From Eledone cirrhosa (lineage: Eukaryota), in NCBI GenBank assembly GCA_964016885.1, contig OZ024741.1:90520001-90584000 (forward strand): a stretch of 64,000 nt of DNA. The letters run 5' to 3'. Positions within the stretch are counted from its first letter, which is position 1; each line of letters starts with the position of its first letter. Under the pieces are notes generated by a model, which saw nothing but the letters and a program-made list of their open reading frames with translations, had not been told where the DNA came from and did not search any database. Position numbers and translations under genes: made by a program. Below, piece after piece: positions 1 to 64,000 of the stretch.

Positions 1-380
1 ACATCCTGATGCCGAGGAGGATATTAGAGGGAGCTAGAGCAAAGTGCCTTCCTGCAGTTATGGTTTTCATTGACTTTAGGAAGGCCTTTGATTCTGTGGA
101 CCGTCACTGCCTGATGAAGAACTTACAGGCTTATGGAATCCCCAAGAAGATAGTGGACCTGATATCACTGCTCTACACCAACACCAAAGCCCTAGTCATT
201 ACACCTGATGGGATGACAGAGATCTTTGAGATACTGGCTGGAGTGCTCCAGGGAGATACATTGACTCCCTACATTTTTATCATCGCAGTGGACTATTGTA
301 TGCGCCTTGCGCTGGAGAAACACCGGGACTCGGGCTTTACTGTAACACCGGCTCAGAGCAGGAGAGTTAAGGCTAAAAGA
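1..380 (+). mobile_element. RTE-clade LINE reverse transcriptase fragment, truncated by microsatellite
   Basis: ORF 9..617 N-terminal part has non-LTR RT motifs FIDFRKAFDSV and [13 protein letters not shown]; it runs into (TA)n/(TG)n at ~380. Confidence 0.85.
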
Positions 381-596
<216 letters not shown>

Positions 597-697
597 TTAT
601 TGCAAATTCATATATAGATAAGATAAACATATTTATTATCGAAATTTAATTTAATATGAATTTTATCCATCATAAAGCAACTTTTATTATTTTGCAG

Positions 698-1276
698 TTT
701 GTGATATTTGGCCTGCGGACATTGTATTTCTACTGGACGATTCCACTAGTATATGGGACAATGATTATGACAAACAACTTACATTCTTATCTGATTTTGT
801 GAAAGATATCACCATTGGTCCGAAGAAATCTCAGATTAGTGTTGTGACATTTAGTTCCCGTCCAAAGACACAATTTTGGCTACGAGACCATTTAAGTAAA
901 ACGGAAGTTTTGAGTGCCATTAAACACATCAATCGAATGTATGGCGATACGTACACCTCTGCTGGATTACGAATGATAAGAGAACACAGTTTCTCACCTC
1001 GATACGGTGGTAGAATGAAAGCTTCACACATTGTTATCGTAATAACAGACGGAAAATCAACAATACCAAGAGAAACTGTAAACCAAGCGAAAAAACTACA
1101 TGATACAAAAGCAATAGTCTTTGCTATTGGTGTTGGTCGCCGTGTTGACCCGATAGAATTGAACAGTATTGCAAGTGAGCAGCAATTTGTTTTCCAGGTT
1201 GACAGCTATGGAGCTTTGACAACGATTAAAACAAAACTATCACAAAAAGTTTGCACACTTTCCATAACAAAAGTAG
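698..1276 (+). CDS. Internal exon encoding one von Willebrand factor A (vWA) domain (collagen VI/matrilin-like extracellular protein)
   Basis: Acceptor ttttattattttgcAG ends at 697. The frame reads CDIWPADIVFLLDDSTSI...VVTFS...GDTYTSAGL...IVITDGKS...VFAIGVG...KVC, with the MIDAS DxSxS, T and D residues and flanking cysteines. Donor G|GTGACT at 1277 gives a symmetric phase 1-1 exon (alternative donor at 1273). Confidence 0.88.
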
Positions 1277-3139
1277 GTGACTGGGATTAAACGAAAATAA
1301 TTCAGGTTTTAAGTACTATAAGGTATTTCATTAATTTCACACACAAACGTGACAGTTCCATAAATATAGATAGCTTTCGCAGTTATTATTTTTATACGAA
1401 ACCAAAGTGAAACTTGAGTGAAAGTTTTCAATATTTGATACTGCATTCATTTAAAGGTTTAAAAAGTTTGAAAGTATTTAGCACCCAATTTCACGGAAAC
1501 GTTTGTCAGAAAAAAATGAGATTGATTAGATGGAATAGTTGCCAAAGAGTTATTGACTTTGTTTAAAAAGGTTTGTAGCAAATTATTGATTATTTATTCT
1601 CCAACCCAAAGCCGAAAACATCGCTGAAATTGTTAATCTTTAAAATAAGATAGATCCAATCTCGATGGATAATTGGTAAATTAATAACGAATGCCACAAA
1701 AGGTAAAGATATACAAAAGTCACTATAATTACTATTACATTCCGCGATATCTCAACAGAATAACTCAAACAGTAATTTTTGTTCTGTTTCTCTCTGTTAC
1801 CTTTCTAAGGAAAGTGAAGAACCTTGAAAATTTCATCATGAGTATAAGTTTTCAATCATTTTAATTATTATTCATTGAGGACGAATACAAGTTAATAATG
1901 ACTAGTTTATAATTGTTCTGTATTCACAATATCTTATAGTAATACACATCTTAATTTTGACTGGAATTTAGGATATTTATATTAGTTATGCATAGAGCAG
2001 AATTAGTAAATTACTCGACGAAATTCTTTGTAGTATTTTGTTGCGTTCAGTTTTAATTTTACTTTGGAATCCAGCTGATGCTGACTTTGGTCGATAAAAT
2101 GAGTGCTGGTCAAGAACTGGGTCCTTTTAATGCCTCCACACAACAATGTGTCCATTGTCTTATGCCTGTTAAAAGTAGCAAATAGATACAATATATATAA
2201 TTTTTAGTCAAAGATAAGTGTTCTCATATAGTTTGGAAGGTTCCTTTGAAAACCTTCGAGCATTTTCTTTTATCATTTGGAATTCGATTCTATTTTCTTG
2301 AGAGAGAACTACCAAGACAATTTATTCTCCTATAATTATTACACCAATCAAAGAGATTCTGTTGTCAACGCTTAAATTGCGGTTTGAGTGTTTGTCTTCT
2401 ACGCTGACCGAGGAGACGCTCTGTGAAAATCAAACCATTTCACAGCAGGGGTATTATAATTCGAAAATTAAAAACGAATTGAAAAGAAAGAAGAAAATGA
2501 AGAATTATAAACAAAAATGGAAAACTATTGGTTTTGAAATTAAAAAAAAAGTATAATCAGTGTAATTGTTTCCCCTTAAAATACTTCAGATTGTTTTTTC
2601 TTCGCAAATACCTTTTATCAGCTGTTGGAAAGTTAGTTGGAAAAACAGTGTTTTTTGTCCACCATTTGTAATAGACTGAGGTCTGAGACGAGAGATGACG
2701 AGAACAGATCGAACTAAACATAATAAAGAAGTACCAATACATACTTACTAATTTTACTCCTTCCTATTCTTTTTATAAGACATTTTTGTAAAGTAGTATT
2801 TTCAGTAATTTATATTTGATACCGATTTGATAATAAAATATGAAAACGAATAAAGAACAGCTCCTGTCTTGTTTATATAGATACAAACTCTATGATACTT
2901 ATGGAAGAGAAAATAGAGATTTGTAAATTTGTCCCCCCCCCCCCCCCAAAAAAAAACACCTGTGAAGTGAAATTGCTTCAATAGCAAATTGAAATCAGCC
3001 TGCATTAATTCCTCACCAACTCTTAGGTTGAATACGTTAAAGAGGATATATTTTCCAATTTATGTCAATGATTGATAAAGATTTCTTACTTAAGACATCA
3101 GTAAATCACAATCATGATTTCATACACTGGTTACAAAAG

Positions 3140-3500
3140 GCACAATTTTGAGCGGATTGCTAGTATGATTAAGAAGTTCGCTTCCCAATAATTAAATCCT
3201 ACATTGGAACCCAGTGCATGATATCATGGGCTAGTATTATTTACCATATCCTCGGGGCGACCTATGCCTTGTGAGTGAAATTGTGCAGACAGAAACTGTT
3301 TGGAAACCCTTCGGATGGACTGTACCTGTAATTCAAAGGAGTAGCTTTGTCAAACTGTGTCATGCTGAATTTCCCTGAGACATACGTTACGGGTGTGCAT
3401 GTCTGTAGAATGCTTAGCCACTTGCACGTTAATTTCAAGAGCAGACGGTTCCGTTGATCAAACAACTGGAACACTCATCGTCAAAAGCCAATGGAGGTTT
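3140..3500 (+). mobile_element. Degenerate tRNA-derived SINE (CORE-like family)
   Basis: Shares its 3' tail (gtagaatgcttagccacttgcacgttaatttcaagagcag...gatcaaacaactggaacactcatcgtc) with 4130-4310 and with the reverse complement of 57045-57360. Confidence 0.5.
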
Positions 3501-3783
3501 ATTCTATTTACCGATTGGAATATATCTCATTACCGACTCGTCGCTTAATCTATACAGCCAGAGAGAAGTATCACAGCTCTGTCCCATACTGTCTAACATA
3601 AACATGTCTCATGATCATTTAATGTAATCGTGTCTCATTCAGCAAATTCACTTGAGTAATTCATTTGAAGTCTCGATTAAACGGTTTGCTCTACGGTTTA
3701 TATATATATATTTTATATATATTTATATATATATTATCCTTATCGAGCCCTCTTCGGATTTTGATCTTCGCATTTATTATTAT

Positions 3784-3836
<53 letters not shown>

Positions 3837-4321
3837 TTGAGTAGTGGAAGACAAAAGGCGAAGTTTAGAGATTAATTAGTTGTTCATTGTTGTAAGTTTC
3901 AGAAGGTTGATTGGTCTTGATAAATCGATATAGTGACTATCGACGGTTGTTATGAAACTCTATATTATTAGCCTCAATATAATAGATCCATTCCACCAAT
4001 GTATAATCACTTCTTTAGTTAAGAACTGCTCCGCACTCCTTGCAGTAGTTTATAGAGTGTAGACAGATTTGATGTGAGTGGAGGAATTCATGGTGTTAAC
4101 TATGAATTAGTGATAACATGAGAAAGAATACCAAATAAGCGCAAGTGTAATTGTGATTCAAAGGGTCAACCTTGTCACACACTTTCCTGTTGAATCTCGC
4201 TGATAACTACGTTAAGGATACACCTGTTTGTGGGATGCTCAACCACTTGCATGTTGACTTCTCCAGCAGACTGTTCTGCTAATCAAACAACTGGAACCAA
4301 GGGAAGCCCAACAACGCGTTA

Positions 4322-4366
<45 letters not shown>

Positions 4367-4511
4367 TGTGCGTGTGCGTGTGTGCATGTGTGTATGTAGA
4401 AGTTTTGAATGCGCATTCATGTTGTTTGTGTTTATGAGTGTTATCTATTAGTTGCGTTTTATGAACGTGTATCTAGTAAAGTTTTCAGGTTTGTTTAAGT
4501 GTGTGTGTGTA

Positions 4512-4596
<85 letters not shown>

Positions 4597-4739
4597 CAGT
4601 GTATGTGCGTGTATGTGTACATGTTTGTACGGTGAGTGTCTGTATCTTTTGTTTATATGTGTGTTCAGAGTAAACGTCTTGGGAGAGACGATGAATTGTT
4701 TTCTACGTAGACGAAATTATGGTGTCTCGGTGTGAATAA

Positions 4740-5300
4740 TCAGGCTGAACACGGAGTGGTGCTAATTGGAATGGAACAATGAGTGGAAATATCGAGAGAT
4801 AGGTGATTCATTACAGAGCCATATGTCACGGAGTTGCTCCGTGACATCAAAAGGCCAACCAGCATGTCAAGTAAATTTGAACCAGTAAGTCAGAAGAAGA
4901 GGTGGGTTAGGGGAGAGATGGTGGTATTAGGATACTATGTGACAAATTACTGGTACAGACAAGTTAATGGGCTTCGACACTGATACGATCAGAGAAATGG
5001 CCATGTCCGATATGTAAAAAAGAGACAGGCAGAAATTTCATGCTATGTGTACACGAGAAGAATACTGGAATAACAGGCAAACTAACGAAGAATGTAGATT
5101 TCGTGTGCAGCAGATGCGCAGGATCAGTAAGCGTTAATAGCTCGCTTGAAATAGACTCCCTAGAGACAAATGTCTCCATAGAAGTAGTTGACAAAGTTTG
5201 TCACCTAATAGACAGTGGAGGAGGGTATTCTGAAAGAATAGTAGCTAGAGTAAGAACCACTTAGAAGAAGTGCAGGGCAGTGAAAGTGGATAGAATCTGT
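4740..5300 (+). pseudogene. Degenerate RTE-type LINE fragment with a PHD-like Cys-rich insert next to the RT thumb
   Basis: WPCPICKK...CVHEKNTGITGKL...FVCSRCAG followed by SIEVVDK...SGGGYSERIVARVR. Confidence 0.6.
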
Positions 5301-6499
5301 AGAAGAAGATCCAGGGAAGAATCTTCACGATGGAGATTACAAACGGCTCACATCAGCATTTCCCAGTTGGATATTCAGATGTAGGTCACAAATGTTTTCT
5401 CTACTTCTGTGGATCACTCAATTAAAAAAATAAGATGAGCCGCAAATCTTCTTCATGTTTCTGTTATCATAGATTTAAGGAATATATATTTCCAATATGC
5501 GTTCATGGGCAAAATGAAGTTCATAACCTCACTCTAATTGATATTTACAGCGCTCATCAAGCGCCACTGCAGTGCTTCTAAAAGTACTTCAACCAAATCA
5601 AATCTTTTCTTAAAAAACACAATTTGGAAAGTATATTAATGGTGAAAGGGTACCCTAACAGCTAAAAATCTGGATTGGTCCAGAATTTCTTAGAAACGAG
5701 GCAACTGTTTCTCAATACCAGAAAACGCAGTCGTAGAGACATTGTTTAACTTTGTAGAAGTTTTAACAACCATAAGTCATGCTTGAGTCAATGAAACAAA
5801 TACAAAATAATTTTGACTTAGCCTTTCATAAATAAACTTGTGCAATCAATACAGTTTCAGTTAAAACAAAATTCTCCTCGTAGACACCTATATGTCACTG
5901 TAATATTGGTTTTCATCATTGTGAGCCTAATAAAGTGCACTTACGACAGTAAATACATCTGGTATGAAACTACACAAATCAAATAGGAGAGCAGTTGTAT
6001 ATGGTATATCGTTTGCTAATGATCTTACACAAACACTTCTACAAACATCAAAGTGTCTTATCAGACGTTTTCGGATTTAGTTACCAGTATGCGCTTAAAA
6101 ACCTTCAATGCGACTCGTTTACAGAAGTAGAAGTAGACTCCCTAGAGACTAAACCCTCATGGTAAAGCCAAAAGATTACATAAAACCTTAATTAACTAAA
6201 ATATTACCAGAAGCAGCAACTGTATTCGACAGCAATAAAAACTTCAAATAAAAAACAAAAACTTAAAAAAAATACAACGAAGAAAAAACAATATGCCTTC
6301 AGACAAATATGAAAATTATTATAAATAAAAAACCATAGGGAAGACTTGGTCACGGAAAAAAATAACCACCCCCCGATAATGTTCTACATTGTTATCCACA
6401 TTGGTTTAATTCTTATTGAAAAAAACAAATAACTGCACAATGATGCCAAATGGACCACGGTGTTGCTGGACATATGTATGTCACGAGTCAGACATGCGT

Positions 6500-7860
6500 A
6501 TTACATCTACGAATCTTCTCAGTTGATGCATATATTGAGTGGATTCGATGCTGCTTGTTTGGTTATACAGAGGAATACTGTATGTACAATCTTATTCGCC
6601 AGGTAAGTGAAAGATCTTCTGGAGACATTGTATATTAAAGACGTTAAGAACCTTAGTATGTCGGCTGTATGTGATCCATGTCTCAATCCCATACAGGAGA
6701 AATGGGACACAGACTGCTCGGTTTGAAGCTTGAGTTGCTTAAAAAGACCGTCTTTCTGAACTTTTGAAAAGTTTGTCTGAGGCAGTTTAAGGTCTCTTCG
6801 TACAGTATGCAATCATTGGAAATTATTCTGCCTAGGTATTTAAAGTGGGAGAATGTGGTCAGTTGTTGCAATTCTACTGAGAAAACGGGAGAGAGAGAGG
6901 GTGATGTAATGTGTCATTGATAGAAGACCTCTGTTTTCTGGTCGGTATCAGTCAGGCCTTACTTCTCAAAAGCTATTATTGCTGTGAGATGGTGGCTTAT
7001 AGGGCTCTCGAATGTGAGCCACAAGAGTGCAGTCATCGATATACTATAGAGCAATGATCTATCCATATCTGAGCTCCGCAACCTACATCAAGTCGAAATT
7101 TTATAGTGACTCTCGCTACCCTTTCCATCCTTCTGTGTAACAATCTGGTCCCACACGAAGAAAATATTCTGCAGCACAGGAGCCAGCACACAACCTTCAC
7201 TGACTCCTTTTTTTACATTAAAGGGCTCAATTTCCAGCGCTCCAGTAACAACTCGGGCCATGATATCTATGTAGAACTGGCGTAGGAGATTCATGAATCT
7301 GGGCAGGCTAGTAAACATGAAAACATCCCTCATACATGATGGCTGCAAACTCTGCAAAGAGTATTGCAATCGCTTGTCAGATTATAGAGTTTGGTGCACT
7401 TTTAGGCTACGGCCAGCCACGCGAACCTGTAACATATCCTGAACAAGCAATGCCTGTACTTTGAAGGTTTTTTAAGCGGAGAAAGGCCTTGTACTCGACC
7501 AATCCCACTCCCCAACCATCGAAAACACTACCCGAAAAGGAGAACTTGTCAACATCATCGGATGCTTCCAAGGCCGCAGGTTTTTTTTCAGAGTTTTCCT
7601 TTCCTAGAAAGGTGTTGTGACAACAGCTAGAGGCCTTTCACTACAAGGTGAAAAAAAAAAGTACTATTTGGATGGCCGTTGACTCTGCTGTGTTACTCCG
7701 CCCTTTGTCGGATCTTGCATTTCATCGCGCAGGGTATCCAAATACCACCCTCCTCACCAAGCAAGCTTGGTTGTCGGTTTAGTCACCGATGACCCGACCA
7801 CGAGACAGGTTGTACTGGTTTACATGTTACTAGTAGCAATCGAAAGCGACCTGACATACA
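6500..7860 (-). mobile_element. Internally deleted RTE/BovB-like LINE (5' UTR plus RT remnants)
   Basis: GVSEGCVLAPVLQNIFF and FKYLGRIISNDC fragments; the 5' block 7640-7860 is shared with 21235-21350, 54355-54545 and 60505-60690. Confidence 0.7.
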
Positions 7861-8419
7861 TACATATAAATTTGATATATAGATGCATATATTTCTTTTT
7901 AGCCCTTTAAAGCAGCCTCCGGATTTTGCAGATGTTTTTAGAAATTTGGAAATAGAACCCCACTTGTAAGTTGACAAGACAAAATAGCGATTTCACAAGG
8001 GAAATTTAGATTTTAATGTTAGGCCCCCAAAGCAGCTCTATAAAACCGTTAAATTGCGGGAGAGACGTTTTACATTAGGTGACATATAGCAGCTATTAGA
8101 TAACCTTGGGCATCAGTCACTCGCGTTCAATTTTCATATCACATGTGTTTATTCAATGCAACAGGATGTTTAATCTTTAGCTGTAGGGGCATCTTTAATG
8201 TTGTCCCCTCGTGTCTATTACACATATTGCCATCACATCAAGATATTGTGCCTTGTGTCTCAGGAATTTATATTCCAGTAGTATATCAGTTTCCTGCATG
8301 GGACGAGAGGGCTAGCTTCTTGCTCAAACATTCATTTCTAAAGAAAGCGACACTGAGAGTGGACTCTCTTGACCCATCACACGGCGAAACGCAATCAATT
8401 CTGTGATAGATAGATCGAT

Positions 8420-9371
8420 AACAAACAATCTGAGGCAATTTCGGCTTGTAAACATAAATTGCACAAAACATTCCTGTATTACAGCCCCACGTTATACCCT
8501 AACGGATAGTACGATCTATACGTGGATATTTTACGTCTCGATGTGGGAGCTAAGTATATGTTTTGTTTATACCTTTACTCATTTGCATAGGTAAGTATAT
8601 ATTATCCGTATGTTTTGTGAAGGTACGTATACCTTCTCGTACGTATATTTGATTGTTATGGCGTAAATTTTTTTTATATATTCTGGTACATATGGTTCGG
8701 CTATGTGTATACGGGAGTTTTGCGTCTGTGTGAGTATGCAGGTTCGTACGCATGTAGAGCGTGTGTATATGTGTACTTCATGTTTTGGTTGACTTACGTC
8801 TCCGAACATTCGTGTATTTACTTGTAGGTATGTGTGTGCGCTTGTTATATACGTATTTATTTATTTATTTATATACGTTTATATAATTATTTATTTATTT
8901 GTATACACGTTTACACACACACACATATTTATATGTGCGTGGTTTTGTTTACCTATGGTAAGGTTTTGCGTATGCTTGTGTATGTACGTTTCTGTTTGCG
9001 TGTATGTATTTATTTATTTCTATTACTTCTGTATTGTATTTATTTACTTTGTTCTTAACTCCGTAGCGGAGATTTATGCACCACCTAAGAGAACATTAGT
9101 TTACGACCTCTATTATACCATAAACGTGGTTCTGTCTTTGCGCGTAATTGTTTTTCACCGCTCCTATTAATTACGTATTATATTCGTTTTTTCCCGTTCT
9201 TAGCCAGCGAACGCTACCACGAACCAAAGTATCGTCTTCCTGTCTTCCTCCGGTTGCAACGTTTTTTGTAATATCCAGTTCTGCGTTTACAGATTGACTT
9301 TGTTAGTTTCAGAAGATCCCGTTAAGGGTGAAAGCAGCGATTCTTTGCTTAAACTTTAATCTGTTATTTTA

Positions 9372-9377
<6 letters not shown>
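8420..9377 (+). mobile_element. 5'-truncated Penelope-like element (last codons of GIY-YIG, 3' UTR, pLTR), ending in (TA)n
   Basis: Reverse complement of 11495-12585; encodes ...SEAISACKHKLHKTFLYYSPTLYPNG*. Confidence 0.85.
9305..9355 (+). ncRNA. Variant type-I hammerhead ribozyme (CAGAAGA core, CUU site)
   Basis: agttt-CAGAAGA-tccc/gttaa/gggt-GAAA-gca...tgc-TT-aaact; distal helix acagattga (9289-97) / ttaatctgt (9356-64). Confidence 0.6.
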
Positions 9378-9450
<73 letters not shown>

Positions 9451-9849
9451 ATGAAAGAGATAGATAAAGAAAGAGACAGAGACTGGAAGAGTCAACCTCA
9501 GTACTTGACCGGCACTTTATTTATCAACCCCAGAAAGATGAAAGCAGAATTAATATCAACAGGATTGTAACCTAGATCGAAGAAAACCGGAAGATTTACC
9601 GCCAAGAATTGGATTGAAAAGACGGGTGCTAAAGTTAACAACAAAATTTGTATTAAATGTGAGAAATACACTGACGAATTCATACTAAACAATTGAAAAC
9701 ATCGACAAATCCTCCAAACAAAATATCAGATAGATCACTGATGGGGTGCCGAGCAAATAATAAAAGAATAAAAGTTCGAAACAGAGCAACTCTATACGCT
9801 TTCTTGGTTTGAAAGTTTCTAATGATTTGAACTGAAATGATTATATCAC

Positions 9850-10500
9850 GTCCACTGCTAATTCTGATACCCGGAAAGTTGGTTCACTTTTTCGTGTCAA
9901 ATCATTTTTTTTACCCCTGAAAATATCTTATATCGTTATAAATTTTCCATTCGTCCTTGTATTGAGTACTGTTTCCACATCTGGTCTGGTGCTTTTGCCG
10001 TGTACCTAGAGAGTATAGATAAGATCCAAACGTTATTGGTCTTGACTTATGTCTCATTCGATCTCTATTACACTGTCGAAATGTTACCTCTCTTTTGTCT
10101 TTTTTATAGATATGTTCATGACAATTGTTCTGATGAGTTTTACCCTTTGTTGCCTTGTCTTCATATGTTTAAACGTAGCACCAGATTTGTGGCTTGGACT
10201 CATATATTTACAGTTGAAGTTCCTAGATGCAGTCGCAAATTCTATATTAATAGTTTCTTCCCTGGGATATCTCACCTATGGAATTCTCTTCCAGCTTCTC
10301 GGTTTACTGACCACAACTTGCACAAATTCAAAAGCAACATCAATTGTTATCTTCTCCCTCCTTGAATTATGTATTTCTGTATTGTCTTTCTCCTTTCTCG
10401 GTAGCCTTTTGCATTTTAGTGGACCTATTGCCATGCTTGGAGTGAGCAAACAAAAAAAAAAAATAACAAAGAGAGAATTCAATAGACAAAAAAAGAAAAA
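9850..10500 (+). mobile_element. CR1/Jockey-group LINE 3' end with A-rich tail
   Basis: IRPCIEYCFHIWSGA...LESIDKIQ...NSFFP...LWNSLP...KFKSNIN C-terminal motifs; A-rich tail from 10448. Confidence 0.75.
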
Positions 10501-11417
10501 ATCATAATAATAAAATAAATAAATAAATAAATAAAACTTTCCCGTCGACCAGACATTCTTCAGAGCAACGCCCAGTAACATGAATACAATTGCACAAACA
10601 AGGAAAATTGTACGCTCGATGGCAAATTCCTACGTAGGGCAATTTTATACATATTTTAAGTTGCATCCCAAGAGGTTAGTGAAAAATGAAGCAAATTACA
10701 TCGTATTGGGTGAGGTTAACGTCAAGTGCTGTTATTTTAGCCACGTTCAGGTATGAGGGAAAATAAGAAACACTACAGCTTTATCAATATGGCTGTATTT
10801 ATGGAGTTTAAAGAACAATCTTTTAAAGACACTGGCTCGTCAATAATCAAAAACACTGCACCTAATATAATCAGAACGAATAGAATTCAACATTGCTTAA
10901 ATAAAAACTACAATACCTTCATATAGTATTTTGATAGGTAAAACGTAAAGGTCCCATCATGGAGTGTTAGGGGTAGCCGATCCCATCCCTCTCTAGGCCG
11001 GATCTTCAGCCGATTTCCTCCCGAGAAAGAAGGCGAGAGTGGTAGCTAGTTAGATAGAAAGATAGTGAGAGAGAATTATATAAAGATAGAACCAGCCCTA
11101 GAATTTGAGTGGTGCTTTATTTATCGATCGTGAAAGAATAAAAGGCAAAGTTAACGTTGGCGGCATTTAAACTCAGAACGGAGTGAGCAGGAATAAATAC
11201 CGAATATTTCGATATATCAATTAAAACTAGTAACCATCTCTGAATGCCAGAACAAAAGGTCGATTTTTTAATGGTTAATTAATTATGCTAGGGCTGCGAA
11301 TTGGCAGAGTCGTTAAGACGACGGATAGAATGCTTTAGGTTATTCTTCCCACCTCATTGCAAGCTCTGAGTAACAGGATCAGCTAATACACACACACACA
11401 TATATATTTATATATAT

Positions 11418-11494
<77 letters not shown>

Positions 11495-11500
<6 letters not shown>

Positions 11501-13125
11501 TAAAATAACAGATTAAAGTTTAAGCAAAGAATCGCTGCTTTCACCCTTAACGGGATCTTCTGAAACTAACAAAGTCAATCTGTAAACGCAGAACTGAATA
11601 TTTCAAAAAACGTTGCAACCAGAGGAAGACAGGAAAACGATACTTTGGTTCGTGGAAACGTTCGCTGGCAAAGAACGGGAAAAAACAAATAATACGTCAT
11701 TAATAGGAGCGGTGAAAAACAATTACGCGCAAAGACAGAACCACGTTTATGGTATAAAAGAGGTCGTAGACTAATGTTCTCTTAGGTGGTGCATAGAGAC
11801 GTTCTCTGGCAATGAACGAAAAAACGAAGATAATAAGTCATATGTGGAGCGTGGAGAACAATAGCACGCAAAGACAAAACCACGTAAATGGTATAGCAGA
11901 AGTTGTAGACTAAAATCCTAACTAGGAGACCAAATGAATCTCCGCTACAGAGTTAAGAACAAAGTAAATAAATACAATACAGAAGTAATAGAAATAAATA
12001 AATACATACACGCAAACAGATACGTACATACACAAGCATACGCAAAACCTTACCATAGGTATACAAAACCACGCACATATAAATATGTGTGTGTGTGTAT
12101 GCTTGTGTACAAATAAATAAATAATTATATAAACGTATATAAGTAAATAAATAAGTATATAACAAGCGCACACACATACCTACAAATAAATACACGAATG
12201 TTCGGAGACGTAAGTCAACTAAAACAAGAAGTACACATATACACACACCCACCATACGTACGAACCTGCATACTTACGCAGACGCAAAACTCCCGTATAC
12301 ACATAGCCAAACCCTAAATACCAGAATATGTAAAAATTATACGCCATAACAGTCAAATATACGTACGAGAAGGTATACATACCTTCACGAAACATACGGG
12401 TAATATATACTTACCTATGCAAATAAGTAAAGGAATAAACAAAACACATACTTAGCTCCCACATCAAGACGTAAAATATCCACGTATAGATCGTGCTATC
12501 CGTTAGGGTATAACGTGGGGCTGTAATACAGGAAAGTTTTGTGCAATTTATGTTTACAAGCCGAAATTGCCTCAGATTTTTTGTTTAAGATGTGGTCTGT
12601 GGCGTAGAGTATTTCCAGGGCCTCAGCGGCGCAGAGGTCACATGGTCTTTTATTTCCGTTATACGATCTAGCCCTAGCTAGGATCTCCCAGTGTAACTTA
12701 TATTGGGTGTGGTTGTCTTTTAGACTCCAGATATAAGCTGAAAGTGACGTCATATTTCTTCTTAGAGGGTAACGAAAAGAATGGGTATGCATGTAAAGAC
12801 GCTGCTTGAAACTATTGGCGGTTAACCCTATGTAGGCCCTACGGGACGTGGGTGTTACAACCTTACATTTGTAGACAATGTTACTAGAGAGGCATTTCCC
12901 GGATAGGGGCAATCAGCCCGATTCCTACAATTACAGTTAGTACTATCTATAGGGTTGCACGTGTTCCTACGGCTAGGCAGTTTAGCTAAATTTGAAGCTG
13001 TGATGTTATGTGCAAGGTTAGGAGTCGTAGAGTAAGAAATTTTAATAGTATTTCTATTAAAAATTTTACTATATTTATGTGTAGGGGGAAAATGCTTCGT
13101 AATAAGGGAAAGAAAGATCGTCTCA
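11495..13125 (-). mobile_element. 5'-truncated Penelope-like element with frameshifted GIY-YIG endonuclease
   Basis: ORFs 12855..13172 and 12496..12912: KHFP..HKY..IFNRNTIKISYSTTPN, CNCxxxxxC, IVYKC...AYIGLT, CDLC, ACKH; homologous to the 40056 ORF; 3' end in (TA)n. Confidence 0.9.
11517..11567 (-). ncRNA. Variant hammerhead ribozyme (CAGAAGA core), copy of 9305-9355
   Basis: Reverse complement matches 9305-9355. Confidence 0.6.
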
Positions 13126-13363
13126 TATGAAATAATACAGCCAATTTTCCACGCAATACTTTTAGTTAGCACCCCGAACGCATAATTGGGAATATAAACA
13201 CTTATTTCCTAATGTTTATGAGTGAGTTGGAATTTGGCCGGAGTATCGCTAAAAAGCTTTCTCCGATATTGTATTTATATATATATATATATCGGGAACA
13301 ATTTTGAATAGCGCCAGTTCGTAATTTGAATTCGGGAATATTATATTCTTCGAATGAAAAGAT

Positions 13364-13445
13364 CCTTCTGACGAGAGTTTTTCTTTGTAACGGATGCCGT
13401 ATGGAGTCCGTTTATTTTTGAGACTCGAAACCGATTCGGTAAAGG
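13364..13445 (+). ncRNA. Type-I hammerhead ribozyme, canonical core, extended stem II
   Basis: cctt-CTGACGA-gagt...(aacgga/tccgtt inner helix)...actc-GAAA-ccg-att-cgg-TA-aagg; lies between (TA)n runs. Confidence 0.85.
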
Positions 13446-13515
13446 TAACTATAGTAAGTAAAGTTAATTTTTTAAAATTTATTTTGAAACTTTTTCTTAT
13501 TTGCTAAACCTTGAT

Positions 13516-13997
<482 letters not shown>

Positions 13998-14300
13998 ATA
14001 CTTTGGGAGGATCATGCTGCCAATAAAAACATACGCGCCTGTTGGTTTTTACTTCAATTTATTATAAATTTACGGTTGGTTGGCTGGTTCAATATCCAGA
14101 TGGTTGTTTATATATTGTCAAAGCTCTTTCTTTACACATTCTGGTACCTCCTGGGCTTTTATTTTGTGTCTCTCCTTTGTTCTGTCCTACACCATCTTAT
14201 TTTAGTGTGTTGTGAACACACAACACATATACATATATACACATATAAATATATGCACACGTATGTGTACATATACTATCACACAAACATCCCTACCCTG

Positions 14301-14350
14301 AGTTTCAGAGGATTTGCTTAGGATGAAAGCAGCAATTATTTGCTTAAACT
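14301..14350 (+). ncRNA. Variant hammerhead ribozyme (CAGAGGA core, CUU site) in a diverged pLTR fragment
   Basis: agttt-CAGAGGA-tttgcttaggat-GAAA-gca...tgc-TT-aaact; stem II is weak. Confidence 0.5.
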
Positions 14351-14559
14351 TTAATCTGTACTAACAATAAATATTTGCTCTACGGGTTTATATATACTTA
14401 TATATATACAATCAATATTGAGCCCTCTTTGGATTTTGCTCTTCCAATCCTGGGAAGGCTTCACAGAAGTAGCTGATAGCTTGATGTTGAATGAAAATAA
14501 AAGTAATATATATATAAACATACACATACCGACCATAATTAAATATGGAATGATACGCG

Positions 14560-14905
14560 ATTCCCCCCCCCCCTCCAGCCCCGGCGGTCAGAATGAAGAA
14601 GGCGTTTCTCCGGAGGACAGCAAGGGAAACGCTCTGGAAAAGCCACTCCAACTCGCGGGGCTCACACCTGCGGCTGGCCATCTTAGCGCCTATGGTGGCG
14701 AGTAGGGAGGTAGCCCTGGGGCCAAGGATACCAGAGGTCTCCACTGCCAGGGGTACAACCGCAAACCTGTCGGAGAGCGACCGGTATTTGAGGAGTTTAT
14801 CTTCCTCAGCCCCACGTGCAGCAGAACCCGGGTTAATCGCAGACTGCACCAGGTTGCGGCTGCAGAAAGTGTCGGTGCAAGTGGCATCCCAGACGAGGGG
14901 GTTTG
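14560..14905 (-). mobile_element. CRE-clade LINE C-terminal restriction-like endonuclease fragment
   Basis: LVWDATCTDTF...AEEDKLLKY...PLAVETSG...LFQSVSLAVLRRNA. Confidence 0.8.
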
Positions 14906-14914
14906 TATTTTGGA

Positions 14915-15125
14915 TTTGCAGTTTCGGTAAAGCGTTGGGCAATATGCTTTACGTCATATAGTTATGGCGCTTTGCGCTCTGAGTTCAAATCCCACCAAGG
15001 TTAGCTTTGCCTTTCATCCTTTCGAGGTCGATAATATAAAGTACCAGTAACGCACTGGGGTCGATTTAATCGACTTTCTCCTCCCCTCAAAATGTTAGCC
15101 TTGTGCCTAAATCAGAAACCATTAT
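14915..15125 (+). mobile_element. tRNA-derived SINE, family A (other copies at ~9495, 11105, 17381, 28735, 46413, 47546, 55958, 62350, 63110)
   Basis: B-box GAGTTCAAATCC followed by the conserved ctttgcctttcatcctttcgaggtcgata...aagtaccagta; recurrent in the window. Confidence 0.8.
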
Positions 15126-15144
15126 TCCAACAGAAGATTATTAA

Positions 15145-15847
15145 ATATAAAGATTTACATATACATAAAGTCAGAGAGATATATGTGGCAACCGGTCACA
15201 ATAATCTCCCGTTGGGTTGAGATGCAATTGGGCGATATTGGGCTGCGCTTTCTAGCAACCAGCCTACTCGACGTAAGCAACTAATCACATTCTTTCTAAC
15301 TTGACCACTGCCACGTCACGATTCTTAGCCATTTTTTGAATCTATTTCTGGCGCGATCGCTTTGGAAAATTAACTGTCCTATTGAGTTTGTCTCCTGATG
15401 AGTTCGTTACTCTAGATTCATCCTTAATAATAGGATATCTCAAAATACGAACGAAACCATGGTAGAGATGTAATTACGGTATGTACACTTTCTTCTAACT
15501 TTAAATTTATACCTAATTGTGTATGGTTGACGGTATATTTGGTCAGTTTCTACATGCTGTTGAAATGTTGGGTAAATACCCTATTGGCGTCAACCGCGAA
15601 GAGGCAGCTTTCGGTTATTTATCAAATATTTCTTCATAGGAGCCTTTATTCTTATAGCGTGGTCTAATTGATTTTTTATATGGTTAATTATGCTAACTGG
15701 GAGAGGAAATGGTATATATTTTATCTAATAATTCTAAGGACATGATTTATGATATATTGCTCTGATTATTTAATTTATTAATTCTTCATTGAGCCACATC
15801 GTGACCGGTTGCCACATATATATCTGTGACTTTATGTATATGTAAAT

Positions 15848-15855
<8 letters not shown>
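15145..15855 (+). mobile_element. Non-autonomous PLE-like unit with one hammerhead and a ~57-bp inverted copy of its own 3' end
   Basis: 15145-15202 is the reverse complement of 15798-15855; the body is homologous to 33280-33945; ends in (TA)n. Confidence 0.75.
15391..15468 (+). ncRNA. Type-I hammerhead ribozyme, canonical core, palindromic minimal stem III
   Basis: tctc-CTGATGA-gttcgt...acgaac-GAAA-ccatgg-TA-gaga; predicted cut after 15464. Confidence 0.88.
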
Positions 15856-15926
<71 letters not shown>

Positions 15927-15929
15927 AGA

Positions 15930-16225
15930 TCCCCTTCTGGCACGAAGGACCATGTGATTTGTACCTAGAAATTTTCCCTTCGAGGCACAGTAGTCACCCA
16001 CGCATACCAGCCTCCCCTCTCCTCGCCACCGATGATGACCAAGGGAAAGGCTATGGCCGATACAGCTTGGAACCAGTGATGTCACAACTCATTTCTACAG
16101 CTGAGTAAACTGGAACAACGTGAAATAAAGTGTCTTGCTCAAGGACACAACGCATCACCCAGTCCGAGGATCGAACTCACAACCTTTTAATTGCAATACC
16201 CAATGCTCTAACCAGGGGGACTCGA
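15930..16225 (-). mobile_element. tRNA/CORE-type SINE, family B (other copies at ~55080-55330, 56515-56770, 57045-57360)
   Basis: Reverse complement has a B-box (gagttcgatcc) then gtgtccttgagcaagacactttatttcacg...actcagctg, a CORE-like motif. Confidence 0.75.
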
Positions 16226-17380
16226 TATGTGTTGCATATATATATATATATAAGTATGTATAAACAGATAGATCAAATATTGATCACTAGCAGTGGTACC
16301 CGGCGTTGCACGAGATAAGGTATTTTGGAACGCGGGCCGCCAACAGACCTAATCGTGGAAAAACTGCATGCCTAGACAATATGTAAAGAAAATAAACCGA
16401 ATACTCTGATGGCTGGATAACCTTTAAGATTTTCCTCTATGAAGCAGGAAAAGTGCAGGTTTTCACATAATGCGGGCCCTAGGGCAGTGGTCGCCAACAT
16501 GGGTTCCGCGGAACCTTGGGGTTCCGTAAAACAAACTCCCGGTTCCTTAAAAAAATAAATATTTACATTACCATTAATATTTTGGGTTTTCTGAAAAAGG
16601 TGCAAAGAAAATGCCAAAGGTGCAATGTATAAATGAACAAGTACTATTGTAGTGTACACAGGTTCTCCACTCCAATTCGTGGAAAACACTACTTTCAGTT
16701 TCTCACTTGAATTAGCAGAAAAACACTGTTCTGAGATTCGTGAAAATTGAATACTTTCAATTTCACATCTATTCTTGGAAAGACAAAGTTTTCTGAATTC
16801 CGAGAATTTGACTACTACTGATAATACACTAATTGAACTTAGAAATTGACCAATCACGAACAAGTAAATGTTGGTCGATAACAGCATAACTTTAAACTGA
16901 AAACTTCAGTTCAGCGAGGTCTTTCAGCCGAGAGACAGGGTCAGTTCGCTGTTCTCACAACGTAAGTTCAGTAGAATGTTTTCAATAGAGAACACGTTTT
17001 AATCTGCTGTCCTCACAAAAGATTTAAAGTCGCCTAAAGTTTCCTCACATAGTGAACTCGCTTACTAGTCGTTTTCAACATGCATCCAGTTCTACAGACA
17101 ATTCTAAATAAGAACACGTTACATTCTGTTGTACTTGCACAGAAAATATAACGCCTTTAAAGTTTCGACTACTAACAAAGGTAATTTTGTATTCCATGCA
17201 TACACTATAAACTTTGCCACACAATTATGTATTCATTTGATGACATCTGCATTCACAATTGAGAAATTACTTTATACAATAAATATATATGTCCACAAAC
17301 ATTTGACTAAACTTTATTTGTTCCAATCTAATATATGTTTAACGCAGCCTAAAGCCTTCTTATATTATATCTAACTTTGA

Positions 17381-17474
17381 AGGTTGACTTTGCCTTTCCT
17401 CCTTACGGGGTCGATAAAATAAAGTACCAGTAATGCACTGGGTAATTGCTGGCCTTGTGCCTAAAGTAGAAACA
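17381..17474 (+). mobile_element. 5'-truncated SINE A inserted in the hAT
   Basis: SINE A 3' half flanked by a 17-bp TSD attatatctaa(c/t)tttga (17364-80, 17475-91). Confidence 0.8.
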
Positions 17475-17942
17475 ATTATATCTAATTTTGAGTCAAAATA
17501 GATAGAAGATATCTGAATTAATTTCCAATACCATCGTCACACCTTCTACACTAGCAGCTGATTTGCATTTTTTGCATCTTTTAGTATGGCGGATATTTAA
17601 ATATATTTACATTACCAATAATATTTAATACGACCCTAAAGTAGTATATGCAGGAAGTGCTGGACTCTGAAAAAGATTTCTTCTAGTTGTTTATAAATTT
17701 GCACCTTTTTCAGTAACCCCTAATATTTTAATATTATTATAAGACTTTAAATAATATGTTTGCTATCCTAAAATGGAGAAATTTCAATTTTTAAAAATTA
17801 AAATTCTTTTTTTACTAGTTAAGTTTTTCCAAATATCTAAAATTAAAGTTAATTTAAGTACTTTTTGTAATAAAATAAACTTAATTTCTCTTGTTTATTA
17901 ATGTCATATTAAAAATATTAACTGTAGATAAATAACCTTGAT

Positions 17943-19826
17943 ATGATGTCTACTGCAAAGAAGCTGAAGTTAGATACCAGCAGTAAAGTTAGACAGTGGT
18001 GTGATGATTATGTTAGATATGGATTTCAAAAAGCTGACACTAAAAAAGATACACCAGATCAGCCCATGTGTTTGCTATGTTCAAAAGTTCTATCAAATCT
18101 TGCAAAACTTAAAAGACACCTTGATACTAATCACACCAATGATAAAAGCAAGTCATTGGAATACTTTACTTCGCTGAAAAATAACATTAAAAAAATCACA
18201 AGCTAATATGCATGACTTGTTTTGTAAAAAGTCAGATAGAAATAAAGCTTTAACAAGAACATCTTTTGAAATTTCCCATTTGATTGGTAAAAACAAGAAA
18301 CCATTTACATTAGGAGAACAGTTAATTCTACCAAGTATAAAAATTGCTACAGAGAATCTTTTTGAAAGTTGCAGTATTAAGGACAAAGAAAAATTAAGCG
18401 AGTTACCATTGTCAGCAAATACTGTAAAAAGAAGGATAATTGATATTTCTTCTGATATAGAAAATCAGATACTAACTGCACTAAAGAAAAGCACATGTTT
18501 TGGTCTGCAAGTGGACGAAACTACGGATATTAATAACAAGGCTCAATTAATTTGCTATGTACGGTTTGTAGACCTTGATAAAAAAGAATTAGTAGAAGAG
18601 TATTTGTTTTGTCTGGTATTAGACATCACAACTAAAGGTCAAGATATATTCAATAAAATTGAAGAGTATTTAAAAAAAATGGTGTATCTTGGAGCAAGTT
18701 GACTTCAATAACAACAGATGGAGCAGCTGCAATGACTGGTAAAAATTCTGGTTTGATTGCAAAAATTAAAGAACAGACCCCAAATTGTATTTCAAATCAT
18801 TGTATGATTCATTGAGAGGTTTTGTGTTCAAAAAAATTCAAAGACAGAGATGCTCAAATATTAAATGACCAGCTGAAAGACATTGTCAACATTATCAATT
18901 TGATCCATGCAAGAGCAAAACATTCTAGAATGTTTGAATCTATTTGTGAATCTTCTGGAAGTAATTATAATAGATTGTTATTGAACAATGATGTGCGTTG
19001 GCTGTCTTTTGGGGATGCTTTGAAGAGAGTTTTTGAACTGAGAGAAGAAATAATAGTTTTTCTAAAAAAACAGAATGATGAAAGAGCAAGTGTATTAGAA
19101 ACCAATGAATGGAATGTGCAACTCGCTTATTTAGTAGACATTTTTGGTGAACTGAACAAACTAAATAAGTGTCTTCAGGGTAACAATGCAGATATTTTTA
19201 CTTCAATCAATTTTATTACATATTTTCAATCAAAATTAAACATCTTTATGAAAAGAATTGAATCGGACAAGTACTCATTACTTTCAAACCTTGAAATAGA
19301 GCTTAAAAAGAGAGAAGATTTTGACTCCAGCAATCTAAAGAAGATTATTCTTTCTCATTTAAATGTGCTTTCCACAAGTTTTTCAGATTATTTTGACTTG
19401 ATGGAAAAAGATATTGTTAGCGGAAATTTATGGATAAAAAACCCGTTTACTGAGATCGAGCAGTTAGTGTCAGAAAATGACGCTGGAAATTGTAAAAATT
19501 TAGTACCTGCACAATGCTTACATCAGTTGATGGATTTGAATTCAAACGAAGACCTAAAAGTGATATTTGAAAGCAGAAAGAAAGAACTATGGATCGACTT
19601 ATTCTTGATTGGGTAGTTTAATGAAATCAGTCAACTTGCATTGAAATATTTGACTTTATTCCCATCTAGCTACTTGTGCGAAGGGTTTTCGCAGTTGGTA
19701 GAAATCTGCACAAAGAAGATGAATAAACTATCAGCAATTGACGAGTGTATGAGACTGGCATTAACTAGTGTTGAACCTCGATTTTCTAAACTCACTGATG
19801 AGGCGCAGCAGCAGAAAAGCCACTAG
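17943..19826 (+). pseudogene. hAT transposase (ZBED5/SCAND3-like), with frameshifts and stop codons
   Basis: BED finger CLLC...LKRHLDTNH, FGLQVDETTD, TTDGAAAMTG, CMIH, VRWLS, FPSSYLCE-GFS; split across ORFs starting 17943, 18208, 18822 and 19641. Confidence 0.92.
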
Positions 19827-21090
19827 TTAATTGTGTTCGATTACATACACACGCATGAAACACTAAAATAAATAAATACATTATTATTTTTTTTGAAAAG
19901 TTTTGTATTGTATAGGTTCCGTGAAGAATTCAAAATATTTAGAGGGTTCCTCGGTTTTAGAAAGGTTGGCGACCACTGCCCTAGGGGATCAAGAAAATGA
20001 ATTTTTTTTTATGTGCATAATATGCCTTAAAATTTCGGGAAAATCGGTTCATAAAAGTCCTAAAAAGCTGAAAAAAGGAAGTTTTTCATCTAATGCGGGC
20101 CCTAGGCTCTAAAAAAGATGGATTTTCTTTGCTCACGGTATGAAGAGACTGACTAATACATAGTTACAATTTCAAGGAAATCAGTCTGACGTAACGCCTC
20201 AAAAACCCCCTAAAAACCTGGAAAAAAAGCAGATTTTCACCTAATGCACCTAGGGCATCAAAAAGTTGAATTTCTTTATGTGCATAACACTCGCTGAAAC
20301 ATAAGGTATACACATGTAAAATTTGAAAAATGTCGGTTGAGTACTTCGCGAGTTTTAGGGATTCAAACTCACACACACACACACACACATCCACAAACAC
20401 ACAGACATCCTCAGGGAAGTGACGTAATGCAGACAGTCAGACATACAGACAGATATTAAAAGGGTGCGACGTTATATGTATGTATCTATCTAAAAAGAGA
20501 AAGACTAAGAATTATAGAGAGAGATCGCTAAATCGCCTAATGCGGTCTCTAGGGCATTGAAAATTTGAAATTGTTTTTGCTCAGAACACTCCCTGAAACA
20601 TAAGTGTAAAGTTTGAAAACAGTCGGTTGGGTGCTTCTCGAGTTTTAGGGATTCAAACTCACACACACACACACAGATAGACATCCTCAGTTTTATAGAT
20701 TAGTACAGATTAAAAGTTTAAGCAAGGAATTTCTGCTTTCATACATGCATATATACATACACACATATAACTCAAAAGATACACCTCCACACATACAATA
20801 ACATCCATACCTACACACACATGCATGCAGACATGCATACATATCTACCTAGTTGATGTTGTGTAAATTCCAATGAGAGAGTCTTGTATCTATGTTAGAA
20901 ACCGGTTCTCTCTCTATTGGTAAACATTTGTGAAATTATAAAACCAGAAGTACACACACACACACACACACACGCACACACACACGCACACACATGCACA
21001 CGGACGCACACACACATGTTTTGAGTACCTTAATTACTGTGGTTACCCCCGATTGAACCCGGGATAAACATATATATATCGGACCACAGA

Positions 21091-21151
21091 GGTCCGACGA
21101 GCTGATCAGTAGTGAAACCTTGAGCCGGTCAGTAGCGAAACGCGCGTCACC
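21091..21151 (+). ncRNA. Type-I hammerhead ribozyme with U4C core
   Basis: ggt-CCGACGA-gct...agc-GAAA-cgcgcg-TC-acc; palindromic stem III. Confidence 0.7.
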
Positions 21152-21599
21152 AACCAATAAACGTAATAAAGGAGTAACCATTCGTCCTTGTATTATTATA
21201 CTACACTCTGACATATATATACTCTGATATATAACTGGCAACCCCGCCAAGCTTTCTTAGTGAGGAGGGTGATTTTCGACACCCTGTGGAATGGAAAACA
21301 AAACCATTCAAAGGGCGGAAGAAGTCAAGATAGTCAACGGCGATCCAATAATGTATGTACATATATATATATGCTTTTATACAATGCTTATATATTTTAT
21401 TTATAAGAACGTTTTAATCAATTTCATTTTTAACTTTTTTAACTTCTTAACATTTTCTTTTTAATTTATAAAATTCTTAACTTTTTTTTGAGGGTAATGG
21501 AATGAGAGAACTATAGCCTTCATTAAGACTCTATATACAGTGTAATGTCTTCAGTTAATTTATCCGACTGTTTTATTCTTGAGAATAACATACACACCC

Positions 21600-23020
21600 A
21601 ACATACACACATCCATCAGAGCCATAAGGAAGCTGTCTTCTTGGGCTACTATCCTAAAGTTAAAAGCAAAGAAGGACTCTATTTTCACTGATAAAATAGA
21701 ATATCACAGGGGTATATTTCAAGGAGACAGTCTATCTGTGATACTATTTATCCTGTCATTAAACCCCTTGTCCTTTCTACTCAAGAAATGCGAAGGATAC
21801 ATCATTGGCTCACAGGAGGACAGAAATACGAACTTAACCCATAATTTCTTTGTGGATGATCTGAAACTCTATGTCAAGAACATAGATGAGATGAAGAAAA
21901 ATCTTAACCTCGTTACAACATTCTCAAAGGATATAGGAATGGAATTTGATCAAGATAAATGTTCATATATGACTGTAAAGCGGGGGAAAACAACAACCCA
22001 ATCTAGCAACATTGTCATCAATGGCCTAACTGTTTCACCGATATCTGATGAGGACTGCTACAGGTACTTGGGGATAGATGAGAACATATCCTATAATGGT
22101 ATCTGAAATAAGGAACGCGTAACCGGGGAATACTACACTCGATTAAGAAAGATATGGTCATCGGAACTCTCTGCGCACAATAAAACAGTGGCTCACAATG
22201 TGTTTGTTGTGCCTGTCCTAACACTAACGTTTGGAATACTCAATTGGACTATAGACGAAATCCAAGCAATTGATGTTAGGACTTGAAAAATACTAAACAA
22301 CACCAGAAACTTCCATATCAACAGTGATATAGACCGCCTCTACTTGAAACGTAAGCAGGGAGGCAGAGGGCAAACACCAGTCCAGACAGCATTTGAATGT
22401 CGCATCATATCCCTCCGACAACATTTATGAACTTCGAAACATAGGAGCCCGTCTATCGAGCAATTCTATCTGCATGAGACAGATAAGATCATGAGAATTG
22501 GGAAGGAACTCCTTGAAAGAAATTCCCTGCGTGATAATGAAAACTCACACCCAGGTTGCCCAGCAGTACCGCAGTGGATCCATGGATGAAAAACTGCATG
22601 CTTATCAGCCAAAAATTATGCATGGATATGTTGGCAGGAAGCTCCAGAGTGAGAGTAATATAGATAAACAAAGTAGTCTATCTTGGACCAACAACCGCTA
22701 TATTGGCTCCCACTTTGAAGGATACACTTTTGCAAGAACAGGAAATCAACACGAAATACCCGATTCACAAAAGAGATAGGGATGCAGGCAAAACATATAG
22801 ATGTTACAACAAGTTCAGACTCTGCAGAATTAACACCGAAGATGTCACCCATGTCATAAGCAGCTGTCCAAAGATGTAATCGCGGTACTATCTACCTATG
22901 AGGCATGATGTAGTGGCCAAAATACTATACAATGCAATCCGTAGAAAAGATAGCCCCGATAATAAACACATTAAAAGCTACAGCAATGTGGAAGACATAC
23001 ACATACATAATATGAAAGAG
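21600..23020 (+). pseudogene. R4/Dong-clade LINE fragment (RT to CCHC)
   Basis: RGIFQGDSLSVILF...THNFFVDDLKLY...YRYLGI; later HVISSCP...RHDVVAK. Confidence 0.85.
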
Positions 23021-23130
23021 TGTTCGTTCAGGTAATATTTTTATGCGTGATTAATATATATATATATATATAAAGTATTTCCGAAGAAAAAATAAAGGAA
23101 AAAAGAGTGTTCTATGTATAAAACAGAGCT

Positions 23131-23298
23131 ATTTAATTAGAAAGTAAAGAACACAATATATAACTACTCCATTACTAAAGTTTTAGGACCCTAGACAGTA
23201 TTAACATACGTCTCGTTCGTATATTAATATTGTCTAGGGTCCTGAAACCTTTCGTAATGGAGTAGTTCTATATTGTGTTGTTCACTTTCTAATTAAAT
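23131..23298. repeat. ~80-bp imperfect inverted repeat (hairpin, 7-nt loop)
   Basis: 23131-23210 pairs with 23218-23298. Confidence 0.85.
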
Positions 23299-23342
23299 GA
23301 ATATATATATGAGAAAAACCACAGACCCTCCATCTCAACTCA

Positions 23343-23380
23343 CCTTTTGAAAAGCAGAAGAACTGCGAAACCGGTAAAGG
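23343..23380 (+). ncRNA. Minimal 38-nt type-I hammerhead ribozyme with U3:A8 core
   Basis: cctt-TTGAAAA-gcag-aagaa-ctgc-GAAA-ccgg-TA-aagg. Confidence 0.8.
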
Positions 23381-23520
23381 AACCAAATACCAAATAAATA
23401 TATCTATATTTTTTATAAAAATAAGACTCCAGTTGTATTTTCGATTTCATCTCTTTTTCTTTATACTTTCACTCGTGTAGGACACCTCGGTTATTTTTCA
23501 ATTTGTAAAAAAACCCTCAC

Positions 23521-23600
<80 letters not shown>

Positions 23601-24931
23601 GTGTGTCTGTGTCTGTGTGTGTGCGTATGTGTGTGTGTGTGCATGTGTATGTGTGCGTCTGTGTGTCTGTCCGTGCGTACATGTATATATTAATTTCTAT
23701 ATGTACACACATAACTATGTTTGAGTATATTGAAGTAGAATACAATATCTTCTTGTTGTTATGGCACTAAAGTTTGACTGTTACCATATTTGTCGTTTAA
23801 TTCAGAATAGAATCGGGAAATTTGAAACAAGAATTCCAATAATTGGTTTTATGTTTCTAGTAAATATCTGTCCTGAAAATAGAGCTGACAAAACGATTTA
23901 GGCTATTGGAACAAAAGGAAACGTGATATGTTGCTAAGAACAATCATCAAATGGCATTGTGGACTTTTATTTCACCCAAGGCAATATTTCACGCGAAGAT
24001 ACGTTTCTTCAAAGTGATATCAAGCAACAAGAGCTTTCTTATAAGAATTGGTTTCTTCTATAATAATCAGCTAATTTCTAATAATTATTTACAATGTCAT
24101 CATTAACGTTATAAGGAAAGACGCAAACTAACACGAATTGAATCCTTGACATGGTTTGCAGGGAGATTGATATGAGATGGCGGTAGATTGCAGAATCATC
24201 ATATTGTAGGTATTTAGTTAGAGCACTTGCTTCTAACTTCGATATCGACTTTGCTTTTCACTCGGGGTGGGTGAAATAAAATACTGGTTGAGTCAATTTA
24301 TTCCATTAAAACACACCTCATGTCTTTCATCCTTTCGAAGTGGATGAAAAACGTACCAGTTCAATACTGGGATCGATTATATCTCTATATCTCTTTCTCA
24401 TTTCCTCTTTATCTCTCTCTCCCTCTCCTCTGGAAGAAATCAACTGTGCTCACTCCTGGATAGAGATTAGGCTCGCCAGGTTAAACGAATTCCCAATGTG
24501 TTATTACAACGCCCTTACGACTCCAGGAGTTACGGGCCCATACATACGTATAATATAATGAAATAGACGCTCATTGAAATAATAAGAGTAGACAGGAAAA
24601 CAAAAAAATTAAGGATTGCATTTAAAATATATCACACAAAATCCGACAAGGACTTTAGTCCTACTAAGAAGGTAATAGATTGTTTAAAATATTTAGTTAG
24701 AAGGCTGGGGGAACAGCAGTGTTCATGGCCCTCTTCAGAATTCTCCAAATAAACTATTATATACACATATACATGTATACATATATACACATGTCTGCTA
24801 GTGTTGAAACACTAACAGATACAGGGTCTCGATGTCTTATGCTAGAGTAGGCTTTGAAACATTAGGTAGCATGCAACTGTGTAGAGAAATTAGTTATAAT
24901 AATATACTTTAGCTCTGTACTTAACATAGAG

Positions 24932-24934
<3 letters not shown>

Positions 24935-24962
<28 letters not shown>

Positions 24963-25610
24963 CTTCTTCTTCTTCTTCTTCTTCGCCCACAAATTCCTGA
25001 GTCCGTCGTGGGGGAAGAGTCCTCAAACACTCCTGCTGGTTGGTTTTGCTCGTAAAATATGCCCATCGATTCGTTTCTGAGACATTATAACCACATGCCC
25101 ATAAAATCGGAGTTATGATCTCTCAATTCGAAGATGTAGCGCCTCTATTGGAGCGACGTACATGGTATAAGGGGAATCAAGAGCAGAGATCAATAATTTT
25201 ATTTTTAATTGTCTCTTCGATTCTGTGCTGGATGTTCGTATTAAGAGAGGGGCTGAGCTTTCAACTGATCACCATCTAGTTATCTGCTCCTTGAGACTAC
25301 CTAAAGCCAAAGAAACCCATAAAACTGGCTGGTCCAACTCGACCTACAGGATAAAGTGGGAAAAATTGATGCATAACGAAATCAGACCAAGTATGCAAAT
25401 ATTATTACATTCAAATTCAGAGAACTACCTGCAAACTGAGAGCGTTGAAACGGAGTTGCAATTGTTCAGCTCGGCAGTTTTAGCTTCATCTATTAAATTT
25501 CTGCGGGCCAAAGAACCTTCGTGTGACACAGGATGGTAGGAGGATCCCTTGGTGCAATGAAGAGGTCAAAGATGCCACCCCAGCAAAAAAGGAGGCCTAC
25601 AAAACTCTAA
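24935..25610. mobile_element. RTE LINE with inversion: (CTT)n tail and 3' end on minus (24935-25160), endonuclease end on plus (25210-25600)
   Basis: Homologous to 61320-61620; VLDVRIKRGAELSTDHHLV motif. Confidence 0.65.
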
Positions 25611-26329
25611 AAATGTTCTACTAATCAACAGCCTTGGACTGATATTTTATTTAATGACTACCAAAAGATGATGTCAAAGTTTACATTGGCTAGATAAGAA
25701 CTCTCAGAGCACTGAGACCAGAACAAATTTTGCAAGGTATTTTTATGTTATACCGACTTTGCCAAGCAAGCAATTTTAAAGATTATTGCTTTATGCGTTG
25801 ACTTTCAAGCTTTTGGGAAGGAAGGAAGGAAGAAGGGAAACATAAAAGAGTGGAGAAGTGAGAAGGAGAGAGGAGAGAGAAAGAGAGAGTGAGAAAGAGA
25901 AAGAAAGGAAGAAAGGGAGAGAGAGAATAACAGAAAAAGTAATCGAGACCTTCACCATTATACAAATTTCATTTTGCAGGATGTGAAGTTTGAATAACTT
26001 CAAAAGTCCGGTCACGTGCGGAAATCAAATGAAATTCTAGTAGACAGACGTCGGGAGATATGTCTTGGCAGATTATGAGACTAGGCGACACGTGATGACT
26101 AAAGCTAAGTTTTGCGTGGCGACCACTGTTGTTTAAATCAACATAATCTGGACAGCCTACAGTCACGTTAACACAGCTAAATTTCTAAGATTAAATTTCG
26201 GTAAATTTTCATTCATTACAGAAAAGAAAATATTCTAAACACCAAGGCTATGTTTAAGTAACTGAGATGCAAATCTAATTAAAAACCATGAAAACAAAAA
26301 CAACAACAATAAACAACAACAACAATAAA

Positions 26330-26667
26330 AATAATGATATATCTATTTCCCTCCAACTCATAACGACTCTGGTGGGAACTTAATAGGAGCAAAATAGAAG
26401 AAAATATAGCCCCGAAAGTACAAGAAGTGGAAGAGTTCTGAAGAAGATTATAGGTAGGAGGAGAAGAGAAATTGTCATGTCCAGAACTAGCAAGAACAAC
26501 GAATACAGCACCTGAACAATTGTAGGAATACATCACAACAGTTAATGTTTCTAGCCCACTAAAACAGCAAGCAACTGGAAGGCACCAAGACATGACGAAA
26601 TCCCCAACTTTTAATCAAAATATTTAACAGGGACACATAGAGCACTTGCTAGGGGCTGTAATGAAAC

Positions 26668-26738
<71 letters not shown>

Positions 26739-28710
26739 CCTAAAGAGAAAACCACCCTGATCCCCAAGAATAATGGCACAGCAAACCCCTAAAACTACAG
26801 ACCCATAACATGCCTATCTATAATATATAAAACTCTAATTGCAATAATATCGCAGAAACTAACCAAACACCTGAAAGGTTGCTGCAAAGGCTCATGTGGC
26901 TGTAAAGATCAGCTGCTAATTAATAAATCCATAACCAAAAACTGCAGAAAAAAAATCTCATCATGGAATGAATCGACTACCAAAAAGCATTTGACAGTGT
27001 TCCCTATATATGGATACTGAACACACTAGCCATGAATAGAGTAGCACCAATAAAATAATGAGAATGCCATAAGTAAGAGGCAAACAATTCTGCAAATAGA
27101 AACGAAGGATGAAACAAAACACTGAGCCCATCCCAATCAACAGAGGGATATTTCATGGGGTCCCTCCCCATCACCACTGCTCTTCTGCATATCACTAACA
27201 CCATTAACTAGGGTATAAATGCTAAAACAAGAAAATTAATCATCTCCTATATATGGATGATCTAATATTGTATGCTACAAACGAAAGACAACTCAACATA
27301 CAATACATTGGTTCAGAAAAGAAATAGGCTTGAAATTTGGACTAGAAAAATGCGCCAAGAGAGGAAAACACTGATATCATGCTAGAAAAAGAAACGGAGA
27401 TCAGAGAATTAGATGAAGCACTGACATACAAATACTTAGGAATCAAGGAATTGAAAGAAAAAGATTAGAAAGGAATACTACAGGCAGATTAAATTACTAC
27501 TTAAAACTGAACTAAATACAAAGAATAAGGTAATTAGCATCAATGCTCTAGCGATCCGAGTAGTAAGCTACAGTTTTAATATTCTTAACTGGACACTAAA
27601 AGAACTAGCTGAAATAGTTAGAAAAACAAGAAAAATATTGACTGCATTAGAATACACCATCCAAAATCAGATCTTGAAAAATTATTCCAATCACGAACAT
27701 TAGAATGAAGAGGCTAGACAACTAGAAAACTTTTATAAAATAACTACTGTAGGACTACAAAAATTTCTCATGAAGAACAGAGGAAAGTTAATAGAAATAG
27801 CTGAAAAACGTGAACATAACAAAAAATTCTAATTAGCCTTTAAGGAGGCCATTAATTTCAAACAAGAAATCAGATTAACAGATAGCTGTGAGGAAAATGA
27901 AAACAAACAAGAAACAACAATCATTGTGAAAAGCCTCCAGAATACCATGTTAAAAAGATGGCAAGAAAAACCTTTACATTGCCGATACCTGAAAAGCTGA
28001 ATAAAAAGGAAGTAGACAGGCCATGAAGCACTGGACTAAAAGCCAAGACGGAAGGACCAAAGCCTCTCCACCAGAAGTACATCATGAAGCAGAACATAGT
28101 AACTGCAGAATATATGGAGGTGGGGAAGAAACAATTAACCACATTATCTCTGGCTGTCCAGTCTTAACCCAAAAAGGAATACATCTACAGACATGATAGA
28201 GTAGAGACCTGCATGCACTGGAAATTGTCAACATTATGAAATACCAGCAGAGAAAAGAGGGTATAGACATACACTAGAAAAAGTATCAGAGAACGGCAAA
28301 GCAATCATTCTCTGGGATATACCAATACACACAAGCAGAGAGATCAAAGCCAACCGACCAGATACAAACAAATCTTTTAATTGATGTATCACTTCCCACA
28401 GAGGACAATATATCTACAAAGGAAATATATAAGTTCTAGAAACAGAAGCAACCCGAAAGTGAATTATGAAGACAGAAACAATACCTACAATTATTGGTGC
28501 TTCGAGAATGATAAAATATCACACAGATAGATTCATAACCAAAATCCTAGGACTTACAAATATATACAGCATACAGAAAATAGCACAACTATTACGAGGA
28601 GTACCTGCAATAGAATAGAACACCACCAAAAGCCACATTGCACATACCCAAGACGCACAGAACTGAGCTCGATAAAGCAGTGATAATGCACAGAATAATA
28701 ATGATGATCA
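26330..28710 (+). pseudogene. Heavily degenerate R4/Dong-clade LINE
   Basis: Remnants NYRPITCL, KAFDSVP, RGIF-G, HLLYMDDL, YKYLGI, HIISGCP, ILWDIPI...NRPD; ends in a (taa)n-like tail. Confidence 0.75.
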
Positions 28711-29049
28711 AGTAAAAAATAATAATTTCTATTATAGGCACAAAGCCAGCAATTTAGGGAGAGGGAAAGTCGATTAAATCGACCCCAGTGCATTACTGGT
28801 GCTTTATTTTATCGACCCTGTAAGGATGAAAGACAAAGCTAACCTCGGCGGGATTTAAACTCATTACGTAAAGGGCCGTAACTCTATGCTGCAAAGCATG
28901 GTGTCTGACGCCCTATCAATATTGCCGATCCACCATAATAATGATTTCTTTATTGATACACAGGGCTTACATTAAGAGGAGAATAGGTACGGTACAGGAC
29001 TGTACAATGTGGGGTTTTTGTGTGAGGGAAAGTTTTATAAAGATGACTA

Positions 29050-31900
29050 AAAGTTAACCATTTAAAACTTGGAGAAATCCCACAAAAAGCCATGGTAAAC
29101 TTCGCCTAGAAGAACATCTGCGAGAAGGCAAGTGCCTTCTCGCAGATGTTCTTTTCCAGCTTACAGGCATATACTCAGAGCAAGCCCATTCACTTAGGCC
29201 ATTATGAAGACAGAAACAATACCTACAATTATAGGAGCTCTGGAGGCATGTGACATCAATAAAATGAAGGAATTTATAAGATCTGAATACATAAGTAAGG
29301 AACATACTAAAATCGCTCTCACCCACATTTCAACAACTGTAACCATTCTCTGGAAAGCAGCATTTCCCTCTCCACTTCGATCTTTTTCTTCAGGTGAAAC
29401 CTGAAAAAGTTAATTAGGGCTTCGCCGTAGAGGAAAGTACTTGTATTCAAAACTTTCAAATGCACCCACCACACCACCTCTTTCGCCATGTCCACTAGGC
29501 AGATAAAAACTGCTTTTTCTTCTCCTCTAAAGGAAGCTCATGGGATGATCTTCACAATTGACTTACAATCTAAACTGAAAACAGACCTCCAGAATGCCTT
29601 GTTAAAACGATGGCAATGTGTTTGACGTAAACCCACAGGTCAGCTATACTCGGGCACTCAATGAGTGCTGGTTTTTGTCACCCTGCGCACATCTCAGACA
29701 GGCCCAGCTGACCTCACTTCCATTCCTGTAGAGATTATCTTGAGCTGACAAAGCTCCTCTGTAGCACTGTCATTCCAGGGATTTCAGGAAGTTATCCATG
29801 GGCCTTGGACTGAAAGTTCTCTGGAAAAGAATGAGCATCATAGTTTTTACCCGTCACTAAACCTATATAGAAAGTTAAGGTGAAGTAAAGGTGTGTAAGT
29901 GTAGTTTGATTTGCAAAATTTTGCCTGTTAGCTAACCACTCAAAGCCAATCAAGAATTTGTCTGCTGCTAGCATTAGTCGCGCCAAATATTTGGGATTAT
30001 TAAAAATTGCAAAGGTGACTTCCTATCGTCCTCACTCTTTTACTTTACTTCACTGTCTTCTTTTTTTCTTCTTATTTTTTATCTATATTATCTCCAGTAT
30101 ATCTCGGTCTGATTGCCTGGCCCTATACGTCTAGGATTAAGCTCTTTGTTTCTCTCTTCTGACCTACCTTTTTTGGCCACTATAATGACTTTTCATCTCG
30201 ACATCCTTTAATATTTTAGAATATTTTGTTCTGTAGTTCGACTTCTTCCAGTTTCCCAAACAATCTCTTTTGAAGAGTCGGGAAGTCCTGCTAGAACTAT
30301 TCTATTTTGCTCTCTTATCCCCTTTTTTGATGTCACTCCTGGCGTTAGTTCTTCAATCGTAGCATACATATACATATACATAGGTTTACAGACAAATATG
30401 TTGACGTTATACATATACAATAAAATGAGAAGCGGGTAAAAACGTAATACAATCCAAGAAACTCACTGAAAATTATTTTAAAATAATATAAGAAAAGGTA
30501 AGCAGAAAGAGGTGAGAACCACCATCTAGACAAACTAAGACAGTGTATCCCAGGCACTTGCTTTCCCCGATTAAAATTTTACTCGTACAGGTTTCGCCTC
30601 TTGGACTACATTTCATCAAATTTGCTTGGATGAAGCCTCTTCTTTTCCACCACCATTTCGGTTTCAAGTAGCAATTGCAAAGGTTGGCCGGAAAGTTCTG
30701 TTTTCAACTTCCAAATTGACGGAAGGGGAACTGCAAGATCCGTGGCTGATATCCGGATCCACCATATATACAATACCAGCAATACTCGGACACAGAATGA
30801 ATATGTGAACAGAATTGTCGTTAAACAAGTTTGATTGACAACAGTTTCATGCAGAAAATAGTGTTTTGTTTGAAAGCTACCACAATGTGAATTGGAAAGT
30901 AAATGTTAAAAATATGATAACAATGATGTTGGGGTGTTTACGTTGCAGTTCTTTATAGGTCCTTATATTTCGGGGTAACTTTAACTGATAACTCTCACTG
31001 GTAGCACTGCTTAGTCTCTCGGATGAATGTTCTTTGGAATAAGTTATATAGATAGTCTTTGTTGTCAGCCGTGTCATCCTGAAAACATCGTCACTCAAAG
31101 CGACATTTAATCAAGCTCGTATATAATGCTAGTTTGGATATCCCACCGACTGCATTGCCCAATTGACAGATGTGTGAGTCCTTGACAGCATTCTAGAAGC
31201 TAGTTCGGATGTCCCACCGACTGCATTGCCTAATTGACAGAGGTGTGAGTGCTTGACAGCATTCTAGAAACAAGCCTCCCATTCGTGAGCATTGCTTGAC
31301 TCAGAACTGCAGCTCCCCCAAAGCGACGAGCTGTGGGAAAGCATGCTTCACAAACGGTCAGAGAGTTGGGATTATCTGGAAAGATTTAAAATGCCCTTTT
31401 TTTCTTTCCTTCTAAGTGTTAATCCCAACCAACTCACACTTGCATTTAATATACAATTCCAGTTACTCACTAATATTAATCAGTTCGACTCGTACTCATG
31501 TCTAAGACCACGGACATGCCATTCAGGTTCTGAAAGATAATCCATATTTAGAGACCTAGGCCTTTTCTAAACTATACAGTAACCCCACACGTCTCGGGAC
31601 ATTCAAAGGAGATACGCAGTTTGTAGAAAACTGCGTGTGAAGCCTGTCAGAAATCTTAGTTTCACATACAGCTACTACATCTAAATCAAGTGACAGGTTG
31701 TTTAGCATGTGACCTTAAATCCATACACCCATTACAAAATTTAGGTGCTCTCCCGGATCCTGTTCTATTTTTTAAAACTACAATTGCAGCCGTAAGGATC
31801 GGCGTCCTTTGAAACAAGAACCTCACCCCGCATACATAATTCAACCGTTGTCCTCCTTCCGTAGCGTTTCGAGGAATCCATGTACTTTTTTCTTTCTCAA
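29050..31900 (-). pseudogene. Fragmented L1/Tx1-like LINE remnants with an interposed LINE 3' fragment (~30000-30330)
   Basis: Weak motifs on the minus strand (WKLKTEL at ~30700, GHMLNN zinc-knuckle-like at ~31700); no long ORF. Confidence 0.35.
31129..31268. repeat. Tandem duplication of a ~70-bp unit
   Basis: gctagtt(t/c)ggat(a/g)tcccaccgactgcattgcc...cttgacagcattctagaa occurs twice. Confidence 0.9.
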
Positions 31901-32739
31901 CAGCACAGTATGTTTTTTCTCTTTTATGTGTTTTATCAATTGCATATTATATTTGTGGACAGCTCTGTAGTTGATGGACCGCAAAGTAAGGTTCGCAAAA
32001 GATGTTGCTGTTTCTCTACAAACCTATGGCATAGCTGTTGCTAAAGCTGTTGTTTTCTTTCGTAAGTGACACCGACGTCAACCAAACTAGTGATATTGGG
32101 GCTATTATTTTTCTTCGCAATCTTTGTATTGTCTCATAAAATGTTTCTCAAATCATACATATTTCTTTAAAGAAAAACAACAAAAAACAATCAAATTCTA
32201 GTCCTTTTTAAAAATAGATTTTCTTTATTTGTACTTTTTTGTGAAGTGGATGTTCTGTTAAAATACCTCCGGGTACGCAAAACTGTGATCTTTGTTTTGA
32301 GATTCTTCTCCCATTATTATCAGCGAATACATTACGTTTTGAAAGTTAATAGCATTCCAGAAATTAAAGAAAGTCAAATAAAGCAGAAAAAAACGTCTTC
32401 CACCGCAAGCGGGAGAGAAAACACGAATTTAAACACAAATTTAGGTTTAAAACAGGAAAACAAAAACAGAAAACACCCATTTGAGTCAGTAATATAACTT
32501 AAGACCCACGAGCAGAAAAACAACAACAATAAAAGCAAAACGGATGCCATAATAATTATATTAATAATAGTTATTAATCATGTCTTTAATTGCTAAAAGC
32601 GTTGTAAAAACAAAAGTACAAGAGAGCGATATAGCACAACTTTATATCATCCCAAGTAATATAAGCAAGTATATAAAAACGAATATATGCGTACATACAA
32701 ACACATACATATATATTTCTACATATACATATATACATA

Positions 32740-32772
<33 letters not shown>

Positions 32773-32794
32773 GTAGATGTATATATGCGAATAC

Positions 32795-32834
<40 letters not shown>

Positions 32835-32840
<6 letters not shown>

Positions 32841-32885
32841 AATATTGGCACCTATGTCAGTAAACCACAAATCTACTGAATCACC

Positions 32886-32947
<62 letters not shown>

Positions 32948-32998
32948 GGTGATTCAGTAGATTTGTGGTTTACTGATATATGTGCCAATATTAGTACT
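32835..32998. repeat. ~57-bp inverted repeat centred on (TA)n
   Basis: 32835-32891 pairs with 32942-32998, two mismatches. Confidence 0.9.
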
Positions 32999-33156
32999 CT
33001 ATGCTGTAGCTGTGTGTATATATCAAGAGAACAAAACGAGGTTTCATATTGAGGTTTTTATTGATTAAGCTCAACGATGAACGTTTCACAGATTGGTAGC
33101 TCAAGATCCCTATTTGATGAGCAGATTGGAACTGAAGTCGGGTCTATAACACACAG

Positions 33157-33221
<65 letters not shown>

Positions 33222-33437
33222 AACACACACACATATATATATATATATACATACATACACACACACATATATATATATATCAGTATTCGGCTGCGCTTTC
33301 TAGCAACCAGCCTACTTGTCGTCAGGCACCAATCACAAGCTTTCTGACTTGACCACTGGCCATGGGACAATTCTTAGCCATTTTGAATTCGTTACTGGCG
33401 GGGATCATTTAAGAAAAATCTTTGTCCAATTGAGTTT

Positions 33438-33520
33438 GTTTCCTGATGATTTCGAAACTCGTGAATTTATCCATGATCGGATATTTCCAAAAAGCGAATG
33501 AAATCTCATGGGGTAGAAAC
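33438..33520 (+). ncRNA. Type-I hammerhead ribozyme, diverged homolog of 15391-15468
   Basis: gtttc-CTGATGA-tttcg...cgaat-GAAA-tctc-at-gggg-TA-gaaac; lies within a PLE-like unit at 33280-33945. Confidence 0.75.
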
Positions 33521-33999
33521 ATAATTTTGGTATGTTTACATTTTTTCTTCTAACTTTGATTTTGTACCTAATTATGTATGGTTGGCTATATGTCTGATCA
33601 ATTTCTACGGGCTGTTAGAAATACTGGGTAAATCTTCTGTGGCTGTTGATCGCGGATAACATAACTATCATTTATTTATCTATTGTTTCTTCATAGGTAC
33701 ATTTTTTTAACTTATAGCCTCGTTTAATTGATTTTTTGTGTGGTTAATTATGCTGATTGGGAGGAGAAATGCTGTATATATTTTATCAAATGATTCTATG
33801 GACTTACTTTCTTATATATTGCTCTGATTATTGATTATTTAATTAATTAATTCGTCATTGAGCCATACCGTGAATGGTTGCCAAAAACACATATATATAT
33901 CTATGGCTCTGTCTAGTTTATGTATATGTAAATCTATATATTTTATATATATATATATATAAGGAAAAAAGATGAAACCGAAAATGCAACTGGAGTCTT

Positions 34000-36700
34000 T
34001 TACGTACCATCACAAAACATACGGGTATGTTTTGTGATGGTACGTATACTTTCTCGTACGCAGGTATATTTGCTTGTATTTATTATATGTGTATATATTA
34101 TATTATATATACTGGTACTTTTGTATTTTGTGTTTGTGTGTGTATGCGTGTTTGCACGTATGTAAGGTGTGTATACATGTACTTTGTGCTTTGTGAACAT
34201 ATGTGTATTTACCTGTAGGTATGTGTGTGCGTGCGTTATATAGTATTTATGTGCATATATTTATATACGTTTATATAATTATATATGTGTGGATGCGTGT
34301 ATGTATATATCTAATTAGTGTTGATTTCAATAACCTATGTCATTTTCGTTCTACTAATTTATTTACATTATTCTTAACTTTGAAGCCAAGAATCATTCGG
34401 TTTCCTAAATAGAATATTAGTCTACGACTTCATTTATACCAGAAACGTGGTTTTGACTTTGCGTGTAATTAATTGTTCTCACCGCTCCACATAATCTATA
34501 TATTAATTTCAACAATGTCAGTATTCCGTGTGTCATAATTCTCGATTATCATTGGTTCATAGGTTTCAAACGACTCCGCCCACCTCAACGACGCCAAACT
34601 TAAATTAATACGCATAATGCCAATGAGGGAGTGAGAGGGGAGAGTAAGAAACAGAGAGGCAAAGAGAACGCTGTAACTATTACCATGCGTGCGTGTGTAT
34701 GTACGTGCGCGTATGTTTATGTGTGTGTGCGTGCGTGCAGCGTTCCACAGAAAGTAAAAACTATCAACATGTGTGAGTGTGTAAGTGTGTGTAAGTGCAC
34801 GGGTGCATGTCTAAGTTTGCGTGCGTGCGCGCGTTTCCATGCGTGTGTACGTGGGGCGTTCCACAATCGCCACGCAGTTTATCTGCTTGTGTGCCTGTCT
34901 GTCAGTCTAACATACACAGAGTTGTGAAGGGAGTAAATAGGGACCTTTTTTTACATTGACGGACATCTTTTATATTTATTATTGTGTCATATTTTGATAA
35001 TTGCTCGAAATGGATACTGATAATAAAATCAATTCGACTTTATCAAACAGTGAACTACAGCGGCGACGGCGTGCAGCCAGGAATGAAGATAAATGGGCCG
35101 AACAGCGCCATCGTAACGCCGAACTTCAGAGGCGAAGACGTGCCGCCATGAATGAAGAGGAGCTGGCTGAACAACGCCAACGAAACACTGGAGCTAAGCA
35201 GCGACAGCGTGCTGCGATGGTTGAAGACGAACTGGCTGAGCATCATCTTTTATATTAATTATCTATATCTATATCTACATATAATATAAAAGATTGGAAC
35301 TTCCATCATCCTTTTGAGAAACGTGGAACAACCACGTCTGTACAATGATACACGTTTTATAGTCAGACAGAAGATGAAACATCTAGCGGTCACTATTCTA
35401 GGTGGGAGCACTTAGAATTGTTCATATACTATGCACAAACGGTACAACGAAGAATCTGGTATATCTGGAAGATTTTTTTACTGTTTTATGTATCACACAG
35501 ACACCACGGACTCGCCTTATACTGTAACCAGACAAACATCCAATACAGTCATTTTCTCTTTTACCTGTCTTCTCTTATCATCTGTTTACCCGGGCGAAGC
35601 TGGGTACGTCAGCTAGTCTATATATTAATTTCAACAATGTCATTATTCCGTGTGTCATAATTCTCGGTTATCATTGGTTCATAGGTTTCAAACGACTCCG
35701 CCCACCTCAACGACGCCAAACTTAAATTAATATGCATAATGCCAAATGAGGGAGTGAGAGGGGAGAGAGAGGCAAAGTGAAGACTATGTATATGTGTCAG
35801 TGTAGAGACATGTGTGTGTGTGATGTGTGTGGAAATAAGAGGAAAGGAAAGCAATAACTATTAACATGTGTGCGTGTGGATGTACGTGCGCGTATGTTTA
35901 TGTGTGTGTGCGTGCGTGCAGCTTTCCACAGAAAGTAAAAACTATCAACATGTGTGAGTGTTTGCGTGCGTGTGCGCGTTTCCATGCGTGTATGTGTGTA
36001 TACGTGCGGCATCCCACAATCGCCACGCAGTTTATCTGTCTGTGTGCCTGTCTGTCAGTCTAACATACACAGAGTTGTGAAGGGAGTAAATAGGGACCTT
36101 TTTTTACATCGACGGACATCTTTTATATTAATTATCTATATCTATATCTACATATAATATAAAAGATTGGAACTTCCATCATCCTTTTGAGAAACGTGGA
36201 ACAACCACGTCTATGCAATGATACACGTTTTATAATCAGGCAGAAGATGAACCATCTCCTAGAGGTCACTATTCTAGGTGGGAGCACCTAGAATTGTTCA
36301 TATACTATGCACAAACGGTACAACGAAGAATCTGGTATATCTGAAAGATTTTTTAAACTGTTTTTTGTATCACACAGACACCACGGACTCGCCTCATACT
36401 GTAACCAGACAAACATCCAATACAGTCATTTTCTCTTTTACCTGTCTTCTCTTATCATCTGTTTACCCTGGCGAAACTGGGTACGTCAGCTAGTGACTTA
36501 TTATCTTCACTTTTTTCCGTTGAATGCCAGGGAACGTCTTCACAAACCAAAGTATCGTCTCCCTGTTTTCCTTCGGTTGCAACGTTTTTCGAGATATTTA
36601 CTTCTGCGTTCACAGATTGATTCTTTTAGTTTCAAAAGATCCCGTCAAGGGTGAAAGCAGCGATTATTTGGTTAAACTTTAATCTGTTATTTTAGTAAAT
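34000..36700 (+). mobile_element. PLE 3' UTR/pLTR fragment (family of 8420-9377) split by a tandem Helitron; decayed HHR at 36628-36678
   Basis: 34000-34493 and 36494-36700 rejoin as ...gctccacata|tgacttattatc..., as in the reverse complement of 11825-11850; HHR core is CAAAAGA (G5 lost). Confidence 0.8.
34495..36493 (+). mobile_element. Head-to-tail tandem of two non-autonomous Helitrons (34495-35616, 35617-36493)
   Basis: Each copy starts TCTATATATT and ends with hairpin accc(g/t)ggcgaa(g/a)ctgggt plus acgtcagCTAG; inserted between A and T, no TSD. Confidence 0.88.
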
Positions 36701-37330
36701 ATATATATATATATATATATGATGGCTGCACGATATAACATTATTAATAATTATTAATTAATTATACCGTGCAATGCCTGTGAGTGAAGATATTTTTTAA
36801 AGTGAGGAAAGACCGTGCACTGAGCTAATCCCACTCTCTGAGCGACAGTAGCTATAACCCGAAAAGAAGAAAAGATCAACATCATCGGTAACTATGAGCC
36901 GCAGGTTTTATATCAGAGTTATCCCAGTTTCCTGAGTTGCCTTCTCCTAGAAGAATGCCCTGACAAAGGCTAGGGGTCCTTCACTCCAATATGTATGTAT
37001 ACATACATACATATATATATACACATACATATATATAATTACATATATATACACACACATATATATATATTTATATACACATATATACATATACATACAC
37101 ACACATATATATATATATATATATACATATATACATATGCATTTATATACATATATATATACGCATATATATATATATATATACGCATATACTCCTACTT
37201 CTCCAACTTCTCCAACCCATGCATATCTTTCTCTCTCTCTCCCTCTCCCCTACTTTTCTCTCTTCCTTTTCTACTCTATCTTCCCCAACAACCCCACTTA
37301 AGGGTATTTACATTGTACATTTTACCATTC

Positions 37331-37442
37331 TGCTCTGAGGAAACAGTGGTCACAGCATTGGATATTTGAGTTCTGCAAGTACTTGTGAATTTGCACATAG
37401 CATAACTAGGCTGTAGTACCACCGTGGAAACACTTGTAAGCA
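37331..37442 (+). ncRNA. Type-I hammerhead ribozyme with long stem II (partly decayed)
   Basis: tgct-CTGAGGA-aacagtggt...accaccgtg-GAAA-cacttg-TA-agca; followed by (TA)n. Confidence 0.7.
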
Positions 37443-37489
37443 CACGGAATAAATTACCTTTTTATGATGTCTACCTGTTATTATTGATT

Positions 37490-37580
<91 letters not shown>

Positions 37581-37784
37581 CGTATATATATACATACATA
37601 TGTATGTATACATACATATATACATACATATATATATACGTATATATATACATACATATATACATACATGATGATGGCTGCCCCCTCGTTATCGAGTATG
37701 GCCATTGCACGAGGAGTAAAACAAATAATAATAATAAATAAATAAAAAATAAAATAAAATAAGAAAAAAGAAATATATATATAT

Positions 37785-39197
<1,413 letters not shown>

Positions 39198-39776
39198 TTG
39201 CTGCACTGGGCCGTTGCTGGCCCGGGATGGAAACCTTTATTGTTTATTTCGTGGTAGTCTCTTTAGTATTTTGGCCCCTTTTGTTGACCCGTCACCGTAT
39301 CATTTACGTACTTATACCTCTTAAAAGGGTCCATGCCTATTCCGTCCCACCTAGTTCTTTTACTTATTTCGTTATTTCTTTCTTTATTTTTTTCTTTACT
39401 TCTTTCTTTCTTTCTTTATTTTATTCTAGCCTAACAATAGCCTGAGACCTAGGTCGTAGAATTTAATTTACTTTACTTTTTTCTTTACACTTATTTGCTT
39501 TTCTTCACTCTCAGTATTTTTTCTTTCCTATATATTTCTACCCCTTCTACCCCCCATTGTTCTACCTACCGTTCCGACTTCCTCCCCCTCCCCCTCCCCT
39601 GTATCTTCTTTGACCTCATGCCCAGCTGTAGCTGGCACTACCAACGCTTGATTGGGTCTACTCCACCCCCGCCCCTCTTTCTCCTACTGGCAGGTTTAGC
39701 CACCATCTCCCCTACTAATTTGCAACCACAGAATTACTACTGATTTTTGACAATCACTTTGACCATATATGGAATT

Positions 39777-39870
39777 ACCCCTTGAGAAGATCGGCTATTT
39801 AAATACCAGGATAAATTTTCATTTAGTCCAGAATTAGCCGTCGAAACGGCTTGAGCTCAGCTGTCGGGGT
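39777..39870 (+). ncRNA. Type-I hammerhead ribozyme with U3:A8 core in the 5' pLTR
   Basis: acccc-TTGAGAA-ga(t)cggcta...tagccgtc-GAAA-cggc-ttgagctca-gctg-TC-ggggt; GUC cut predicted after 39865. Confidence 0.82.
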
Positions 39871-40055
39871 CTTACTGGTTCCTATTACCCACTCTACTAC
39901 CTCAAGTATTGAGTACTTTGGTGCGTTATGGTCCACCTGGTTCCTTACCACATTTCCTTCGTTATCTAGCTCCTACTCCCGTAGTAGAGCACTTTCTGAC
40001 CCTACCACGCCGTATCCAGACTTTTCCGCTAAGCTCAATTCATTTCACCCGCACC

Positions 40056-42227
40056 ATGCGAAAACACAACATTGACTTCTCTACCAAGAACATCCCAATC
40101 CCACCGAAAAAACTTTACCTTCGGATGCTCACGCAAAAAATCGATCTATTTGCGAAAAGACTTAGATGGAGAACTTTTTTCTATGACAGATATTGCGACA
40201 ACCAAGACTTCGGCACCAAGGAGAGATTCGGATTTATTACCTACAAATCTCCGCCCCTGAACCCCTTGCTCGCACCCTTCGAGAATGACCTCTTCCAACT
40301 GGTCAAGAACATTAAATTTAAACCCAGACACAACCGATTCCTACAAAAACTCCGTAGCAACTTAACAGAGTATGATAACACAAATGACATCATGGTGCAT
40401 TCGGATAAAACTGGGAACCTATACTTTGTCAACCCTGACAGATACCACACACTGATCAGGAGCAGCCTAAACTCCACCTATAAAAAGGCCAACCACTCTT
40501 GCATCGAGGACATAAATCGAGATGGACAACAAATCACCTCCAGCCTCGGGGTCGCCGACCGCACGGAACCTCTAGACCCACGGACATCATACTTCACACT
40601 GAAGGACCATAAATCCGATTTTGACCGTAAACGCTCTATCAGGCTTATTAACCCAACGAAGTCCGACATAGGGAGAATCAGCAAAAAAATCCTAGACCGC
40701 GTGATACCAAAAGTCAAGCAACACACCCGACTTAGCCTATGGATCAACACCCAGGAAGTAATCTCCTGGTTCAGCAATATGGAGGATAAACGAGAAACTA
40801 AATTCATACAGTTCGACATAGAGAGCTACTATGCTTCAATCACCTTACCGCTACTTACTGCCGCCTTGGACTTCGCCGAAACACTTGTGCCCATCACCGA
40901 CCAGGAAAGAAAAATCATCCTCCACGCCAGGAAGACAGTCTTACTCTTTGACGACTCTAAATGGATAAAAAGAGCTCCCGACTCACCCTTCGACGTCAGC
41001 ATGGGCGCCACGGATTCGGCGGAGGTCACAGATCTTATAGGATTATTCCTAATAGCCAAACTCACTGATATGTTTCCTGCATTCGGTGGTAGATTGTACC
41101 GTGATGATGGGCTCCTTACCCTTAAAGGGTACAACCCCAGTAGTACAGATCGGGTCCGGAAACAATTAATCAGATTCTTCCGCGACTGGGGATTTAAAAT
41201 AACCCTACAAACGTCCCTGACCCGAGTAAACTTCCTGGACGTGACCCTCGACCTCGAAAACGACCTGTACTACCCATACAGGAAACCTAATGACAATCTG
41301 CACTACATCCACCGCCGATCAAACCATCCTAGGAACATCACAAACAACCTGGTCAAAAACATCTCCCTCCGCATATCCCGTTTGTCAGCTAATGAGCGGA
41401 TATTCGATGAACATGCGCCTTATTACAACCAGGCCCTCAAGCGGAGTGGTTTCCGGGAGGAAATATCCTACTGTCCAGCTCCCATTAGCGGAACCAGCAG
41501 GAGACACCGCCGCTCACGCAATGTAACATGGTTCAATCTTCCCCACAACGCAGAGGTGACAACTCCCATCGGGAAACTATTCTTTAGGCTCATTGAAAAA
41601 CACTTCCCATTACAACACCGCTACCACAACATAATTAACAAAAATACCATCAAACTCTCTTACAGCACTACACCAAACTTCGCACAAAACATCGTCTCCT
41701 CTAACAACAAAAAACTCAACCCCGATGGCAGAAATAACCTAAATAGCAGTGGAGAACCGACCAGGAGGTGTAACTGCCCGGATAGATCTATTTGCCCACT
41801 CGACAATAGATGCAGAAACCGTAATGTGATCTACCAGTGCAACGTGAGGACGGATACCTCCAACAAAGCCTATATAGGACTTACCGCATGTGACTTCAAG
41901 ACCCGGCTATACCAACATAGACATACCTTCCGAAACCCGGCCCGGCGTCACGCTACTACACTTTCGGGCCACATATGGGACCTCAAGGACAACAACATCA
42001 CCTATGATCTCACTTGGAGATTACTGTCCAGAGCCAATTCTTACACGGGAGGACGCCGTCCGTGCAATTTATGCTCGGAGGAAACTTTACAAATGCTGTT
42101 TTCGACGGACCAACTCCTAAACAAGAAAGATGAACTGGTTACTGCATGTAAACATAGATTGCGTAGGACTTACCTCGCCCTCAAACCCCATAATGACCCG
42201 GGGGGGGGGGGTAGACTAGGGCTATAA
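40056..42227 (+). CDS. PLE polyprotein: reverse transcriptase plus C-terminal GIY-YIG endonuclease (723 aa from the first ATG)
   Basis: Uninterrupted frame (track ORF 39909..42227); ATG in GCACCATG context. DKTGN; RT motifs FIQFDIESYY, VSMGATDS, LYRDDG, FLDVTL; linker CNC-x5-C-x5-C; VIY...YIG; CNLC; ACKH. Confidence 0.93.
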   Translation: MRKHNIDFSTKNIPIPPKKLYLRMLTQKIDLFAKRLRWRTFFYDRYCDNQDFGTKERFGFITYKSPPLNPLLAPFENDLFQLVKNIKFKPRHNRFLQKLRSNLTEYDNTNDIMVHSDKTGNLYFVNPDRYHTLIRSSLNSTYKKANHSCIEDINRDGQQITSSLGVADRTEPLDPRTSYFTLKDHKSDFDRKRSIRLINPTKSDIGRISKKILDRVIPKVKQHTRLSLWINTQEVISWFSNMEDKRETKFIQFDIESYYASITLPLLTAALDFAETLVPITDQERKIILHARKTVLLFDDSKWIKRAPDSPFDVSMGATDSAEVTDLIGLFLIAKLTDMFPAFGGRLYRDDGLLTLKGYNPSSTDRVRKQLIRFFRDWGFKITLQTSLTRVNFLDVTLDLENDLYYPYRKPNDNLHYIHRRSNHPRNITNNLVKNISLRISRLSANERIFDEHAPYYNQALKRSGFREEISYCPAPISGTSRRHRRSRNVTWFNLPHNAEVTTPIGKLFFRLIEKHFPLQHRYHNIINKNTIKLSYSTTPNFAQNIVSSNNKKLNPDGRNNLNSSGEPTRRCNCPDRSICPLDNRCRNRNVIYQCNVRTDTSNKAYIGLTACDFKTRLYQHRHTFRNPARRHATTLSGHIWDLKDNNITYDLTWRLLSRANSYTGGRRPCNLCSEETLQMLFSTDQLLNKKDELVTACKHRLRRTYLALKPHNDPGGGGRLGL

Positions 42228-43334
42228 CACCCCACTTGCCGATTTTGCAATGGGTAACCCCTGCTTGCCAAGGAAGACGTAAGATCTTCTTTGTATTCTT
42301 TTATCGCTTCCTTTATTTCCTTCCCCCCTCTCTCCTTAGTCCTTCTACCCCAGCTCTTCTCCTTTGTCGGCGTCTTTTCTCGCCCACCCGAGGCTGCCCT
42401 TTGGCCCCATGTAGCCTTAGTACCCCCACCACCCCCTCCCCTAGTCTATGATAGATTTGGCGGACTCCGCCCTTTATAGCAGTTGGCTTAGACCCCGGAT
42501 ACTTGCCCCCTTTTTCCGACCGCTCCCACTATTCTCTGTGCCCTCTATATTTCTTAGTGGCACTTATGCCTTATTTTTTCGTTTCAGTATCTCTTGCTCC
42601 GCTTTTCTTCTGGGCGGGGTGGATTCTGAATTTATTTCTCCGTATTCTACCTTAATTTCGTACGAACTTTCATGTAGCTTGTTTTAGATCTTTTAGAGTT
42701 AGCATTAGTATATATTTTTCTCGGGACTCAGAATTATTATCTCGTACAAGTTCACTTTGCTGCACTGGGCCGTTGCTGGCCCGGGATGGAAACCTTTATT
42801 GTTTATTTCGTGGTAGTCTCTTTAGTATTTTGGCCCCTTTTGTTGACCCGTCACCGTATCATTTACGTACTTATACCTTTTAAACGGGTCCTTGCCTATA
42901 CCGTCCCACCTAGTTCTTTTACTTATTTCGTTATTTCTTTATTTATTTTTTTCTTTACTTCTTTCTTTCTTTCTTTATTTTATTCTAGCCTAACAATAGC
43001 CTGAGACCTAGGTCGTAGAATTTAATTTACTTTACTTTTTTCTTTACACTTATTTGCTTTTCTTCACTCTCAGTATTTTTTCTTTCCTATATATTTCTAC
43101 CCCTTCTACCCCCCATTGTTCTACCTACCGTTCCGACTTCCTCCCCCTCCCCCTCCCCTGTATCTTCTTTGACCTCATGCCCAGCTGTAGCTGGCACTAC
43201 CAACGCTTGATTGGGTCTACTCCACCCCGCCCCTCTCTCTCCTACTGGCAGGTTTAGCCACCATCTCCCCTACTAATTTGCAACCACAGAATTACTACTG
43301 ATTTTTGACAATCACTTTGACCATATATGGAATT

Positions 43335-43428
43335 ACCCCTTGAGAAGATCGGCTATTTAAATACCAGGATAAATTTTCATTTAGTCCAGAATTAGCCGTC
43401 GAAACGGCTTGAGCTCAGCTGTCGGGGT
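43335..43428 (+). ncRNA. Type-I hammerhead ribozyme with U3:A8 core in the 3' pLTR
   Basis: Same sequence as 39777-39870; cut predicted after 43423. Confidence 0.82.
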
Positions 43429-43506
43429 CTTACTGGTTCCTATTACCCACTCTACTACCTCAAGTATTGAGTACTTTGGTGCGTTATGGTCCACCTGGTT
43501 CCTTAC

Positions 43507-43573
<67 letters not shown>

Positions 43574-43758
43574 ATAGATACATACACACATATATATATA
43601 CTTACACACATATACATTAATAACAATAATAATAATAATAATAACGACAATAATAATAACAACAACAACAATAATAATATACATATACATATATATATAG
43701 ACACACACACACACACATAAACATATCTATACACACACACACACACACACGACAGCAA

Positions 43759-44150
43759 CTAACAGCGCTGCGATCGAATGTGGCTTTTTAGCCCAGCCAA
43801 TGATCTAAAATGTCTTGCACAGAGTCGGCAACCAAAACATTCACTGGGAATAGCCGGCTGTGGTTGGAGTTCATATACTTTTGCATGTCGCTTGAGCCCT
43901 CCTGCTGATCTACATTCTCTACCACATGTTTGGCAAGCATGATGAGTAGCATCTCCAACAGTAGCCTGGTAGTCAACTGGTCTTACTTTATGACTGCGAA
44001 GATGACTTTCGAGTCCAGCTTTGCTTAGGCAGAGTCTCGCACAGACGCTGCATGTCAGCACCATAGGAGGACCCTCGCCGTCTGGAAGTGCAACAGAAAT
44101 GCCCTTCCTCACATCCCGCTTTATTTTCTCGTATGTGATTCGAGATGCCT
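43759..44150 (-). mobile_element. RTE/BovB-like LINE C-terminus with three C2H2-type zinc fingers
   Basis: CSVC...KAGLESHLRSH; CQTC...AGGLKRHAKVY; CRLC...LAGLKSHIRSQRC*; followed by a microsatellite tail. Confidence 0.65.
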
Positions 44151-44160
44151 CAAATATACA

Positions 44161-44271
<111 letters not shown>

Positions 44272-44282
44272 TTATGTATGTA

Positions 44283-44870
44283 TAATTTTATAATATGTAA
44301 TCCATGTGCAACCATGCAGTATTCTTCTCCCCTTGTTTTTTCATATATATTTACCTAAACTGCGATTATCTGTTTCTCTCTTTCTCTCTTACTGCTCCCC
44401 CGTTCTCTCTGTTTCTCTTACCTTCTTTCGCCCTCTCTGTCAGTTACACTTTTTCTCTCAACTGACCTCTTCCTCGCACTTCCACTCACTCACTCTCTGT
44501 TTCTCCCCTTCTCACTTCCTCCCGTTCGCTAGTAGTGGGGTTCCTTCTTTCTCACACCGCATTCACGGCGTACGGTCTGCTTCTCTGACCGCTCATGAAA
44601 TTCACCCAGTTTATGCTGATCGGATAACTATCATGTGGCTTGCTGTTTTCCAACCTTCGGTTTGCTTTTCCTTCTGTTGTTTACTTGTCTCACTCGCTTT
44701 ACGCGTTTCACTTGTACCAATAGCTTATTTTAGTTATTGCTCGCACCAACCTGAGGCATCTGATTTTTAATGCGATGAAATACCAATGATGGTTGGCAAA
44801 TCACTGATGTGGGACTAATTTTATAATATGTAATCCATGTGCAACCATGCAGTATTCTTCTCCCCTCGTT

Positions 44871-44880
<10 letters not shown>
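44283..44880 (+). mobile_element. ~533-bp unit with a ~65-bp terminal direct repeat between (TA)n runs; probable PLE pLTR remnant
   Basis: taattttataatatgtaatccatgtgcaaccatgcagtattcttctcccct at 44283 and 44816; decayed HHR-like motif at 44746-44796. Confidence 0.55.
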
Positions 44881-44906
<26 letters not shown>

Positions 44907-47254
44907 AGTTTACAAAAAAAGAATCAACGTTGCCAATTAATAATATTTTCAAGCTCAATGTGTTTACGTCATTATAAATAGAAAAAAAAATAGAAAAAAA
45001 GAAATGAGACACATAATAACAAATAAATTAAGATGATAGAATAGATTTCTTAAATCATTTACAAATTTTTCAATAAAAATTATTTAACTGATATAATGTT
45101 ATGTTATTACAATATGGTAAAAAAGGGTAAAATAATGAATATAACAAAGGATTATCAAATATTGTACGTCTTCGGAGACAATATAAATGATTCTAAAATG
45201 ACATGGTAAGAGCTAACCCAATATATATTGACAGCCGCCGAATTTCCAGAGTCATTCGAACATTAGATAGAATGCTTTGTGCTACTCGTTTCGGTTTTTT
45301 GCGCTCTGACTTCAAATCCGGTTGTGGTGAACACTATATTATGAGCTATATTTTCCATCATTCAAACCTACCCCTCTACTCGCAAATTACACAACATTCT
45401 GTTACTGTCCTTAAAATGTAACTACAATGTGTGGTTCTAAATCTACCGGTCATGTCACAAACTGTTTCACATAAAATTCGAACGTATGCAATAATTTTAA
45501 TATAGATGATTTTCAGAGATATACAACACAATAACCATGGGCAATTTAGTCCTGCTGCACGCTATTTTAACTATGCGGGTCCTCCACTACCATCTTTCTG
45601 TATTTGGTTTATTTCAGCACAATTTACACTTTGCACCAGGTTCATTCGTTAGCAATTATTGATTTTTCCTACCTCTTATTATCTACCTTCTCTAGTTTGA
45701 CAAAAGACGTATGCCCGAAACGCAGATGTATTTTTTTCTTTTCTAGATGGCAAGATACATGTATTTTTAAAATTATCTTCATTCCACTAGTTTTATTTCA
45801 ACCACTCTTTTCGATTTAGCTTTCTAACACTTCTCTGTTTCTACAGTAAAAATTTCACGAAACTATTCAGAAGTGAAATATAAATTTGTTTCAAAGCTGT
45901 AACCTGGAATTTAACGATAATTTATTGAAGTGACTGAAGTAGAAATAAAAACTTCTTATCAGAATAGCGATCACACATTTGAATTTATGCTGAGTGATGA
46001 AAATTGTGTTATGCCTAAATGGAATAGACATCTGTTATAACTCGGAGAAAACGAGAGAGAAAAAGTCTACAGGAGTTCATAAAATCTACTTTTTTTAAAA
46101 CTCTGAAAAGTTATGGTATTTACAACCCTTTCTGGTTTAGAAGTTAACATGTTAGCTTTGGGTAGATGCACAGCGTCAAAAGACATCAAATTTGTAAAAA
46201 GTTCTGTCTTTTCCTCCCATTTTCAGGCCTTTAAGGAAGGCGAAAAACAAAATATTTGATCACTTAACAATTTTTTTAATGTAATTCTGGGTATACTGGC
46301 TTCAATTTTAAGTTACATTATAATTATACATTTTTGTTGGGATATTGCTACTCGGAGATGCTTTGTTTCTACTTCTCTAATTCAGGAATGATCATTATTA
46401 TTTTACATTAAGGGCGTTGGATTGGCAGTAACAGAAGAGGGTCGGACGCCATGCTTTGTAGCAAGAATTACGGCCCTTTACGGTCTGAGTTCAAATCCCA
46501 CCGAGGTTAACTTTGCCTTTCATCCTTACGGGGACAGTAAAGCACTAGTAATGCACTGGGATAATTTATTTGCTGGCCTTGTGTCAAAAGTAGAAACAAT
46601 TATTTTAAACTAAGGTTTTATATGATTGTTAACATTTTTGTGTATATATTTCTCTCAAAAGGTAAAACTAAGCAAAACTTCAACATACTTTCCTGCTAAA
46701 TTTCACAATACAAAGAGACTGATGTTAACGTAAATACCCAGCATTTCAGATTCTTTCCGAATAATATCAAAAATGATTAAAAATAATGTTTCATTTAAAA
46801 TAATTAAAATATTTGGATTTGCGATCGGAGGGGGCGGGGGTAACGCGTTGCGTCAATCCTGAATAAGTAACCACCTAATATTGGTAAACACCACACGGTG
46901 ATTTAAAAATCATTCTAAACTTATATACGATCAAATACTTAATCATTTTCAGTGTCATCCTCTTCAATTACCTATAGTATTGTTTCTATAAGACCAATCT
47001 ACCGGAAATTTGCTCTCTCCCATCACGTATTATTGCTCGCTCACCATTGTAAACGTCCGTGAAAGCAATATTTTTTTATCAAACAAAGTAAGACTTTTGC
47101 AAATGGGTTAATGTAGTTGGTGGTGGGTACTAATAAAGATACCTAGTAATGTATGTCTGACTTATCAAGTGCATGTGTGCGATGATTTTCTCTCTCTTTC
47201 ACTAACTTCCTCCGTCTGCCTCGTTCCCCCCGTCTCTCACTGTTATATGCAAAC

Positions 47255-47345
47255 GCCCCGCGGGCAGAATAGAGAAGGCGTTTTCCCGGAGGATGGTGAA
47301 GGAGATGCGTTGGAAGAGCCCTTCCAGCTCACGCGGCTCGGCGCA
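47255..47345 (-). mobile_element. Short CRE-LINE endonuclease 3' fragment
   Basis: Homologous to 14580-14665 (EPRELEGLFQRISFTILR-NAFSIL). Confidence 0.6.
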
Positions 47346-47545
47346 TACCTCATTTGTTATGTAGTTTTCATATTCCGATATATAGACAGAAAATAGATAT
47401 TTTTTTTGTTTTTGTTTAACTTAGTCATGACAAACTACAGGGAACTAAAAGATTGATGAGAGTTAATAGGTACAAGTTAATTATCAGACCAAACTCTCGA
47501 CAACTCGATAGATCTAACAATCTCCTATTATACTAAAGACTAAAT

Positions 47546-47735
47546 GGCGGTGGATTGGCAGTATCGGTAGAGGGTCGGACGCCATGCTTTGACGCAAAGA
47601 GTTACGGCCCTTGCTATTCTAAGTTCAAATCCCGCCGAGGTTAACTTTGCCTTTCATCCTTACGGGGTCGATAAAATAAAGTACCAGTAATGCACAGGGT
47701 AATTGCTGGCCTTGTGCCAAAAGTAGAAACAATTA
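47546..47735 (+). mobile_element. Full-length SINE A
   Basis: ggcggtggattggcag A-box-like head, aagttcaaatccc B-box, conserved core; flanked by a ttatactaaagac TSD. Confidence 0.85.
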
Positions 47736-50593
47736 TACTAAAGACGGTGTTTCTATAGTGTAAATTGTCTGTCATGCTGGAAAAGGAATGGTGTGTGTGT
47801 GAGATAGAGATAGAGAGACAAAGACAGTGAGAGAGAGAGAGAGAGAGAGACCGGTGGTGGCGATGAACTCACGTATTTATGGAAAGGGTCAGTAAGTAAA
47901 GAATGAATAGGTTTGACACAAGACCAGGAATCAGATGTACGGCCCTATTAAATGTGATCTTTGTTATATAGTACTAACTTCCAGTACTGAGGCTCAAATT
48001 AAAGATTCCTTTTGCCTGAGTAAGCCTTCGTCCCTAAAAAATGATTCAAGTTTTGTCCACAAGCTGTTATTAACTATTAAATCCTATATTTAAGTCATAA
48101 CACAAAGCCGTCTAACATTAAGTGACTATTTCACTTAGATAGTATTCCACAATACTACGAGGATGTCAGTAATTATAAATATTTTGCCATTCACTGAGTA
48201 AATATTTTATATGAAAATGTTTGTTAAGAGTTTTAAAGTTTCCAACAGTTCTTAACAGTATAAATAGTTTCACTTTATTGTAATTTGTATTGTATAGCCT
48301 ACTTTACAGATGTCACGCTACAAAATAGGTATTAAACGTTCAAAATTTCAATGTGATGACCTCTTCACGGTGGAATATTGACGTATCTCTATCCTCAAGG
48401 GCGTGTCATCTCTTCAGCTCAGATGTTGAATCTGCTCAGTTCATCATATATAGATAAGAAAAATTCTAAACAGCTGTGTATACACATATGTATCTACTTA
48501 GATATAACTGTGCGTAAATCTTTGAAAAAACAATGAATGGTAATGTACATATCTGTAGCCAATGTTATATATTCTTGAACACACACACACATAGTCACGC
48601 AGACATATACACATAGCCACGCACACACATACCTATATTTACACGCATATATGGGAAGACCACCAACACTATGTCCCTGAGAAGATTATTTTATTATATC
48701 ATATCACATATTTCTGCAGTTAATTATATCTCTATAAATAAAAAAGATGGATGAGTCAAAGGAATATTTGTTGAGAGTATTAGTCAAGCATTATTAGAGT
48801 GATTTATACGTTGACACTTGTGTTGCGCTGTGTCGGGAGATAGAAGACTAACCTCTGAGAGTCTCCGTACTACGAGCTGTATGTAGAGTGGTATAACTCA
48901 CTGCTGTAACGAGCTGTAATGAACAAGTGTTTTGTTGAATAGTAGTGATAAGGTTCGGACTTCATAATTTGCTTTAGTTTGAAGAGATAATGGTGTCATT
49001 TCAACTGAGAAAGCAAAAAAAAAAAAAAAAAATAGAGAATCTAACAGTATATTTGAAAATAATTTTATCCAGTGCAGCCCAATTCTGTTAAACACTGCCA
49101 CCACTCCCAAGCGTGGATTAGAGAAAATTCAGGTGACCCATCATTATTCTAAAGTGATATCGAATTCCAGAGATCACAATTCATTTAATAACCTTAATAA
49201 CCACTGATATATAATGGGGCTGGTTTCGGTTCTTTTTGAGGATTGTTGTGGAACAAACTGAACATACTGCTAGTCCACAGTTTAAGATGGTTCTGATTCA
49301 CTTCGGTTATTCTGCAAATTTCTTCGAAAATTTACCACCCTAGTCCACGATATTGCTTCCATGAACAAAGTTGTCCTTATTTAATTGTGGAAGGATTATT
49401 TAATCACAAAGATCTTTCTGCGATTGAAAGTGTCAATGCAACTGATGTTTTCTTTGAAATTATGAAGACGTGGGGCAAAATACGGGTGGGGAGTGACTTT
49501 CTGAAAGTTTTTTGTGAATGATCAGCGAGTAATCTATTGAATTGGTGTGACGAGAGGTGGTGCATCATGGTGCTTAAATGGTGATTGTATTCATCGTTGT
49601 AGTGGCATTAGAAGACTTTTAGTCGAGTTTAAATCGACTTCAGTACTCATTTTATCTACTCCCGAATGATAAAAAGGAAATTCAACTCTGGTGGTATTTG
49701 AACTCGAAACTTAAAGAAATGTAATTAAATACAACAAACTTTTTGCGCAGCATGCTATTAATTATGTCAATCACAATTACACTCCACACGTATTAGAGAG
49801 AGTTTCAGCCAGGGAACTCTATCACCATTTAAAAAGAAAATATCGAATTAAAGAAAACACTTATCGTTTTACTATACACTACTGACGATTCAAGGATATG
49901 AGCACGATATGTAAACTGTTGATTTTTTAAAGATCTTAATTATTTTATTTCGATACTTTTTATGGACAAATCAGAAGAAGACGGGCAAGAACGCCCATGA
50001 CATTTTCGGGGCCTCCATGACTAATCGGAGGAATGGAGAACTAATGCGAATCAAAGCCAAACAGTGGCATTTAATAGGATGACGGGTTAAATCTATCATT
50101 CAAAGATATTAACATTGTGTTGCAGTTATTACTTTACGTTGCAGTTGACCCCTGTATGCATTGTTAGAAATAGCAGTCAAATTTCACAAAAAAGCAAGCT
50201 ACCGTCGCGAAAAGGTAAGGCCATATTGGGTAATATTACTATAAAATCCCTAAACAGACAGGATGGTCCTGAATGGGGAGCTTTTGATTATGGGCCTCTT
50301 CAATCAGACCTTTTCTTAATGTAAACAATAACAAGGGAGTATAATATAAAAGCAATTCTTTTTTAGTAATCATAACATCTAATTAATACAACTATGCTAT
50401 AACAATCACGACATATATACAATGTAGATTGGAAACGAGCTAACGGGAGTGTATCTAAGTGGTCGCTTGCCCTGCTACAAATAACTGGATTCACCACAAA
50501 CACCCCACCATGGCATCTTAAAAAAGAAAGAAGACATGAGACAATGTAGTCCCAAATATATATAATATGCATTTGTATACATTCATATATGTA

Positions 50594-50659
<66 letters not shown>

Positions 50660-51090
50660 TAGAAAGATTTGAATGGATACAGTTTAGTTGAAAGGAATTT
50701 ATTGACACGTGTTTCTATAACAGTTACATAACCTAAAACAGCTGCTATCTACAAACTTTTAGTTATGCAGACATTCAATATTTCAATGTTATTATTTACT
50801 GTCATTTCATCAGAATAATATTACTGAGGACCTATTTAGTTTTTATAGAGAATATTAGGAGGGAGGGGTGAAGTTGTTAGAAGAATAGTTGAAGGAGTGG
50901 TTTTTCGATAGCAGTGAGAATTCTTGGTGGCAGTGAGTAATTAGATTCCCATCTGTTGTTTTGACATTTTTTATAGAATATATTATTGGTTATTTTTCTA
51001 AATCTATAGAAGGATTAGAGATAGTAAAGATATGCGTGGTTGGTTTTGTGTTTGCACTTAATTAACATTCAGACTTAAATTTTTCTTTCA
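50660..51090 (-). mobile_element. Old 5'-truncated PLE 3' end
   Basis: Reverse complement encodes KSE..KCKHKTNHAYLYY (GIY-YIG C-terminus), then an HHR, then (TA)n. Confidence 0.65.
50699..50818 (-). ncRNA. Type-I hammerhead ribozyme with ~90-nt stem II domain
   Basis: Reverse complement: ttatt-CTGATGA-aatgacagt...actgttata-GAAA-cacgtg-TC-aataa; inner helix tgcataactaaaa / ttttaggttatgta. Confidence 0.78.
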
Positions 51091-51386
51091 AGTGTACGTA
51101 TCCTTTCACCCACGCATTCACACACAAATATATTTGCACACCTCTACAAAATACATATACTCACAATTCACATATTCATACTTACATATATATACACATG
51201 CATACACATATATATACACACATGTATTCATGTACATACATACGCGCTCATGTGTATACATTTTCATACTCAACTTATCTTTATATACACACGTATAGAC
51301 ACACACATATATACATACATACTCTAGTCCATGTGTACACACATACACATACATACACATCTATATACACATATATACATACATAT

Positions 51387-52286
<900 letters not shown>

Positions 52287-54737
52287 GCATATATCCGTAT
52301 GTATTTATATACAGTATGTATTTCATTATGATATAAAGAAATCATTTTGCATGTGTCTAAATGTGAGCGGAATTATATTCTTACTCTTCTACAAAGTAAG
52401 TTGTCAACCACATAAAAGAACTAGACATAGTCTTTGATAACACAATGAAATAGATATAAAATAATGAGGCAAAGATGAAAGCACAGGAAGCATATGTATA
52501 TATATATATAGAGAGAGAGAGAGGGGGGGGGGGGGTTTAGCGAAGCAGATATAGTGTAAGGCGAGCTGTATTTGCACCAAAATCTTCGCTGTTTTCATAG
52601 CCAATATAAAGAGGAGAATACTTTCCAGCAAGAACACCACAAAATCTTCTCCTGAATCTAATTTCAGTAACCCTAATACCTGCACTATCACAGCTATACA
52701 TATATGCACGCGCGCGCGCGCGCGCGTGTGTGTGTGTGTGTCTAAATATTTCATTTATCAAGCTAAGGTCTTCTTTTATAAGAATGAAAAACTTACTGAA
52801 ATTCCCCTTAAAAGACAATTTTCATAGCATATGTACACATTCAGGCACTCACTACAACGCCACGCAGCAGGATGTATTTAAATAAAGTTTTAGAACTGCA
52901 AAAATCTTTGAGGCTGGTATCATGACGCAGAGTTTGACATTCCCTGGGTCTGAGAAGCATTTGCAATGGCTATTTTTAACATTTGATGAGTGTTTTAAGT
53001 CTTTTACACACCATTTAACATGTAAGCGCATGTAGTATTTGACACAAAATGTAAACCTACTGCACCCAATTATATTTAGAACTGCAGAAATTAGATTTAG
53101 AACTACACAAAGAGACGTCAACTGCCCGTTAAAATAATCACTGGCTCCTCGCCTCCTTATCCAAATATATCTAAACTTTGAAAGATGATAATATTAAGAA
53201 TTATAAAGTCGACTGGTCATCTATACAACATGTGTCTCCATACATTAATGTGATATTTGTCTCGCAGATGTATAACAGAGAATTTTGCAGTTTTGAAAAA
53301 AGATCCCAATTGGTGAATACTTGGTGTTAGTAAGACTTTCATCACTATTATTGAGGAAATTTTCACTACCAACTGGTTAAAATAATTCATTTCCTACATA
53401 ATATATTTGTCATATCTTAAATTTATGTAATAAAAAGAAAAAAAAACAACATCTTCTTCAAGAGAGAAACTTGTTTAAAATTAACCGCCTTCTTACGTGC
53501 GGTTTATACATATATGGAATACCTGGAAATATGTGATTTCGCATATTTCGTGTTCTCTGCAAGATAATTAAATAGATGAATATGTAATGTATTTTCTAGT
53601 TTTGCGACAATGAAATACCGATATAATGTTGAATCATATTTCAAAGATTTTTGCATTATTTTTATACATACATACAATGTAACTCGATTTCGAGCAATGC
53701 CATTAATGGATACTTAAGCATGAGTATGATAGTCGTGGCTTCCTAGTCCTGCTAGGGACTTCCCTATAGCCATCAATAACATGCATCGCAAAAAATGTGC
53801 TTGAAGCTTTTTTTAAGTGAGAAAAGGCTTTGCACGGGGCCAGTCCTACTCTCTGAACATCGAATGCATTTACACAAAAAGAACTGGTCTACATCATTAG
53901 ATGCAAATGAAGTCGCAGGTTTTATATCAGAGTCACCTTCTCCTACATACATACACACATACATACATACAAAAAGCACATAGAAAAAGCACGTGTATAT
54001 TCGATAGGACATTTTGGAGAAAAAAATATATATATATTGTGTGTGTGTGTGTGTGTGTCGATCTATATTTTGGTTTTTTCCCATCCTCGTAACTGAGAGT
54101 CAAGGACCATGAAGAATTTATACGTCAATTATTCTCATCGGGGAAAAAGTGACGACGGTGGGCCCCGAATCCTGCTATTATGCGGAAGATGGCTACTGAG
54201 CCACAGCTCAGTAGCCTTCAACACAAGGATGGAACCATTGGCCACTTGAAAGGGTGTCACGTAAATGGCTAAGGAGTTCCATTTATCCCGGTTTAGAAAT
54301 CAGAGTGATTCTTGTCCTAGACATACTGCCAAACAAGACTAACGATCGCTGTCTTCCGGTTTTAGATGGCCGTTGACTCTCCTCTGTTTCAGCTCTTTGA
54401 TGGATTTTCTTTTTCACCCCACAAGGTATCCAAAAATCGCATGCCTCATCAAGCAAGCTTGGTGGGGGACCCGATGATCAAGACAGGTGACAGGTTGTAC
54501 TGAGTTACATGTTACCAGTAGCGCTGGGGATCGACATGACCTAATTACGACAAAATAAATCAAATAAATTTAACCAAGACTACTAAAAGTGGAATATTTT
54601 ACTCATTTATAATTTGAGGATAAATAATACTTTTCGTAAAAGTAATTCCCCCACCCCCACCCTAACTGTCCCTCTCCCTCTCTCATAGTCTCACATACAC
54701 ATTCTTACTATTCCATTTCCAGTATGATCGATGCTTT

Positions 54738-54771
<34 letters not shown>

Positions 54772-54779
54772 CTATCTAT

Positions 54780-54935
54780 CTAAGGCGGGTAAAATTCCCG
54801 AGATCCATGGACGAGTTCTCTCCAGCGGTCTCTGTCCCTCATTATCGCTGCCATGTCCTGCGTCTCCAACAGACCAGTGTCTGTCCTTAGGGCATCAACA
54901 TATGTTAACCTTGGTCTTCCTCTTCCAGTGTGCCC
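54780..54935 (-). mobile_element. RTE LINE 3' end
   Basis: GRGRPRLTYVDALRTDTGL...MRDRDRWRELV* C-terminus. Confidence 0.75.
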
Positions 54936-54937
54936 AT

Positions 54938-55037
<100 letters not shown>

Positions 55038-57783
55038 AAATAGATGAAAGCACTTAATCCATTGTAGAGAGCACGGCATCTAGTTTTTATTAGCAAACAC
55101 TACCATGGCCATGATCTGTGACGCGTCAACGAGTAATAAACGCGCAAGGGAAGATTCAGCGCGACACCTTGTGTGACAGGGTGGGCCCTTTGATTTACAT
55201 GTACATTTCTTTCTGTCGGCTGAGTGGACAGGAGCTATGTGAAATAAAGTAAATGTTCAAGGACATGCCACACCACCCGGAATCGAACTCTCGGCTATAC
55301 AATCGTGAACCGAACACCCTAACCACTAAGCAAACACACACACCCATGCTCGCACACACATACACACTAAGCATACACACACACCCATGCTCGCACGCAC
55401 ATATACCCCCCCCCCCATATATATAATATGTGTGTATGTGTGTGTAATGTGTAGGAACGAGGAAAAACATGAGGGCAACAGATAGTGAAACATGATATTT
55501 TCTATCTGGCATGGTTGTTGGAATGAAGTCAACTTGGAGTGGGTAGTGTTGTTTAATGCTGTGTTCAGATTTAGAGAAGGTGATCAGCTGCACCAGGCTT
55601 CCTTTTAGATTTTCAGCGATAGACGAGTATGTTGGATATAAAAACAAATTTTAAGTTAAGTGCGACTGTGGAACAGGTACAACACAAACATAAAGCTGTG
55701 TGTGTATGTGTGCCAGTGAGTAGAGTCATTTCTGCAATAAAGCGCATTGGGTCAAGTGCTTTAGTATACTTATTGAATACTTAAGCCTGGTTTAGTAATA
55801 GTTACTTATACCATATCTCTTCGAAATTTAAACTCTAACCAAGAAACAAGGGAATTTAAATGGCCTCTAACGGGTAACTGAAACTGTATGGCATGTTTAG
55901 CCCTCTAGCAAATTATCATCACTCACGGATAGTTTTATTGCGGTATAATGAAAATAGAGGTGAATTGGCAGAATTGTTACAACGCTGGATAGAGTGATTC
56001 GTGGTATTAGGTACAGTTCTCAGCGCTTTGAGTTCAAATCCTGCCGAGGTCAACTTTGTCTTTCACCCTTTTTGAAGTTGATTAATGCAGTACCAGTACT
56101 GGAGTCAATGTTCCTCTATATCACTTTCTCTCTCTTCCTCTGGAAGAAATAGGCTGTGTTCCGACCGGGAGAGTGGCGGGCTCCGCTATGTTTGAATACA
56201 CAAATCACGCTGTATAACACTACAGCGCTCCTACGACTCAATAAAGAATTAAGGGTCCATGACCTGGCATATAATGAATATATGTTCGGTTGTGTTTATT
56301 CTTGATGTTATATTTAAAGCCTTATGCAGTATAAGATGAACGTTATTTCCATTTGAAATTCTATAAGGTAGCTCAGGAAGCAAAATTTGCTATTATGATA
56401 CAAATATCAAATGTTAATTACATGTAAATTTTACAATAAAGGACCATTGTAGCCCTCTTACTTAGTCTGTACCAACCTTTTGATTATTTTCAAAATAGCC
56501 TGTTAATATCGCTCACTCTGATCGATCGACAAGATCCCAGACCTCATTCGCTTGCCTAGTGGGGTGGACCTCGTCAAATCGGACCAAGGAAGCAATGTTT
56601 CCATCGGTCCTTCCATTACTGATACTATTTACCGGTCTCAGCTCCTGACAGAAAGAGCAACATGAAATAAAGTGTCTTGCTCGAGGACACAACACATCAG
56701 CCGATCCAGGAATTGAATTCACAACCTCATGATTGCGAACACATCTCTCTAACCACTAAGCCACGCACCTTCACTGCTAATATAAACATTCTAAAAACAT
56801 CAAAGATAATAAAATATGCCGCCCTTCTTACGATAATTGTTTTAACATAGTGCTTATGGGAGAAATATAATATACCACTATAGTTATTAACTCAGTATTT
56901 ACATAACTTGATGTAATCACTTATCATTAATATAAATTATATAGTCAATTCGGCTGTCTTTTTTCATATTCAGGCTATAATATAAATTATCACCAAATTT
57001 TAGGAAGCTGCTTCGATTAACCTGTATAACTCATTTACTATGTTGGACTATCGCCGGTTACGACGATGAGTGTTCTAGTTGTTCGAACAAGGCTTGCTTG
57101 TGAAAATAACATGTATGTGGTTGAGCATTCCACAGACATGAGTACCCTCACGGACATTCAATGGGTGTATCCCCATGGAGATTAAACGCGATAAGGCTTG
57201 CTCTTCAAATTACAAGTACAACTAAATTTTGCCAACTGAGTAGACCGGAGCAACGTGAAATAAAGCGACTTGCTCAAGGACCTAATGCGTCACGCGAATC
57301 AAACATGTGACCTCGCAATCGTGAGTCAAACATCCTGACCACTAAGCTAGGCGGTTTCACAACTCACATGGAATATAACGAAGAAACACTTTGAAGTCTC
57401 TAATCTGAAACTATATGGTGGTCATCGTATTGTGGCTGGATATACTTCTCGAATTTAATTAGGATTGTTTAACTTCTGATCCCACCCATCCTCCAGATAC
57501 TTGTTATTTTTTGAAAACCTAATCTAGAACACCAGACTATTTATTTCTACAAATTATAATTCCCGTTTCTTTTTCTCTATTCTTTTCATGTTTCTATAAC
57601 CCAATTCACCGCCAATAGCCAAGTCAACGCCAATAAGCCAAATCACCGCCTGTCTTTAGTTACATTGTTTTTGAAGTATCGAAGATGATTTCGGGGTTTA
57701 TTTAGAATTGCACAAATCTGCCGTAACACGAACTCATCTCTACATATATTTGTGCATAGTAAAGACATGTGAACACTATGGGT

Positions 57784-57872
57784 TAGTAGTAGTAATAGTA
57801 GTAGTAGCAGCAGTAGCAGTAGTAGTAGTAGTAGCAGCAGCAGCAGCAGCAGCAACAGTAATAGCAACAACT

Positions 57873-57912
<40 letters not shown>

Positions 57913-57945
57913 TAGTAGTAGTGACGGCGGTGGTAGTGGTGGTCG
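57784..57945. repeat. Mixed (GTA)n/(GCA)n/(GTG)n trinucleotide repeat
   Basis: Direct reading. Confidence 0.95.
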
Positions 57946-58642
57946 TGTTGGTAGATCTATTGCCTCAGGTCAGCCGTGGTCAAGTTCATTATAACTGTAG
58001 TGACCGTGCCGTCGTTTAAATCGTAATGCATGGGTAATTGCTGGCCTTGTGCCAAAAGTAGTTTTTTTTTAAATTTAAGACGACGTAGTGTAGTTTGAAG
58101 TGGTTTGAAAGGGGAGATTTGGTTGCTACTTTTGGTTGGGGGACTTTGTAGAGGCTCACTCATTAGCTCGATAGGTAAGTAGCTGTTTCAGAAAGCAGAC
58201 GATGCTAACTATTAAAAGTTCTTGGCACCTTGTTTCCTTATCACTGCGTATATAAAAAGTCTCGCAGGGAAAGATTACAGATTGTTTATCGTGCCTGGTG
58301 TATATAACTAGAGAAAATAAAATATATTTATTTTTGATTAAAACAAAGTGTAACAAAAACAAAATGGAAAACAAAAGAGAAAAATGCTAAAATAATAAAA
58401 CATCTTCATGAAACGAAGAACACAAAAGAAAAACAATGAACAAAACAAAACAAGCTAAATAAAATGAAAGAAATAAAATAAAACAATAATTTAGTCTAAA
58501 ATAAAACAAAATATTCGATATGAGTGAAACAGAGATTAACTGTTGTTTTTATTGTGCATTGTCGGGAAAGCTTTCCTCACTAAAACGTTGGCTGAATTAC
58601 ATTAAGAGGAAAGAAAAAAAAGACACACACACATACACATAC

Positions 58643-58658
58643 ACTCTCTCTCGCTCTT

Positions 58659-58694
<36 letters not shown>

Positions 58695-58724
58695 TCTATC
58701 TCTCTCTCTCTCTCTCTCTCGCTT

Positions 58725-58803
<79 letters not shown>

Positions 58804-58920
58804 TGCTTTCTCTCTCTCACTCGCTCGCACTCTCGCGCTCTCTCTCCTCTCTTTCCTCCCTCTCTCGCTCGCGCTCTCTCTCTTCTCTCTTCACTCTCGC
58901 TCTCTCCCTCCTCTCTCTCT
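58643..58920. repeat. (CT)n-rich microsatellite
   Basis: Direct reading. Confidence 0.95.
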
Positions 58921-59754
58921 CACACACACATGCACACACAGGAGCAAAAGCAAAAAAACATAAAAAATGAAAAAAGAAACACTCATCATCGTAATAGCCT
59001 TTATCACAATTAGAATAATCGTTTACACATTTTAAAGCCTTATACTGAAACAAAATTAGGTTATAAACAGCATGTGGTATTTAGACACTTCCCACATGCC
59101 ATATGTCTACAAAGATTAACAGAGACAAGGTCAGTAGCAACATTCTAGAGCAATAGGCCATAGAACAAAGATGCATGCAAAGATAATTTTATCTGTTCTT
59201 GAGACTGACTACAATAGATAGAAGCTTCATTAAGAGAAGTAAGGCATTAATAATTTCTGATTATTCTAATTCCTACAGGGATTATAGTGAAATGCATTCA
59301 AAGTAGGCTATAATCCACAAAAGACTGCCATTGAAATCACTGCCATTGAAATGACAGGAAGAAAGAAGCAGCTCGCAAGATGACTGAGATAACAGAAATA
59401 GCCTCTTGTTGGTTATAAAGTAAGGGAGAAGAGATGAGCTGGAAGCCACCATGAGAAGATAGGAGCTGGTTTGTTCAACACTGCCAACCCCGCCAAAAGA
59501 AAGGTGTTACGGTTTAAGGTCGAAGCCCCCATGAATTTAGATACCTTCTAAAGACATCACCTCATCCTGACCTAGGCTATAAACAGCGAAGGTGAATGAA
59601 GTTGAGGTAACTTATATAATATATAATTATCCATAAGTTGATAGCCATTGTAAATGTCTGTAATTCATGTACAGAATTGCTACATTAACCTCATTTTGAC
59701 GTCACCAAAGAGTAATGTTTGAAGATACTGTTGCTGATTTGAATGTTTAGAAAA

Positions 59755-59995
59755 TTGCGACACCTTCTCTAGCGGTAACCTGGAGCGTTCGGCTACCAGT
59801 CCAGGCGTCGTTGCCCTCCAAGCCGAAGCGGGCTGTGGTAGAGAAAGTAGCAGTGGAGACATCCTGCTCACAGCTATCGGAGCGGAGTTGGCTTCCCTCA
59901 TCGTCCTCCGTGGCAATGTATTGTCTATCCTGTCGGCAGGGACCAAGATGTGGAGCGTAAGATAGTTCGAGGTGGAGAATACTCGTTCGGACGTC
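59755..59995 (+). mobile_element. Internally deleted CRE-LINE endonuclease 3' fragment
   Basis: DTFSSGNLERSATSPGVVALQAE...LLTAIGAELA...IVLRGNVLSILSAG, homologous to 14560-14905. Confidence 0.6.
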
Positions 59996-60011
59996 ACATA
60001 CATACATACAT

Positions 60012-60690
60012 AAACTTATGTCGGGTCAATCTTTAGTGCTACTGGTAACATGTAACCCAATAGAACCTGTCGTATGGTCGGGTCGTCGGCGACTAAACCG
60101 GCAACATACATACATACACACATATATACATGATGGATGACCCGTCGTTATCGAGTATGGCCATTGCACGATATAACATTATTAATAATAATTAATTAAT
60201 TCCATCGTGCAATGCCTGTGCGTGAAGATATTTTTTAAAGTGAGGAAAGACTGTGCACTGAGCCAATCCCACTCTCTGAGCGACAGTAGCTATAACCCGA
60301 AAAGAAGAAAAGATCAACATCATCGGTAACTACTGAGCCACAGGTTTTATATCGGAATTATCCCCAGTGTCCTGAGTTGCCTTCTCCTAGAAGAATGCCC
60401 TGACAAAGGCTAGGGGTCCTTCGATCCCACTGGTTTAACCGCGCCATCGGGTATCCAGCCCAATTATTTCTATACATAAACACATGTATATACATATTTA
60501 CACATTTTTGGATGGCCGTTGATTCATGAGTTCTTTCGCTCTTTGTCAGGATTTGTTTTTTGTCATGCAGTGTGTCCAAAATCACCCTCCTCACCAAGTA
60601 AACTTATGTCGGTCACTCTTGAGTGCTACTGGTAACATGTAACCCCGTAGAACCTGTCGTATGGTCGGACCGTCGGTGACTAAACTGGCA
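60012..60690. mobile_element. Non-autonomous RTE-derived element (minus, 60130-60598) flanked by two plus-strand copies of its ~90-bp 5' end
   Basis: 60130-60430 matches 36720-36985; 60012-60102 and 60600-60690 are direct repeats and the reverse complement of 7775-7858. Confidence 0.6.
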
Positions 60691-60769
60691 TACATACATA
60701 CATACATACATACATACATACATACATACATACAAACAAACAAACAAACAAACAAACAAAACAAAATTA

Positions 60770-61200
60770 ACAACAAACGAGGAAGAATATATTGAGACAG
60801 ATGGCACTAAGGAATACTGGTGGAACCTGAAAATAAAAACTGCCACCAAATTAAAGCACAACCGGCCTGATATTGTTGTTTGGGACCACACATTGAAAAC
60901 GTGTTCTGTTGTGGAGATCAGCTTCCCACTTGATGTAAACGTTGTCAGAAAAATACAGGAGAAGGAGGACATCTACGGACCATTGATGAGGAGTTTACAA
61001 ATCCAGTGTCCAAGATACACCTTTAGCTTCATACCCATCATTATTGGTGCTACGGGTTATATACCAACCCGCTTGGACCAAAGTATGACTGAACTTGGAT
61101 TTGCGGACAACGAGCGCAGCTCCCTAATTCATAGTCTACAAATGGCTGCGATAGCTGGCACCTTCAAAATATGCAAAACATTCTTGCGATTCAAGTCGTT
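60770..61200 (+). mobile_element. R4/Dong LINE C-terminal restriction-like endonuclease fragment
   Basis: EYWWNLKI...HNRPDIVVWD...VVEISFP...KEDIY...IPIIIGATG. Confidence 0.8.
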
Positions 61201-61309
61201 TACCATACACACAGATACATACATACGTACATAAATACATACACACATACGTGCATACATACACACAGACAGACTGACTGACAGACAGACATAAGCCTTC
61301 TTCGTTTTC

Positions 61310-62295
61310 TTTTCCTCCTTCTTCTTCTTCTTCGCCCACTTTTTCCTGAAAGGGTCCTGGAGGCAAAATCCTTAAACACTTCCTCCAGCGGGTCCTGTCA
61401 AAAGCAACCGTCTCCAACTGATATGGTTGGATCCCCAACATGACCAGCCAAGCTCATGAATGTTATCCAATCATCTTGCTCTGGGCCTACCCCTGTGTCT
61501 TCTACATGTCTGTTTTATCCGTAAAATCTGTTCAGCGATTCTTTCCTGAAACATTCTAACCACATGTCCATAGTATCGGAGCTGTGATCTCTCAATTCGG
61601 TAAGTAGCGGCTCTACCTGGAGTGACCCTCCGATCTCCAAGCTACGAACTTTATCGAATAACGTTACACCAAAAACCCTTCGGAAGAATCCCATTTCGGC
61701 CACTTGTATTCGCGATCGTATTCTTTCGGTGATTACCCAAGATTCATGACCATAGGTAAGGGTTTGCACGAAAACCGAATTGAAGATAGCGAGTTTGGCT
61801 TTTACGCCTACCGCCCTTCTTTTGTTTACCGAATGCTGAAGCTGGCGCATTACTGTCCCAGCACCTGCAATTCTTACACTTAATTCAGCCTCCTGCCTTC
61901 CATCGTAAATACGGCCCCTAAATACTTGAACTTCTCTACTTGCTTCAGTGAAACTCCATTAACAATTAGCGTGCATTGTACAGGCTTCCTTGAGAGGACA
62001 AGTGTCTCAGTTTTCACAGCACTGATTTTCCTTCCAGCCATGCAGCTCTCGGCATCAAACCTATCGAGTGCAAGTAAAAGATCATCTTCTGTCGAGTTGA
62101 GTAACATCATATCGTCTGTAATTTCCAGCCGACTGATTCTACACTGCCAGTTATGACACCACTTCCAACCGGGCTGCGCATGTCAATCCTGTTTATGTAA
62201 ATAATGAACAGGAGAAGTGACAGTGCACCCTTGGCGGAGTCCAACTCCCACATTGAATGGTCTCAATTTAGGACCGTCTATCCGAACACAGACAT
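61310..62295 (-). mobile_element. 5'-truncated RTE LINE (RT to 3' end with (GAA)n tail)
   Basis: GVGLRQGCTV, LKQVEKFKYLG, LTYGHESW...RSRIQVAEMGF, DRTRWR motifs. Confidence 0.85.
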
Positions 62296-64000
62296 AAGCC
62301 AAATATGAAAAATCAAATTATTCAGTTGTATTATTAGGGAATATATATAGGGCGGTCGATTGCGGCATATAGTTACGGCCCTTGACGTTCTGAGTTCAAA
62401 TCGCACCGAGATTAGTTTTGCTTTTCAATCGTACGGGGTCGATGAAATAAAAATGATTTTCTGATTCCTTTCAAATTGCTGGCCTTGTACTAAAAGTAGA
62501 AACAATTAATATGGGACATATAGATAGGTTATTTAACAGGTTGGCACTAGATGGTCTTTTGAGCGTCCCCATGTGTCCCAGTTTTTCTTCAGCATGCCAC
62601 TAAGTGAACTGATGACGCGCAATATATGCTCATTCAAGCTGAGCACCTAGCCTCTCTCAGTTCGAAGACCGACCTGCGTAGTCAAGAGCCACATCATACA
62701 CGAGGTGTCTCAGATACGGCTATTGTGGGATAGTTGAGCAGAACAGATCGGATCTAGAAGAGTAAACCTCAATAAGTAATCTGAGTGTCTCATAGTAAGC
62801 AGTAGTTTATGCGGTGACCATCAGTTTAATTAGATGAGCTTGGCGTCGTGAACACCAGTGACTATTAATTCGACAATGGGTTGGCACAAATTCGACAATG
62901 GGTTGGAGAAATCTATAAGTATGCAGGTGTAGCTAGCCGTATATATTCTAGCCATGAGAAAAAGCAAAATAACAAACAAACAAACAAAAATTCTTCACCT
63001 TCGATGGCGGGTGACTCAAAAAGAGAAGAGAAGAAGACATATTAACTGTTTAGTAAGAGACATATGTTAATTGTTAATAATAAGCTATTGCCAGTCATAA
63101 GGGGATAAAGGCGGTCGATTTGGCAGAGACGTTAAAGTTTTCGATATTTGTTGCTGGTCTCTGGGTTCTTAGTTAAAATCCCGCCGAGGTCTGCTTTGAA
63201 TTTTATCTATTCCCGGTCGATAACGAAAGTATCCACCGAGTCATGGTGCAGTCCTATATCACTCCATCAGGAATGCCCTAGATCTTACCCTGGGTCAAAC
63301 GAGAGAGACTCGTGTGGTTGCCTGTGTCTGATTCGCACCTAAACTCTTAGCGAAAGCACTTGATTGCAAGTGACAGCTGTATGAGTTGTGGATGTCAATA
63401 ATTAAAAGACATGAACTACTTCCTATGTACAGTTCGTGCTAACATACTTTTCTCACCCGAGAAGTTTTAATTAATTAAATTTGCATTGTAATGTTAAATA
63501 AAGGCAGGAGAAACGAACCGAAAATGTTAATCAATTAATATTAATTAAAATTAGAATATGGGTAATGCATTGGAGAGTGAGTTTGAACTTGTCAACACAA
63601 TGACAACTGCAAACATGTTTCGATCGTGTCCAATCTTCACCAGATACTGGCAAACAAGGATGAATTGACACACACACACATACAATACTAATATATTTAT
63701 TAAACGAGCAAATAAGTTTCTGTCGTGAGCAGGGTCACTTACACTCATTGCTCACATTTTGCTTTTCGCTGGCAATTCTTGACCAAAATTTATCATTAAA
63801 ATCTTCCAATATAATTTTGTATTGTTTATTTTCAGAAGTTTACGTCTATGAAATATACCCAGTAAAATCTTCGCCATAAAAAGGATATCGTTTGGCATTA
63901 TTCCCAAACTCTCGTTTTTCTATCATATGTTAAGTTACTATTTTAGTAATGAAATAAGTAATAATTTTAGTATATCCCTCAAAATGCTTCATTTTGGCAG

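Follow-up and report, generated by a model that had tools for sequence, protein, structure and literature searches.

Two-arm insertions of a young Hydra-type Penelope-like element in Eledone cirrhosa, and a possible RNA start inside its hammerhead ribozyme

Penelope-like elements (PLEs) are the sister group of telomerase reverse transcriptases, and both their mode of replication and the role of their hammerhead ribozymes are at stake in the family described here. Elements of the Hydra clade are generally <3 kb long with tails of 30-40 nt, and the ribozymes listed for them have a loop II of 3-9 nt (Craig et al. 2021, PMC8557442). In vitro, the Anolis Poseidon element PAc has both target strands cut and extended, with copying that begins at two internal positions past the ribozyme; ribozyme mutants inserted normally, and none of the RNA-seq reads was reported to end at the cut (Frangieh et al. 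2024, PMC11167929). For PLE RNA, a scheme of cleavage, ligation and reverse transcription beyond one unit has already been proposed, in an account that describes the circle model as being without in-vivo evidence (Cervera & de la Pena 2014, PMC4209133). Circles have been shown for small non-coding retrozymes (2020, PMC7229834; Li et al., bioRxiv 10.64898/2026.07.22.740005), and this literature, together with PMC4209133, records the U3-A8 ribozyme core from Schistosoma PLEs. Penelope elements of Adineta vaga and D. virilis carry a promoter in the pLTR (TATA plus an Inr-like motif in A. vaga) and show head-to-head inverted pLTRs with palindromic joints (PMC3846280, PMC2377424), which in A. vaga were attributed to self-priming (PMC3846280). 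Both the layout of such elements and the idea of a circle are already published.

The copy studied here lies in a 64,000-nt stretch of Eledone cirrhosa DNA (the window), and we number positions from +1, the first base past the hammerhead cut. An earlier note on this DNA had placed the element at 39195..43511. The insertion starts instead at 38172, with an inverted arm (38172..39197, minus strand) that the note had overlooked and that precedes the 5' pLTR. This arm has its 3' end at +20, adjoins at its other end (5', -1005) a tract rich in G on the cDNA, and carries a third type I hammerhead (38187..38280, minus strand; descriptor match, predicted cut after 38192). It meets the 5' pLTR head-to-head with a 3-nt overlap (39195-39197). 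There follow, all on the plus strand, the 5' pLTR upstream of the cut (39195..39865, 670 nt, a second-round copy) with Hammerhead 1 (39777..39870, predicted cut after 39865); the priming region (39866..39965), where family arms begin at +20 (39885) and +100 (39965); a 723-aa open reading frame (ORF; 40056..42227), open throughout; a long 3' non-coding region that takes in most of the 3' pLTR (42228..43334); Hammerhead 2 (43335..43428, predicted cut after 43423); and a 3' tail (43424..43511) that stops within (TA)n at +88, against +100 as the usual end in the family. Both insertion ends adjoin (TA)n and differ from the cut sites, lying +20 (38172) and +88 (43511) beyond them. The left flank (37921..38171, minus strand) is an inverted duplicate, in a microsatellite-rich target, of the (TA)n target and right flank (43512..43779, plus strand).

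Much else in the earlier note holds: the ORF is confirmed, the pLTRs are near-identical (39195-39953 and 42754-43511; 99.1% identity across 759 nt), the type I descriptor returns both predicted cuts, 3558 nt apart, and the stem III loop is the palindrome TGAGCTCA. The argument that twin cut sites bracket exactly one unit survives only as a measurement: the spacing is real, and is no evidence alone because a partial tandem of any kind produces it. Overall, the window copy consists of 1.19 units plus a 1-kb inverted arm and belongs to the long-arm class (class 3) described below.

The ORF contains RWR (residue 37), DKT (117), YRDD (348), a CxCx5C linker (CNCPDRSIC, 572), VIY (591), YIG (606), CxxC (CNLC, 670) and CxH (CKH, 698), and no CCHH motif was seen on reading its sequence. 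Pfam returned no family for this protein itself, and a PDB sequence search with it gave no match under E 0.4; among 30 members of the family protein alignment, Pfam matched RVT_1 in three and GIY-YIG in one. VIY and YIG are conserved in that alignment, and GIY-YIG is identified at the level of motifs. The predicted structure (pLDDT 88.6) has TERT (3du5) as its top Foldseek match (E 4e-9); on this model, the element has a single ORF with a telomerase-related reverse transcriptase (RT), as in EN+ PLEs. Over the first ~400 aa, visual comparison with published Hydra ORFs shows agreement at each motif in turn. The EN+ layout is present (a partial pLTR tandem, an inverted 5'-truncated copy and an optional tail), as is the Hydra-clade motif set: an RWK-type motif (here RWR), DKT, CxCx5C, CxxC and CxH without CCHH. 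Insertion is into (TA)n (7,346 and 22,508 exact end-(TA)n junctions), and the pLTR holds a type I hammerhead, predicted by descriptor and folding to be a U3-A8 variant. The fit to the Hydra clade that the note had drawn from DKT, the cysteine linker, CxxC and the (TA)n preference is thereby borne out under the published motif definition (PMC8557442). The unit, at ~3.52-3.63 kb, exceeds the <3 kb generally given for the clade, a descriptive trait rather than a defining one. Forty full-length ORF copies at 99-100%, and 38 of 45 examined ORF starts open for at least 700 aa, support the note's view of an intact, young and autonomous Hydra-type PLE, here present at very high copy number. A non-LTR retrozyme was considered and rejected: the element is coding, and its mini-copies form inverted pairs in which the ribozyme is reduced to its 3' half.

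More than 22,000 tail junctions of the family occur in the genome. An insertion consists of a pair of arms set head-to-head in (TA)n, of which one has its end at +20 and its partner close to +100. Among 59 consecutive +20 junctions, 53 have an inverted partner, which ends at +97/+100 in 50; where both ends of a long insertion are visible (28 cases), one always lies at +17..20 and the other at +88..100, and among 20 mini-pairs a single one (L087) was short at both ends. The trinucleotide TAT occurs at +20, 44, 64, 100 and 150, and +44, +64 and +150 were never found as ends. The 80 nt between +20 and +100 form the tail, present on one arm only. Loose ends at +20 and +100 also recur in three independent runs (kind unrecorded), which can confirm these ends and not RNA ends or circles. 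Both arms of an insertion come from a common source template: median divergence is 0.38% within an insertion and 1.8% between insertions (lower within in 34/34), 339 lineage markers are concordant vs 45 discordant, and 88 variants are private to a single insertion and common to all its segments.

The predicted hammerhead has the core UUGAGAA (the U3-A8 variant), a 5-bp stem I (ACCCC/GGGGU; type I descriptor), a long loop II and a stem III capped by the palindromic loop. It is the minimum-free-energy fold of 39765-39885 (z-score -0.33), and a competing hairpin across the GAAA core is about equally likely (0.49 vs 0.50 for the hammerhead). At E<=1, Rfam matched no hammerhead family in the window and returned microsatellite artefacts only. 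Assembled in trans, the hammerhead is the cofold minimum. A sister group of elements carries a mismatched core (C3.A8) in 71 of the first 100 of its 991 long arms; this count and the sister-group joint count below were made by hand from listed rows, and contigs C1-C2 are the source of every first-50 and first-100 sample.

Arms stop at their 5' ends in three classes. The largest (class 1) comprises 12,477 mini-palindromes that stop at about -41, within loop II. In the 59 consecutive junctions, the distribution of the farthest arm ends has its peak at -41/-40 and an edge at -45 (14 of the 59 rows were adjusted by hand); 2,080 arms extend past -59 and 2,124 reach about -90. Loop II begins with a TATA-like box (39796..39803, plus strand; -70..-63), followed by two overlapping Inr-like motifs (39819..39828, plus strand) with their A at 39821 (-45) and 39825 (-41). 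Under motif definitions chosen post hoc, once the stop pile-up was known, TATA+Inr pairs occur in the whole unit only at -45 and -41. The TATA-like box is weaker in older subfamilies. From these features we infer a transcription start at about -41/-45, inside loop II. A predicted cDNA hairpin lies just ahead of the stop; moreover, since three inverted arms end at -1005 and stalls set by sequence therefore exist, -41 might be a block rather than an RNA end.

Class 2, an estimated 170 insertions, stops at the cut itself, often with untemplated bases. Both arms lie at -1..+4 in 28 of the first 50 of 306 joints, and 18 of the 50 have untemplated bases between the arms. In the sister group, both arms are at the cut in 10 of the first 50 joints, and the class makes up 0.53% of junctions vs 2.3% (Fisher p 4e-4), about four-fold rarer. 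Because insertions exist with both arms ending at the cut, cleavage in vivo has indirect support from the genome.

In class 3, long arms pass the cut without a scar (238 of 240 crossings, scars being counted locus by locus). A second crossing of the cut occurs in 27 of 38 long arms, and none of the 38 stops at -21..-50. At 40 read-through loci, none of the 17 with short segments passes -50, and 20 of the 23 long ones pass -80. The short-segment loci are jump products. In L221, L237 and L244 the first and second passes both stop at +1/-2, and in L206, L208, L223, L226 and L242 both stop at -30..-42; the reading of L220 was corrected to +13, and the second-pass stops at about -41 do not include L229 and L234.

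Altogether, the best explanation we can offer is twin priming, with full-length copies likely made on a ribozyme-cut, re-ligated circular RNA, and we give the whole about an even chance. Both strands of the target DNA would be cut, and both ends would prime on one RNA, at +20 and +100. An RNA starting at about -41/-45 would have its 5' ribozyme incomplete in cis, and RT from +20/+100 would run off the -41 end to give ~200-nt palindromes as the majority product; we consider this part probable. The 5' half of a ribozyme, at the RNA 3' end, may for example pair with the 3' half at the 5' end, whereupon the ribozyme would cut, and the linear cut RNA would yield arms stopping at +1. In-vivo cleavage with this outcome is the step of which we are most confident, and likely correct. 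Ligation of the cut ends would give a ~3.55-kb circle, on which RT could cross the junction, continue round and rebuild a 5' pLTR of any length, promoter included. Whether this step is ligation or scar-free strand transfer seems to us evenly balanced. The note had proposed replication via a unit-length, possibly circular RNA: a putative circle explains the long arms better than any other single reading, and the linear cut-to-cut RNA is not supported as a productive template because priming at +20/+100 on it yields only 120-130-nt dead ends. The 50:50 competition between hammerhead and hairpin counts against twin priming on a circle, and a strictly ribozyme-dependent circle does not predict the long arms of C3.A8 elements, unless their core is partly active or rescued in trans.

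Those C3.A8 long arms speak for the strongest competitor, which shares the twin priming and does without a circle: the RNA would be linear and terminally redundant (starting at -41, ending at or beyond the 3' ribozyme), short cDNA primed at +20/+100 would move by homology onto the 3' copy, as in retroviral strong-stop transfer, and 5' cutting would be a dead-end side reaction. It accounts equally well for arm identity and scar-free crossings, and the Poseidon ribozyme was reported to be unneeded in vitro (PMC11167929). The RT does jump, as the 17 short jump products attest, and a linear, terminally redundant RNA can yield long arms, since two of them show scarred end-to-end jumps from -40/-41 (L202 to -1, with 10 extra nt, and L193 to +12). 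However, the jumps found are non-homologous, often scarred, and halt again at -41, while this scheme requires near-perfect transfer every time -41 is reached anew (of 47 long arms that had passed the cut again, none stopped at -21..-50). PLE RTs are not known to have RNase H, which also counts against it. Long arms per junction are fewer in the mostly mismatched group (0.10 vs 0.30 in the U3-A8 group), a comparison confounded by age. We hold this linear route to be rather unlikely.

Uncleaved read-through or tandem transcripts (the Frangieh 2024 scenario) make a poorer template still. The stop at -41 would then be a protein or structure roadblock acting on the first pass only, perhaps the cDNA hairpin; short jump products halt at about -41 on the second pass too. 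Unprocessed RNA was the dominant substrate in vitro (PMC11167929), and the genome holds arrays of 3-4.5 units. In one array of four units the variants alternate as ABAB, a pattern compatible with DNA-level duplication, and we set tandem arrays aside as proof of rolling circles. From such templates the 5' pLTR could only shorten and the pLTRs could diverge, against the lower divergence within insertions, and all 27 head-to-head junctions are unique, none inherited from a parent. We judge this scenario improbable.

Self-priming by fold-back (Arkhipova 2013), perhaps with an antisense template and with the ends trimmed by the nuclease, was put forward for head-to-head repeats in PMC3846280 and suits the many joints that fall in short palindromes, the stem III loop among them; it is very hard to reconcile with a longer arm that may be either of the two and with untemplated bases between arms that end at the sense-strand cut. 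Just as implausible is the note's suggestion that twin ribozymes excise the RNA from a host intron and that the protein mobilises the window's other hammerhead units: the 5' ribozyme would be whole in read-through transcripts, which could thereby supply the cut-site class, and 38 kb upstream there are VWA host exons in the same orientation, but no downstream VWA exon was found within 120 kb past the window, a VWA search plus ORF listing in 264 kb (by which non-VWA exons would be missed) revealed no host gene that contains the copy, the site at which most arms end is internal and promoter-like and points to the element's own promoter, and the other units share no sequence with the element (best E 0.09).

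Twin priming, if true, would explain both head-to-head pLTRs and the one-sided tail, and >12,000 MITE-like palindromes would be identified as by-products of retrotransposition. A fuller picture can be put forward tentatively, and we lean against it as a whole: a promoter inside a hammerhead, a capped mRNA that stays uncut until its ends meet, a 3.5-kb coding circle under twin-primed rolling-circle RT, and a genome holding fossils of capped, cut and circular RNA by the tens of thousands. From its DNA alone the family yields predictions at single-base resolution (RNA starting at -41/-45, cleavage at +1, priming at +20/+100, one per end) and offers a natural ribozyme-core variant as a control, together with many intact ORFs.

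Set beside the known systems, as far as the available parts of the sources describe them, start sites inside a ribozyme and mass run-off palindromes are not described for A. vaga or D. virilis (PMC3846280, PMC2377424). With the Hydra clade (PMC8557442) the family shares the C-terminal GIY-YIG without CCHH, the RWK-type motif, DKT, the CxCx5C linker, CxxC, CxH, (TA)n targeting, the type I hammerhead, the partial tandem, the inverted 5'-truncated copy and the one-ended tail. Unlike published Hydra elements, its unit is ~3.55 kb and its tail 80 nt, and, unlike the ribozymes listed there, its own has a U3-A8 core, a loop II of ~36 nt with TATA/Inr-like motifs and a stem III of 4-5 bp; its tail junctions also set it apart in number. 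Poseidon PAc (PMC11167929) likewise has two RT start sites past the cut that define the tail, and an AT-rich target, whereas in Eledone joints in the genome coincide with the cut, and a single start site is used at each end of an insertion. Finally, unlike retrozymes, the Eledone mini-elements are inverted pairs with half a ribozyme.

A census of arm ends, arms being the two head-to-head pieces of one insertion, points to in vivo cleavage, to twin priming at +20/+100 and to a template without end in this Penelope-like element (PLE) family, as far as genomic sequence can tell. Positions are counted from +1, the first base past the predicted ribozyme cut (window 39866; -1 is 39865), along a unit of 3558 nt. 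The window copy has the open 723-aa ORF that the earlier note claimed (40056-42227, +), and its near-identical terminal repeats (39195-39953 and 42754-43511) are direct and share 99.1% identity. A type I hammerhead descriptor recovers both predicted cuts (after 39865 and after 43423, +). The description of twin ribozymes thus stands for these two; it overlooked a third, predicted to cut at 38192 (-) within an inverted arm (38172-39197, -). The core is the U3-A8 variant, previously known from Schistosoma PLEs (PMC4209133). In RNA folding the MFE structure is a hammerhead and a rival hairpin burying GAAA is about equally likely (~50:50); an Rfam scan of the window gave no hammerhead family match.

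The family is young and very large. In the 3.0 Gb genome searched (G000), the 40 best-scored ORF matches cover the whole frame with 99-100% identity, which bears out the claim of a young element, and 38/45 ORF starts inspected read 717-724 aa. A G run at window 42198-42227 differs in length between copies and so alters the final ORF residues. Shared ORF variants are 14 synonymous versus 10 non-synonymous, and singletons 46 versus 73. Exact pattern matches number 9,940 for the ribozyme 3' half, 2,124 for the 5' half, 7,346 for the +20-(TA)n junction and 22,508 for the +100 junction (older subfamilies included), with only 306 for sequence continuing past +100. The +100 end was also seen in sequencing-run contigs of two organisms, and the +20 end in one of them. 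The second organism (organism B, run X5) has the family with an identical +100 end.

Insertions obey a two-arm rule. An inverted head-to-head partner is present at 53 of 59 consecutive +20 junctions, ending at +97/+100 in 50 cases and at +33 in one; two are jump products. Wherever both ends of a long insertion can be seen (28 cases), one lies at +17..20 and the other at +88..100, in either order; two short ends occur in 1/20 mini-pairs. The arms of one insertion also share a history: median divergence is 0.38% within versus 1.8% between insertions (lower within in 34/34), each of 88 private variants (five in the window copy) occurs in every segment of its insertion, and lineage markers agree across segments in 339 cases versus 45 discordant, the latter mostly confined to a few repeat-adjacent sites. 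Because either arm can be the longer, a simple fold-back is disfavoured. Given these arm data, and since in vitro a Poseidon protein cleaves both strands and extends them from two internal sites (PMC11167929), we infer twin priming on a single RNA, at +20/+100. Separately, the flanks are inverted copies of each other in 8/121 insertions and in 0 controls, as in the window (37921-38171 and 43512-43779, ~250 nt) and at loci L113, L083 and L114; in such cases the element may have entered a palindrome centred on (TA)n or have created one. At window 32857-32976 there is a perfect palindrome with (TA)n in its middle; its arms are unique and it contains no element.

One class of arms stops at about -41. 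Palindromes with both arm ends just upstream of stem II number 12,477. Both arms end at -21..-50 in 38/59 sampled insertions, where the farthest end is most often at -41/-40 and none lies beyond -45; further upstream, counts are flat (2,080 vs 2,124). Within the unit, a TATA-like box is paired with an Inr-like motif only where the A falls at -45 or -41, a pairing matched in 1/5,000 local shuffles, with motifs picked after the pile-up had been seen. The Inr-like hexamer reads TTAGTC in 142 and TCAGT(C/A) in 8 of 157 arms, and older subfamilies have a weaker TATA-like box. A physical RNA end near -41 fits the short jump products: in L206, L208, L223, L226 and L242 the first and the second pass both halt at -30..-42, and L165 shows four ends at -44. 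The arm-end census thus points to a putative promoter inside the ribozyme. Cutting would still be possible for a transcript that begins at -41, its two ends cofolding into a hammerhead: the 5' half (transcript 3' end) and 3' half (5' end) do so in folding, at -29.3 kcal/mol versus -15.9 for the halves apart. At L205 (G000:C1632; at least nine copies) and L197/L198 a 47-54-nt unit (-41..+6/+11) is tandemly repeated, giving satellite-like arrays that apparently arose through repeated RT jumps.

A second class stops at the cut. Arms are joined within 30 nt in 306 insertions, and in 28 of the first 50 of these both end at -1..+4. Untemplated bases separate the arms in 18/28 such joints, and in the other 10 joining by 1-2-nt microhomology is also possible. 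Both passes of the jump products L221, L237 and L244 stop at the cut. In a sister group with a mismatched C3.A8 core in 71/100 long arms, 10/50 joints lie at the cut; cut-site joints form 0.53% of its 10,149 junctions versus 2.3% of 7,346 (Fisher p 4e-4, age and trans rescue uncontrolled), a drop that approximates the fraction of the group retaining U3-A8. These genomic joints are indirect evidence for ribozyme cleavage in vivo, of which we found no earlier report in a literature search that most subscription papers fell outside.

The window copy belongs to a third class, with long arms. After crossing the cut again, 27/38 long direct arms stop 153-3,418 nt on, at unique head-to-head junctions and never at -21..-50 (0/27). 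Among 40 read-through loci, 17 have a short second segment, none past -50; of the 23 long ones, 20 pass -80, two stop before the cut and one at it. Long arms pair with long arms (0/6 in a consecutive sample had a -21..-50 partner), and 238/240 cut crossings are scar-free. Together, these stops, pairings and crossings imply a template that does not effectively end at -41 or +1. The simplest such template would be a ligated circle, an idea already in print, and we give the circle an even chance; RtcB can join the ends of animal retrozyme RNAs in vitro (PMC7229834). Several observations count against the circle. Hundreds of long arms come from C3.A8 elements, 2/21 scarred jump loci continue into long arms (one of the jumps lands precisely at -1), and the Poseidon ribozyme is dispensable in vitro (PMC11167929). 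In addition, three inverted arms end at one base, -1005 (window 42419-42445; L032, L041), so sequence-set stalls exist, and one array has ABAB variants, fitting DNA-level duplication. Homologous strand transfer in place of a circle is the stronger alternative, though doubtful, and uncleaved tandem precursors would be an improbable template. Beside the -1005 stop the cDNA has a G-rich tract, which may form a quadruplex that stalls RT. The ABAB array (four units that also alternate in length, 3542/3543, G000:C1:91.47-91.49 Mb, L140-L142) suggests doubling at the DNA level or a dimeric template. The jump at L202 (G000:C21:26630015-26630064) leaves -41, lands precisely at -1 and adds 10 bases, mostly A; this is possibly an oligo-adenylated ribozyme-cut 3' end.

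Two claims about the surroundings gained no support. For the proposed host intron, exons were found on the upstream side only: one von Willebrand A domain exon occupies window 676-1287 (+) and another sits ~2 kb before the window starts (about -2470..-1898), and a search downstream of the element, to 120 kb beyond the window, found none. Mobilisation of other hammerhead units was also proposed, yet those at 13441, 15464 and 33515 (+) have no significant sequence similarity to the element. These, and by descriptor 23376 (+) and 50704 (-), are type I hammerhead-like, with a long loop II. By eye, 15464 and 33515 resemble each other, and 61-nt inverted repeats (15142-15202 / 15798-15858) flank the former. 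A triple C2H2 zinc-finger frame (43762-44271, -) adjoins the target site and looks like the 3' terminus of a LINE, presumably RTE-type, whose microsatellite tail would be the target. Broken transposase-like frames (17928-19616, +; weak DUF4371) we take to be hAT-like. The broken remains of a sister family, also Hydra-type, lie at 12499-13118 (-) and are 52% identical to residues 508-717.

The value of the analysis lies in the family census, in which each inference is testable at base resolution. Pfam gave no match to the element's protein, which has 1,242 relatives among 8,000 candidates and a confident predicted structure (pLDDT 88.6) whose best structural match is TERT. The ORF contains RWR, DKT, CxCx5C, VIY..YIG, CxxC and CKH, a set matching the Hydra clade definition in Craig et al. 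2021 (PMC8557442); with the open frame, this upholds the claim of an intact Hydra-type element at the level of sequence. Partial tandems, a 5' copy in inverted orientation and a tail on one side are likewise described in that paper, so the anatomy of the window copy is of a known kind: the locus reads as a real, intact Hydra-type PLE in an already published arrangement.

Follow-up and report, generated by a model that had tools for sequence, protein, structure and literature searches.

Does the hammerhead motif in the 5′ pseudo-LTR of an intact retrotransposon, with U3:A8 at the place of the canonical C3:G8 pair, represent a selected variant that still cuts, or a core that has been released from catalysis? 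We addressed this question in a 64,000-nt stretch of Eledone cirrhosa DNA (the window), whose features are collected in Table 1. The preliminary description had read the motif as a U3:A8 core, UUGAGAA, with GAAA and a GUC site in the pseudo-LTR; our reading of the sequence and the unaided fold agree with it.

Table 1. Positions of the hammerhead motif, its host element and other annotated features, numbered from the first nucleotide of the window.
Feature	Position	Strand	Remark
Type I hammerhead motif, U3:A8 core	39777-39870	+	part of the 5′ pseudo-LTR; cut predicted 3′ of C39865
5′ core U3 U4 G5 A6 G7 A8 A9	39782-39788	+	read from the sequence
Stem I, 5 bp	39777-39781 with 39866-39870	+	read from the sequence
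Stem II, 8 bp, U39791 bulged	39789-39797 with 39835-39842	+	read from the sequence
Stem-loop II, 54 nt	39789-39842	+	inner hairpin predicted at 39809-39829
G12 A13 A14 A15.1 (GAAA)	39843-39846	+	read from the sequence
Stem-loop III, 6 bp with a 7-nt loop	39846-39864	+	near-palindromic
U16.1 and C17	39864 and 39865	+	GUC site; read from the sequence
Motif plus 6 bp predicted to lengthen stem I	39771-39882	+	extension over a 6-nt bulge (39871-39876)
Second motif copy, in the 3′ pseudo-LTR	43335-43428	+	N3 at 43340; predicted cut after C43423
Third motif copy, in the inverted copy	38187-38280	-	N3 at 38275
5′ pseudo-LTR	39195-39953	+	direct repeat of 42754-43511, 99% identical
3′ pseudo-LTR	42754-43511	+	direct repeat of 39195-39953
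Inverted 5′-truncated copy of the element 3′ end, then (TA)n	38172-39197	-	matches 42419-43443
ORF, 723 aa, telomerase-like RT (YRDD) and C-terminal GIY-YIG-type endonuclease (from motifs)	40056-42227	+	frame open from 39855
Pyrimidine-rich 3′ untranslated region, about 1.3 kb, then (TA)n	42228-43511	+	includes the 3′ pseudo-LTR
Second Hydra family, 5′-truncated copies	11497-13118; 8420-9378	-; +	~1 kb of 3′ untranslated sequence
Type I hammerhead motifs, canonical C3:G8, long stem-loop II	15387-15474; 13360-13451; 33435-33525	+	not reached by Rfam

The hammerhead motif at 39777-39870 was confirmed. Three stems surround the core and stem I is open-ended, as in type I hammerheads, according to the unconstrained fold and the pair probabilities. 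The sequence holds U4, G5, A6 and N7, A9, G12, A13 and A14, the A15.1-U16.1 pair, H17, and the G10.1-C11.1 pair. U39782 and A39787 form the Watson-Crick pair 3:8; the canonical letters C3 and G8 of CUGANGA are absent, with U3:A8 in their place. Stem I of 5 bp and the bulged stem II of 8 bp were found as first described, but stem III, earlier given as 4 bp, comprises 6 bp with the A15.1-U16.1 and the closing U-A pairs. It differs from the absent or 1-2 bp stem III of the minimal dimeric hammerheads of metazoan Penelope-like elements. The predicted extension of stem I pairs 39771-39776 with 39877-39882. Measured against 82 matches of relatives, stem-loops II and III are outliers in size: stem-loop II spans 54 nt versus 10-29 nt, and the distance from A15.1 to U16.1 is 17 nt versus 6-8 nt. 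As possible sites of a tertiary contact between stems I and II, we noted two stretches of 5 bp in which loop II is complementary to stem I on its 3′ side, a count made without a control and involving a region in which G39877 varies in about half the depth. An alternative core register (C/U-U-G-A-G-A plus an extra A, without N7) had no support and was rejected.

The MFE fold of 39777-39871 (ViennaRNA) had the hammerhead topology with no constraint applied. Within 39770-39885, the pair probabilities were 0.74-0.98 for stem I, 0.61-0.76 for stem II and 0.48-0.75 for stem III. Among longer contexts, the hammerhead fold was free of cost in 39700-39965 and lay 5.4-6.7 kcal/mol above the best fold in three others. 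The folding energy of the motif was ordinary compared with shuffles (z from -0.78 to 0.37, with -0.78 for the fold of 39777-39871). A descriptor requiring the U3:A8 core and minimum stem lengths of 5, 6 and 4 bp, the cut-offs of which were chosen once the motif had been seen, gave three matches in the 64-kb window and none in 200 block-wise dinucleotide shuffles. No hammerhead family of Rfam matched, either in the window at the gathering score or in 38000-43800 by E-value. As had been anticipated, a CTGANGA pattern search does not find the motif, and it also escaped R1, a covariance model built from 39 C3:G8 relatives. The failure of R1 is expected because its training set was C3:G8 with short loops. 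Descriptor scans found no C3:G8 hammerhead elsewhere in the element. When two copies of the motif were co-folded, the predicted energy was -69.1 kcal/mol versus -52.6 kcal/mol as two monomers, a gain of 16.5 kcal/mol; by this prediction, the near-palindromic stem-loop III could cross-pair in the manner of the dimeric hammerheads of metazoan Penelope-like elements.

The host was assigned to the Hydra clade of Penelope-like elements by its motifs and its (TA)n target, set against the published definition (PMC8557442). We read YRDD and IY..YIG in the ORF, and from these motifs the endonuclease appears to be of the GIY-YIG type. Further clade motifs were RWR37 (for RWK), DKT117, C572-C580 (CxCx5C), CNLC670 (CxxC) and CKH698 (CxH). 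The CxxC and CxH motifs lie around E and N, CCHH is absent, and the endonuclease is C-terminal, all as in the Hydra clade, for which (TA)n is also the insertion target. Homologs of the ORF numbered 1,242 among 8,000 scored candidates, the best of which (P0001) was 53% identical. The predicted structure (pLDDT 87) had TERT, the telomerase RT, as its top match (E 5e-9). Pfam searches with the ORF and 39 aligned members, and a PDB sequence search, returned nothing relevant; precomputed PF26215 and PF28514 assignments on homologs were not recovered in our Pfam search. Identity with a Naiad element was rejected on account of the C-terminal place of the endonuclease and of motifs that are Hydra's. 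The element unit measures 3,558 nt from predicted cut site to predicted cut site and exceeds the <3 kb of most Hydra elements, which is a tendency in the source and not a strict rule. N3 lies 274 nt upstream of the ATG, versus about 170-255 nt in relatives.

The three motif copies are parts of one recent insertion and are 99% alike. By self-comparison, the other copies diverge from the 5′ repeat at 6 of 691 nt in one case and at 7 of 759 nt in the other, and (TA)n is present at both outer ends of the insertion. The pseudo-LTRs arise from a partial tandem, and together with the inverted 5′-truncated copy they form the arrangement usual for Penelope-like elements (PMC8557442). The preliminary description was right that the same core occurs in all three copies. 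However, copies from one insertion are not independent support, and their shared core is uninformative on selection. The insertion's own 3′ ends are the equivalents of 39885 and 39953. About 250 nt of flank, a microsatellite mosaic with a unique 30-mer, occurs as inverted duplicates on either side of the insertion (37921-38171 on the minus strand and about 43512-43779 on the plus strand), which may be a trace of the formation of the inverted copy or an assembly fold-back.

Variation inside the family was read from the contigs of 4 of the 24 listed runs, aligned on 39620-40120, with summed contig depth not equal to copy number. U3 and A8 were the majority letters, and no change of A8 was listed in any of the four runs. 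The loose contig ends of diverged subfamilies, read at positions 7 and 8, keep A8, with C or A at N7. T39782C combined with A8, giving a mismatched C3.A8, made up 24% of the summed depth in run X1 (29 contigs) and 39% in run X5 (1 contig); judged by equal depth values, the X5 contig carries five further changes. Thus, A8 appears to be fixed, whereas position 3 is seemingly polymorphic. This would follow if G8A preceded a compensating C3U, or if one subfamily has reverted. As the C3.A8 subfamily was amplified, the 3:8 pair is not needed for amplification. The C3.A8 copies may nonetheless be non-autonomous passengers, the contigs being too short for linkage to an ORF.

Other changes in the motif strengthen or break individual pairs. 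T39862C (71% of the summed depth in X1, 75% in X5) turns a G.U of stem III into G-C, and T39834A (36% in X1) would extend stem II. A39790C (30%) and A39790T (13%, both in X1) break pair 10.2, A39859T (27%) breaks the closing pair of stem III, and G39877C/T (about 52%) breaks the extension of stem I. Eleven places of the motif are variable, including one core base versus 1.6 expected, a difference that is not significant. At 39671 and 39997 the window copy carries private letters that the read pool does not share. Runs X6 and X7 contained near-identical sequence at a depth of 2-11, perhaps carried-over DNA, and were not scored as independent species. From 39824 to 39965 the summed depth in X1 and X5 was at least ten-fold above that of the upstream part, with many short or diverged 3′ ends. 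We rejected the jump at about 39824 as a biological boundary, as diverged 5′ halves may fail to align.

A broader comparison was possible with 80 related loci. The best 80 of 363 related stretches in metagenome contigs gave 79 of them, and genome contigs added L080, a short fragment in which a C3:G8 motif is visible by eye; no relative of the element was found in the viral contigs searched. The R1 search gave 87 matches, 84 with E under 0.05; 39 of the matches had also trained R1, and many loci are near-copies. At E under 0.05, R1 called the core in 66 of the 80 loci: 63 were C3:G8, two U3:A8 (L026 and L036), one G3:C8 (L041, 4043-4090), and none mismatched. Among the 14 loci without an R1 call, several lack untranslated regions. 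L024, missed by R1, carries G3:C8, a swap familiar from mutagenesis, in its 3′ untranslated region, so that a swapped 3:8 pair was present in 4 of 67 called loci, one of them read by eye. An open-core descriptor returned the same two U3:A8 loci. Faulty detection is an unlikely reason for the absence of mismatches, since a model trained on C3:G8 would be expected to penalise single changes less than double ones.

The tree was built from 40 of 83 rows; excluded were near-copies and the majority of rows lacking a core call. On it, the three U3:A8 cases require three changes, forced by well-supported branches, and grouping them, with four neighbours of unknown core admitted, was rejected (p-AU 0.009). 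By this tree, the U3:A8 cores of the window, L026 and L036 arose separately. L024, with G3:C8, clusters with the U3:A8 locus L036. We must also note what counts against selection in L026 and L036: they contain 2 and 4 in-frame stops at 30% G+C, and the commonest decay changes are C-to-T plus G-to-A. The way in which positions 3 and 8 covary within the clade is better support for non-decay than either the copies or the ORF. The earlier conclusion that the variant core is not decay is probably right on these grounds, and both reasons originally given for it are weak. The ORF (723 aa) is uninterrupted, as had been stated, but gives no warrant for ribozyme function, because the C3.A8 subfamily was amplified here and because hammerhead catalytic mutants of PAc, a Poseidon element of Anolis and the one Penelope-like element examined in vitro, inserted normally, as reported in the available text of Frangieh et al. 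2024 (PMC11167929).

The novelty implied by the preliminary description is not supported, as the U3:A8 swap has been known since 2011, and in Penelope-like elements since 2014. According to the available text of Perreault et al. (PMC3088659), U3-A8 is a natural covariation of hammerheads, called compensatory, and is active in vitro, for which the authors cite other work. Cervera and De la Pena (PMC4209133) reported U3-A8 in the Cercyon pseudo-LTR hammerheads of Schistosoma mansoni, with about 1,300 matches. When mutations were combined in all pairs in one type III hammerhead, G3:C8 was the one swap to give rescue, and the other double mutants of this region had low activity (PMC9901934, as far as available). 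The Hydra rows of file S2 of Craig et al. 2021 are C3:G8 in 26 of 26 cases (PMC8557442); no U3:A8 could appear there, because a canonical descriptor was used. We found no report of U3:A8 in Hydra elements in the literature searched, which fell short of most subscription papers. Within it, the first U3:A8 in Hydra elements and the oversized stem-loops II and III are new here, and minor; with the swap already known, the finding changes little.

Four published systems come closest, each compared as far as its available text goes; three of them are set out here, and PAc below. The Cercyon hammerheads (PMC4209133) share the swap, the place in the pseudo-LTR, type I, a stem I of 4-5 bp and a stem II of 7-8 bp. 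They are minimal, with little or no stem III, whereas the motif described here has a 6-bp stem III and a 54-nt stem-loop II, lacks an unpaired base between A9 and 10.1, and belongs to a different clade. The published Hydra hammerheads (PMC8557442) are alike in clade motifs, (TA)n targets and a type I motif near the 3′ end; in contrast to the large loops and 3,558 nt found here, their stem-loops II and III are short and the elements mostly <3 kb. The natural U3-A8 variants (PMC3088659) show the same covariation, with no tie to Penelope-like elements in the available part of that report.

Taken together, we consider it likely that the locus carries a young Hydra-clade hammerhead whose 3:8 pair has changed from C:G to U:A, likely under selection, and whose predicted cleavage after C39865 is probably slower than that of a C3:G8 ribozyme. 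In a transcript entering from upstream, cleavage in the 5′ repeat would leave a 5′-OH on G39866, with 190 nt remaining to the ATG. If the 3′ copy were cut as well, after C43423, a unit RNA of 3,558 nt would be released, by established hammerhead chemistry. Stem III would be long enough for cleavage as a monomer; as it is near-palindromic, dimeric pairing between the 5′ and 3′ copies is also conceivable. In the read contigs, junctions of element 3′ ends with (TA)n are concentrated at two places, 39885 (75 contigs in X1) and 39965 (313 contigs), which lie 20 and 100 nt downstream of the predicted cut site. As the copies end past this site, the RT template would be uncut, or re-joined at the 3′ copy, and a slow ribozyme would then be tolerable. 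Such a template would agree with the in vitro work on PAc, where the main template was unprocessed RNA (PMC11167929, available text). A slow but real cutter would also fit both the activity described in PMC3088659 and the scan in PMC9901934. In PAc, too, the pseudo-LTR hammerhead precedes a pair of 3′ ends between which a ‘tail’ is defined, but its motif is C3:G8, has no real stem III and needs the element's own protein to cut. The tail here, between 39885 and 39965, is 80 nt long, about twice the 30-40 nt of PAc and of other Penelope-like elements.

It is possible, although unlikely in our judgement, that the fold is kept while cleavage is largely dispensable, the RNA providing a signal for structure or recognition close to the RT start sites, with a core that drifts (G8A, then mostly C3U). 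The fixed A8 beside U or C at position 3 fits such drift, and so do the 3′ ends lying downstream of the cut site. In PAc, moreover, the mutants inserted normally and no RNA ends were reported at the cut site (PMC11167929, available text). The second Hydra family of the window, whose thumb and endonuclease share 52% amino-acid identity with the main ORF, points in the same direction: its hammerhead-like motif (N3 at 11562 on the minus strand and at 9310 on the plus strand) is identical in both copies and has C3:G8 with U4 changed to A. Its hammerhead fold lies 3.5 kcal/mol above the best fold. Against this reading, however, none of the 66 called loci has a mismatched 3:8 pair. Furthermore, G3:C8, which takes two transversions, was seen twice, and in the window copy the remaining ten core bases are unchanged. 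The C3.A8 subfamily may also consist of non-autonomous passengers.

A related and rather doubtful reading extends to the host's Hydra lineage as a whole, in which catalytic constraint on the core would be falling away, with the fold both retained and enlarged. The motif would then act in vivo as a recognition structure for the element protein, with cleavage slow or dispensable. The core series behind this proposal consists of U3:A8 here, the amplified C3.A8 subfamily and U4A in the sister family. These altered cores provide a natural set for testing whether retrotransposition needs cleavage by pseudo-LTR hammerheads, and pattern searches fixed on CUGANGA undercount hammerheads in Penelope-like elements.

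Mutational decay of the window copy or of a recent ancestor is improbable. C3U and G8A are both transitions of the commonest kind, and the window copy has its two private differences, but U3 and A8 are the majority letters of the read pool and not private, and the ORF is intact. By a simple count, two random changes among 11 core bases would strike the pair 3:8 about once in 55. A chance match to a relaxed hammerhead pattern, for which the ordinary folding energy and the missing Rfam and R1 scores might speak, is very improbable given the shuffled windows without a match, and the motif sits where relatives carry their hammerhead, in an element with no C3:G8 alternative.

The host genome is microsatellite-rich and animal-like. 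At 53064-53318 on the plus strand, a weak similarity (E 2e-4) to the endonuclease part of a Hydra homolog is perhaps an old fragment. At 51398-52308 we observed a 447-nt inverted repeat, its arms 98% complementary and 17 nt apart. Short repeats at 15020-15080 and 9490-9530 may resemble a cephalopod SINE. Finally, of the canonical C3:G8 motifs in Table 1, those at 15395 and 33443 look mutually related.
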